Shown here: piece after piece, positions 1 through 38,292 of the stretch
Position numbering within the stretch: the stretch's first letter is position 1
Layout of the letters: each line of letters begins with the position of its first letter
Sequence record: SRR20825006_365
Length of the DNA stretch: 38,292 nucleotides
Reading direction: 5' to 3' (one strand)
Notes under the pieces: model-generated
The model's input: the letters and a program-made list of their open reading frames with translations, nothing else
The model's database searches: none
Told to the model about the DNA's origin: nothing
Position numbers and translations under genes: made by a program

Positions 1-3000
1 GCGCGGGGTCAGGCTTCCGGCTGTGGTGCCTGCGACGGTCAATCCGATGCAGTAGAACTTGCCCGCCGTCGCCGCGAGCGGCTGTGCAATGGCATCCGCC
101 GTGCCCGTCGTATGAGTGGCCACGCCGCCTGCAACGGCCCAGCCTGCGTCCAGCGTCCATGCGGCCGCGTTGTCCATCGACCCGCCCGCAATCAGGTTTT
201 CGCGCGTGGTGTCACCGAGCGTGGTCGAATAGCTGGACTGCGGGGTCACAGCGAGCGGCACGCCCACGGCATCGGTCTCGCGGTCCAATGTGTCAGAGGT
301 CGAGCGGTAGACCTGAAGCGCCGTGGTCGCCGTATCGTCGCCGGTCGCGATCTGGATCAACGCGCCGCCCAAGAGCGTGGTGACAGTGATCCCGGCCTCG
401 TCAAGGGCGGCGGGGATGTCCGCATCCTGCTCGCCGACGATGATCGTCACGGTCACAGTAAAGGGTCCATAAACGCCCGTCGCACTGATCCCGCGTGCCC
501 GGATTTCGACGGTGTCGCCAGTGGCATAGCCCTCGATGTCACCACCGCCATTCGCAGCCGTGATCAAGAGCGTGGTCCAGTCCGTGGTCTCGGCAATCCG
601 ATGGTCGATCTCGAACGTGGCCGTCGGCACAGAGCCGGACCCCGGCGCAATCAGATAGGTGATCAGGTTCTCGGTGCCTGTGCCGGACAGACCGCTGGTG
701 ACGGAAACAAAGCGCGGTGCGGAGGGTTGCAGCACGTTGTCGTCCAGCTCGGCACCAACACGGCTCGACCAGGCGGGAATCTCGGTCGCCGCCAGTTCGA
801 TGTCGATCTCCGGTGCGGCGGCGACCATGCTGAAAATCGAGCAGCCATCGGTGGTGTTTTCAACATTGCGGACGATGTGATGCAGCGCCGTGGCGGTGGA
901 TTTGCCAAACTGTACGAGATCACCGGCGTGATAGATGCCATCCACGAATGCCGCACCACGCGGCAATGGACCAGCGCCAACAAGTGTCAGGACCGAGGTC
1001 TCGCCCGGCACTGTCTCTACAATCCTGACGACAGACTGACCGATGACGTCGGCCTCATCCTCGAACCACCGAAACCGGATCGCATAGGTCTCGCCTGCCT
1101 CCATCACCACTGCAGTGTCCAGCTCAACCAATGCGCCAAAGACCTCTTTCACGCGGCCCGTCTGGTGATCGCGCATCAGAGTGTAATGATTGGTCATCAC
1201 ATCGTCACCGCGCGTGGCGACCCGGAACATGCCGTCTTGGGTCGCTTTAAAGGTGTCGGGGCGGTAGATCGCTTCGAGCTGGCGGCGACGCCCCTCACGC
1301 CAGACCTCATCGGCGTAGACTTTGCCGGATTGCGGCAACTCTTCGGTGATTTCGATGTCACCCTCATAGCCCGGCCACCGGATTTCGCGCTGGGTTTCTT
1401 TGTAGTCATTTCCGGCATCAAGAAAGGTCACGATAGAGGCGTGCGGCGGTTTGAAATAGGACCGCTCAGTGGAAAATCCCCACGAATTTCGCGGGCTGAT
1501 ATGGTCGACAATCAGCGCATCGTGAGAGGGCCGGTCGATGACAACGCCATATCTGCGACCATCATGGCGCGGCGTGGCGCGACCTGCAGCCGCGATCTCG
1601 GTCAGGACATCGCGCAGGGTGGAGCTGGTCTCAGACAGCGCCTTGTTGAAGGTCAGGCCATTGAGCGTACAGAATTCATGCCACTCCTGCAAAAGCTCCA
1701 GATCAAGCTGGGCGTCAGATCGCGGCTCGGGCAGGGCCGGGTCTTGCAACACATGGCGATAGAGGCTTGCGGGGTTTTCGGTGACGCGGGTGATCCAAGT
1801 GCCTGAGGCGGCATCCCAATCGGGGCAAATCCGGGTCACAAGGCAGTTGAAATCGTCCAGCGCGCCCGAGAGTTGATGCGTCGCCTTGATCCGCAGCGCC
1901 ACCAGTGCAAGCGGGCGCGGGAAGGCGAGCGGATATTCAGGGCGCAGGGTCTGCAGCGCGGCCCAGGTGGTGCGCTGTTGGACCTTTGAGCTGGTGTTCT
2001 CATCCGTCAGCATCGTGCACCGCACCTGCCAGCGCGCGCGGGACGGAAAAGACCAGGTGTGTTGGCGATAGAAGCCTTCGGTCTTTTTGGCCTTCACAAC
2101 AAGCTCCTCGACCAACTGCCATTCGGTCGCCTCGACCAAACGCTGTTCAATGCGGATATTGACGCTTTGATCGTGCTTGTCGCCGTCGTCGTCATAGCGC
2201 ACGAGACCGGCAGGCCATGCGAAGATGATAGAGGCTCCCGAGGCGTCCGCGCCGGTTGTGCGCACCACTGGCGTCTCAACGCCCGGCGCGTCATCACCGC
2301 TGCTTAATCCATCGCCAAACCCCGGCCACAGTCCGAGATCCAAAGTTGGCCAATCCTCCTCGCTCTCAATCTGGATGATCTCACCTGCATCATCGCGGGG
2401 GCGCGGCTTGGTCAGTTCCACACCGACCTGCTCCTCGACCACCTGTTGCGGATAGAGGCTGACGGGCAGCTCGCCCTCGATGCCGTAGCGGACCTCTGTG
2501 TCGACCTCGTCATATTCAGACAGGCTGGTCTCGCCGATGCGCATGTCCTCAATCGCAATCTGACCTTCGCCGATCACAAAGAGTACGCGGATGTATTGAT
2601 CATCGCCGACGATCTCGGTGTAGGGAAGTGCTGCGTAGGGTGGGGCGACGCGCATTTTGCCCAGGACAATGGGCACCGCACCATTTGGCACAGCGCGGTT
2701 TTTGAGCCCCGAAATCGAATAGGTGTTGCGCGTCTCATCATCAGACGCCGAAGGCGGCGGGATCAGGGCGTTGATCAAGAGGTTGCCAAGCAGTGTGACG
2801 CCCACACCGATCAGGCCAGATGCGACGGCAAACCCAACTGTTCCGGCGGTGAACCCGAGACCTGCCGCCCAAAATTGACCAAGGGCGACGGCGGCCACGG
2901 ACACCACGATTGACAAGATCGAGCGCAGCGCGTTCTTGCCGGGGACAATGCGGATCACGACTTGCACGCCCGGATGCGGACGAATGCGCAGCCTATACTC

Positions 3001-3201
3001 AGGCGGAACCACATCAATGCCCTTGGGCGTCACCAAGGCCACACGTACAAGCATCAGCTCAGCGGCAGTGGCCCCCGGCAGCGCCATGCGCACGATCTCA
3101 TCCACCGTCAACCCATAGGGCACGTCGAGCTTGATCCGCTCGGCGTCAGAGTTCCAATTCGGAGCCGCAAGGACCGGGATATGGGAGAGGGGGCGGCTCA
3201 T
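1..3201 (-). CDS. Tail tip / host-specificity protein (lambda I+J-like), truncated by the window edge
   Basis: ATG at 3201 overlaps the stop of the upstream NlpC/P60 gene (ATGA). Manual translation MSRPLSHIPVLAAP...hydrophobic Gly-rich segment...NRAVPNGAVPIVLGKMRVAPPYAALPYTEIVGDDQY resembles tail-tip proteins. Absent from the ORF track, consistent with a frame that has no stop inside the window. Confidence 0.85.
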   Translation of the reverse strand, partial: MSRPLSHIPVLAAPNWNSDAERIKLDVPYGLTVDEIVRMALPGATAAELMLVRVALVTPKGIDVVPPEYRLRIRPHPGVQVVIRIVPGKNALRSILSIVVSVAAVALGQFWAAGLGFTAGTVGFAVASGLIGVGVTLLGNLLINALIPPPSASDDETRNTYSISGLKNRAVPNGAVPIVLGKMRVAPPYAALPYTEIVGDDQYIRVLFVIGEGQIAIEDMRIGETSLSEYDEVDTEVRYGIEGELPVSLYPQQVVEEQVGVELTKPRPRDDAGEIIQIESEEDWPTLDLGLWPGFGDGLSSGDDAPGVETPVVRTTGADASGASIIFAWPAGLVRYDDDGDKHDQSVNIRIEQRLVEATEWQLVEELVVKAKKTEGFYRQHTWSFPSRARWQVRCTMLTDENTSSKVQQRTTWAALQTLRPEYPLAFPRPLALVALRIKATHQLSGALDDFNCLVTRICPDWDAASGTWITRVTENPASLYRHVLQDPALPEPRSDAQLDLELLQEWHEFCTLNGLTFNKALSETSSTLRDVLTEIAAAGRATPRHDGRRYGVVIDRPSHDALIVDHISPRNSWGFSTERSYFKPPHASIVTFLDAGNDYKETQREIRWPGYEGDIEITEELPQSGKVYADEVWREGRRRQLEAIYRPDTFKATQDGMFRVATRGDDVMTNHYTLMRDHQTGRVKEVFGALVELDTAVVMEAGETYAIRFRWFEDEADVIGQSVVRIVETVPGETSVLTLVGAGPLPRGAAFVDGIYHAGDLVQFGKSTATALHHIVRNVENTTDGCSIFSMVAAAPEIDIELAATEIPAWSSRVGAELDDNVLQPSAPRFVSVTSGLSGTGTENLITYLIAPGSGSVPTATFEIDHRIAETTDWTTLLITAANGGGDIEGYATGDTVEIRARGISATGVYGPFTVTVTIIVGEQDADIPAALDEAGITVTTLLGGALIQIATGDDTATTALQVYRSTSDTLDRETDAVGVPLAVTPQSSYSTTLGDTTRENLIAGGSMDNAAAWTLDAGWAVAGGVATHTTGTADAIAQPLAATAGKFYCIGLTVAGTTAGSLTPR

Positions 3202-3665
3202 CTCGACGCCTCCGAGATGATTTGAACAGGGCGTTCAACGCGGTGTTTAACGGCCTGTTCACCCGCCATATTTTGGTGCCGCCAATGGCCCTCAAAGCGG
3301 TGGCTCCACGTGCCACGATCATAGCGCTCGATCTTGCTTTGATCCTGACCAAACATGTGGATCATGACACCGTGACGCACAACGATCCCAACATGAGAAG
3401 AAAAGCGCCCGAGTTTGAAAACGGCAATGTCAAAGGCGATGGCCGGACCACTGACCGGCAGCCAAAGCGGGCTGGATTTCTCGCCTTCGATGATTGCGGA
3501 GACCTCGCCGCACTCATCCGGTGAGCTGTAGCTGAGATAGTCCGGCAGGGTGATGCCAAGCTCCTCCTGATAGAGGATGCAGGCCAGACCCCAACAATCC
3601 GCGCCACCGCGGCTGCGACCGTGGTCCTGTTGCGGGATGCCGATGAATTTGTTTGACCAGCTCAT
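3198..3665 (-). CDS. NlpC/P60 (C40) tail-associated peptidase
   Basis: GADCWGL catalytic Cys motif and HVGIVV..H; located before the tail tip gene. Confidence 0.9.
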   Translation of the reverse strand: MSWSNKFIGIPQQDHGRSRGGADCWGLACILYQEELGITLPDYLSYSSPDECGEVSAIIEGEKSSPLWLPVSGPAIAFDIAVFKLGRFSSHVGIVVRHGVMIHMFGQDQSKIERYDRGTWSHRFEGHWRHQNMAGEQAVKHRVERPVQIISEASR

Positions 3666-4064
3666 GTGCCCAAACCTTCTATGGTCAAGGCCGTTGCTCT
3701 GATAAAAGAATTCTGGACGATTCTTTTCAGACGGAGACAGATTGTTATGGAAATTGAACCACTCGAGTCAGGTGCGATCCTTCCCATTGAAGAGATCGAC
3801 GACGAAAGCGAGACACGTGTTTTCTTAGTATCATACTTCATCTCTTGCACCCTCTTAGGCCCCGAGCAACAAGAGTATGTAAATCAAATCGAAGTTGGCG
3901 TTCCGGTCCGCTCGGAGGACCATAACGCGTCATACCGGGAGATTGAGGATGCTGGTGCTCAAGCGCTTCCAGCCTTTTTTCGAGATCTTGCAGACGCGAT
4001 TGAACAGGATCTTGCGCGGGTAGATCGCAAGCGTGCAATCCGCAAAGCCGCGTCACCCGATTGA
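3666..4064 (+). CDS. Hypothetical acidic protein, counter-oriented insert in the tail operon (start may be ATG 3681 or 3747)
   Basis: 132-aa ORF with plausible composition in an AT-richer patch; no recognisable motif. Confidence 0.55.
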   Translation: MPKPSMVKAVALIKEFWTILFRRRQIVMEIEPLESGAILPIEEIDDESETRVFLVSYFISCTLLGPEQQEYVNQIEVGVPVRSEDHNASYREIEDAGAQALPAFFRDLADAIEQDLARVDRKRAIRKAASPD

Positions 4065-4088
4065 TTAGGTTTTTCATCGCTTCACTCC

Positions 4089-4619
4089 TCATTGATGCAG
4101 CCCCGGAAACTTGGTGCGGGTCATGCGACCCGGTGGATAATATTCAAGCTCGATCTCTTGGCGTGACAGGGTCAGGCCAACCTCGGTGTCGGTGATATTT
4201 GCGGCGGTCAAGTTGAGGTCGAGCACCTCGTCCTCAATCACGTCCGGCGTAGAGGCCATGACCATGCCAATGTGGATCGTTGCGAGATCGACAAACGAGA
4301 GCAGCAGCTCGGCGTAAGCGGCATCCAGTACATCCAACACGAGCTGTGCCTCGCCCGGATCGTCTTGGCTGTCAGAGGGCAGGATGGCCGAGGCCACCAC
4401 CCACAGGAACGGCTCGGTGACGGGATCGGCACCGCGCCAGGTCGAACGGGTGCCCCGTATTTGCGCGGTCTCCACCACCTCAATCAGATCGGCGTTGTCG
4501 GTTGACAACCGGATCGGTGCGTCCAAGTCCGGGTGGGTGATCTCAAACAGCAGCACTTCGATTTGATCGGTCGAGACCGCATCCGTTGCCATGCGGGCGT
4601 TCAGTGAAATCCGTCTCAT
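4089..4619 (-). CDS. Minor tail protein (DUF1833 / gpL-like)
   Basis: LFEITHPDL..PIRLSTD N-terminus, FPGL C-terminus, synteny. Confidence 0.75.
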   Translation of the reverse strand: MRRISLNARMATDAVSTDQIEVLLFEITHPDLDAPIRLSTDNADLIEVVETAQIRGTRSTWRGADPVTEPFLWVVASAILPSDSQDDPGEAQLVLDVLDAAYAELLLSFVDLATIHIGMVMASTPDVIEDEVLDLNLTAANITDTEVGLTLSRQEIELEYYPPGRMTRTKFPGLHQ

Positions 4620-5038
4620 GGGTACACCACCACATTGAAGGTTTTGCGGAATTGGACCTGCCCGGCGATGCTCTCAACCGGGACTTGATCGCCAAAAGAA
4701 CAGAGCCACCGCGCAGAGAGGAGCAGCGGCGTGCCATCGGCCATCAACAGGGGCTGGCCGTCAGAGGTCAGCATTTGCCAGCCGTCTGTGGTTGGGTCTG
4801 GCATGTAAAACAGACGGGTGCCCGCCGCGCAGTCGACGCGGTAGAAATTGTCGAAGATCGCCTTTTCATCACGGGTCAGTACCACCGACAGGCTCACATT
4901 CGTGGACCACGCCGAGAAGCGCGCGCCGTAGCCGGTCGGGCCAGTATCTGCTTGACGCTTCTTGCGCGCATCCTGCGGCTGTGACTGCCACGTGTTGCGC
5001 TCAGGGTTTGGAAGTGTATCGGGCCAAGTCAGGGTCAT
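4616..5038 (-). CDS. Distal tail / minor tail protein
   Basis: WPDTLP start; directly after the tape measure with ATGA overlaps on both sides. Confidence 0.7.
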   Translation of the reverse strand: MTLTWPDTLPNPERNTWQSQPQDARKKRQADTGPTGYGARFSAWSTNVSLSVVLTRDEKAIFDNFYRVDCAAGTRLFYMPDPTTDGWQMLTSDGQPLLMADGTPLLLSARWLCSFGDQVPVESIAGQVQFRKTFNVVVYP

Positions 5039-7674
5039 CCGCGTCCGATCCCCTTTTGCCGCGCCCCATACAGGGTCTTCATTTGCCGTTTGGCGGCACC
5101 GCCCGACATGCCTGTCGCCACGGCATCAGACAGCACCAGTTTGTGCTGCCGCTGCCCGCGTGGACCGGTGGTCTCTTCGACCTCCATATTGAGCGGGACG
5201 GAGCTGTTGTTGACCGGCATGATGTTGATCTGCGGTGCATACGAAGTCGCGCTGCCGTCCATTGCACCACCTGCGGCAAAGCGGGGGACACTCCCGCCAG
5301 AATTGAGCAGTTCTAGTAAGTGGCGGTTCTTGGCGGTCGCTTTGGCGTTCATCATGAACTCGCCATTCGAGCCATACATCAGGACTTGATCGGATTTCGG
5401 ACCGCCTTTGCCGTAGATCATCCCGCCTTCAGCATGGGCCGGAACGGCGACAGGTGTTGGAGCAAGGTTTGGGGCGACGGCTGTCACAAGTGCGCCGATC
5501 AAGCCGCCGCCTTGAGCGCCGCCAAATAAGTTTGCCAAAGGCCCTTCGCCCAGGAGCGCAGCCTGAAAAACCATGTCTGCAATTCGGTCTGCAAGATTGG
5601 CAAGTGTTTGCTCCAAATCACCACCGCTGGAGCGCAAATCCTGAAACACACCATAAGCTGTGCTGCGCACCTCGGCCCACATTGCAGCCTGTTGTTCAAC
5701 TGCGCGGGTCTCTTGATCGCGTTGTGCAATCAGGCTTGCGATGGTTTGACGTTCCGCTTCAGTCGCGCCGATTAGAGCCTCGCGATTGCGCAGCAGTTCT
5801 TTTTGGACCGGATCGCTTGTCTGCAAAATGGCGATTTCGTCCTGCAAGCCTGCAATGAGGTCTGTGACGGCTTTGCGCTGTTGTTCTGTCGCTTTGGCAA
5901 CAGCGCCTGCGCCACTTGCGCTTTTGCGGGCAGCGGCGGTTTGCGCCTCGCGCCATACCCGCAATTGCTCATTGTAGCGGGCCGCCTCAACCTGCGCGCT
6001 GACAAACTCGCGGCGCTCTTTTTCCACCGTGTTGACGAGCGTGCTGGATGCCCCTTCAGGCAGTTCGGTGCGGGCATCAAAGTCTGCACGTGCCAGGGCC
6101 TCGGCACGGCCAATTGGATCGTCGCGGAATTCATAGTTGATCCGTGCACGATTGGCCGCCCCGCCGCCTTGATTGGAGAGGGAAATCGCATTGTCGACAG
6201 CGCGGGCCAACTCGTTGGCGATGTTGCTGGCTTGTTGGGCGGCCAATCCAAGCTGCGCGGCAGTATTAACAGCTGCCAGCCCCTTTGCCCCATCCCACGC
6301 GCCCATGATCTCGTCTTTGGTGCCTTGGCTCATGTCGCGCGTTAGGTTTGCTGCCGCATAGACCAAACGTTCTTGCATGGTGCGCAAAACCGTCGCCTCA
6401 TAGCTGTCAGCCCCAAATTTGGCAATGACGGCTTGCAAGGCGGCTTGGTCACGCAGGGTATTGATTTGATCCTGTGCCGATGAGACAGCGGCATCGCTTT
6501 CAGCGCGGGTCCGGGCATAGAGGCCATAAATGCTGGCCTGCTGTTCCAGTTCATCCGCGCGAATGCTGGCGAGGTTCTCCTCAGAGGCAATACGGCTTTG
6601 ATAATATTGCTCCCAGCCACCTTTGAGTGTCTCAAGGCCACCGTCCTGAATGTCCACACTGCGCAGATTGGCCAGTTGTTCAATCAGCGTTTTCAGGGTC
6701 TCATCTTCGGATTGAGTGATGCCATTGGCACCCTCTGCGGCTGTTTTGAACACCGCAATGAGTTGTTCAAACGCTGCAATTTGCTCGGCAACAGACCCTT
6801 TTGCGGCGGCATCTAATTGTTCATAGGCGAGGACAACTGGCGGGATCAGTTTGCGGCCCAGCTCACGACCTGTCCCGTCCAAATAGAGGTCGAATTGCTC
6901 GGCAATATTGTCCATTTGGTGGGTTTGACGATAGGAACCATAACCGCCGGTGATTGATTTTGAAACCTGTGCGGCTTGGCGCTGAATGTCGCGGCGCTCG
7001 ATCTCGGCCAGCTCCAAAAGGTTTTGCCGGGCGTCTTCGGCCATACCACCATACTCGGTGCGCAACTCTGCCAGCGGTGTTTTGGCTTTTTCGAGCAGCG
7101 CGATATAGCGATCAACGCTTTGCCCCATGCTCTCCAAGGCCTCGTCCAGAGAGATGGCATCAGGTCCCGCGTCGCGCAGCCAATTGACCATAGCGGCACC
7201 TGCCGCAATTCCGCCAATCGTCAGTAGGCTGATTGGGTTGAGCATGCCAACGATAGCCGTTCCCAAGGCCTTCATCGCGCCAGCCGCCCCCATGGGTCCA
7301 AGGACTTGAGAAATCTGCGTCCCTTGTTGCATGGCCAATTGCAGAGGGTTTTGACCGGCCATCATCATGACCAGGACGTCATTGCCTTGGGAGACCAAGT
7401 TGGCGGTATGTGCGGCTGCCACGCGGTTGGCTTGGCCCATGGCCTGTGTCGCGGCGATGTTCTGGCCTGCCGCCGCTGTCAGGCCTTTGAGGCGCGCCTC
7501 GGTTTGGTCTGCGCTTGCCCCCAGTCCCTTGGTTTGACCGCTGGTTTTTTGGGACGCTGTCCCCATACCTTTGACGGCACCCGTGGTTTTGTTGGCCTCA
7601 TCCCCAACAGATTTGACCGCGGCGCGCGCGTCGTCTCCGTCAGCTTCCAGGGTAATGCCAATTCTAAACGTCAT
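5035..7674 (-). CDS. Tail tape measure protein
   Basis: 879 aa, Ala/Gln-rich helical, lambda-type N-terminal motif GQNPLQLAMQQGTQI, C-terminal A.GG...GxGGPKSD..SNGEF. Confidence 0.92.
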   Translation of the reverse strand: MTFRIGITLEADGDDARAAVKSVGDEANKTTGAVKGMGTASQKTSGQTKGLGASADQTEARLKGLTAAAGQNIAATQAMGQANRVAAAHTANLVSQGNDVLVMMMAGQNPLQLAMQQGTQISQVLGPMGAAGAMKALGTAIVGMLNPISLLTIGGIAAGAAMVNWLRDAGPDAISLDEALESMGQSVDRYIALLEKAKTPLAELRTEYGGMAEDARQNLLELAEIERRDIQRQAAQVSKSITGGYGSYRQTHQMDNIAEQFDLYLDGTGRELGRKLIPPVVLAYEQLDAAAKGSVAEQIAAFEQLIAVFKTAAEGANGITQSEDETLKTLIEQLANLRSVDIQDGGLETLKGGWEQYYQSRIASEENLASIRADELEQQASIYGLYARTRAESDAAVSSAQDQINTLRDQAALQAVIAKFGADSYEATVLRTMQERLVYAAANLTRDMSQGTKDEIMGAWDGAKGLAAVNTAAQLGLAAQQASNIANELARAVDNAISLSNQGGGAANRARINYEFRDDPIGRAEALARADFDARTELPEGASSTLVNTVEKERREFVSAQVEAARYNEQLRVWREAQTAAARKSASGAGAVAKATEQQRKAVTDLIAGLQDEIAILQTSDPVQKELLRNREALIGATEAERQTIASLIAQRDQETRAVEQQAAMWAEVRSTAYGVFQDLRSSGGDLEQTLANLADRIADMVFQAALLGEGPLANLFGGAQGGGLIGALVTAVAPNLAPTPVAVPAHAEGGMIYGKGGPKSDQVLMYGSNGEFMMNAKATAKNRHLLELLNSGGSVPRFAAGGAMDGSATSYAPQINIMPVNNSSVPLNMEVEETTGPRGQRQHKLVLSDAVATGMSGGAAKRQMKTLYGARQKGIGRG

Positions 7675-8038
7675 GATGTGCCTTTGTTCAGCGCGTCCAC
7701 CGCGCCCGCTTCAATCACCAAAATGTCGTCCCAAAGGGCAGGGGTGACCTCTATGCCTGCCAGTTCCAGACCGGCTTTTGCTCCGGCATAATTCAGACCG
7801 ACGGTGATCTTCCCATCCATGCCGGCCCCGACCACGACCCACTGCGTTTTGATCCGCATGAACGCGCTCACAGCGGGCATATGTTCGGCCCAAATCCCGT
7901 CGTCCTCGTCTTCGTCCTCGTCGTCTCGGATCAAAAGGGCCGGGTCGATGCCCCAAAGCTCTGCGTCTGAGCGCAGATCGTCATCAATTGTGCCTTGATC
8001 GAGCGTGCCCGTGGCCCAAGCCCGCCCGACCCATTTCA
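7671..8038 (-). CDS. Tail assembly chaperone C-terminal (gpT-like, DUF1799-like) segment expressed by -1 frameshift
   Basis: The frame of ORF 7671..7934 stays open back to the slippery site at 8039-8045 (LKWVGRAWATG...LIRDDEDE...GLNY). Confidence 0.8.
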
Positions 8039-8368
8039 GTTTCCCAAGCGGGCTTTGGTCACTGCCGCGAAATAGGTGTTCACCATCGCCATGCGGGCGG
8101 CGTAATTGCTGAGCAATTGTTCCAGCAGCTCCGGCGTGTAGGGCAGGGGTTTATCATCCTCGCCAACGACGTCTTCGACAGTCAAAACCGTGGCCCGCAA
8201 GAGGCCTTTGGCCCCGTCCTCAGTGCGCAAATCGAAGGTCTCGACCTCTTCACTTGGCAACATTTGATAGCGCGCACGAAACGTGTCCTCGCGGAAGTCG
8301 TCGCCATCAATGGGGGTTTGAACTTTGACGGTGTGGGTGAAGGCGTGTTTTGTGGTGATCTTAAACAT
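8036..8368 (-). CDS. Tail assembly chaperone (lambda gpG-like)
   Basis: 110 aa between the tail tube and tape measure genes; ends ..ARLGN over the slippery site. Confidence 0.85.
   Translation of the reverse strand: MFKITTKHAFTHTVKVQTPIDGDDFREDTFRARYQMLPSEEVETFDLRTEDGAKGLLRATVLTVEDVVGEDDKPLPYTPELLEQLLSNYAARMAMVNTYFAAVTKARLGN
8039..8045 (-). promoter_or_regulatory. Programmed -1 ribosomal frameshift site G GGA AAC
   Basis: X XXY YYZ heptamer in the correct phase immediately before the TGA of the chaperone; lambda G/T analogue. Confidence 0.85.
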
Positions 8369-8416
8369 AGGGTTTCTCCGGTGTGCGGTGAGAGCTGGGT
8401 AAGAAGGCGAGACCGA

Positions 8417-9346
8417 TCAGGTCAGCGTCAGCGTCCATTGGTCATTGCCTGCGGTTGGCAAGGCTTGGGCGCGCAGGGGCCATTCAACTTTGCCATTCAC
8501 GTCTTCCAAGCTCTCGGGGCGTTGGATTTCGAGTTTGGGAATGGCCAGTGTGGCGATCCGGCCTGCGACCAAACCATGCACCAAGGACAGGGGCAGGTCG
8601 TCATCCGAGAGCGCGGCGCTATAAGGATCAAAGGTGGTGAGTGGGACGGCCTTTACGGTCATGTCCACGGCATCGACCTTGCCCGTGATGTCGACCATTT
8701 CTTCGCCGATCAAGAAGCTCGGGTTGACCTCGTTGCCAAGGTTCAAAGACAGTTTGCGCAACACCAATGACATGGCGTTGAGGCTGAAACTCGTGTTGGC
8801 ATCTGACACCACCTGTGGCTTCTTCCACGCGGCCAAAATCGGCGTGTCCATCACGGCCTCGGTGGGTTTGGTGAACAGCCCAGTGAACTCAAAGCGCAGA
8901 TAGGGAATATCCGAGGCCTCAAAATCCATCGTGACGGTACCACGCGCGCCGTATGAGACATATTTGGTGCCATCCAACGAGAAATACAGTGTCGCGCTCT
9001 CATGACCGTCGCTGACCGGGTTGTAGGTCACCGAGGTGTCGGCAACGATGGTTTCGGCCACGCCACATGCGCGCAATAACGGCCCCCAAGCCGGGGCCAG
9101 ACCTGCGGTGCCCGAGGGTTCAAGCTCGACGTCAAAGGTCACCTTTGCGTGCAGTTCGGCTGGTAGTGTGCCCTGTGCCCCCATGTACGGTTGCTCCAGG
9201 TTGCGCTCGATGTCTTTGCCTTGCATCGGCATCCATTTGAAGTTCACCGTCTGGAGTGCGTTTGCGGCTCCCGTGGGGGTTGGGTCAACGCCGTAAGTCG
9301 GCTCCAACTTGAACAGGACGATTTTCTTGCGCCAAATCTTGGACAT
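8417..9346 (-). CDS. Major tail tube protein
   Basis: 309 aa, beta-rich, E.TYGVDP start, WGPLLRACG; synteny; AGGAGG RBS. Confidence 0.85.
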   Translation of the reverse strand: MSKIWRKKIVLFKLEPTYGVDPTPTGAANALQTVNFKWMPMQGKDIERNLEQPYMGAQGTLPAELHAKVTFDVELEPSGTAGLAPAWGPLLRACGVAETIVADTSVTYNPVSDGHESATLYFSLDGTKYVSYGARGTVTMDFEASDIPYLRFEFTGLFTKPTEAVMDTPILAAWKKPQVVSDANTSFSLNAMSLVLRKLSLNLGNEVNPSFLIGEEMVDITGKVDAVDMTVKAVPLTTFDPYSAALSDDDLPLSLVHGLVAGRIATLAIPKLEIQRPESLEDVNGKVEWPLRAQALPTAGNDQWTLTLT

Positions 9347-9499
9347 TTAAGCCTCCTTTTCCGACGATGCCGCAGCGGGTGCGACGTCTGGTTTCTTGCG
9401 CTTTTGGGGCGCTGGTTTGGTCGTGGCCGTCTGGATCAAGCGGCCCTTCTCAAGCCTGTAGCTGCCTCCGCTTTGGGGCATGGGGGATGCCTTGGTCAT
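9347..9499 (-). CDS. Small hypothetical protein (50 aa, MTKASPMPQSGGSYRLEKG...)
   Basis: Exactly fills the gap; ATGA overlap upstream and stop abutting the tail tube ATG. Confidence 0.7.
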   Translation of the reverse strand: MTKASPMPQSGGSYRLEKGRLIQTATTKPAPQKRKKPDVAPAAASSEKEA

Positions 9500-9933
9500 G
9501 ATGTGATCCTCAATTCGTCGGTGATGGAAAACGTGAGCTGGTAGACCAGAGTGCCTGCCGCCAAGGACAGGACGCTGCCGGTCTCAAGTTGAAACACACC
9601 AACTTCGTCGTTCGGTGCCCAACCGGCGATGGCATTGGTCACATTGCCGATCAGCCCATCCACGTCTGCGAGGGCGCGTTCGCCCGCCTGATCATTGGAC
9701 CTCAGGGTCAAAAGCACAGCGATGGCCTCAGACGTGGACTGAGTGAACAGGCCTGCAGCGGCCTCGGGTTTGCCGCCCCGAATGCCATTGGGCACCACAT
9801 GGGCCGCTGGGGTTTGTTGGGGCAGGGCGTTTTGCTTGAGCAGCTCGGTAAAATCTGCGACGCCTTCGATACTGCGGAACTCAGGTACCTGCGTGCGCAA
9901 ACGCGCGATCACATCTGCGATCACGACCCCCAT
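9496..9933 (-). CDS. Tail terminator (Mu gp37-like)
   Basis: 145 aa; follows the gp36-like adaptor; PAAHVVP and GW.P motifs. Confidence 0.75.
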   Translation of the reverse strand: MGVVIADVIARLRTQVPEFRSIEGVADFTELLKQNALPQQTPAAHVVPNGIRGGKPEAAAGLFTQSTSEAIAVLLTLRSNDQAGERALADVDGLIGNVTNAIAGWAPNDEVGVFQLETGSVLSLAAGTLVYQLTFSITDELRITS

Positions 9934-10361
9934 CAGATAAAGCCCTTCATGTTTTGCGCCGTCAAAGGCCGTTCGCGGTCTGTCATCCGCGCGCCAGAGC
10001 CTTGGCCGGAAGCCGATGGTACACCCGCAACCGACAGTTTGATTGTACCGAGCGAGATTTTTTCCAGCGACCGCAGGGCTTGCTTGTAGTCATCGACGAT
10101 CTTTTCGCCGGGGGTGTAGATGTGCAGTTTGTAGATCGCGATCATCACGGCCAAATCGGCCACCAACGGCGGCACCTCTGCCATTGGCAGCACATATTTT
10201 CCCGTAAGATGGCCGTCGATCATCGCGTCCGTGTCGGCAATCGCCCGATCAACAATATCGCTATCAACCATCCCGGTTTGGGGCGTGCCGCGATCTGTCA
10301 GGTTGACCAACATCGGGGTGCCAAAGCGGTCTGTGAGCTGGTCAAGATTGGTATAGGGCAC
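9933..10361 (-). CDS. Head-tail adaptor (Mu gp36 / DUF1320)
   Basis: MPY....L..RFG, AI.D....IDG.L..KY.LP, IAIYKL, YKQAL..L..I..G.I.L. Confidence 0.88.
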   Translation of the reverse strand: MPYTNLDQLTDRFGTPMLVNLTDRGTPQTGMVDSDIVDRAIADTDAMIDGHLTGKYVLPMAEVPPLVADLAVMIAIYKLHIYTPGEKIVDDYKQALRSLEKISLGTIKLSVAGVPSASGQGSGARMTDRERPLTAQNMKGFI

Positions 10362-10412
10362 GGGGTAAAACCTGATTTAAAGGGGGATAAAGAGACGTTG
10401 AAAAGGTGCGGC

Positions 10413-10772
10413 TTATGGGACAGGCACAACAGTGACGACCAGCTCTGGGTCGTTCTTCAACGCAGCAAGTTCCGCCTCAGTCAGATCATCCAACTCAAGG
10501 CGCTGGGTCTGCCGGGTGAAGTGCTTGCCAATGCGCCAGCGACCTTTGGCAGGGCCGGTGATCTCGACATAAGCCCCGGATTTTGGTGGTTGGACCGCGT
10601 CCTTGGAGGCGTCGTTCTCATCTGTGCCGCCAGTGCTCTTATGTGCATTTTCGACGGCAATCTCTTGTTCTCGCTCGTCGATCCGGCGCTGGATGGTGGT
10701 ATCTTTCATGCTGGCTTGGATTGTGATGCCAAGTTCTGTGGCGCGTGCTTCAAGCTGTTCGCGGTCGGTCAT
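10413..10772 (-). CDS. Mu gp35 / HI1506-like protein
   Basis: GRWRIGKHF and LKNDPELVV C-terminus; GGAG RBS before ATG 10772. Confidence 0.75.
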   Translation of the reverse strand: MTDREQLEARATELGITIQASMKDTTIQRRIDEREQEIAVENAHKSTGGTDENDASKDAVQPPKSGAYVEITGPAKGRWRIGKHFTRQTQRLELDDLTEAELAALKNDPELVVTVVPVP

Positions 10773-10807
10773 TGGTGGTCTCCAGGGGATGCGTGAGTGG
10801 ATCAATT

Positions 10808-10838
10808 GAACAAAGCGGTCCGGTCCAGCCGGACCGCT
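10808..10838 (-). terminator. Probable intrinsic terminator/attenuator after the major capsid gene
   Basis: 10-bp stem 10814-10823/10829-10838 followed by a short U-rich tract on the - strand. Confidence 0.6.
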
Positions 10839-10867
10839 CAATCAAGTGACGTAGGGGGCTACGGTGG

Positions 10868-11761
10868 TTAGACGAGCCACGGCACAACCAGCAATTCGGC
10901 AGTGCCTTTCCATTCGTTGGTTTCGCCACCGGCGGCATTCTCAGAGGTGAGCAGCTTGCGCGCCTTCGATTCATTGGATGGGCCAACGACCAGCAAGTTG
11001 GGTGTCAAAGCCAGAGGGCGGCCATGATCCGCTTTCATCGACATCAAAGCTGTGCGCCCGGTTTCATAAGTGGCGGCAGAGAAGTCCTGTTTGGAGCCCC
11101 ATGCTTGCTGCCAAAACCCGTAGCCTGCGCCATGGCGGGCCTCAGTGCCGTAGATGTACTCTTTGTTCATGAAGACGTTTTCATCGGTCGGCTTGTCGAG
11201 CGCTACGAACTTGGCCTTTTCGCGCTCTTGAAAAATGATCGGTTTGATCACCTCATTGGTGCACATCAAGAACCAAGGTGCGCCCGTGCCGCCGTCGGTA
11301 TTGGCCACTGTGCCCACGCTGCCATCCTCGGCAATGACCGGATGGTCGGTGTCAAAGAAGGGCTGCCCGTCGTAGCATGGCGAAGTGAACCCGGCGAGCA
11401 ACGTCTCCCAAACCAGTTGTTCGGGATGGCGCGCGGCAGCGCGGCCCATGGCGGAAAACCGCGTGCCATAGGTGCCCAGCTTGTCGTCTTGGATGTGATT
11501 GCGCGGCACGGAAATCGTCAACTCAAAGTCCTGATTGACGATACGGTAGTCATGGTCTTTGAGGCCATGAATGACGCGCGGACCAAGCCATTCGCGCATG
11601 CCGGGCAATTCGCCAAGCCAGCCATAAAGGTTCTCGCCATCCGTCGAGGGAATGGTTTCGGCCACGCGGTCGCGCATAGAGGTGACTTCGCCGAAGGCCT
11701 CATTGAATTTGAGAGAAAATCCGGTGCGCAACGCGGCGAGGGAGGTTGTGGTGATAAGCAT
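10868..11761 (-). CDS. Mu-like major head subunit (gpT)
   Basis: YGWLGELPGMREWLG, CYDGQPFFDTDHPV, KPIIFQER, GYGFWQ.A.GS. Confidence 0.95.
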   Translation of the reverse strand: MLITTTSLAALRTGFSLKFNEAFGEVTSMRDRVAETIPSTDGENLYGWLGELPGMREWLGPRVIHGLKDHDYRIVNQDFELTISVPRNHIQDDKLGTYGTRFSAMGRAAARHPEQLVWETLLAGFTSPCYDGQPFFDTDHPVIAEDGSVGTVANTDGGTGAPWFLMCTNEVIKPIIFQEREKAKFVALDKPTDENVFMNKEYIYGTEARHGAGYGFWQQAWGSKQDFSAATYETGRTALMSMKADHGRPLALTPNLLVVGPSNESKARKLLTSENAAGGETNEWKGTAELLVVPWLV

Positions 11762-11776
11762 GAAGGGGGTTCCTTG

Positions 11777-12211
11777 TTACAGTGCTGCGCGGGTCAGCGC
11801 TTCGTCAAACCGGACCCAGACGCCCAAAGCGTCGACGTCTTCAACAATGCCAGCGGCAGAGCGCGCGCCGGTGCCATCGGTTTTGGCGACGGTCTGGTCA
11901 TCGACCGCAAAACACGGTTTGCCGATGTCTGCGATGGTGATTTCATCAGCGCCTGCGGAGTTGGCATATTTGAAACGGCCAGCTGTAAAGGTGACGGTTT
12001 TGTCGCCTGCTGCCCCATCGGAGTTGTCCACGGCGGCTTCGGCACGGCCCACGCCAATCAGGTTTGCGCCGGTAACAGCGGGCAGGATGTGGCCCGTGGC
12101 ATCACGCATCAGCATTGCGCCCGCAAAGACATTCACAGAGGCAGCCAGCAGCCCGATTTGGACCTTGCCCGCTTTGGCCGGAGTGTTGCGGCCTTCGATC
12201 AAAGCAACCAT
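11777..12211 (-). CDS. Capsid decoration/cement-like protein
   Basis: VDN..GAAGD, DIGKPCFAVDDQTVAKTDG, GVWV; between protease and capsid genes. Confidence 0.75.
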   Translation of the reverse strand: MVALIEGRNTPAKAGKVQIGLLAASVNVFAGAMLMRDATGHILPAVTGANLIGVGRAEAAVDNSDGAAGDKTVTFTAGRFKYANSAGADEITIADIGKPCFAVDDQTVAKTDGTGARSAAGIVEDVDALGVWVRFDEALTRAAL

Positions 12212-13290
12212 TAGAGTGCCTCCTGAGCTGTCTCGGACGCCAGTTGTTTGGCGAAATCTTCGTGGGAAATGCCAAGTGCATTTGCGACGCCGCGTTGCTG
12301 GGCATTGAGGGAGATTTGGCCGTCCTTATCGGCAGAGGGAGGCAGGTCTGTCATGCCGGATGGCGTGATGACTGGCAGGGCGTTGATCAGCGCCTCTGTG
12401 CGCTGCGGGTTTTCGGCATGCATAGAGATGTAGACATCGCGTTGCGGTTTGACGCCAACGCGCCCCGCTTTGATTGCCTCATCAACAAAGGCAGTGGCTT
12501 TGGCTGTCGTGCCATCGCTTTGAAGCGCCTTCACCGTCTTTCCAAGCTCGGTAATCGTCGCCTGCAAGGCCACGATTTGATCTGGCGCAGCCGTTTTGGC
12601 GGCTTTTGCGGCAGCGAGGATTGCGTTGGCATCACCGCCATCCGCGACACCCAAAGCTGTGCCGATTTCCGCCATCTGGGATTGCAGGGCCACGCTGCCT
12701 GCATCCTCGCCAGATTTGAGATTTGTCGTCAGAGCGTTGGAGATTTCATCCTCCGTCGCGTCTTCAGCGAGGCCAAGTGTTTTGGCCATGCGTTGCATGA
12801 AAGTCATGTCAGTTTCCTGTTGCTGTGAATTGAGAGAAGCCAGACCTTTGAGGTTCGGGCGGTTGACCAGACTGGCGCGTAAAATGCCGAGCACCACCTT
12901 TTGGGCCGTGTGCACGATGACGGGAGAAATGCCGCGATAGGCGTGGGTCGCGACCAGTTCGCGCCCGGCGTCGGTCCACTCGACCTTGCCCCAAATGCCA
13001 TCGTCGCGGGCTTGCATCTCAACAATCCAGCCACGTGCGGGCGAGGCCCCACCTTTGGGTGCTGCAAGGTCGATGGAATGGTTTTCGTCAATGGCAAGAC
13101 GGGTGTCGTCGGCAAAGGAGGCGTCGATGATCGCCTGCGCATCTTTGATGAAATACGGACCACGATTGTCGCCCGTCGCAATCTCAGAGCCACTGGGCAA
13201 AAGATGTATCCACTCAGGCGCGGCACCGGCCTGTTCGGGCGCGATGGTCTGGGCTGCCATAAGGGCGAGGGTGTGAATTGGTGTGTTCAT
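12211..13290 (-). CDS. Mu-like prohead protease/scaffold (gpI), with probable internal scaffold start at 12807
   Basis: PEWIHLLP, IDENH, PARGWI, WG.VEWT, YRGISPV, SLVNRPNL; coiled-coil scaffold C-terminus. Confidence 0.93.
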   Translation of the reverse strand: MNTPIHTLALMAAQTIAPEQAGAAPEWIHLLPSGSEIATGDNRGPYFIKDAQAIIDASFADDTRLAIDENHSIDLAAPKGGASPARGWIVEMQARDDGIWGKVEWTDAGRELVATHAYRGISPVIVHTAQKVVLGILRASLVNRPNLKGLASLNSQQQETDMTFMQRMAKTLGLAEDATEDEISNALTTNLKSGEDAGSVALQSQMAEIGTALGVADGGDANAILAAAKAAKTAAPDQIVALQATITELGKTVKALQSDGTTAKATAFVDEAIKAGRVGVKPQRDVYISMHAENPQRTEALINALPVITPSGMTDLPPSADKDGQISLNAQQRGVANALGISHEDFAKQLASETAQEAL

Positions 13291-13321
13291 GATGGGCCTA
13301 AATTGGCCCGAAAAATCCAAC

Positions 13322-13351
13322 AAAAAACCCCGCCAAGGTGGGCGGGGTGTT
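13322..13351 (-). promoter_or_regulatory. Late-operon regulatory palindrome, copy 1 (upstream of the protease gene)
   Basis: 29/30 identical to 24402-24431; ACCCCGCC-N6-GGCGGGGT. Confidence 0.75.
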
Positions 13352-13578
13352 GGTTCAGATCACGGTGCCAGACTGCCGCATCGTAGGCGTTTGGTCAATG
13401 TGTCTGTGGTGAGGCGGTGCAATTTTAGGGGAAGACGGGCAGCAGTTGCCAGCCGGTGTGAACCGTATCTGCGCGTCCTTTGTTAGGGGCAACTCTGTCT
13501 TGGTTTGTTTTATGGAATAGTCTGCCCACCGAGCTTTTCTTTTATGAGTTGTTAACCAAGATCGTGAAAGAGTGATCT

Positions 13579-13770
13579 ATGGTTTATAAATTCCGCATTT
13601 GTGAAAAAGATGATCTTGCCGACACAGCTCAAGGCTGGGTCGTGGCAATGTCAGAGATCGAAGCCCGCTCAATTCTCGGGAGGAACTCACACCTTCACTT
13701 GGTAGGGCAGAATTCAGAGCTGGCTATACCGAATAGAACCGTATTTGTTACGCATGGGCAGCTTCACTAA
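13579..13770 (+). CDS. Small hypothetical protein (63 aa), convergent with the RT
   Basis: ATG with purine-rich upstream GAAAGAG; plausible composition; AT-rich upstream region. Confidence 0.6.
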   Translation: MVYKFRICEKDDLADTAQGWVVAMSEIEARSILGRNSHLHLVGQNSELAIPNRTVFVTHGQLH

Positions 13771-13858
13771 CGGCCCTTTGCCGCCATTCACAACACGTGC
13801 GATGAAGGTCCGCAGCCGCTCGATTTCGGACGTTAATGCTCGCCGCAAAGAAAACATT

Positions 13859-15460
13859 TCAGTATTCGAGGAGGTCAGACAAGTCATCGCTCGACCCGTT
13901 GAGGTCTTTATTCCTCCTATCAATCCCATGATTCTTTGCGTGCAACCTGGCTGCTTTGCAAGCCTTCACGAAGCTTGGCAGTTGTACTTCGGGTAGTGGC
14001 TCGACTCCATCTTTTCCCTCTTTCTTTACCCAAGCGTTCATATCAAGCCAGCTGCCGTCAATTACTTGAGCATTATTAGGAGTGAGGCCAGAGGCGTAGG
14101 TTACACCTAGCGCATGACGGATTAAGGTCTCACGATGCTTCATTGCACGCCTGATATTGTTTACCATCCATCCGTCAAGTCGAACGAACGGGGAAAGATC
14201 ATCTACCAAAGCATAGTGAGCCATGATGCCATGCATTCTTTTGACTTTCTCTTCCCGATAGAGGCAATCGCAAATATTCTTTTCGGAATTTCCTCCGTAT
14301 ATCGTCTTCCGAAGTTCACTAATCAAACCAAGTAAATCCCAGTCGAACTGAGGCGTGGAAACGCTCACTCTGGCAGGGTTGAAGCTCCCGTTCCTAATGT
14401 ACTGTATGAGGTAAAGGTTTACCAAGCGCCCGATCTTCAACTTAATCTTCGCTTCAACTTTGTCAGATATTGTTGTGCCGCCGGGTGTAAACCTGTACCC
14501 TAGAAAATCAATTTCGCCTGTGGTTCTAATCTCTTGCTCAGTTTCGGAGAACGCAGAAATACCGGGCGATTTATTACGGTTTATCTCAAGAGCGTTCTTA
14601 TGAGCGTGATCATAAAAAGCCTGTTCAACTTGTAGTGCTTGTTCATAGTTGTTTGTTAGTGCAACCACATCATCAGCGTACCGGACAAATTTTCCGGATT
14701 TAAGCTGCAGGCTCTTGTCCAAGTCATGAAGTGCTAAGTTAGCCAAGATCAAAGATACACTGGACCCCTGTGGTGTGCCGACTGAACGCTTTTCTATTAT
14801 CTTCTGAGTGGCACCGCTGGCTCTTTTCACGATAGTCTTCTCGGACTCGTGCGACATAAAGGCCTTAATAATTCGACGTTCGGTGGATGTAATCCGCAGA
14901 GGAGATCTGTTTTCCGAATTTGCGCCAATCAGATCGTCCAGAAACTTATGGGGGATTTTGTCAAAAAATTTCTTAAAATCTACCTGGATAGCGAAAGTTT
15001 TCTCGTGCGGATTGGTGTCATTAAGTGCCTTGATGGCGTCGAAAATGTCTCTATCAGGCAGATAAGCATAACTGTCCGGTGAGAATGCTCGAAGGTTCCG
15101 CTTTACAATGGAACGATATACCAACTTGGCGACCACATTATCTGGAATTGAGAAAGAGGTAAGTGGGCGAGTGCCTCCGTCTTTCTTTGGAATGTCAAAC
15201 GTTCGGGCCAGTTCTGGCTTGTAAGTTCCCTTCTGTATCCTAGCCCAGATTACTTTTGAAATGACGTTACAATTCTTGGTGCAAAAATATGGATCGAAGT
15301 GATCATTAGTTCTCGTCGGAGGGGTAACCGGGAAAGATGTTGAGCCAGTCCGCTTTCTAATCCTTTCGCGGTGTTCTTCGAATTTCTTATTCTTGGCAAC
15401 CATCTTTGCTATCATGCACCGAGAGGTGTACTTTATCTCTTTTTTAATGGCTTCTTGCAA
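13859..15460 (-). CDS. Reverse transcriptase, stand-alone, probably UG/DRT (defence-associated) type
   Basis: RT motifs: IPKKDGGTRPL, SYAY, VDFKKFFDKIPH, GTPQGSSVS..LAN, RYADD, L.IN..KS, IDFLGY. TTG start with GAGGA RBS; AT-richer than the flanking phage genes. Confidence 0.95.
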   Translation of the reverse strand: MQEAIKKEIKYTSRCMIAKMVAKNKKFEEHRERIRKRTGSTSFPVTPPTRTNDHFDPYFCTKNCNVISKVIWARIQKGTYKPELARTFDIPKKDGGTRPLTSFSIPDNVVAKLVYRSIVKRNLRAFSPDSYAYLPDRDIFDAIKALNDTNPHEKTFAIQVDFKKFFDKIPHKFLDDLIGANSENRSPLRITSTERRIIKAFMSHESEKTIVKRASGATQKIIEKRSVGTPQGSSVSLILANLALHDLDKSLQLKSGKFVRYADDVVALTNNYEQALQVEQAFYDHAHKNALEINRNKSPGISAFSETEQEIRTTGEIDFLGYRFTPGGTTISDKVEAKIKLKIGRLVNLYLIQYIRNGSFNPARVSVSTPQFDWDLLGLISELRKTIYGGNSEKNICDCLYREEKVKRMHGIMAHYALVDDLSPFVRLDGWMVNNIRRAMKHRETLIRHALGVTYASGLTPNNAQVIDGSWLDMNAWVKKEGKDGVEPLPEVQLPSFVKACKAARLHAKNHGIDRRNKDLNGSSDDLSDLLEY

Positions 15461-15474
15461 AATTCTTTCCTCAG

Positions 15475-15632
15475 AAAACCCTTTCGGGCGCCGGCACCCT
15501 CAAAGAAATCACCGCAATTGCGTCCACCCTCTAGGCGAGAGCGTCCTCGGGAGAGACCGCCACCATTAAGCTGGAAGCAGCAGTCGTCTGCCACCTGGTG
15601 CCGACTAGACCAAACAGCCTTGAGGGTTTGTC
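15475..15632 (-). ncRNA. Putative RT-associated structured ncRNA (boundaries approximate; may extend to ~15815)
   Basis: Closing stem 15618-15627/15496-15505, internal hairpins, and a terminal GAAA-tetraloop hairpin directly upstream of the RT. Confidence 0.6.
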
Positions 15633-15830
15633 GCATAGGCTGAGCAAATTCGTCAACAGGGTTAAAGCTATCGGTTTCTGTATGCCTTCACAGTCGCGGA
15701 AGGAGCCTTTCTTGAGCGCAGGCAATACGCTCAGCTCAGAGGAAGTGGTGGGACGTCCCCGACCCTTCGTGTTGCTGCCGTTCGTCTCCACTGCACCGAA
15801 CGACTGCTTCCCGCCCGATGCACACATTTA

Positions 15831-16301
15831 TCAGCCCACCGAAACCTTCGCCAACCATTCCTCAATCGTTTCATGTATCTTCGTGCGGTCTTCTTCAGAC
15901 ACGCCAAGGAACGCACGGGCAGGGATATTGCCCCAAGGCGACCCATTGCCGAACGATCCTTTCGCGGCGCCGAATTGCATGACGGCGGCTTGAATGGCAT
16001 TTGATCCGAGTTCCATCCAATCTGGCCCAGAGTTGTAAGCGATGCCCTTGCGCATCCGGCCCGATTGATTGAGCGGCGCGCCAAATTTCAGGCCCAGCTT
16101 GCCGTAGCGGGCAATTGTGGTGGGCGAACGCGGGACGAAGGGTTTGCCGTCCACGTCAACACCAGTCGCAATACGGTCTTGTGTTGAGACCAACATCAAT
16201 TCGCCGATGTCACTCATTGGCTCCGACATATCGCTCATAGCAGCGGCAAGACGTGCCAACCCGGTGGTGATGGTGTCTTCGGTGATCTCAACGCGCATCA
16301 A
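15831..16301 (-). CDS. Virion morphogenesis protein (Mu gpG/gp31-like)
   Basis: PL..SG.M..., GSN..QAAVMQFG, IPARAFLGVSEED. Confidence 0.9.
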   Translation of the reverse strand: MMRVEITEDTITTGLARLAAAMSDMSEPMSDIGELMLVSTQDRIATGVDVDGKPFVPRSPTTIARYGKLGLKFGAPLNQSGRMRKGIAYNSGPDWMELGSNAIQAAVMQFGAAKGSFGNGSPWGNIPARAFLGVSEEDRTKIHETIEEWLAKVSVG

Positions 16302-17110
16302 CGGGCTCCTTTGCCGGAGGCCGCATCCATGAGGGCTGCACGTTGATCTTCAGGCAAGGAGTTCAAAAATGCCTCGGCCAATTCTGGTGGCCAGTTGCCG
16401 ATTTTGCCAGCCAGCGCATTGATCAGGTCTGACACGCTGGCTCCAGGTGCATAGTCCCAGCCTTTGCCGATGCCTGCGGGCGTGCCAGTTTTGGGGCTTG
16501 GTGCGGCCCAGTTCGGATCAAGCTGGACGTCCGGCTTGCCGCCGACACGACGCGCACCGGCCAAAGAGCGCGCACCAAACACACGACACGAGCAGCCCCA
16601 ATCATTGGGGGGATAGTGCGTGCGCCAAAAGGCATGATCGGAGGGCAAGATCAGACCGTCCCAAGCCAAATGCTGGGGGCGGGGATCAAGCGATCCACCA
16701 TGGCGGTACACCCAAAACGGATAATTGCCTGCAACGAGCTGCGCGTGGCGACCGGCCATGTAGCTGGTTTGCAGATTGGTGTCGTAGATCACCCGCATGC
16801 GCCATTCTTCGCCGCGTTTGGTGCCTTCTCCAGTCCAGCCGTGCCAGCCATGGCGCTGCACAGTGTCGCGAAACTCTTGCTTGAACCTTTCGAAGGTGGT
16901 GCCTTCGGCGATGGCTCTTTCTACCGCTGCAGCCAGATCGGCCAATAAGTCCGCCTTGGTCGCACCCGCGACCATAAAGGCGCGATCATGTTGAGCGCGC
17001 AAAAGATCGTCCCACGCTGATGTCGGCACAAGGTTGAGCATGCGCAATCGAAACGCCGTAAGCTGGGCATTGAAGGGCTGACGAAAAATGCTCGCGATGG
17101 TTTCAGGCAT
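16298..17110 (-). CDS. Head morphogenesis protein (Mu gpF/gp30)
   Basis: AFMVAGA, WRMRVIYDTN..TSY.AGR, PRPQHLAWDG, HYPPNDWGCSC. Confidence 0.92.
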   Translation of the reverse strand: MPETIASIFRQPFNAQLTAFRLRMLNLVPTSAWDDLLRAQHDRAFMVAGATKADLLADLAAAVERAIAEGTTFERFKQEFRDTVQRHGWHGWTGEGTKRGEEWRMRVIYDTNLQTSYMAGRHAQLVAGNYPFWVYRHGGSLDPRPQHLAWDGLILPSDHAFWRTHYPPNDWGCSCRVFGARSLAGARRVGGKPDVQLDPNWAAPSPKTGTPAGIGKGWDYAPGASVSDLINALAGKIGNWPPELAEAFLNSLPEDQRAALMDAASGKGAR

Positions 17111-18749
17111 CGCGGCTTTCCTCTTCGACAGTCAGACGCCCACCTGCAAAGCTCGATGTCAGGGCTTGTGCCATCATGATCTCGAAGCCGCTGGTATCTA
17201 CATCGCCAAATCCGGCGAGCATCATGGTGCGAAACTCTTCAAGCGACTGTGCCTGCGCCATCATCGCTTCAATCTGGCCCATCATGCGCGCGATTTGAGG
17301 TCGGGCCTCATTTTGTAAACGGTCGACGAGAGGAGCCAAATCCTGCCCCGCAGAAAAATCGCCCTGTGAGGCCTGTAAAGCCTCTTGAGCGGCAACCATG
17401 CCCGGATCGGCCTTGGGGTGTTTAACGGGCGCTAAAAACCGTTTAATTTTTGAAGCGGGGGGCGTGCCATCCCCCGCATCTGCGCCGGGCTCGGAATTTT
17501 GGGCCGTTTGACCCAAAATCTCATCGCCGTCTTTGGGTTTTTCCCACCCGAACTTGCTGTAAACCTGCTCGGCCTTTACCGGCAAACCAATCTTGACCAG
17601 GTTGCCTAAGATTTCGGAGGCGGCCTTGAGGTCTTCTTGCTCAGGGCGCGCGATCACGAGGGTCGGATAGGCGGTCTGCGGCCCAAATTCCAAATCCATC
17701 CACGGGCGGATCAGATCGCGGTTGAGGATCGCCGCCAAAGCGCCGGCATCGGCGCGTTCGATGTCCTCTTGAACCTGACGGTGTTCTTTGCCTGAGCCAA
17801 GACCGCCGACCACGGCATCCGTTGTGCCGGTCTGACCCAGCACAGCTTTTGAGATTTGCTGGTCAATGTGATCAACCCGCTTCAGGTAGAGATCTCCGGA
17901 TGAGTTTGTATTTTTGGCCTCGACAAAATCGATGGTCATGCTGTCAGGGATGATGACGGCGCAATCGCCTGCAATATTGGCGACCGCGTTGAACAGTGTG
18001 TCTTTGTCAGGCTCCGATGCGCCAGCCCCCCATTTGCCGATCCGCAAGGGCTGGCCGTAAGTCTGGGTGAAGATCGCCCAGTCGCGTTGGGTGTAGGCTT
18101 TAAACAGCCAGCCCCATGTGGCGACCCGCGCGAGACCGGAGCGCAGCGGCAAGCCCGATTTCGCCTTCACCTGGGCAAAGATGAATTTGAACGCATCAAG
18201 TGGCGTTTCTTGACCGTGATCATCCAACTGCATTGGGGTTTTGAGATCATGCCGATTGAAGCGGAACCAACGCGGGTCGCGGTATTCCAAACGGTCAGGA
18301 CGCCATTGCCCCATAGAGGTGTCCCAAATGATCTCCGTGAAGCTGTAGCCTTTGCCGACCGCATCTAGGATGTCGAACAGCTCTTCGACCAATTCACCGC
18401 GCTCAAGCCATTCTTGCACCATTTCCGATTTTTTGACGTCTTCCGGCTTGTCTGAGGCGGCTTTGACGGTGATTTCGATCTGGCTGACAGAGCGTTTGCG
18501 GGTGCCGATGACGCCCAGATAATGCGGATCGCGCTCTTCAACGACTTCGGCCAGTTCCAGAAACTGTACCGGGTCACCTTGATCCGCTGCGCGCAAGATA
18601 TGTGCCAGCCGCGCGGGGTCCAACCCATCGGCGGGTGTACCTGAGATCGGGCTGCGAACCCCGCCAATGGTGGCGGCGGCCACTTCTTTGGTCAGCATAC
18701 GGCGCTCTATCGGGCGGCCAAAACGGTCGAGCAACTGTGGTCGTGTCAT
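17103..18749 (-). CDS. Portal protein (Mu gp29, DUF935)
   Basis: EERDPHY, LDAVGKGYS..EIIW, DWAIF...YGQPLRIGK, QISKAVLGQT; ATG 18749 overlaps the methylase stop. Confidence 0.93.
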   Translation of the reverse strand: MTRPQLLDRFGRPIERRMLTKEVAAATIGGVRSPISGTPADGLDPARLAHILRAADQGDPVQFLELAEVVEERDPHYLGVIGTRKRSVSQIEITVKAASDKPEDVKKSEMVQEWLERGELVEELFDILDAVGKGYSFTEIIWDTSMGQWRPDRLEYRDPRWFRFNRHDLKTPMQLDDHGQETPLDAFKFIFAQVKAKSGLPLRSGLARVATWGWLFKAYTQRDWAIFTQTYGQPLRIGKWGAGASEPDKDTLFNAVANIAGDCAVIIPDSMTIDFVEAKNTNSSGDLYLKRVDHIDQQISKAVLGQTGTTDAVVGGLGSGKEHRQVQEDIERADAGALAAILNRDLIRPWMDLEFGPQTAYPTLVIARPEQEDLKAASEILGNLVKIGLPVKAEQVYSKFGWEKPKDGDEILGQTAQNSEPGADAGDGTPPASKIKRFLAPVKHPKADPGMVAAQEALQASQGDFSAGQDLAPLVDRLQNEARPQIARMMGQIEAMMAQAQSLEEFRTMMLAGFGDVDTSGFEIMMAQALTSSFAGGRLTVEEESRDA

Positions 18750-19573
18750 GTGGGCACCCCGTGAGGTTCGAGTGGGAAATTGGAAATCAGCAGCTCGCCC
18801 GCGTCTTTGGCCTTGTCGCCGCCCGCCAGCGTGTAGGTGACGCGCACCGGGACAATATCGGCCCAATCAAACAGGCTGCGGATCTCGGGGACGTCATTAA
18901 TTGAGAGAATAAACTGGCCTTTAATGCCCCGTAAAATGCGGGCCAGATTGGCAAAGTCATCGCGGCTGAAGGCATCTTTGCCATAATCGGTCTCGCTGCC
19001 GAAATATGGCGGGTCGAGATAGAACAGCGTCGAGGTCCGATCCACGCGCGCAATGAACGCACCGTAGCCAAGGCACATCACGGTAACGCCAGACAATCGG
19101 TCGTGCAGGGCCTCGAGATCGGTCTCTAGGGTGGTCAGGTTGAAACGGGCAGGGCGCTCCGTGGATATCCCAAAGGTCCGTCGATTTACGATGCCACCAA
19201 AGGCAACCCGCTGGAGGTATAAGAACCGCGCCGCGCGTTGCAGGTCGGTCAGAGTTTCGGGGGTGACTTTCATCAGACGTTCAAAGCCTGCCTGTGTCGT
19301 GATCTGAAACCGCAGCAGGTCCAGAAAGGCGACGTAGTGCTCCTGCAAGATGCGGAACAGATTGTAGACGTCTTGGCTGTAGTCGTTGATGAACTCAGAG
19401 CGCGGTTTGCGTTTGCGGCGCAAGAAGATGCCGCCCATGCCCACAAACGGTTCGGCATAGGTGATGTGGTCATGCGCATCGATGATGGCACAGAGCCGTT
19501 TGGCAAGGTTGCGTTTGCCGCCGATATAGGGCGCGACGGGCTTGGACGTGGTGGCTTCGGTTTTCTTTGACAT
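18746..19573 (-). CDS. DNA adenine methyltransferase (Dam/D12 class); alternative in-frame start at 19738
   Basis: PYIGGK, YAEPFVGMGG, IND, FYLDPPY. Confidence 0.93.
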   Translation of the reverse strand: MSKKTEATTSKPVAPYIGGKRNLAKRLCAIIDAHDHITYAEPFVGMGGIFLRRKRKPRSEFINDYSQDVYNLFRILQEHYVAFLDLLRFQITTQAGFERLMKVTPETLTDLQRAARFLYLQRVAFGGIVNRRTFGISTERPARFNLTTLETDLEALHDRLSGVTVMCLGYGAFIARVDRTSTLFYLDPPYFGSETDYGKDAFSRDDFANLARILRGIKGQFILSINDVPEIRSLFDWADIVPVRVTYTLAGGDKAKDAGELLISNFPLEPHGVPT

Positions 19574-19602
19574 GAGTGTGCGACTCGCTTTAGCCAGTTC
19601 TT

Positions 19603-19704
19603 TCCCGCAAGGGACAGAGGCGGCCATAAGCGTAGGCTGGTCGGCGGGGCCTGTTCCAATAGATCCCCGTGTTCGAAACTGGTGAGACAGTTTCTGACCC
19701 TCTG
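19603..19704 (+). ncRNA. Putative structured RNA (cloverleaf) antisense to the methylase leader
   Basis: UCCC-GCAA-GGGA hairpin, closing stem CAGAGG/CCUCUG, three internal stems. Confidence 0.45.
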
Positions 19705-19734
19705 CCCATTTTTCGGTATGTTCTGGGCTTTGGA

Positions 19735-21450
19735 TCATTGAATACCTCCCCGAATGCGTGCGCCGAGTGGGCCTGAGAAGGGTCCACGTCTGTGCCGGTC
19801 GCCCTCGTGGTTGGGGAGCATGTTCATCTGGCCTTCGGATTGTGGGTGTTGGACCTGAGGGTATTGGGCCTGAGGGTATTGGGCCTGTGTTGGCACGGCG
19901 CGGTAGCCGTATTCGGACCACCGCATCCGGCTCGCAAAATGCGCCAGGGCCAATCCAATGGCGAAGTCGCCGTGGCGTTTTTTGTCTTTCTCGCCTTCGC
20001 GGGTGGCAGGCACGCGGGGGATGCCGCGCAACAGCTTCACAACCCGCAAATCTGAGGCGTGATCATCGAATTTGATCAGCTGCAACGTGCCGTCTTCAAA
20101 GGCCGATTTCAGCGGTGGCATGTTGATGCGGTACCAGTCCTCAGAGAACTTGATGGCCCAAACCAGACCTGAGCCATCATCTGTTTCGCGCAGGCCGAAC
20201 TTACGGCCCATGTCTTCGGCCACAGTCCAGCCCATGCCAGTGGCATCAAAGGCGGCACCGACCAGCCGACCGCGCAAATGCTCCATGATCATGCCCACGG
20301 CTTTTTTCTGCTCGTCACCGGGGACACCGCGCATCTCAAGGCAGAGCGCCTCAGTGCGGTGTAAATTCGGTGCAATCGCCAACACTGGCAGCACCGACAG
20401 ATCGGCCACACGGGCAAAGTCAAAGCCAATCGCATAGCGCAGGTCCATGTCGAGCTTGCCAAGTTCTTCTTCGATCTGCTCATAGAACGGGGCCATTAAG
20501 ATGGCCTGCTCAAGTGCCGAGCGCTGCAAATAGTCTTTCGGCAAGTCCAGCGTGATCACCGGCTTTTCCACAGTCATGCGCGCCTCAATCAGCGGGGCCG
20601 CCAGCCACGATCCTGTGGACAGACTGGGGACGCAGAACAGCTCTTGATCGGCGCTGTCGCCATAGAATTTGATGATGCCTTGTCGCCAAGCCGCCTCGGC
20701 CTCAACAGACCAGTTGAGGCCTTTGATCAGACAGATACGCTCATAAAGGCCGTCCGTGATGGCTTGGTCCAGATCGATCCGCACATGTTGGCCGGGCATT
20801 CGCCCTGCCAGAATATCTTGGATGTTGGTGTTAAAAGTGTTGTCGACACCAAAATGCGTGGAGCAAACGACGACCTGACCGCCCCACATCAAGAACGCCA
20901 TAGCCGCCTCGATGAGCGTGTCGAGATTATCGACAAACGCGGCCTCGTCAATGATCACCACGCCTTGTTTGCCGCGCAGGCCACGTGGGGCCGAACTGAG
21001 GGCCATGATTTCAAAGCCGGAGGCAAAGCGAATGCGGAAGGCTTGAATGGCCTTATCGCCCTCAGTGTCGCCTTCTTCAAACAGGCATTCTTCTTCGGCC
21101 ATCGCTGCAGATGAAAAAGCGCGCGCCCACATGGCGCAGGCATCCACAAATTCGCGGGTCATCTCTTTGCTGTAGGAGATATACATCACATCCATGCCGC
21201 CTGCGCCTTTCTGGCGACCGGCGCGGTGGACGGCATAGGCCGCCAACCCCCATGTCAGGCCAATGCGGCGGGATTTTTCAATATACAGCACCTGGGTGCT
21301 GGTACTGTTCAGCAGCCCTACGACCCCTTGTTGATAGGGCAAGAGGGCTTTGGTCTGACCAACTTTGGCAATGACGTCTGGAATCGCGTCCATCGCCTCA
21401 AGGCGCATGGCCTCCCATTCCTCTTGTGTCAGGATCGCGCCATCTGCCAT
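19735..21450 (-). CDS. terL: Terminase large subunit (Mu gp28-like)
   Basis: LLPYQ, EKSRRIGLTW (Walker A-like), VIIDEAAF (Walker B), IGFDFAR..D, FDATGMG, HGD. Confidence 0.95.
   Translation of the reverse strand: MADGAILTQEEWEAMRLEAMDAIPDVIAKVGQTKALLPYQQGVVGLLNSTSTQVLYIEKSRRIGLTWGLAAYAVHRAGRQKGAGGMDVMYISYSKEMTREFVDACAMWARAFSSAAMAEEECLFEEGDTEGDKAIQAFRIRFASGFEIMALSSAPRGLRGKQGVVIIDEAAFVDNLDTLIEAAMAFLMWGGQVVVCSTHFGVDNTFNTNIQDILAGRMPGQHVRIDLDQAITDGLYERICLIKGLNWSVEAEAAWRQGIIKFYGDSADQELFCVPSLSTGSWLAAPLIEARMTVEKPVITLDLPKDYLQRSALEQAILMAPFYEQIEEELGKLDMDLRYAIGFDFARVADLSVLPVLAIAPNLHRTEALCLEMRGVPGDEQKKAVGMIMEHLRGRLVGAAFDATGMGWTVAEDMGRKFGLRETDDGSGLVWAIKFSEDWYRINMPPLKSAFEDGTLQLIKFDDHASDLRVVKLLRGIPRVPATREGEKDKKRHGDFAIGLALAHFASRMRWSEYGYRAVPTQAQYPQAQYPQVQHPQSEGQMNMLPNHEGDRHRRGPFSGPLGARIRGGIQ
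19841..19887. repeat. 15-bp tandem repeat (about 3 copies) encoding QAQYP-QAQYP-QVQHP
   Basis: cctgagggtattggg at 19854-19868 and 19869-19883 plus a degenerate copy. Confidence 0.85.
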
Positions 21451-21671
21451 CAGGCGTCACCACGCATGCGGATCAAGTAGGGATGGCCGCAAAACCAAGC
21501 GAGGGTGCAGTGCATCCCAAAGTGTTCAATGCGCTGTCTGCGCCCCAACACAAAGGCGAGGGCGGCCATGAGGCGCGGTCCTTTGCGCCAGCGATAATCG
21601 CCAACCAAAATGACGGTTCCGATGGCCAAATCATCGGCGTCGTCGCTCAATTTGTGAACGACTGCGCTCAT
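21450..21671 (-). CDS. Hypothetical protein (73 aa)
   Basis: Overlap-coupled to both neighbours. Confidence 0.65.
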   Translation of the reverse strand: MSAVVHKLSDDADDLAIGTVILVGDYRWRKGPRLMAALAFVLGRRQRIEHFGMHCTLAWFCGHPYLIRMRGDA

Positions 21672-22267
21672 AGTTTTACACCGAGGAATTCTCGCAGGAT
21701 CGCATCGCTGGTTTCCTTGGTCAGGCCTCTTGCTTTGGCAACAGCTTGAACAGCCTTGCCCGCCTTAGCTTCGAATTCCTCAACCTTTTGACGACGGGTG
21801 GTGGACATAGATTGTGCTTGCACCGATTGACGGAAGGCCGACGCCATATGCATCACGTCCTTCGCGTCTGCATCATCGGCATCGGTATCAGCGAGCATGT
21901 GGAAAATGAGAGATTTCAGCGTCTCAGCGGCCATGATCGTCAAATCGTCGCTGTCCTTGGCGTCAAAGCCATCGGAGAGCGCCGAGACGATCTGGCGGGT
22001 TTCGTCCATGCGCCGCGTCATTTTGGCTTGGCGCATGGAGTAGCGGTTGAAGGAGGAGAAGCTGGGGATATCGAAGTCCAACGCGCCGCGATGTTCTGCC
22101 ATCAATTGTTCGCAGCGTTGCACGAACTCTGCGTAAATATCAGTTTGGGTCTTTTCGCGGTCAGACAGCTCAGAAGCGGCCCATGTGATGATGGGATCGC
22201 ATTCCTCGGGCATTTGGTCGATCAATGACAGACGCCCACGGCCTTTGGGTTTTGCTGATTTGGCCAT
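21668..22267 (-). CDS. DUF3486 / Mu gp27-like protein (probable terminase small subunit)
   Basis: GRGRLSLID.MP, S.SSFNRY, GLT.ET...I..EFLGV. Confidence 0.85.
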   Translation of the reverse strand: MAKSAKPKGRGRLSLIDQMPEECDPIITWAASELSDREKTQTDIYAEFVQRCEQLMAEHRGALDFDIPSFSSFNRYSMRQAKMTRRMDETRQIVSALSDGFDAKDSDDLTIMAAETLKSLIFHMLADTDADDADAKDVMHMASAFRQSVQAQSMSTTRRQKVEEFEAKAGKAVQAVAKARGLTKETSDAILREFLGVKL

Positions 22268-22268
22268 G

Positions 22269-22574
22269 TCAGGCTCCGGGCCGAGATGGTCGCTGAACAC
22301 CCTCAATTGTGATTTGGCGGGTCAGGTGGCGGTGACCTTTTTGGGCCAACTCGGCCACTTGCAACGAGCCGACGTGATGCACGACAATTGCGCCCATCTC
22401 TTCCAGATAGCCAAATTCCTCGTGGACCCATGCCCGGTCTTTGCTGATGCCAAAAGGGGCCAGCTCATGCACCATCAAGTCGCTGTTGAGGCGTTCGTCA
22501 TTTTGATCGGCCAGTGCTTTCAAGATGATCAGGCGCGCTTGTTCACGCATCAATTTTGCCATGTTGGTGGTCAT
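22269..22574 (-). CDS. Mu gp26-like winged-helix protein
   Basis: RLIILKAL, L..KG......I.GV.RP.P. Confidence 0.8.
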   Translation of the reverse strand: MTTNMAKLMREQARLIILKALADQNDERLNSDLMVHELAPFGISKDRAWVHEEFGYLEEMGAIVVHHVGSLQVAELAQKGHRHLTRQITIEGVQRPSRPGA

Positions 22575-23002
22575 TTTTGCGCTCCATTTTGCAGAAGGAT
22601 TTCCTGTAGCCGATCAGAAATGGCCCCGATGGGCTTCATCCGCTCATCCAGCCGCCCGAGATCGCCCTCAATCCGGCTGAGGGACAAAGCCAATGCGTGA
22701 ATGTCTTTGCTGGTCGGCATGCCATTGATGGCGGTCTCAGCCGCTTGCATGCGACTGCCGAGATTGGCGACGGCATGTTCGACAGCTTCGAGTTTCTTTG
22801 CTTGCGCTGGGGTTGCGACCTCAATGGCTTTGACGCGGATGTCCATCGCGTTGAGGCCGTCCAAAACGGCCTTGCTCACATCGGTTGCGACAGCCTTCAT
22901 GCGCTTGTGAACCCATACGCCCAAGCCTGTGGTTGTCGTCACCATGAGAATGGCAAACCCGAAAATTGAATTCGCTTGGGAGATCAGTTCCACAATCGTC
23001 AT
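22571..23002 (-). CDS. DUF2730 / Mu gp25-like membrane-anchored coiled-coil protein
   Basis: N-terminal TM, coiled coil, MPT.KDIH.L. Confidence 0.75.
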   Translation of the reverse strand: MTIVELISQANSIFGFAILMVTTTTGLGVWVHKRMKAVATDVSKAVLDGLNAMDIRVKAIEVATPAQAKKLEAVEHAVANLGSRMQAAETAINGMPTSKDIHALALSLSRIEGDLGRLDERMKPIGAISDRLQEILLQNGAQK

Positions 23003-23079
23003 GCTCGCAGGCTCTCTCTGAATTTGAAGGGGTGCGATGCCCAAAATTGTGAGCATCGCAGTCCGTCAATTGGGGGCGT

Positions 23080-23463
23080 TCAATCGCGCGCGCGGTTTGA
23101 AATGAACTCACCAACGACTGAACCGCCATGGGCGAGCGCCTCACGGAATTTGGCCTCTGCGATAGACGCCAAAACAGTGCTGGTTGGTTTGAGGGCAGAC
23201 ATGGCATCAGGCACGCTTTCTGTGGCGTGTTTGATGGCTGACGTGATGGCAGCCTGTTGGCCTTCTCCGCGTGCGAGTGCGGCACGAATGCCTGACATCA
23301 AAGCGGAATGAAGCGCTTCGCGATGACGGGCCTCAATCTCGATGCCCCAGCGCGCTTTGGCAATGCCCGCGCCTTGGATCAAAAGAGCGCCAAGGATGGC
23401 CGAGATGATCTGCAACACATTGGGCAGAAACAGGGTGAAAGCTTCGGACAGGAGGGTGTTCAT
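23080..23463 (-). CDS. Putative holin / lysis membrane protein
   Basis: N-terminal TM, IEARHREALHSAL..G, SVPDA; directly after the endolysin; GAGG RBS. Confidence 0.6.
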   Translation of the reverse strand: MNTLLSEAFTLFLPNVLQIISAILGALLIQGAGIAKARWGIEIEARHREALHSALMSGIRAALARGEGQQAAITSAIKHATESVPDAMSALKPTSTVLASIAEAKFREALAHGGSVVGEFISNRARD

Positions 23464-23474
23464 AGGAACCTCTT

Positions 23475-24362
23475 TCAGGATGTGGATGTGAGAATTGGGG
23501 CGGCATATTTGGCAACGATCCAACCTTCTTGGCCGCCATAGAGAACGCGGTGCCAGACCCGATGATCAAACGTGCCTGTGCGCAGCACGGGCACGATCAT
23601 TCCGTCGGGAATGGAGGCGATGATGTTGGGATTAAACGACGGCCAGCGGCGCATATTGAGCGTGCCGCCAAAGGTCTCGATCTGGACCATCTCATCTGAC
23701 GGATCAGAGCCTTTGTTGGCGGCTGCGTCCGCCGGATCGTCACGGCCAAGAATGCGGGCACGGACATGTTCGAGCGGGAAAAGGGGATTGGTGTCGACCT
23801 TGCGACCGGGGCTGATGTACCAATGCGTGGTGATGTCGCTCAGCGTTTTGATGTCGCGGAAAAGGGCCTCCAGGAGCGATAAGAGCGCGTTGATTTGCTC
23901 CTCGGCATAGGGCATCCAGACGCCGTGACCGTGGGTCTCGGTGGTCATCTCAACCAAGCCGAACAGGCTGAAATCGAGTTTCTGCCCATACCAAGCCACA
24001 CCTTGCCCGCCGTCCTTGGTCATGCGACCCGGATTGACCAGTTCAATTCCGATGGAAAAGCCGTTGCAACCGCCACGCCCGTGGAAACTGGAGCGGCCTG
24101 CGTGGTTGGCGCGTTTGTTGGTGGGAACAAGCTGGGTGATTGTGCCATCTGTTTCGATCACAAAATGGACGCTGGCCTTGGCGACGTTCTCAGAGGCCAG
24201 ATAATCTGCAGAATTGAACTTGCTCAGGCGGCCTGCCGTATCGTGAAGGACGACGATCCGAGGCGTGATCGTTCCCCCCGTAAAATATGCGGGCTTGAAC
24301 GAAACACCTTCAAGGATGGAATTGGTGATTTTCATAGGCGGCCCCAAAAATTGTGGGGCCAT
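23475..24362 (-). CDS. Endolysin: N-acetylmuramoyl-L-alanine amidase with C-terminal SH3-like domain (start 24362 or 24335)
   Basis: VVLHDTA, SVHFVI, NHAG.S, SIGIELVN, H..ISPGRKVD; LNMRRWPS..GQEGWI. Confidence 0.92.
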   Translation of the reverse strand: MAPQFLGPPMKITNSILEGVSFKPAYFTGGTITPRIVVLHDTAGRLSKFNSADYLASENVAKASVHFVIETDGTITQLVPTNKRANHAGRSSFHGRGGCNGFSIGIELVNPGRMTKDGGQGVAWYGQKLDFSLFGLVEMTTETHGHGVWMPYAEEQINALLSLLEALFRDIKTLSDITTHWYISPGRKVDTNPLFPLEHVRARILGRDDPADAAANKGSDPSDEMVQIETFGGTLNMRRWPSFNPNIIASIPDGMIVPVLRTGTFDHRVWHRVLYGGQEGWIVAKYAAPILTSTS

Positions 24363-24401
24363 GCCCCATGATTGGGACCAAGATGACGGGGAAAGGGCCT
24401 A

Positions 24402-24431
24402 AAAAAACCCCGCCATGGTGGGCGGGGTGTT
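24402..24431 (-). promoter_or_regulatory. Late-operon regulatory palindrome, copy 2 (upstream of the lysis operon)
   Basis: 29/30 identical to 13322-13351. Confidence 0.75.
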
Positions 24432-24456
24432 TGACAAGGCGGCTAGACAGTCACTG

Positions 24457-24855
24457 TCAGAACAAGGACAACTGCCGGTCATCTGAGCGCTGCTGACGCT
24501 CTTCGACCGTTGGCCCATATCCCTTGCCTTTCAAATAGGCGCGGACTGTCTTGTCTTGTATGCGCAGTTTGCGAGCAATTTCTGCAATAGACAAGCCCTG
24601 TGATTTTAACTGCATCGCCAGCCAACGCTTAGCCAGTGGAATGCGTGTCGGAAGCTGTGCAGCGGCGATGCCCAATGCACGTGCGTTATCGAGGCCAACC
24701 CGTTGTGAGAGTTGTGACGTCTCCCTCGGGTTAGGCGCAAAGGTCAACTCGGCCCCACCAAATTCCAGCAGGAAATCAATCGCGCCGTCGATGCCTAAAA
24801 CGTCAACGAACGGAGCAATCTGCACAGGTATTTGGATGATGGGTTTCGATGTCAC
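24457..24855 (-). CDS. Mor/C-like transcriptional activator
   Basis: FLLEFGGAEL and C-terminal HTH GLSIAEIARKLRIQDKTVRAYL; QLSLF tail; GTG start overlaps the gemA stop. Confidence 0.8.
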   Translation of the reverse strand: MTSKPIIQIPVQIAPFVDVLGIDGAIDFLLEFGGAELTFAPNPRETSQLSQRVGLDNARALGIAAAQLPTRIPLAKRWLAMQLKSQGLSIAEIARKLRIQDKTVRAYLKGKGYGPTVEERQQRSDDRQLSLF

Positions 24856-25298
24856 TTGGTTTGTACCCCATTGCGGCGGCACATGTCTTTTAGGGCGCGG
24901 ATCACGGCATTGATCTGGTCTGCATCGCGCAGCGCATCGATGTCGATTGGCACCGACTGCCATTTGCCTTCAAACCGAGACCGCACAAAGGCGTTGAGAC
25001 CAGCGCGGTCAGGGCGGTCCAAGACACCGGCATCCCCAAGGAGCTTCCAAAGCACATGGATAAGGCGCAGATCGGCACGGGACGCAGGCTTGAACCTGCC
25101 CTTTTTACCGCTGTTAAAGCCCTCTTTAAATCCGCGCTCTTTGAGGCTTTCAACCACAGCTCGCAACTCTGCATCGGTCATGTCGGACAGGGAGGCCTTG
25201 CCGGTCACCACGAGCTGCAGATCATGGCGCGTGTCATCATCAATGCCAAGCTGCTTGCAGCCCGCAAAGATTTGGCGCTGGAGCGTGCGATCAGTCAT
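24852..25298 (-). CDS. gemA: GemA / Mu gp16 (DUF1018)
   Basis: I......LGIDDDT..., TGK.S..DMT..EL..V...LK.RGF, I..LW..L, VI.ALK.M. Confidence 0.88.
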   Translation of the reverse strand: MTDRTLQRQIFAGCKQLGIDDDTRHDLQLVVTGKASLSDMTDAELRAVVESLKERGFKEGFNSGKKGRFKPASRADLRLIHVLWKLLGDAGVLDRPDRAGLNAFVRSRFEGKWQSVPIDIDALRDADQINAVIRALKDMCRRNGVQTK

Positions 25299-25308
25299 CC
25301 CACTCCCC

Positions 25309-25962
25309 TTATGCTTTCGCCAGATCGATGGTGATCGCCCGCCAAGGCCCATCATATGTGTCGCGCTGATAGCAGCGCACATAGGTTTTGGATCCGACCA
25401 CGCGCATGGCGTCCCGGATGGCTGTCATCGCCTGTTTCCAACGCGCATCTTCAATCTCAAGGCGCAACAGCATGAACACCTCAGAGCGATTGATCTGACC
25501 GGCTTTGTCGGTGTTGAACGCCCGCGTGACGATGGCGCGGATTTCCGGGCGGCTCTCAGCCGACCATTCGTTGAGGCACTCATCCACGAGCTCTTTGGCG
25601 ATCTGGAGCTGAGGTCCAAAGTCAATGTGGTCGGCAACCTGAATGAGCACCTTGAACAGGCCGTCATGCGACATGAAGGTTTTGTTGCCCTTAGATCCGC
25701 CTTTGGTACGTCCATATTTCTCAGCCAAAAGGCCCTCAAGCGTGGAGAGGTCTTCAAAAGTATGGCCTTTGAACCGGGCCACTTGATCACTCAGGTCCGA
25801 GGCATAGCCGATGATCTTGCGCACGGTTTGATCTTCGATTTTGGTCTCAGGTTTGATCATCTCCACAGGCACGAGACTGCCCTTGGCATCTGCCATATAG
25901 CTCTTGCCATTGATGATCTCGATGCCGTCTGGCACCGACTTTGTCGTTGGTTCTAAGTTCAT
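25309..25962 (-). CDS. DUF3164 family Mu-like early protein
   Basis: YMADAKGSLVP, GG.KGN.TF.S.DG, FGPQLQIAK.LVDECL.EW, GSKTYVR.Y. Confidence 0.88.
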   Translation of the reverse strand: MNLEPTTKSVPDGIEIINGKSYMADAKGSLVPVEMIKPETKIEDQTVRKIIGYASDLSDQVARFKGHTFEDLSTLEGLLAEKYGRTKGGSKGNKTFMSHDGLFKVLIQVADHIDFGPQLQIAKELVDECLNEWSAESRPEIRAIVTRAFNTDKAGQINRSEVFMLLRLEIEDARWKQAMTAIRDAMRVVGSKTYVRCYQRDTYDGPWRAITIDLAKA

Positions 25963-26153
25963 GACTGGTGTCCTTCGTAGGGGATTGGCTTCATGCCGAG
26001 ACACACAAGTGTGAGCGCCATGGCTTCGATTTCGTCGTTGGTGAGGCGCTCGATCCCACGGCTTCCGCGCGCATCAATCTTGCCGATGGCACGGGCAGCC
26101 AGATCGAGCATTTCGTCCTCAGAGAAAGGGGCATGTGTCTTTGGGGCGCTCAT
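25959..26153 (-). CDS. Hypothetical protein (64 aa)
   Basis: ATGA overlaps on both sides. Confidence 0.7.
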   Translation of the reverse strand: MSAPKTHAPFSEDEMLDLAARAIGKIDARGSRGIERLTNDEIEAMALTLVCLGMKPIPYEGHQS

Positions 26154-26536
26154 TTGTTGACGCCCTCCGGCCCGTCTTTGCGGTTGCGCGGGCACTTTCG
26201 GCAGGCATGAAACATGCGGGATTTGTGCGGTGAGGAGGGGTTCGGCTCTTTGCTTTCCAGACGCCATGCCAGACACTGGTCGGCGGTGATGTCGCCAAGG
26301 GCAGGGCAGGTCACGCCGCGCATGAAAAAATCACGCACGTTCTTTTCGATCTTGTCCATGTCGCCGGTGTAGGTGTTGTTCAACACGAGGCTGATCACGG
26401 CGCTGGAGTAACCGATTTTCTTGGCGACTTTGTTCTGTGACGCTCCATCGGCGTCGCAGGCTGCGACCAGCGCTACCACCCAATCGGGCAGCTCTCCGCA
26501 CCATGCGTCTTCGGCTTTTCTAAACCGCGCACTCAT
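26150..26536 (-). CDS. HTH protein with C-terminal Cys cluster
   Basis: SQNKVAKKIGYSSAVIS HTH; CPALG..C....ACRKC. Confidence 0.8.
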   Translation of the reverse strand: MSARFRKAEDAWCGELPDWVVALVAACDADGASQNKVAKKIGYSSAVISLVLNNTYTGDMDKIEKNVRDFFMRGVTCPALGDITADQCLAWRLESKEPNPSSPHKSRMFHACRKCPRNRKDGPEGVNK

Positions 26537-27087
26537 AGCTGTGCCCCCTCGACATGCGCGACCTTGCCGTCATTGGCATCAATGATGACTTCCTTTCGGT
26601 GCACCGTAGGAGCAAGAGGTCCGGTATCATTGATCAACCGATAGCGCGCTGGACGTTGGTTTGGCTTGGCTGTCTGTGTCACTTTGAAATATCCTGCTTT
26701 CAGCAGTTTTTGGCAGTAGGTGTTGACGCTCTTGGGGGTGATGTCTGGCCGCCCGCGTCCGATCAGCATGTAGATTTCGTTTGGCGAGAATTCCTTGGTC
26801 ACGCGCATGACCGTCCACATGACGCCCTCGGGTGTTTTGCGCTTTTCTGCAGATTTTTGTTGGCGTTCATCGCTATTTAAAACTGTGAACAGGGTCTGAG
26901 ATTCGCGTGTGCCGCATTTGTGCAGGATGCCCAAACGCTTGAGCTTGGCGACAAAGTTGGTGCGCTGATAGTCCGAAGCGTCTACCTCGGCCTTCAGCAT
27001 GGCGTGGGTCACTTCTGCGCGCGCGCAGATAAAATCCCACAATGCCTTTTCGGTTTCGTTTCTGGGCTCATAGTTTGCGATGGTCAT
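26533..27087 (-). CDS. Hypothetical (probable tandem winged-helix) protein
   Basis: MW..MR..KEF, Y...L.KAGY, YRLINDTGPLAP; downstream of MuB. Confidence 0.75.
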   Translation of the reverse strand: MTIANYEPRNETEKALWDFICARAEVTHAMLKAEVDASDYQRTNFVAKLKRLGILHKCGTRESQTLFTVLNSDERQQKSAEKRKTPEGVMWTVMRVTKEFSPNEIYMLIGRGRPDITPKSVNTYCQKLLKAGYFKVTQTAKPNQRPARYRLINDTGPLAPTVHRKEVIIDANDGKVAHVEGAQL

Positions 27088-27089
27088 GG

Positions 27090-27839
27090 TTATGCGACCC
27101 TCCGAGCCGTCGGCGCTGAGTTGCGCAAAAATGGTGCATCACCCCATTTGTCGAGTGACATGGTGGAGAGGTTCATCATCTGGGCTTGCTGCGCCACATA
27201 GGCGAAATCCATCGCCATTTTGCGCACGACACCGTCGTTGCGGATACGAATGTGGTCGAGCAAATCTGGGGCGATGCCGATGCCGGGCGCGTAGTGATCC
27301 GCAAGCATTTGCGCGTCTTGCATGTCGGCACGCTCTGCGCCGACCCAACGATAAATGCGGTTGTCGACCTGTTCCCACTGGCGCAGCTTTTGCGGCAGCT
27401 CTTCCATGCCGACCAAAATGATGGGGATGCCCGTTTTGTCATGGATGTCGCGCACCCGCTCAATCATCGGGGAGGCGCGTTTCTTGATCAGATAATCGGC
27501 TTCGTCCAAAATCAGCGGGCGATTGGCGCGCATCAGTTCTTTTTTGCACTGATAGGACTTTTCCGCGACGGTGCCTTTTGCCTCCACGCCCAGCTCGGAC
27601 AGGATCGCAAAATACAGCATGCTGGCGGTCCAATCGGCCTCAACCGAAATGTGGATGGCATCCAAGCTGGCGCACACGCTGGCACAGGCAAAGCTCTTGC
27701 CCAGCCCCGATGGCCCGTGAAACACACCCAAGCCCGGAAGTCCAAACGTGCGGTCCATCAATTCACTGGCCAGCAAGTTTAGGGCTGCGACGTTGCGCAG
27801 GGGCTTGATACTGTCACCTGTCGTTAATGCATGTGTCAT
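27090..27839 (-). CDS. MuB-like AAA+ transposition ATPase
   Basis: Walker A GPSGLGKS, Walker B LILDEAD; adjacent to the transposase. Confidence 0.93.
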   Translation of the reverse strand: MTHALTTGDSIKPLRNVAALNLLASELMDRTFGLPGLGVFHGPSGLGKSFACASVCASLDAIHISVEADWTASMLYFAILSELGVEAKGTVAEKSYQCKKELMRANRPLILDEADYLIKKRASPMIERVRDIHDKTGIPIILVGMEELPQKLRQWEQVDNRIYRWVGAERADMQDAQMLADHYAPGIGIAPDLLDHIRIRNDGVVRKMAMDFAYVAQQAQMMNLSTMSLDKWGDAPFLRNSAPTARRVA

Positions 27840-27870
27840 TTTACGTTCCTTGCTTTTTGTCTCGATGCGA

Positions 27871-29994
27871 CTATCGGATGCCGCTCGCCCCGTATTGTTT
27901 GAACATCAGCAATTGGCCCTTGTATTCAGCGCTTTGCCTGTAGCTGTTGAGCCATTTCGCTTCTTCTTGCCCGATGGATTGCCCGGCCTCTGAGCGTGCC
28001 AAAATGTCTTGAGCACGCCGAAAACGATCACCCGGTGTCGCAGCTTTTTCAGCGTCTTCGTTTGATGCGACCTTCGCGGGCAGGTTCAAAATCATCGCCT
28101 CACGTGCGGCGTCGACAGCCGGGTTTGCCGCCACCTCAACCTTGCGCGGTGGCTGCTGCATTTTGGCGTGGGCCTTCCCAAACATGGGTCTGACCACCTT
28201 GGCCGCAGGGCGCTCCAGTGCAGGTGCTGCGGTTTGATTCAAGGCCTCGCCCAAATCGGCGGGGCTGATGGGGGCATGCGCTTTGAGAAGTGCCTTTTCG
28301 GCGGCCTTGATCCTCGAATTGCGTTTGGCGGTTCGGCGTGCGCCAGACAGATCGAAAAAGCCGGTTTTTTGACGGCATTCTGCAAAGCCCAAATACGCGC
28401 CATCGGTGCCATAGATATGCACGCCGCTGTGCAGGTCCTCAGGATCAAACCGCGCCACGACATCCCGGCTTGGATGTTCTGACATCCAGTCGCTGTGATA
28501 GTGGTTGCCTTGGAATTTTAACTCGCCGTTGTTCTTGTTCAGCTTGCCCGCATGTTGGCCCATCATCCAAAGGCGGCGCTGTTCCTCAGAGGCCTTTTGA
28601 ATGGGCGCTTTGACATAGCTTTCCTCAAAGGTCTGATCAAAGGAGCGCCCCAAAGCGGTTGCAGACAGGCGGCCTTCGCGGGCGTTGTGCTCTGCAACAC
28701 GCTCGGCCAAAACCTGCAAGAACGTCTCAGCGGGCACCGCGCGGCTGCCGTAGTTTTCTGGCTTGGCCGTGGGCTTTTTGCCGACATATGCCCCGGCAAA
28801 TCGAACGTCCTTGGCGATGGAACTGGCAAAGTCGCGAAACCCGCGTTCAATCGGTTTGGCTTGGCCGTGGGCGGGCGTCGCAAAGGTGACCTGAATGCCC
28901 AGCAAGGGCAAAACACCAAGCGGTTCATCGTCGCGGATTTTAAAGCGGAACCGATGTTCTCCGCCGCCTGTCATCCATTTATTGGCAAATTCGTGGCCAT
29001 TATCAAACAAACAGCGGCGCGGGATGCCCCAATGTTCGATCATCTCGCCAAAAGCGGCCATGACCATCACTTTGTTCGGGTCATGATCAACCCGCCAAGA
29101 CAGGATTTTGTTCGAATAGAGGTCTTGGAAAGCGATGATCTGTGGGCGGTTGATTGTGCCATCAGGCCATTCCACAAAGACGTCGATCTTGTGGCAGTCG
29201 GCGTTTACGGCCTCCAAGGCATGCAAGCCGCTGCGGTCGCGAATTTGCGCAGGAAAACAGCGCATCAATCCCTTCAAACCTTCGCGGGCAAAGACGCGGG
29301 TGACACGCGGCACGTCCTTCTCAATCCACCGAGAGGCCGTGCGCTCATGGACAATGGCCCAGCCCTTTGATTTGGCGACCTTCTTCGCATCCCGGTAGCA
29401 ATCCTTGAACGTTGGCCCTTCCAGTCGCAGAAAGAGGCTCTTTAAAAACTCCATAAAGGGCCGCGTTTCTGCGCTTGTTGTCGTCTTGCGTTGGGCCAAT
29501 CGGTGGCGCGGTGCCAAATAGACCAAGCGGTCATCCACCGCGACGCCCTCAATCATGTCCAGCCAGTTGTAGATCGAGCGCGGTGACGCCTTGGTTGTTT
29601 GCGCGGCAATCGCACCAATAGCAGCCACCTGCGTGGTGCCAATCGACACCAGCTCCTCGACCTTCTGAAGGATGTTTAGGCGGCGCGCGGCCTCGTCCTT
29701 TGTCTTCTGAGGAAGCGCATCAAAGGCAGCCCAAGCTGCACCGCGGTCTGGCTTGGCGTCAGGGGCCGTCTCGGAGCGTGCCAAGAGTGCCTTGCGGGCC
29801 TCAAGCGGCAACACCGACCAATGATATTGCCAACCGCCGCCGCGCCCCGCTTTGCGTTGCGCACATCCCGGCTGCGCGCGCCAGGCACCCGCCAGCAAGT
29901 TGATGCCCTGGCGGGTGCCGGGCAGGGTGGGCAGCTTTGCGGCTGCCAACTCATCTGCGGTCCACCAAATCTTTGAAGGCTCAAGACGCGTCAT
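27871..29994 (-). CDS. MuA-like DDE transposase
   Basis: N-terminal Mu HTH (WWTA.ELA...LP.LP.T), catalytic NAD.H / FDNG.EF / KPIER. Confidence 0.96.
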   Translation of the reverse strand: MTRLEPSKIWWTADELAAAKLPTLPGTRQGINLLAGAWRAQPGCAQRKAGRGGGWQYHWSVLPLEARKALLARSETAPDAKPDRGAAWAAFDALPQKTKDEAARRLNILQKVEELVSIGTTQVAAIGAIAAQTTKASPRSIYNWLDMIEGVAVDDRLVYLAPRHRLAQRKTTTSAETRPFMEFLKSLFLRLEGPTFKDCYRDAKKVAKSKGWAIVHERTASRWIEKDVPRVTRVFAREGLKGLMRCFPAQIRDRSGLHALEAVNADCHKIDVFVEWPDGTINRPQIIAFQDLYSNKILSWRVDHDPNKVMVMAAFGEMIEHWGIPRRCLFDNGHEFANKWMTGGGEHRFRFKIRDDEPLGVLPLLGIQVTFATPAHGQAKPIERGFRDFASSIAKDVRFAGAYVGKKPTAKPENYGSRAVPAETFLQVLAERVAEHNAREGRLSATALGRSFDQTFEESYVKAPIQKASEEQRRLWMMGQHAGKLNKNNGELKFQGNHYHSDWMSEHPSRDVVARFDPEDLHSGVHIYGTDGAYLGFAECRQKTGFFDLSGARRTAKRNSRIKAAEKALLKAHAPISPADLGEALNQTAAPALERPAAKVVRPMFGKAHAKMQQPPRKVEVAANPAVDAAREAMILNLPAKVASNEDAEKAATPGDRFRRAQDILARSEAGQSIGQEEAKWLNSYRQSAEYKGQLLMFKQYGASGIR

Positions 29995-29997
29995 GGG

Positions 29998-30879
29998 TCA
30001 GGCCCTCGCTCTCACAAAGGGCACGACGCCTGTGGCGTCGGCCTCTTGATTGCGCAGCAACTCGCGCAACACCTCTGCATGCTCCGCCACAAAGGCGCGG
30101 CGGGCGGCGAGGGGCGCGCGGGCAAAGGCATCGTTGAGCTTGCGCAGGCTTTGATCGGCAGCGCTGACATGCGCATCGCCGGGTTTGGCGTTGATCTGTT
30201 TGCGTGCATCCGTGACGGATTTCGCGGTGCCTTGAGCAAGGCGTGCGACCACATTGCCGCGCTCAGAGGCTTCGCCGATCTTGGCAATCTCGGTCAGGTC
30301 TTTGAGCGTGACCGGCTTGGGCGCAGCGCGCAGTTGGGCCACTTCATTGGACGCCAGCTTTGATCCTGCGGCGATGATCCGTTCAACTTGGCGCTTCGAG
30401 AGGCCAAATTTGTCCGATGTCGATCTAGCGAACGACACGATGTCGCTCGCTAGCTTTCCGGTATGGCGGTTACCCTTAAAGGCATCGGCTTTCGTCTCAG
30501 GGTGCAGCCGCTCATAGACCTCTTTACGGGTCGCCAAAAACACCGCCGTGTCCAGCGCGTTCATCTCAGCGCCCGCCAGGTTGTCGTCAATCTCCATGAG
30601 CAAAGCCCAATCATCGGTGACATCGGTCCAGACTTTGGCCTCAATCTCCTCCCAGCCCAGGCGGCGCGCCGCCTCAATGCGGTGCCCCCCGGCCAAAAGG
30701 TGGAGCGTGCCATCCTTTTTCTTGCGCACATGGATGGCGTCTTTCATCACGCCAGTCTCATTGATCGATGCGATCAGGCTCTCTACCCCGGCCTCACTGA
30801 CGGGGCGCAAGCGGTGCATGCTGATGATCACATCGTCCAAGCGCACACGGTTGATTTGCATGAGGGTTGGCGCACTCAT
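29998..30879 (-). CDS. ParB N-terminal domain protein
   Basis: RLRPV, L..SI...G, LLAGGHRIEAARRLGW, EIDDNL, HTH FGLSKRQVER. Confidence 0.88.
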   Translation of the reverse strand: MSAPTLMQINRVRLDDVIISMHRLRPVSEAGVESLIASINETGVMKDAIHVRKKKDGTLHLLAGGHRIEAARRLGWEEIEAKVWTDVTDDWALLMEIDDNLAGAEMNALDTAVFLATRKEVYERLHPETKADAFKGNRHTGKLASDIVSFARSTSDKFGLSKRQVERIIAAGSKLASNEVAQLRAAPKPVTLKDLTEIAKIGEASERGNVVARLAQGTAKSVTDARKQINAKPGDAHVSAADQSLRKLNDAFARAPLAARRAFVAEHAEVLRELLRNQEADATGVVPFVRARA

Positions 30880-31199
30880 TTCGGTGCCTTTCTCGTCGCG
30901 TAACTGTAAGTGGGACCAGCAATGTCGCCGAGTGCATCGCTTTGACTGCGGCAGCTGCCACAAAGCCGATTGTGAATGCCGTCGGAGTCAAATGACTTGC
31001 CGCAACACAGGCACGGACGCGGTCCGCGCTTGGCCTTGGCATCCGCCTTCCGTTGCAATTTGGCGCGCAATTGATCCGCCTCAGGGCGGAACCGGATTAA
31101 CCGGCTGGCGTGGCCTCCGTCCGGGTCGGTGACGACATAGCCGCCCAAAATTTGCTTGAGCGCATAACGATGCGAGGGTTTGGCAAAATGAACGCTCAT
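30876..31199 (-). CDS. Hypothetical protein with C-terminal zinc finger
   Basis: RPCLCCGKSF.S.GIHNRLCGSC; GGAGG RBS. Confidence 0.8.
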   Translation of the reverse strand: MSVHFAKPSHRYALKQILGGYVVTDPDGGHASRLIRFRPEADQLRAKLQRKADAKAKRGPRPCLCCGKSFDSDGIHNRLCGSCRSQSDALGDIAGPTYSYATRKAPK

Positions 31200-31387
31200 G
31201 GCCGACCTCCATAGGTCACACGCAGGCACTCTTCGCACTCTGCAAGGTGTCCGGCCTCTTCCATCTGCAACAGGTCAAAGACCATCCCGCTCACAAGCCC
31301 ATAGGGTGGAACAGGGGCGGATTTCAGGGTGGCGATCTTGGCGCGCAAATCGGCCATGCGCTGGTCAGGAGAACGTGTGTCGATCAT
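31196..31387 (-). CDS. Hypothetical protein (63 aa)
   Basis: GAGGT RBS; ATGA overlaps. Confidence 0.7.
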   Translation of the reverse strand: MIDTRSPDQRMADLRAKIATLKSAPVPPYGLVSGMVFDLLQMEEAGHLAECEECLRVTYGGRP

Positions 31388-31617
31388 TTAAACACCTCGT
31401 AAATCAGGGGTAAAATCCAGAACGATCCGAAGATGATGACAAATAGGAAGATCGCGCCAATCAGGTCGCCGATCCAGCTGTCCTCAATCTTCCGGTTGAT
31501 CTCTGCGAGCCTGAGCCAGACCGCACGCGAGCAGTCGCGCGGTCTGGCAGGCTCACGCGCACCCATAGGGGGGGAGGATGGGGCGCGGAGGCGGGTGTGG
31601 GGCGTCACATCTGACAT
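31384..31617 (-). CDS. Small membrane protein (77 aa)
   Basis: GGGAG RBS before ATG 31617; C-terminal TM helix. Confidence 0.65.
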   Translation of the reverse strand: MSDVTPHTRLRAPSSPPMGAREPARPRDCSRAVWLRLAEINRKIEDSWIGDLIGAIFLFVIIFGSFWILPLIYEVFK

Positions 31618-31684
31618 CAGATCGCTCCCACAAATTTGAAGATGACAGCAGGGGTGAGGCACAGGATCAAAAGCAGGGCGAGCA

Positions 31685-31933
31685 TCACGCGGCCTCCTCC
31701 TTCTTGGGTTTTTTCGGGCGGGGGATGTCTGAAGGCCATTCAAGGTCTTCGGGCCAGTTGGTGTGGAACCAATGTAAAGCGCGATTGGCTGTTTTGATCG
31801 TGCAGCCTTGGTTTTCGCGCAGCCGTTTGAAGAGGCGCGCATGGCCAACACACCAAGTGGATACCGTCGCCTCTGACCGCGAAATATGGCGGGTCATCAA
31901 CTCGGCCAATTTTATGAGGTTTGTTTGTTCCAT
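31685..31933 (-). CDS. Ner/Cro-like regulator
   Basis: First early gene, divergent from the repressor; SEATVS HTH-like segment, NWPEDLEWPSDIPRP. Confidence 0.75.
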   Translation of the reverse strand: MEQTNLIKLAELMTRHISRSEATVSTWCVGHARLFKRLRENQGCTIKTANRALHWFHTNWPEDLEWPSDIPRPKKPKKEEAA

Positions 31934-31943
31934 GCTTATTAAT

Positions 31944-32050
31944 ATGTAAATTTACATTATTAGGTCAATATAAATTTACACTAATTTGGAAAAAGATTGT
32001 TTCACACCGCGCCTGCTTGTGCGTGATGAAAATTTGGTGCAAATTTGCAC
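31944..32050. promoter_or_regulatory. Operator palindromes, consensus TGYAAATTTRCA, in the divergent switch region
   Basis: ATGTAAATTTACAT 31944-31957, TATAAATTTACA 31969-31980, GTGCAAATTTGCAC 32037-32050. Confidence 0.75.
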
Positions 32051-32051
32051 T

Positions 32052-32735
32052 GTGCAAAAAGCTCAAGACATATATGAGCGGCTGGAAAGCCGCCGCAAGC
32101 AACTGGGCCTTAGTCAAGCCGAGGTAGGTTTGCGTGCATTTGGAAAGGCTGATAACTCTGCATTTCAGGCACTTCGAAGGGGGTCGTCGCCTTCCGTGGA
32201 AAAATTGCAGGAGCTTTGCCGCGCACTTGAGTGGGAATTTTATTTCGGGACACCACGCGATTTTGGTGGCGAGCAACCCCCTGCGGCTGATCCAGAAGAA
32301 TTTGCGAATATCCCACTTCACGCTGCAAGCCTTGCCGCTGGGGCAGGGGCCGAAAACGGATCGGAAGCAGTGGTTGACTATCTCTCGTTCAGACGGGATT
32401 GGCTGCGCAGGATTGGTGTTATCCCATCAAACGCTGTGATGGCGCGCGTCGAAGGCGACAGTATGGAGCCAACGATTTGGGCCGGAGACATGGTTCTGAT
32501 TGATCGTGCGAAAAAGGAAGTTCCTGTCCGAAAGAGCAATGCGAAAAAAGGCCGAAGCCCGGTCTATGCCATCCTTGATGACGGCCATGCGCGCGTAAAA
32601 CGCATTGAACGACCCGCCGAAGATCAAATATTGCTCTTATCTGACAACCCGGACTACGGCCCGGAGTTTGCGAAAATCGAAACGCTCTCCATCATCGGCA
32701 AGGTGATGTGGTGGGGGCATACGAATAGGGACTGA
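32052..32735 (+). CDS. CI-like repressor, XRE HTH + S24 peptidase (start uncertain: 31986-32052)
   Basis: RRKQLGLSQAEV HTH; AAG cleavage site, GDSMEP (Ser), VKRI (Lys), SDNPDY. Confidence 0.93.
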   Translation: MQKAQDIYERLESRRKQLGLSQAEVGLRAFGKADNSAFQALRRGSSPSVEKLQELCRALEWEFYFGTPRDFGGEQPPAADPEEFANIPLHAASLAAGAGAENGSEAVVDYLSFRRDWLRRIGVIPSNAVMARVEGDSMEPTIWAGDMVLIDRAKKEVPVRKSNAKKGRSPVYAILDDGHARVKRIERPAEDQILLLSDNPDYGPEFAKIETLSIIGKVMWWGHTNRD

Positions 32736-32809
32736 CAGGGCAGGTGGGAAATGCGTCTAAGTTTTTGCTCCCTACCCAGAGCGGAGCTTTTCGTTGCTGG
32801 GGAATGAGC

Positions 32810-33235
32810 CTAACCAAAGGTTTTAGGTGGCACAATTATTTTGATGTACGTAAGTGCCGTTCTGTGGCCGTCGGATTTTTTTTGCGGGTTAGGGTCTAAA
32901 AGGCGGCGCTCAAATGCATCCCAAACAAGCCAATGCCAATTTCCGGCGCTATTGGGCTTCGTTGCAATAATTGCATCGAAGTCGAGCCCCATATCCTTCG
33001 TACTATTCTTTTTGAAAGGATATCGTTGCCGACCAATTTCAATGCCGAAAGCACCGAGGCCGCGGCGGAGTTCATCTGTTCCAGTGTAGCCCGCAGGACT
33101 TGCACCAAATATTACAGCCTTAGCAGCATCATACGCAGAGTCTGCTGGGCATCCGGCATACCTTTGAATGATCATTGCAACGCACGCTACACCACAGTCA
33201 TTAGATTTTCTTTGTGTGATGCGTTCTACCTTCAT
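32810..33235 (-). CDS. Stand-alone C39-like cysteine peptidase
   Basis: Q....DCGVACVAM, HWLVWD, LLDP. Confidence 0.8.
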   Translation of the reverse strand: MKVERITQRKSNDCGVACVAMIIQRYAGCPADSAYDAAKAVIFGASPAGYTGTDELRRGLGAFGIEIGRQRYPFKKNSTKDMGLDFDAIIATKPNSAGNWHWLVWDAFERRLLDPNPQKKSDGHRTALTYIKIIVPPKTFG

Positions 33236-33397
33236 AAACTGCCGTCTCCGCAAATGTACGCAATGCTACTCTCTAACTTCAGTATCGAAATTTGAGCGTC
33301 AGATCGGCAAAGGTCAATATCAGTGCAGAGCCCGACGTTAACGGCCCTCTGCGGACATTGACTATTCTCTCGTCACGCTGCAGCGCAGCCCGTCAGA

Positions 33398-33419
33398 CCG
33401 GACCTTCTCTGCGAGCGCA
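33398..33419. repeat. 22-bp inverted repeat, left copy
   Basis: Reverse complement matches 36057-36078 at 20/22. Confidence 0.8.
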
Positions 33420-33421
33420 CA

Positions 33422-34144
33422 CTAGCCGATGAATATGTGCCGCAGAACAGCCTGAGCGATGTCCATCGTGGGAACTGCCAGCATGAAATATCCCAGAGAT
33501 CCAAACAACAGGGATATTATTCGCGCGGGCTTATAGGTGTGCATCATACCAACCCACCATTCTCTGGCGAGATAGCCTATGTAGTCGCCATGCTTGGAGA
33601 ACATGTGGGCTCTGACGTCTGGCCTATAACCTGAAACCACAGGCTTCTTGGCACGCGGCGCACCCAATACTATCCAAAATGCCTCCGTTCGTTCGACCCA
33701 CGACTCAGAATGAACGCGCTCCTCCATACGGGCGAGCTCGTAGACGTTGTATCTCTGCCTTACTAGTTCAGAAAACTCTAAGTCGCTTTTGGCGGTTTCC
33801 AGAACTTCTGGACGGAACACTCGGAATGTCACGAATGAGCCAAGCACGAGCAGGCTGCCGAAGAACACCAACCGAAGCTTGGTTAGACCGTCCAAGAGGA
33901 AGGGGGATCTCTCTGCCCCCCCAACGCCTGCTAGTGCATCGAACGAGAGTATCCCAGCGATCTCGTCGTTAAACAGGATCAGGTAACCGGCTATAGGTAT
34001 CAGCCCGACGACCCGCGTGAAGTCATTGTTCGCAACAGCCTTCACGGATTCCCAACGCACAATTTTCCAATCTTTACGCGATTTCAACAGGAAGCACCTC
34101 CGCAGGTTTCGGTAGATCCTACAATCTGCTCCACCAATTGCCAT
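33422..34144 (-). CDS. Hypothetical membrane protein (about 3 TM), paralogue of 35150..35992
   Basis: Hydrophobic segments; shared motifs with the 280-aa protein; start uncertain. Confidence 0.8.
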   Translation of the reverse strand: MAIGGADCRIYRNLRRCFLLKSRKDWKIVRWESVKAVANNDFTRVVGLIPIAGYLILFNDEIAGILSFDALAGVGGAERSPFLLDGLTKLRLVFFGSLLVLGSFVTFRVFRPEVLETAKSDLEFSELVRQRYNVYELARMEERVHSESWVERTEAFWIVLGAPRAKKPVVSGYRPDVRAHMFSKHGDYIGYLAREWWVGMMHTYKPARIISLLFGSLGYFMLAVPTMDIAQAVLRHIFIG

Positions 34145-34234
34145 CCCAAACGGACCCGGCCCTTAGTGGACATCCAATGGAGATGCGTGAGTACTAGTAA
34201 GCAGCCTCTTGATACACTTATCAACACACCATTC

Positions 34235-35083
34235 TCAGCTATCTATCTGCAAGAAATTCATCTCTGGCTCACTTAATTTGATTGGGACTAAGGTAAACTC
34301 GCAATCATGGCCCTGGTCGTCGCTATAGTATCCAGTATATAACCAAATCGAAAGAAACGGCACCGCGTCAAGGAAGTCCTGAATCTCATCGAATGCCTCA
34401 ATAAACTCATCTGGGTTGCTTTGAGTTGTCAAGTTATCCAGCAACAGAATGGTGTTCTCTTTGTTGTTGTGCTTTTTACTAACCTTTTTTGAGATAGCCG
34501 TTTTTAACTCACTCACTAGGTCAACTGAAGGCTCCATTGGAGGGCGTAAGAAGAACTTTGGGTGAGATCCACCTTCTCCGATTTTGAAGCGCTTTTTCTT
34601 ATCGGCCTTGGTTTTTACTGCGCTGACAATCTCTTCTGGTAGCGTCCCGGGGAAAAGCCTTTCGATCTTTAGAACCTCATACCCAGAGAGCACTTTTTTT
34701 GATAACAAAATCGAAGCTTCGTTCTCTGCCTTGATCGCTTTGAGCAAAGCTCTGTCAGCGATCCGGCAAATTTCCAGAAAGAAGTGTTTGCCATCATGCA
34801 TTACATACTCGAAATCCCACGGGCAATCGCGACCGACTACATAAAATTGGGGTTGTTCATTGCCTTCAGTATAATGCATTTTTGCGAACTGCTTTGAAAA
34901 GTGAAAAGCAACAATTTCTTCTCTGTGACGGTCATCCCATACGTTGAGCCGGACGACTTCCTGCAATGATCCATCCGGCCTAACAAAAATATGTCGGCAA
35001 TAGTTAAACTTGTCCGTCAAGTCAGCGTTATGCTCAAACTGGCTTCTACTACTCCGCAGCCTCACTACGCTGAATTCTGACAC
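34235..35083 (-). CDS. Hypothetical protein, possible PD-(D/E)XK nuclease fold
   Basis: PWDF.....G....LEI and AI.KK..K......ILLLD patterns. Confidence 0.6.
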   Translation of the reverse strand: MSEFSVVRLRSSRSQFEHNADLTDKFNYCRHIFVRPDGSLQEVVRLNVWDDRHREEIVAFHFSKQFAKMHYTEGNEQPQFYVVGRDCPWDFEYVMHDGKHFFLEICRIADRALLKAIKAENEASILLSKKVLSGYEVLKIERLFPGTLPEEIVSAVKTKADKKKRFKIGEGGSHPKFFLRPPMEPSVDLVSELKTAISKKVSKKHNNKENTILLLDNLTTQSNPDEFIEAFDEIQDFLDAVPFLSIWLYTGYYSDDQGHDCEFTLVPIKLSEPEMNFLQIDS

Positions 35084-35149
35084 GTATGAGTTTCCTATGA
35101 TTGCCGTTGCCTGAATGCGATTTTTGTATCATGAACTGAGCAAAGTGTC

Positions 35150-35992
35150 ATGAAGGGATGTGACCAAATGGACCTGAAAAATTTGGGAACATGGCATGTG
35201 GAGTTGTCAAGAAAGATCACTTGGTCTCAACTTGCAAAGCTCGGAACAACGCCTGTGATGCGTTTGACTACCTTAGTACCACTGATCGGAATTTTTTTGC
35301 TCTTTAACGAGCAGACCGAGCTCATCTTTCAGTTCCCTCAATTTCTGAAGACCGATATCGGGGAAACTGGCGATAACGAGATATCTGCATCCAATCTCTA
35401 CTTCACGTATTTTGGTCTTTGTAGCTTAGGTATAGCCTCACTGCTATTTACAGCCCTATGTCCAAGGGAAATCCAAGTTCAACCAAATCAGCAGTTATTT
35501 GTTTCGCAGGCTACCTCTCTAGAAACGCCTGTTTTGGCCAAAGCTAATTTCCGAGAAGTTCTTGATCTTCACCATGCACAAGTTGACGGAGAGATGTCCT
35601 GGGACAATCCAAATTATCCCGGGGAATTAGAAAGCGATTTTCACGCTTTGATGGAGGAGTTCTACACTACTGCCGATCACGGCGAGGATGATGCTTATGA
35701 AGATTTTCCAGAAGTAATGACTGCGACCGGGTATCTGGATTTCACAGAGTTCGCGCACATGCTTTGGTCAAACCCAAGAGTAGTTTGGCCGATGACACTG
35801 CCCGTTTTTGAGGTTGCTCCAAGGTTAGCAAAAGACGTGGCCTTCGTAAGGTTTCAGGCGCTAAATTTTACCAGATATTGGACACGCATCTGCGTTTTTG
35901 CACTTTTCCTTGTGGGTTTTGTGCTCTTGGCCTTCCCAACGCTTCGGGTTTTCGCCCTCCTAACATACGGAGTGGCTTTTGGTTGGGAATAG
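35150..35992 (+). CDS. Hypothetical membrane protein (about 3 TM) with acidic loop
   Basis: 280-aa ORF with hydrophobic segments; paralogue of 33422..34144. Confidence 0.8.
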   Translation: MKGCDQMDLKNLGTWHVELSRKITWSQLAKLGTTPVMRLTTLVPLIGIFLLFNEQTELIFQFPQFLKTDIGETGDNEISASNLYFTYFGLCSLGIASLLFTALCPREIQVQPNQQLFVSQATSLETPVLAKANFREVLDLHHAQVDGEMSWDNPNYPGELESDFHALMEEFYTTADHGEDDAYEDFPEVMTATGYLDFTEFAHMLWSNPRVVWPMTLPVFEVAPRLAKDVAFVRFQALNFTRYWTRICVFALFLVGFVLLAFPTLRVFALLTYGVAFGWE

Positions 35993-36056
35993 GCTTTGGA
36001 ATTACCGTAGTCGTTCTCTTGTGAATGTCTGCCTTCGGGCCATCCCACAGCCAGCT

Positions 36057-36078
36057 TGCGCTCGCAGCGAAAGTCCGG
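36057..36078. repeat. 22-bp inverted repeat, right copy
   Basis: tgcgctcgcagcgaaagtccgg vs reverse complement of 33398-33419. Confidence 0.8.
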
Positions 36079-36122
36079 AATCCGCCCTTGGTGTCGATGC
36101 AGCGTCACGTTTACGCAGAAAT

Positions 36123-36526
36123 CTCTTTCCAGTTCGTTGCTATAAATTTCGAAGCTAAAAATCCTCATATCACTGATTTTAAATGCTTAATTCCTTTCTG
36201 GAAAGAGCGAGTCGAACTCGCAAGACCTCTTTCCAGTTCAGAGGGTGATCGCTGTGTCCATTTCGGATTAAATCAGCATTTAAATGCCCTGAAACCCCTT
36301 ATTTAATGGCCTCTGAGAGGCGTAGATGGATTTGCAAGTTTTGGTGTCTGTAGAGAGGGTCATACCTTACATAAGGGCCCTTATGGGGCTTAGTGCAGGA
36401 CTTTATGCAGCTTGCACGGCTAGCCCCGCCATTCCTTCAAATTCCTTATAAATAAGGCCTTTAAGCGCCTTTTACCGGCTGTTCCCACCTGTTCCCGCTT
36501 ACTGCAGGTTTCTATGTCTCACTACA
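36123..36526 (-). other. Predicted prophage left end region with repeated protein-binding motifs
   Basis: Ends in ..ACA at 36526 (5'-TGT on the - strand). TGCARGTTT...TGTCT at 36333-36349 and 36503-36519; CTCTTTCCAG at 36123, 36227 and inverted at 36198-36207. Confidence 0.65.
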
Positions 36527-36597
36527 CTGATGTGAGGTTGTGTTTGACTGCCGATATAGGATGATATGTCCTCCAAATTTGAACAAGGGTATTAAAT

Positions 36598-37056
36598 GTG
36601 ACTGTAGATGTGAAACTGCCCCAAATCGGCTCGTGCCGATGCGGTGAGGTGATGCTTGAGGTGGCAAAGGCGCCGATCATGACTGCGGCCTGTCATTGTC
36701 GCGGCTGTCAGAAAATGAGCGCCAGCGCCTTTTCCTTGACCGCGATGGTACCCGCCGAAGGCTTTCGCGTCGTCAGTGGCGACGTGGTAAAGGGCGGCAT
36801 TCAGGGGCCTGAGTTGGATCATTATGTCTGCCCCCTCTGCAAGACCTGGATGTTCACTCGCATCACCGGCTTTGACGCGGTGGTCAATGTACGGCCGACC
36901 CTGTTTGAGGTCGCTGAATGGACCGTTCCGTTCATCGAAACGATGACCTCGGCCCGGTTGCCTTGGGTGCGTATCCCGGTCCAACACAGTTTTGAGGGGA
37001 TGCCCGATCCGGCGCAATTCCCGGCGCTGCTTGCGGCCTACGCGACTCGCGTTTGA
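36598..37056 (+). CDS. GFA family (glutathione-dependent formaldehyde-activating-like) protein, host gene
   Basis: GSCRCG, CHCRGCQK, CPLC zinc ligands. Confidence 0.9.
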   Translation: MTVDVKLPQIGSCRCGEVMLEVAKAPIMTAACHCRGCQKMSASAFSLTAMVPAEGFRVVSGDVVKGGIQGPELDHYVCPLCKTWMFTRITGFDAVVNVRPTLFEVAEWTVPFIETMTSARLPWVRIPVQHSFEGMPDPAQFPALLAAYATRV

Positions 37057-37284
37057 CGCCTCAACGTGTGAACACCGCCATCCGGCCCCTGCGAGGGTCG
37101 CCAAATCCGCCGGTGCGATCGCAAAATATGGATTGAGCGGCCCGCGTCCTTAAGCGCCATTTCGACACGTTTGAGGCTTTTGGCCATCGGTGGCACCAAC
37201 TGATTTCCCGCACCAAACCATGTCGATTTGGGTTGCGCAAGACGTGCAATCGGCCATGCTCGGGACAAGATTTCAGGAGGAACC

Positions 37285-38292
37285 ATGTCCGACATCAGCG
37301 CCGTTTCCCGCCGCATCACGCGCTTGCCGCGCGCCTATGATCCCGAGCGTGGCGCCGAGGCGGCTGAGGCCGTCGCGGGGCTGACCAAAGACGAAATCGC
37401 CCTGGTTGAAGGCGCGGCGGGATCTGCGCCCTATCTGCATGGTTTGGTGTTGACAGAGGCGGCGTGGCTGATGCCTGCTTTTGACGACCCGATGCGCGCG
37501 CTGTCCGATGAAATGGCCCGGATCGAGGCCTTGCCCTTTGATCAAATCGACCCCGGTCTGCGCCAAGCCAAACGGCGCATCGCGCTTTTGGCGGCGCTTT
37601 GTGATTTGGGCGGGGTTTGGGTGCTCAGCGATGTCACCGGGTCGCTGTCTTTGCTGGCGGATCGGGCCTGTCATGTGGCGATGCGGGCGCATGTGGCGCG
37701 CGAAATCAAGCGTGGCAAAATCCCCGGTCAGACCGAAGATGACATCGAAAGCTGTGGCGGAATGGTGGCGCTGGCCATGGGCAAACATGGCGCGGCGGAG
37801 TTGAATTATTCCTCTGATATTGACCTGATTTGCCTGTTTGACGAAAGCCGGTTTGAGGGCGTCGACCAGATGGAGGCGCGCGCAGGCTTTATCCGCGCCA
37901 CCCGCCGCGCCATGGCCTCGGTGTCCGATTTGACCGGCGACGGCTATGTGTTTCGCACCGATCTGCGCCTGCGCCCGGACCCTTCGGTGACGCCGGTGTG
38001 TTTTTCGATGGATGCCGCCGAGCGCTATTACGAAAGCGTCGGCCGGACCTGGGAACGCGCCGCCTATATCAAAGCCCGCGCCTGTGCTGGGGACATTGCG
38101 GCAGGGGAGCGGTTCTTGAACCAGCTCACCCCGTTCGTGTGGCGCAAACACCTTGATTTCAATGCCATCCGCGAGACCCATGATATGCGGTTGAAAATCC
38201 GCGCCCATAAGGGGTTGGGCGGGGCGCTGAAACTTGAAGGGCACAATATGAAATTGGGTCTTGGCGGCATTCGCGAGATCGAATTTTTCGCC
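37285..38292 (+). CDS. glnE: Glutamine synthetase adenylyltransferase, 5' part (runs off the window)
   Basis: AGGAGG RBS and ATG 37285; manual translation shows LAMGKHGAAELNYSSDIDLI, GYVFRTDLRLRPDP, GRTWERAAYIKAR, GGIREIEFF. Confidence 0.95.
   Translation, partial: MSDISAVSRRITRLPRAYDPERGAEAAEAVAGLTKDEIALVEGAAGSAPYLHGLVLTEAAWLMPAFDDPMRALSDEMARIEALPFDQIDPGLRQAKRRIALLAALCDLGGVWVLSDVTGSLSLLADRACHVAMRAHVAREIKRGKIPGQTEDDIESCGGMVALAMGKHGAAELNYSSDIDLICLFDESRFEGVDQMEARAGFIRATRRAMASVSDLTGDGYVFRTDLRLRPDPSVTPVCFSMDAAERYYESVGRTWERAAYIKARACAGDIAAGERFLNQLTPFVWRKHLDFNAIRETHDMRLKIRAHKGLGGALKLEGHNMKLGLGGIREIEFFA

What the first reader, a model, noticed from the sequence alone, without database searches (positions are those of the whole stretch)
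13859..15830. Prophage-borne stand-alone reverse transcriptase module: candidate novel RT-ncRNA anti-phage system
Seen: an intact 533-aa RT (YADD) with a long C-terminal extension of no recognisable nuclease type. It is AT-richer than its surroundings, inserted between the gpG-like and protease genes, and preceded by 370 nt without a convincing gene. It has FLGY rather than the retron VTG motif, PQG..S rather than the DGR-type IGN..SQ, and no intron domain V or HNH that I can see. Established: ncRNA-plus-RT loci of this layout include DRT2, DRT9 and DRT10, which synthesise unusual cDNAs for phage defence. Inference: a UG/DRT-class system carried by a Mu-like phage to protect the lysogen. The subtype cannot be fixed by eye and may be undescribed.
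Basis: partly seen in the sequence, partly recalled or inferred. Interest (0 to 1): 0.88.

Follow-up and report, generated by a model that had tools for sequence, protein, structure and literature searches.

The report
DRT9 defence reverse transcriptase on prophage
A Mu-like prophage carries, between two of its head genes, a member of the already described DRT9 family of anti-phage reverse transcriptases, with an unusually divergent leader RNA in front of it.

Summary
An intact 533-aa YADD reverse transcriptase (13859-15460, minus strand) lies in an AT-rich insert between the gpG-like and protease genes of a Mu-like prophage, behind a 370-nt gap that holds no gene.

It is not an undescribed RT class. 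It matches the PADLOC Drt9 (UG28) model over its full length (E 5e-139). It matches the solved SenDRT9 chain by sequence (E 7e-55) and by predicted fold (TM 0.77-0.87). All six best PDB fold matches are DRT9.

It belongs to a distinct, long-branched subclade. The leader is more conserved than the ORF against the one close relative I could fetch (88% versus 83%). It folds into the DRT9 layout: a 5' hairpin, a 9-bp closing stem, and a U-rich single strand just before the stem's 3' side. However, three covariance models built from other DRT9 ncRNAs do not detect it. Its U tract is U3-C-U3, not U4 or longer. The C-terminal tail has one tyrosine, not two.

Most likely mechanism, inferred from SenDRT9: protein-primed, ncRNA-templated synthesis of A-rich DNA that kills the infected lysogen (abortive infection). 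Verdict: a known kind with a variant RNA; moderate interest.

The parts
13859..15460 (-). DRT9 (UG28) reverse transcriptase, 533 aa, TTG start, YADD at residues 261-264, terminal Tyr533
   Evidence: ORF. PADLOC Drt9 E 5.3e-139, residues 1-516 on profile 1-479/488. PDB DRT9 chain E 6.9e-55. AF2 model pLDDT 84.6. Foldseek ranks 1-6 are all DRT9 chains, TMq 0.77-0.81 and TMt 0.83-0.87. Differences from L001 fall 43/41/182 by codon position.
15475..15625 (-). Candidate DRT9 ncRNA, about 150 nt; both ends are inferred, not mapped
   Evidence: Leader core 15461-15622 is 88.2% identical to L001 (142 of 161), against 83.4% for the ORF. MFE -67.7 kcal/mol, z -2.23. Two-sequence consensus fold: 44 pairs, 5 one-sided changes that all keep the pair, 0 broken. 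Not detected by CMs R1, R2 or R3, or by nhmmer.
15607..15620 (-). 5' hairpin (5 bp, GUUU loop), placed like the 5' hairpin of other DRT9 ncRNAs
   Evidence: The TC>CT swap in L001 keeps both pairs (GC>GU, GU>GC). The equivalent hairpins covary in the canonical type. In the alpha type the hairpin is predicted but its three pairs do not vary.
15597..15605 (-). 5' strand of the 9-bp closing stem (P1)
   Evidence: Invariant between the window and L001.
15490..15498 (-). 3' strand of the closing stem (P1)
15502..15508 (-). U3-C-U3 tract in a single strand 3 nt before the P1 3' strand: candidate reverse-transcription template
   Evidence: Sequence, unpaired in the centroid fold. Same place as the CUUAYUUUU loop of canonical DRT9 ncRNAs and the CCCU(G/U)ACU(C/U)U loop of the alpha type. 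Unchanged in L001, and no difference is listed there in the X18 contig.
15475..15489 (-). 4-bp GAAA-loop hairpin followed by U4: weak terminator-like end of the ncRNA
   Evidence: Canonical loci have a stronger hairpin plus U run at this place. The scan did not call it a terminator.
15651..15656 (-). TTGACG, candidate -35 of the cassette's own promoter; a weak -10-like GACAAA lies at 15632-15627
   Evidence: Conserved in L001. It sits about 30 nt before the 5' hairpin, as TTGAC does in relatives. The sigma-70 consensus scan found 0 promoter-like sites in 13300-16000, so this part is inferred.
13780..15692 (-). The mobile DRT9 cassette as delimited by homology to L001
   Evidence: blastn: L001 5738-7682 = window 15692-13780, 81.5% over 1946 columns. 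Identity falls to 52% and 47% outside. The L001 flanks gave no Pfam family in 5 of 6 ORFs tested and only an HTH domain in the sixth; PHROGs was not run on them.
13327..13348 (-). Intrinsic-terminator-like hairpin (8 pairs, 7 GC) plus T run, at the end of the insert just before the protease gene
15831..16301 (-). Left flank: Mu gpG-type virion morphogenesis / Neck1 gene
   Evidence: PF05069 E 2.4e-25; phrog_26.
12211..13323 (-). Right flank: head maturation protease (Mu gpI type); the true start is probably Met12
   Evidence: phrog_328 E 5.9e-71 from residue 19. 49.7% identical to the proteases of phages RS1 and RC1 from residue 12.

Best explanation
The locus is a two-part DRT9 (UG28) anti-phage system: a reverse transcriptase plus an upstream structured ncRNA. 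It is carried as a self-contained cassette of about 1.9 kb (a moron) in the variable gpG-protease junction of a Mu-like prophage of a Rhodobacteraceae-type host.

Shown here:
- The RT is a DRT9 by profile, by sequence match to the solved protein and by predicted fold.
- It is intact and under purifying selection.
- The leader is conserved more strongly than the ORF and folds into the DRT9-type layout.
- The cassette also occurs in an unrelated genomic context.

Inferred from SenDRT9 and PsaDRT9 (Tang et al. 2025; Mestre et al. 2022), not shown here:
- In the lysogen the leader is transcribed from its own promoter, mostly ends at the small hairpin plus U4, and binds the RT.
- The RNP oligomerises.
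- The disordered C-terminal tail puts Tyr533 into the active site as primer.
- The U-rich tract at 15508-15502 is copied over and over into long A-rich single-stranded DNA that stays linked to the protein.
- A host 3' exonuclease keeps this product low until an infecting phage raises dATP or protects the 3' ends. The product then accumulates and the cell dies before the phage completes its cycle (abortive infection). This protects sister lysogens and with them the prophage.
For: RT identity:
- PADLOC Drt9 462.2 bits, E 5.3e-139, full length. The next models score 132 bits (generic RT) and 92 bits (UG17).
- 29 of 29 aligned relatives also hit Drt9.
- phmmer against the PDB: the DRT9 chain shared by 6 entries, E 6.9e-55; next is a group II RT at 2.2e-21.
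- Foldseek ranks 1-6 are DRT9 chains, aligned over 525-527 columns; the group II RT reaches TMq 0.52.
- RT-motif residues D161, Q231-G232 and D263-D264 are invariant in the 29-sequence alignment.
- Tyr533 is invariant in 14 of 14 clade members. The tail 516-533 has pLDDT below 50, as expected of a mobile C-terminal loop (EMBO J paper, passages).

Selection: ORF differences fall 43/41/182 by codon position. The leader core is 88.2% identical, the ORF 83.4%.

RNA layout:
- A 9-bp closing stem with a U-rich tract just 5' of its 3' strand occurs twice in 76.6 kb of window sequence on both strands. One of the two is this leader.
- 5 of 5 substitutions at predicted paired positions keep the pair.
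- The TTGACG box lies at the same distance from the 5' hairpin as in relatives.

Cassette: homology to L001 stops at 15692 and 13780. The same junction in phage RS1 holds three unrelated hypothetical genes.

DRT9-like RTs occur in 5 IMG/VR loci. L056 lies about 2 kb from a tape-measure gene; L057 lies beside primase and resolvase genes.

Weak: a metatranscriptome run has a 183-nt contig over 15404-15586, about 95% alike. DNA carry-over is not excluded.
Against: - The leader is not recognised by any model I could build. R1 (15 alpha-type ncRNAs), R2 (17 divergent ones) and R3 (30 canonical ones) gave no match there at E<=10 with filters off. A 281-nt search gave only a 2.3-bit partial match. 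nhmmer found nothing. R1 finds its RNA in 51 of 52 loci, the one miss being L001, the window's closest relative.
- Mestre et al. describe UG28 ncRNAs as 'surprisingly' conserved (passages), so a miss is unusual. But R3 also misses the alpha-type ncRNAs (0 of 3 tested), so these tests have little reach across types.
- The U tract is interrupted (U3-C-U3). In SenDRT9, deleting one U of the U4 abolished defence (Tang et al., section read).
- There is one tail tyrosine, where SenDRT9 has Y496 and Y498, both needed against T5.
- With only two leader sequences there is no compensatory (two-sided) change: 0 of 44 pairs. The fold z-score is modest: 4 of 200 shuffles fold as well.
- The promoter scan found nothing.
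- No experiment of any kind bears on this locus.
Confidence: 0.8

Rival explanations
1. It is a DRT9-type RNP, but it makes a different product. Because the template tract is U3-C-U3, and the RT's sister clade mostly lacks a U run, this subclade may make a mixed A/G-rich or short tandem-repeat DNA (telomerase-like, as in DRT10) rather than a dA homopolymer.
For: - A U run of 4 or more in the template loop: 73 of 75 canonical ncRNAs, but only 4 of 51 alpha-type ncRNAs.
- The window tract has a C in the middle.
- The window clade lies inside the group that holds the alpha type, apart from the SenDRT9-like clade.
- DRT10 template loops are poorly conserved and give tandem repeats (preprint passages).
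Against: - Three U's on either side of the C could still support slippage synthesis of poly-dA.
- SenDRT9 used only dATP in vitro, even with other dNTPs present.
- No product data exist for any alpha-type system that I could find.
- The loop windows were set by position, not by a structure-checked alignment.
Confidence: 0.2
2. The leader is only a 5' UTR or regulatory element of the RT mRNA. It is not an RT-bound template RNA, and the RT works without it or is inactive.
For: No CM or nhmmer match to known DRT9 ncRNAs. No compensatory change. Weak terminator-like end.
Against: - The leader is conserved above the level of the ORF.
- Its layout and the position of the U tract match the family.
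- Both RT and ncRNA are needed in the tested UG28 system (Mestre et al., passages).
- 51 of 52 loci of relatives searched with R1, and 75 matches over the 80 canonical loci searched with R3, carry an upstream ncRNA.
Confidence: 0.1
3. The RT serves the phage itself, for example in its own replication, in exclusion of close relatives only, or as a counter-defence. It is not a general abortive-infection defence of the lysogen.
For: It lies inside the late morphogenesis gene row and on the same strand, so late read-through transcription is possible.
Against: - The same cassette sits in a context where the six flanking ORFs tested gave no phage structural family by Pfam (L001).
- The family is defence-associated and was tested as such.
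- The site is a variable cargo site in relatives.
Confidence: 0.07
4. It is a group II intron maturase, a retron RT or a DGR RT.
For: Weak generic RT similarity: group II TIGR04416 150.8 bits, retron St85 55.6 bits.
Against: - Both scores lie far below the curated cut-offs of 300 and 235.
- No intron, msr/msd or other Rfam RNA at E<=1.
- No direct or inverted repeat of 25 nt or more in 12000-17500, so no TR/VR pair there.
- The DRT9 model and fold fit far better.
Confidence: 0.01

Closest known systems
DRT9 / UG28 (SenDRT9, PsaDRT9; PDB 9nlv, 9nlx, 9ioa, 9iob, 9vku, 9vma)
   Same: - Full-length profile match, and the same fold including the N-terminal helix and thumb.
- YADD; a disordered C-terminal tail that ends in Tyr.
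- A stand-alone RT with an upstream non-coding leader of about 150 nt: 5' hairpin, closing stem, U-rich single strand before the stem's 3' side, then a hairpin plus U run before the start codon.
   Different: - About 29% identity to SenDRT9, in a separate subclade.
- The leader is not found by a CM of 30 canonical ncRNAs.
- U3-C-U3 instead of U4 or longer.
- One tail tyrosine instead of Y-x-Y.
- A 34-residue longer protein.
- Sits in a Mu-like prophage.
Alpha-type DRT9 relatives (about 40-47% identical RTs, mostly of Alphaproteobacteria; loci L002-L068)
   Same: - Nearest large clade; together they form a 29-row group with support 100.
- All 29 of 29 hit Drt9.
- Same RNA layout, with the template loop only 2-3 nt before the closing stem.
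- Some have the same UUUCUUU word (L061, L025, L020).
   Different: - Their ncRNA is a tight family: R1 finds it in 51 of 52 loci, and 23 of 37 pairs show compensatory changes. It does not match the window leader.
- Their tails carry two tyrosines about 14 residues apart. The window clade has Asn at the first.
DRT10 / UG17 and DRT2 / UG2
   Same: Class 2 UG RTs with an upstream template ncRNA. DRT10 is protein-primed from a C-terminal residue (preprint passages).
   Different: - Far weaker profile scores: UG17 92 bits, Drt2 69 bits.
- No SLATT gene next to the RT: the flanks are phage head genes and the 63-aa ORF has no family.
- DRT2 chain TMq is only 0.42.
Cargo (moron) sites of Mu-like phages RS1 and RC1
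   Same: Same gene order, portal - minor head - gpG-like - [variable] - protease - major head. RS1 has about 2 kb of cargo at this junction.
   Different: The RS1 cargo is three hypothetical genes with no convincing defence-model hit (best DarG, E 0.009). Here the cargo is DRT9.

Membership tests
DRT9 / UG28 | RT matches the family profile over its whole length and better than any other RT class | tested here: met
   PADLOC Drt9 462.2 bits, E 5.3e-139, residues 1-516 on profile 1-479/488. The next models score 132.2 and 92.1 bits.
DRT9 / UG28 | Fold of the solved DRT9 RT (fingers, palm, thumb plus N-terminal extension) | tested here: met
   The AF2 model (pLDDT 84.6) gives Foldseek ranks 1-6 all DRT9 chains: TMq 0.77-0.81, TMt 0.83-0.87, 525-527 aligned columns.
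DRT9 / UG28 | Catalytic YADD | tested here: met
   FVRYADDVV, residues 258-266. D263 and D264 are invariant in 29 sequences.
DRT9 / UG28 | Two conserved tyrosines in the C-terminal tail as primers (Y496, Y498 in SenDRT9) | tested here: inconclusive
   The tail ends ...LLEY. It has one Tyr (Y533), invariant in 14 of 14 clade members. The second tyrosine of relatives is Asn here. Either tyrosine sufficed against T2 in SenDRT9, but both were needed against T5.
DRT9 / UG28 | Upstream ncRNA homologous to the family's ncRNA | tested here: not met
   No match in the leader at E<=10 with R1, R2 or R3 with filters off, or with nhmmer; 2.3 bits in a 281-nt search. The test has low reach: R3 also misses 3 of 3 alpha-type ncRNAs. 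The published CM was not available to me.
DRT9 / UG28 | ncRNA layout: 5' hairpin, long-range closing stem, internal hairpins, single-stranded template loop before the stem's 3' strand | tested here: inconclusive
   Present in the MFE, centroid and two-sequence consensus folds. The descriptor occurs 2 times in 76.6 kb. There are only two sequences, hence no compensatory change.
DRT9 / UG28 | Uninterrupted poly-U template (U4 or longer) in that loop | tested here: not met
   The loop has U3-C-U3 at 15508-15502. 73 of 75 canonical ncRNAs have a run of 4 or more. A U4 exists at 15478-15475, but after the closing stem. That is where SenDRT9 has a dispensable second U-rich region.
DRT9 / UG28 | Protein-primed poly-dA synthesis, hexamer, abortive-infection defence | not testable with these tools
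   Needs cDNA sequencing, biochemistry and plaque assays.
Group II intron RT/maturase | Curated equivalog score, and an intron RNA around the ORF | tested here: not met
   TIGR04416 150.8 bits against a cut-off of 300. No Rfam match at E<=1 in 13000-16500.
Retron | Retron RT model and an msr/msd RNA | tested here: not met
   Retron St85 55.6 bits against a cut-off of 235. No Rfam match.
Diversity-generating retroelement | Template and variable repeat pair near the RT | tested here: not met
   0 direct and 0 inverted repeats of 25 nt or more in 12000-17500. DGR RT chain TMq 0.40.
DRT10 / UG17 | UG17 RT profile and an adjacent SLATT gene | tested here: not met
   RT_UG17 92.1 bits against 462.2 for Drt9. 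The neighbours are phage head genes, and the 63-aa ORF 13579-13770(+) has no Pfam or PADLOC hit.

The most novel reading that the evidence does not exclude
This subclade, and perhaps the whole alpha-type branch of DRT9, does not make a dA homopolymer. Its template loop lacks the 'universally conserved' poly-U tract (U3-C-U3 here; CCCU(G/U)ACU(C/U)U in 47 of 51 relatives). Its tail has a single terminal tyrosine. It may therefore write a mixed purine-rich or short tandem-repeat DNA. That would be a natural intermediate between DRT9 homopolymer synthesis and DRT10 telomerase-like repeat synthesis, delivered here by a transposable phage.
Probability: 0.2. Interest if true: 0.65.

Novelty: new variant of a known kind. 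Interest (0 to 1): 0.4.

Why it matters
As a DRT9 the locus is ordinary: the family was named in 2022 and its mechanism was solved in 2025. Three things give it some value.

1. It shows DRT9 travelling as a 1.9-kb promoter-RNA-RT cassette into the head-gene row of a Mu-like prophage. None of the 50,697 phage records searched holds a match covering 80% or more of this RT, and the one literature search listed no paper with DRT9 and prophage in its title.
2. It marks the gpG-protease junction of RS1/RC1-like phages as a cargo site.
3. Together with its relatives, it shows that the poly-U template called universal for DRT9 is not conserved across all RTs that score as DRT9. This makes a concrete question testable with one sequencing experiment: what do these RTs write?

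Tried and rejected
- Rfam scan of 13000-16500: nothing at E<=1.
- NCBIfam: no model above its cut-off.
- CMs R1, R2, R3 and an nhmmer profile against the leader: no match.
- A broader 51-sequence CM could not be built, because the calibration forecast was over the limit.
- More members of the window's subclade were sought in genome contigs, IMG/VR and metagenome contigs (swamped by group II introns). This yielded only L001 (87%) and L061 (47%), so covariation in this leader type could not be tested. The contigs of P0003-P0014 could not be fetched.
- Plasmids: 3 distant hits only, best 32.6%.
- Whole genome of the window: none held.
- Earlier findings of the scan: none.
- Sequencing runs X5, X6 and X8 hold identical DNA, so they gave no variation. 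Parts without contig cover say nothing.
- The sigma-70 scan found no promoter.
- The 63-aa ORF 13579-13770(+) and the relatives' ORFs downstream of the RT: no Pfam or PADLOC family, no SLATT.
- The maximum-likelihood tree did not finish in time, so a FastTree was used instead.
Full report
**1. The observation**

The window holds an open frame at 13859-15460 on the minus strand: 533 aa with a TTG start. It carries FVRYADDVV, so YADD sits at residues 261-264. The start is credible. GAGGA lies 7 nt upstream, and the first ten residues align with the N-termini of 28 relatives.

GC is 0.43-0.48 in the four 500-nt bins of 13501-15500. It is 0.56-0.58 on either side.

The neighbours are late genes of a Mu-like phage, all on the same strand:
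- major head protein, 10868-11761;
- a virion structural protein;
- head protease, 12211-13323;
- then the RT;
- a gpG-type morphogenesis protein, 15831-16301 (PF05069, E 2.4e-25);
- minor head protein;
- portal protein;
- a D12 adenine methyltransferase;
- large terminase;
- further on, a MuA-type transposase.

The 370-nt gap before the RT has no gene. Its 98-codon same-strand frame shows differences spread 12/9/10 over the codon positions. It is broken by two stops in the closest relative.

**2. What the protein is**

Pfam sees only RVT_1, at residues 90-324. No NCBIfam model reaches its cut-off: group II 150.8 of 300, retron St85 55.6 of 235.

The PADLOC library settles the class. Drt9 scores E 5.3e-139 and 462 bits, with residues 1-516 on profile positions 1-479 of 488. 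The next models score 132 bits (generic RT) and 92 bits (UG17). The 'long C-terminal extension' is therefore part of the DRT9 architecture, not an added effector.

Against PDB sequences the best match is the chain shared by six DRT9 entries (E 6.9e-55). Next comes a group II RT at 2.2e-21.

An AlphaFold2 model built on 29 sequences has pLDDT 84.6 and pTM 0.77. Its six best Foldseek matches are all DRT9 chains, with TMq 0.77-0.81 and TMt 0.83-0.87 over 525-527 columns. The best non-DRT9 chain reaches TMq 0.56.

All 29 of 29 aligned relatives also hit Drt9. No repeat of 25 nt or more lies in 12000-17500, and no Rfam family matches. DGR, retron and intron readings are therefore out.

**3. Where it sits in the family**

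A search of every 50%-identity cluster representative gave 130 clusters at E<=1e-30. I built a FastTree of 108 rows. These were the full-length representatives of 470-620 aa, 18 earlier hits and the window. Shorter rows were left out.

The tree places the window in a clade of 8 rows (support 100) on a long stem of 0.45. That clade lies inside a 29-row group (support 100) that also holds the mostly alphaproteobacterial relatives of 40-47% identity.

The clade that holds the closest relatives of SenDRT9 lies apart (40 rows, support 99). Those relatives are P0247 (410 bits to the PDB chain) and P0169 (347 bits). The tree is unrooted in effect and has SH-like support only.

**4. The cassette**

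The one close relative whose DNA I could fetch is L001, with an RT 87% identical, from a Rhodobacteraceae MAG. It shares homology exactly from window 15692 to 13780, at 81.5%. Identity is about 50% beyond either end. Its six flanking ORFs gave no Pfam family, except an HTH domain in one; PHROGs was not run on them. So a unit of about 1.9 kb moves between contexts.

In the window it lies in the gpG-protease junction. In phage RS1 (protease 49.7% identical) the same junction holds about 2 kb with three unrelated hypothetical genes. An intrinsic-terminator-like hairpin at 13348-13327 closes the insert.

No GenBank phage record (0 of 50,697) has a match covering 80% or more of this RT. IMG/VR, however, has five loci with 40-42% relatives. 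L056 lies about 2 kb from a tape-measure gene. L057 lies beside primase and resolvase genes. DRT9-type cargo in phage-like elements is thus not unique to this window.

Identical DNA stands in contigs of three further runs (X5, X6, X8). Contig records of X6 and X8 run on into the gpG-like gene.

**5. The leader**

Between the window and L001 the ORF differs mostly at third codon positions (43/41/182) and is 83.4% identical. The non-coding core 15461-15622 is 88.2% identical, 142 of 161. That is the signature of a functional non-coding element.

It folds with a modest z of -2.23 (4 of 200 shuffles fold as well) into the following elements:
- a 5-bp hairpin, 15620-15607;
- a 9-bp long-range stem, 15605-15597 with 15498-15490;
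- internal hairpins;
- an unpaired U3-C-U3 at 15508-15502, three bases before the stem's 3' strand;
- a 4-bp GAAA-loop hairpin followed by U4, 15489-15475.

All five substitutions at predicted paired positions keep the pair. None is two-sided (0 of 44 pairs).

A 9-bp stem spanning 90-160 nt with such a U tract occurs twice in the 76.6 kb of both strands. One of the two is this leader.

TTGACG at 15656-15651 is conserved in L001. It lies about 30 nt before the hairpin, like the TTGAC boxes of relatives. The consensus scan nevertheless called no promoter.

**6. Comparison with known DRT9 ncRNAs**

I recovered two ncRNA types.

*Alpha type.*
- 15 seed sequences give 37 pairs, 23 of them with compensatory changes.
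- Model R1 finds the RNA in 51 of 52 loci. The single miss is L001.

*Canonical type.*
- Loci came from an alignment of SenDRT9-like RTs. They include Photobacterium sanctipauli, the PsaDRT9 host named by Tang et al..
- 30 seeds give a 5' hairpin and a closing stem, with 7 of 12 pairs compensatory.
- Model R3 gives 75 matches over 80 loci. It finds three held-out loci: L156 at 54 bits, L194 at 32 and L154 at 32.

Both types share the layout seen in the window. None of R1, R2 (17 divergent alpha-type sequences) or R3, nor an nhmmer profile, matches the window or L001 leader.

R3 also fails on three alpha-type ncRNAs. The models therefore do not reach across types, and a miss does not show non-homology. 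Still, Mestre et al. call UG28 ncRNAs surprisingly conserved (passages), and this leader is an exception.

**7. The template**

Tang et al. show that U123-126 of the SenDRT9 ncRNA template poly-dA. They show that deleting one U abolishes defence, and that a second U-rich stretch at the 3' end is dispensable (section read). The DRT10 preprint calls the tract universally conserved in DRT9 (passages).

In my sets, 73 of 75 canonical ncRNAs have a U run of 4 or more in the loop. Only 4 of 51 alpha-type ncRNAs do. The alpha-type loop reads CCCU(G/U)ACU(C/U)U, or CCCUUUCUUU in a few. The window has U3-C-U3. The loop windows were set by distance from the 3' end, not by a checked structural alignment.

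**8. The primer**

SenDRT9 ends ...LNYDYE, with Y496 and Y498 as primers. The window ends ...LLEY. Tyr533 is invariant in 14 of 14 clade members, and the last 18 residues are modelled as disordered. Alpha-type relatives have a second tyrosine about 14 residues upstream; the window clade has Asn there.

**9. Mechanism**

*Shown:* the class of the RT, its intactness and selection, leader conservation and fold layout, cassette boundaries, and the prophage context.

*Inferred from the studied systems:*
- The leader is transcribed in the lysogen and binds the RT.
- The RNP oligomerises.
- Tyr533 primes.
- The U-rich tract is copied iteratively into long A-rich DNA linked to the protein.
- A host 3' exonuclease removes the product until an infecting phage raises dATP or caps the 3' ends.
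- The accumulated DNA then kills the cell.

I put 0.8 on 'a DRT9 system that works broadly in this way'. Within that, I put about 0.2 on a product that is not a pure homopolymer.

**10. Expression**

A metatranscriptome run holds a 183-nt contig over 15404-15586 with 10 differences, and a 411-nt contig within the ORF. Contigs show neither ends nor strand, and DNA carry-over is possible. This is a weak hint only.

**11. Literature seen**

- Tang et al. 2025 (PMC12483538): abstract, sections 3-7, 23 and 24, and passages.
- EMBO J 2025 (PMC12489045): passages.
- DRT10 preprint (PMC12632851): passages.
- Mestre et al. 2022 (PMC9226505): passages.
- Search listings. The search 'DRT9' with 'prophage' found 5 papers; the 4 listed do not have both terms in the title (listing only).
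- Supplementary tables were closed. Supplementary Table 1 of Tang et al. may list members of this clade.

**12. Verdict**

This is a real, intact member of a described family, not a new RT class. It varies in its RNA partner, template tract and priming tail, and it sits in a Mu-like prophage cargo site. Interest is moderate.

Noticed in passing
L002-L068 (upstream of the RT in each; e.g. L006 5848-5985, L039 4781-4918): RTs that score as DRT9 (29 of 29) in mostly alphaproteobacterial genomes carry a well-supported ncRNA (23 of 37 pairs compensatory). Its template-position loop reads CCCU(G/U)ACU(C/U)U. Only 4 of 51 have a U run of 4 or more, against 73 of 75 in canonical DRT9 ncRNAs. This is at odds with the 'universally conserved poly-uridine' statement in the literature.
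   Followed up: partly
L001 5900-5935 (relative to window 15521/15522): The closest relative has a 32-nt insertion in the leader. It looks like a second copy of the hairpin that precedes it (window 15545-15523), so this internal hairpin is duplicated in one member.
   Followed up: no
window 15512-15519: A self-complementary 8-mer (GCAAUUGC) lies in the leader just before the U tract; in L001 its last C is U. SenDRT9 hexamers use loop-loop RNA contacts, including a self-contact of SL4. Whether this palindrome plays such a role is open.
   Followed up: no
window 13324-13779: About 450 nt of AT-richer DNA (GC 0.48) lie between the end of the L001-homologous cassette and the terminator. It holds only a 63-aa ORF on the opposite strand (13579-13770), which has no Pfam, PHROGs or PADLOC hit. 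This may be a remnant of earlier cargo.
   Followed up: partly
window 18746-19921 (-): A D12-class N6-adenine DNA methyltransferase (PF02086, E 3.9e-28) sits between the portal and terminase genes. It is a second non-structural cargo gene in the late region.
   Followed up: no
window 33400-36500: A second AT-rich island (GC 0.43-0.48) holds three ORFs of 240, 282 and 280 aa (33422-34144 -, 34235-35083 -, 35150-35992 +). None has a Pfam or PADLOC hit. It lies beyond the transposase end of the prophage.
   Followed up: partly
L141 (phage RS1) 2934-5000: The gpG-protease junction of Rhodovulum phage RS1 holds three hypothetical genes, one on the opposite strand, so this junction is a variable cargo site in this phage group. 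PADLOC gave only a marginal DarG hit, E 0.009.
   Followed up: partly
A1 alignment, column of Tyr261: In most alpha-type relatives the catalytic motif reads FADD rather than YADD. The window clade keeps YADD.
   Followed up: no

Follow-up and report, generated by a model that had tools for sequence, protein, structure and literature searches.

The DRT9 (UG28) defence reverse transcriptases (RTs) are described as an ncRNA-using Class 2 family (EMBO J 2025, PMC12489045). In the published accounts, the DRT9 ncRNA lies immediately upstream of the RT, forms six stem loops and carries a U-tract template, at nt 123–126 in SenDRT9 (Tang et al. Nature 2025, PMC12483538). The ncRNA is reported to scaffold a hexameric RT–RNA complex and to template poly-dA of kilobase length, whose synthesis is primed at C-terminal tyrosines and unleashed by phage infection (PMC12483538, PMC12489045, PMC13434031). 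In every characterised DRT9 that these accounts cover, the RT binds the upstream RNA and depends on it for synthesis (PMC12483538, PMC12489045). The poly-U tract has been called ‘universally conserved’ (PMC12483538; bioRxiv 10.1101/2025.10.16.682844); the published covariance model was built on 201 systems, and the number of Us that DRT9 needs is stated there as not known (PMC12483538). A second family, DRT10 (UG17), is likewise placed among the Class 2 UG RTs; its ncRNA also lies upstream and contains a template loop, and in this case protein priming is combined with telomerase-like tandem-repeat synthesis (bioRxiv 10.1101/2025.10.16.682844).

The window analysed here is the whole 38,292 nt stretch of sequence record SRR20825006_365. 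Profile annotation of its ORFs identifies the minus strand as the late region of a Mu-like prophage, with the following genes:

21450-19735, minus strand: terminase large subunit, a Mu-like prophage late gene
19921-18746, minus strand: D12-class adenine methyltransferase, in the Mu-like prophage late region
18866-17103, minus strand: Mu-type portal, a Mu-like prophage late gene
17110-16298, minus strand: Mu F-like minor head protein, a Mu-like prophage late gene
16301-15831, minus strand: virion-morphogenesis/Neck1 protein (gpG-like), directly upstream of the RT spacer
13323-12211, minus strand: Mu-like protease/scaffold (gpI-like), after the RT-containing gap
11761-10868, minus strand: major head protein gpT, a Mu-like prophage late gene

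The gap between the gpG-like and gpI-like genes consists of a 370 nt spacer, the RT and then ~535 nt. The GC content of the RT region is ~45 %, compared with ~58 % in the flanking prophage genes, and the orientation is that of the upstream late genes. Two features occupy the gap:

13859..15460, minus strand: DRT9 reverse transcriptase, 533 aa, TTG start, ribosome-binding site (RBS) GAGGA at 15472-15468 (PADLOC Drt9, Pfam RVT_1)
13780..15692, minus strand: DRT9 cassette (promoter, ncRNA, RT and ~80 nt of 3′ flank), the block in common with locus L001/L005

Locus L001 (the same locus as L005) is from a Rhodobacteraceae metagenome-assembled genome (MAG). Its RT is 87 % identical to that of the window, and it is the sole close relative (RT identity >50 %) among the 185,579 species genomes searched. 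A blastn comparison of the window with this locus matched only at 15692..13780 (1946 columns, 81.5 % identity), so that 1.9 kb is common to the two. The flanks of the relative differ from those of the window, comprising an HTH protein and ORFs without assignment. The cassette is most likely a passenger inserted between the gpG-like and gpI-like genes of the Mu-like prophage. We are confident in reading it as a DRT9 (UG28) anti-phage cassette with its own promoter, an ncRNA of ~147 nt (~15621-15475) and the RT at 15460-13859. This reading would assign a function to an otherwise unannotated 370 nt spacer, and between two blocks of late genes the prophage would be seen to carry a DRT9 module ready for defence.

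The RT downstream of the RNA is a DRT9/UG28 defence reverse transcriptase. Its residues 1–516 align to positions 1–479 of 488 of the PADLOC Drt9 profile (E 5.3e-139, 462 bits), and the runner-up PADLOC profiles are far weaker (generic RT PDLC01136, 5e-39; RT_UG17, 8e-27; Drt2, 1e-19). RVT_1 is the only Pfam domain found, and the nearest solved structures are the DRT9 entries 9ioa, 9iob, 9nlv, 9nlx, 9vku and 9vma (E 6.9e-55). The polymerase active site is intact, with the sequence VRYADDVV containing YADD, a form of the YxDD motif. The protein ends in ...DLLEY, and the terminal Y533, invariant in 14/14 sequences of the RT alignment, is a single tyrosine that could serve as protein primer. The N-terminus, MQEAIK, corresponds to MQNAIK in the family. 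Among library representatives, the DRT9 relatives with the best scores have 27–35 % identity to the window RT, the RTs of the alphaproteobacterial clade 37–47 %, and a set of proteins from metagenome assemblies (P0002, P0004-P0015) 50–92 %. A quick RT tree, for which the tool warned of long branches, joined the window RT to that of L005 on a long branch, adjacent to the alphaproteobacterial clade and away from the canonical one.

Conservation between the window and L005 varies along the locus. Identity rises from 40 % upstream of 15693 to 68 % in 15692-15656, 82 % across the promoter and 89.1 % (131/147 columns) over the RNA core. Within the RT it is 92 % at codon positions 1 and 2 and 65.9 % at position 3, and the first 79 nt past the RT stop are 72 % identical. 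The non-coding core is constrained nearly as strongly as the protein: constraint on the RNA core follows from its 89.1 % identity compared with the 65.9 % at codon position 3, and a coding explanation for its conservation is excluded because L005 carries a 32 nt insertion. Stop-free frames of the DRT2 style are present on both strands of the 98 nt region enclosed by the closing stem, a stretch too short for them to be meaningful. Of four contig sets from sequencing runs, all DNA or unlabelled, one covers the RNA region, where it is identical to the window, with no variants.

Upstream of the core, two putative promoter elements were recognized:

15650..15655, minus strand: predicted -35 box TTGACG, from comparison with other DRT9 upstream regions only
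15627..15632, minus strand: putative weak -10 box GACAAA (GAUAAA in L005), 18 nt spacer, read from the sequence

In 35 of 49 upstream regions of DRT9 loci, a TTGA[CT] motif precedes the first hairpin by 36–39 nt, and this distance is 37 in both the window and L005; of the remaining regions, 4 have no match and 10 give other values, several of which are visible mis-picks of the pattern. At the predicted cassette promoter, a generic scan for promoters did not pick out any sigma-70-like site. From the spacing of TTGAC to the first hairpin and the putative -10 box, the RNA would start near 15621. The elements of the predicted RNA are, from 5′ to 3′:

15475..15621, minus strand: candidate DRT9 ncRNA, ~147 nt with predicted ends, from conservation, strand-specific folding and layout
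15607..15620, minus strand: SL1, AGGCU-GUUU-GGUCU, in the minimum free energy (MFE) and centroid structures
15597..15605, minus strand: closing stem P2, 5′ arm GUCGGCACC, pairs with 15498-15490, invariant in L005
15576..15595, minus strand: SL3, GGUGGCAG-ACGA-CUGCUGCU, in the centroid; the first hairpin of the first-pass annotation
15523..15575, minus strand: SL4 region, an irregular long hairpin with unsettled inner pairing, containing CUCU..CGAGG-ACGC-UCUCG..AGAG at 15555-15529; the second hairpin of the first-pass annotation
15513..15522, minus strand: SL5, CGC-AAUU-GCG, in the centroid, weak; the third hairpin of the first-pass annotation
15499..15512, minus strand: single-stranded template candidate GUGAUUUCUUUGAG, 14 nt, unpaired in the centroid, directly 5′ of the P2 3′ arm
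15490..15498, minus strand: closing stem P2, 3′ arm GGUGCCGGC, pairs with 15605-15597, invariant in L005
15475..15489, minus strand: SL6-like GNRA hairpin GCCC-GAAA-GGGU (15489-15478), running into UUUU (15478-15475), in the MFE and centroid structures, invariant in L005

The predicted closing stem P2 (9 bp) has a pair probability of 0.91–0.92 and is present in both the MFE and the centroid structure at every 5′ boundary tried, the two structures being in agreement each time. In L005, SL1 differs at two positions, each on one side of a pair: one G-C has become G-U and one G-U has become G-C, so pairing is kept in both. In SL3, 7/8 pairs are unchanged and one G-U becomes G.A, while in SL5 2/3 pairs have changed one-sidedly to wobble pairs. 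The outer pairs of the SL4 region, UCCA/UGGA and CUU/AGG, are invariant; its inner pairs show several breaks each in L005, in the centroid version and in the version of the first-pass annotation alike, and the 32 nt insertion of L005, which is duplication-like, falls within this region. The stem of the 3′ hairpin is only 4 bp long and is followed by UUUU. Both-side (compensatory) changes were found in none of the pairs in this two-sequence comparison. Comparison of the upstream regions of RT homologues, which the first-pass annotation had suggested as a check, has thus yielded conservation with L005 and no covariation between two sequences.

Folding of the core (~15621-15475) is strongly strand-specific. 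The minus strand has an MFE of -61.9 kcal/mol versus -38.0 kcal/mol for the plus strand (plus-strand z +0.68), bearing out the observation that several stems need G-U pairs which work on the minus strand. The core exceeds chance stability only modestly, with z = -1.8 for 15622-15476 (28/500 shuffles as stable) and z = -1.5 on repetition (14/200). For the whole 370 nt spacer the MFE z is 0.03, with 44/100 shuffles as stable. A chance fold in a GC-rich spacer, beside an RT that, like untemplated Abi-type enzymes, needs no dedicated RNA, would account for these modest scores, for the lack of covariation between the window and L005 and for the covariance-model searches described below, which gave no matches. 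However, a chance fold would leave unexplained why the core is 89 % conserved when silent-like sites are at 66 %, as well as the strand asymmetry, and the RT belongs to a family described as an ncRNA-using Class 2 family (PMC12489045). We consider it extremely improbable, the least probable of the explanations weighed here. It is very probable that the stretch beside the RT start encodes, on the minus strand, the scaffold and template ncRNA belonging to this RT.

How far this RNA extends was a separate question. The first-pass annotation had proposed a template/scaffold RNA upstream of the RT, either ~155 nt or up to ~340 nt long, and every helix that it listed is present on the minus strand at the coordinates it gave. 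Its closing stem pairs ACCCUCAAGG (15627-15618) with CUUUGAGGGU (15505-15496) over 10 bp with one G-U; further upstream it had noted a hairpin, UGAGCG/CGCUCA, at 15733-15713 and a match of 15811-15800 with 15587-15573 (8+4 bp). The shorter version very probably holds, at a length of ~150 nt, whereas the longer one was not borne out. A larger RNA of up to ~340 nt (15815-15475), organized by the 10 bp stem and produced, for example, by read-through of the late operon, has some points in its favour: the stem exists, 9/10 of its pairs survive in L005, forcing it costs only 0.8 kcal/mol (-62.8 versus -63.6 kcal/mol), it would loosely mimic the canonical-clade helix that lies directly 3′ of the U-tract and closes the template loop, and the cassette is co-oriented with the late genes, so that a read-through RNA could contain both arms.

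The 10 bp stem nevertheless has a probability of 0.065–0.079, compared with 0.92 for P2, and the two overlap by 3 nt (15498-15496) and are therefore mutually exclusive. One of its pairs becomes C.U in L005 without compensation, its 5′ arm lies on the predicted -10 box and start site, and it would bury the U-tract. An uninterrupted stem of at least 10 bp with at most one G-U also arises in 26/300 dinucleotide shuffles of the 161 nt core. The upstream stretch 15628-15815, with its hairpin and long-range match, lies outside the conserved unit: similarity to the relative stops at 15692, the sequence beyond is unrelated in L001 (40 % identity), and 15815-15628 folded alone shows no excess stability (z = 0.03). 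The larger RNA is thus highly unlikely, and the 10 bp stem loses to P2 as the organizing helix. Across the window and L005, pairing is kept in 94.6 % of cells for the family-like structure versus 93.3 % for the structure of the first-pass annotation.

The ~147 nt RNA was compared with those of two other DRT9 clades. For the alphaproteobacterial clade 55 loci were collected (RTs 37–44 % identical to that of the window, apart from L005 at 87 %), and the canonical clade was represented by 80 loci. One of the latter is from Photobacterium sanctipauli DSM 100436, and PsaDRT9 comes from that species. RNAalifold of 24 alphaproteobacterial sequences gave 35 consensus pairs, 29 of them with compensatory changes. 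The resulting plan comprises a 5′ GGC...GCC hairpin, a closing stem of 10–12 bp and three enclosed hairpins, with a conserved pyrimidine/U-rich single strand that directly precedes the closing stem's 3′ arm. In a MAFFT alignment, made on sequence alone, the window elements fall in the same order as those of the alphaproteobacterial family; the 5′ arm of P2 is aligned with the 5′ arm of the family closing stem, and SL1 stands where the family has its GGC...GCC hairpin. The canonical RNA has the same plan, but here the template is enclosed by a hairpin of its own, forming the loop of CCAAGU-GGUAACUUACUUUU-ACUUGG. At the Photobacterium locus the U4 is at 125–128 from the predicted start, and the canonical RNAs end in a longer, terminator-like hairpin and a U-run, in agreement with the numbering and the ‘SL6 and U-rich region’ of the published description.

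Sequence and covariance models built on these clades do not recognize the window RNA. Covariance models R1 and R2 (alphaproteobacterial) and R3 (canonical) gave no match at the window RNA even with filters off, R1 and R2 gave none at L005, and nhmmer profiles of the two clades gave none at the window RNA. In the control searches R1 matched 58/59 loci searched, R2 matched none of 13 canonical loci, one of which was the published Photobacterium locus, R3 matched 6/6 held-out canonical loci and 0/9 alphaproteobacterial ones, and the cross-clade matches of nhmmer numbered 0. Because the models also fail between clades, these misses are weak evidence against membership; they show the window RNA to be a third sequence type, but not that it is anything else than a DRT9 RNA. 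Likewise, Rfam 15 gave no match at gathering thresholds and four weak, chance-level matches at E up to 10, a result that is uninformative because none of the models in Rfam 15 matches any of these loci, the published Photobacterium locus included. For annotation, the lesson is that DRT9 ncRNAs are missed by the covariance models of other sub-clades and are better sought by position and layout beside the RT.

Members of the window's sub-clade are scarce in other collections. A metagenome search with generic RT patterns returned mostly group-II-like RTs, with 8 DRT9 loci among the 80 listed, the closest of which has an RT 47 % identical to that of the window. Viral contigs yielded 5 DRT9 loci, all of the alphaproteobacterial type. 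No member of the sub-clade was found among phage records, and plasmids gave only distant RTs and likewise no member.

The candidate template is the U-rich strand beside P2, GAUUUCUUUGAG (also written UUUCUUUGA), composed of UUU at 15508-15506, C at 15505 and UUU at 15504-15502. The U-run of the window is thus 3+3, broken by C and followed by G, and is not a U4; as a template candidate the window has UUUCUUUG, compared with UUUCUUUUA (CUUUUA) in L005. In the canonical clade CUUUU is invariant in 32/32 aligned sequences, and the counterpart of the window template strand, in the Photobacterium sanctipauli locus as well, is ACUUACUUUUAC. The alphaproteobacterial family has CCCU[G/U]ACU[C/U]U at the template position; its basal loci have UUUCUU[U/C]U or CUUACUUU, and most of the clade has CU[G/U]ACUCU. 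Among 46 distinct alphaproteobacterial template regions the longest U-run is at least 4 in 3, exactly 3 in 15 and at most 2 in 28.

The U3-C-U3 of the window may give poly-dA by slippage, or A-rich DNA with interspersed G. A more far-reaching possibility is that the window sub-clade, and more clearly the alphaproteobacterial DRT9 clade, does not make a pure poly-dA product and instead makes A-rich heteropolymers or telomerase-like tandem repeats, for example d(A3G)-like repeats from UUUC. We regard this as doubtful; if true, such enzymes would stand mechanistically between DRT9 and DRT10. The U3-C-U3 of the window and the U-poor templates of the neighbouring clade form a natural test set for how many uridines DRT9 needs and whether all products are homopolymers.

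By analogy with the described systems, a mechanism can be proposed. In the lysogen, the cassette's own promoter would make a transcript comprising the RNA and the RT. The RNA hairpins would wrap the RT and hold an oligomeric RT–RNA complex together, as in the characterised systems, placing UUUCUUU (15508-15502) at the active site to be copied again and again, with priming from the C-terminal tyrosine of the RT. Once a superinfecting phage raises dATP or blocks its degradation, the product would be long poly-dA or A-rich ssDNA, which could block the invader or the cell in the manner described for DRT9 (PMC12483538, PMC13434031). The first-pass annotation had left the templated product unspecified; by homology, a protein-primed poly-dA or A-rich DNA would be expected. 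Its suggestion that cDNA be sequenced for homopolymers or repeats names the right read-out, because the RT is a DRT9, a family that copies a U-tract to poly-dA.

A different function for the same structure would be that of a cis-acting leader of the RT mRNA, governing translation or stability, instead of a trans-acting scaffold and template. Two points would suit a leader: the structure abuts the RBS and TTG start, and between RNA and gene there is no separate terminator as strong as a canonical one, the hairpin before the UUUU having only 4 bp. However, the upstream RNAs of the characterised DRT9 systems are reported to bind the RT and to be needed for synthesis (PMC12483538, PMC12489045), and the window keeps the family layout, including a U-rich strand at the family position. 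A purely cis-acting role is accordingly very unlikely, and the scaffold and template function is preferred.

Other systems also combine an RT with a structured RNA upstream, namely DRT2 (UG2), retrons and group II introns, and each was considered and rejected. For DRT2, the RT scores 66 bits on NF041746 against a cut-off of 390, and the conserved RNA is ~150 nt compared with ~280 nt in DRT2. For retrons, it scores 55.6 bits on the St85 model against a cut-off of 235, and the best PADLOC retron-type profile is at about E 1e-12. For group II introns, it scores 150.8 bits on TIGR04416, where the cut-off is 300, with a match confined to the RT domain, and Rfam gave no intron match at gathering or E-value thresholds. 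The score on the NCBIfam Drt3a model is also far below its cut-off.

The UUU-C-UUU of the window resembles the A-B-A′ template logic of DRT10 (UG17), as that logic is set out in the DRT10 description. The window RT, however, scores 92 bits on RT_UG17 compared with 462 on Drt9. No SLATT-like gene of the kind found with DRT10 was detected, the 535 nt downstream holding no ORF of at least 100 aa, a criterion of ORF length only.

Within DRT9, the window differs from the canonical clade in its template (UUUCUUUG as against CUUACUUUUAC), in lacking a local hairpin that encloses the template, in its 3′ hairpin of 4 bp and in not being recognized by the canonical-clade covariance model. SenDRT9 has a Y-x-Y pair (Y496/Y498) where the window RT has one terminal tyrosine. 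With the alphaproteobacterial DRT9 systems the window shares promoter spacing, element order and a predicted template strand that is single-stranded in a multiloop, and the RT end ...LFDY of that clade is much like ...LLEY in the window. Unlike the window, these systems are without an SL6-like 3′ hairpin, and their template loop is mostly CCCU[G/U]ACU[C/U]U. The system is of a kind already known, a divergent member of DRT9. It resembles SenDRT9, PsaDRT9 and E. coli DRT9 in RT family, in YADD and C-terminal tyrosine, and in having a candidate ncRNA just upstream of the RT and co-directional with it. The predicted RNA architecture is also alike, with a 5′ hairpin, a closing stem round three hairpins, a U-rich strand and a 3′ hairpin with U-run, and the spacing between RNA start and U-tract is comparable, the U-tract lying ~114–120 nt from the predicted start in the window and at nt 123–126 in SenDRT9.

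The DRT9 cassette (13780–15692) is flanked by gpG-like and gpI-like genes within the Mu-like prophage (10868–21450). It is co-oriented with the prophage late genes and has a lower GC content. In phage Mu, the gpG/gpI junction is presumably where the lys late transcription unit ends and the I unit begins. A typical alphaproteobacterial DRT9 cassette is also present on the IMG/VR contig L140 (RT at 2501–4048), where its neighbours are a major capsid E/DUF6441 block on one side and a tail-tube gene on the other, in an unrelated phage. Since the L140 cassette thus lies inside the structural genes of an unrelated phage, DRT9 is a recurring passenger within phage structural modules. The ncRNA score is equal in L140 and in two other loci of the alphaproteobacterial DRT9 clade, L010 and L143. 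In Enterobacter sp. MGH 24 (L203), a tRNA-Sec gene at 2710–2800 adjoins a canonical DRT9 cassette; tRNA-Sec genes are classic integration sites for islands.

Elsewhere in the prophage, one ORF is probably a further passenger gene:

18746–19921: D12-class N6-adenine DNA methyltransferase ORF, between the terminase and portal genes

As listed, this ORF overlaps both the terminase ORF and the portal ORF.

Approximately 455 nt (13324–13779) separate the cassette from gpI. This spacer is not common to L001, the only close relative found (a Rhodobacteraceae MAG), and no ORF longer than 71 aa is present within it. Its end is marked by one structure:

13348–13327: strong terminator-like hairpin, ACCCCGCC-CACCUU-GGCGGGGU with a U-run, immediately before gpI

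Two features are apparent at the upstream side of the cassette:

15713–15733, minus strand: hairpin UGAGCG/CGCUCA, outside the DRT9 cassette
15531–15827, minus strand: 98-aa ORF with an ATG start, crossing the cassette boundary at 15692

In one metagenome contig from sequencing run X10 (depth 5.1), the hairpin carries an A-U to U-A change at 15731/15715 and a G-C to G-U change at 15732/15714, and together these changes form a compensatory pattern. No T-run follows the hairpin on either strand. The 98-aa ORF, which has zero Pfam or PHROG matches, is probably a chance ORF.

Within the RNA of the same close relative (here L005), a 32-nt insertion at approximately 1410–1441 aligns to window position 15522/15521. 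The insertion is a copy of the preceding UAGGACACUCUC...GGGUGGA module, and it represents an apparent tandem duplication of one hairpin unit within the ncRNA.

Across the alphaproteobacterial DRT9 clade (L006–L067 and L140–L143), the majority template loop, the single strand near the closing stem, is CCCU[G/U]ACU[C/U]U, and a U-run of at least four is found in only 3 of the 46 distinct template regions. [quoted passage not shown]
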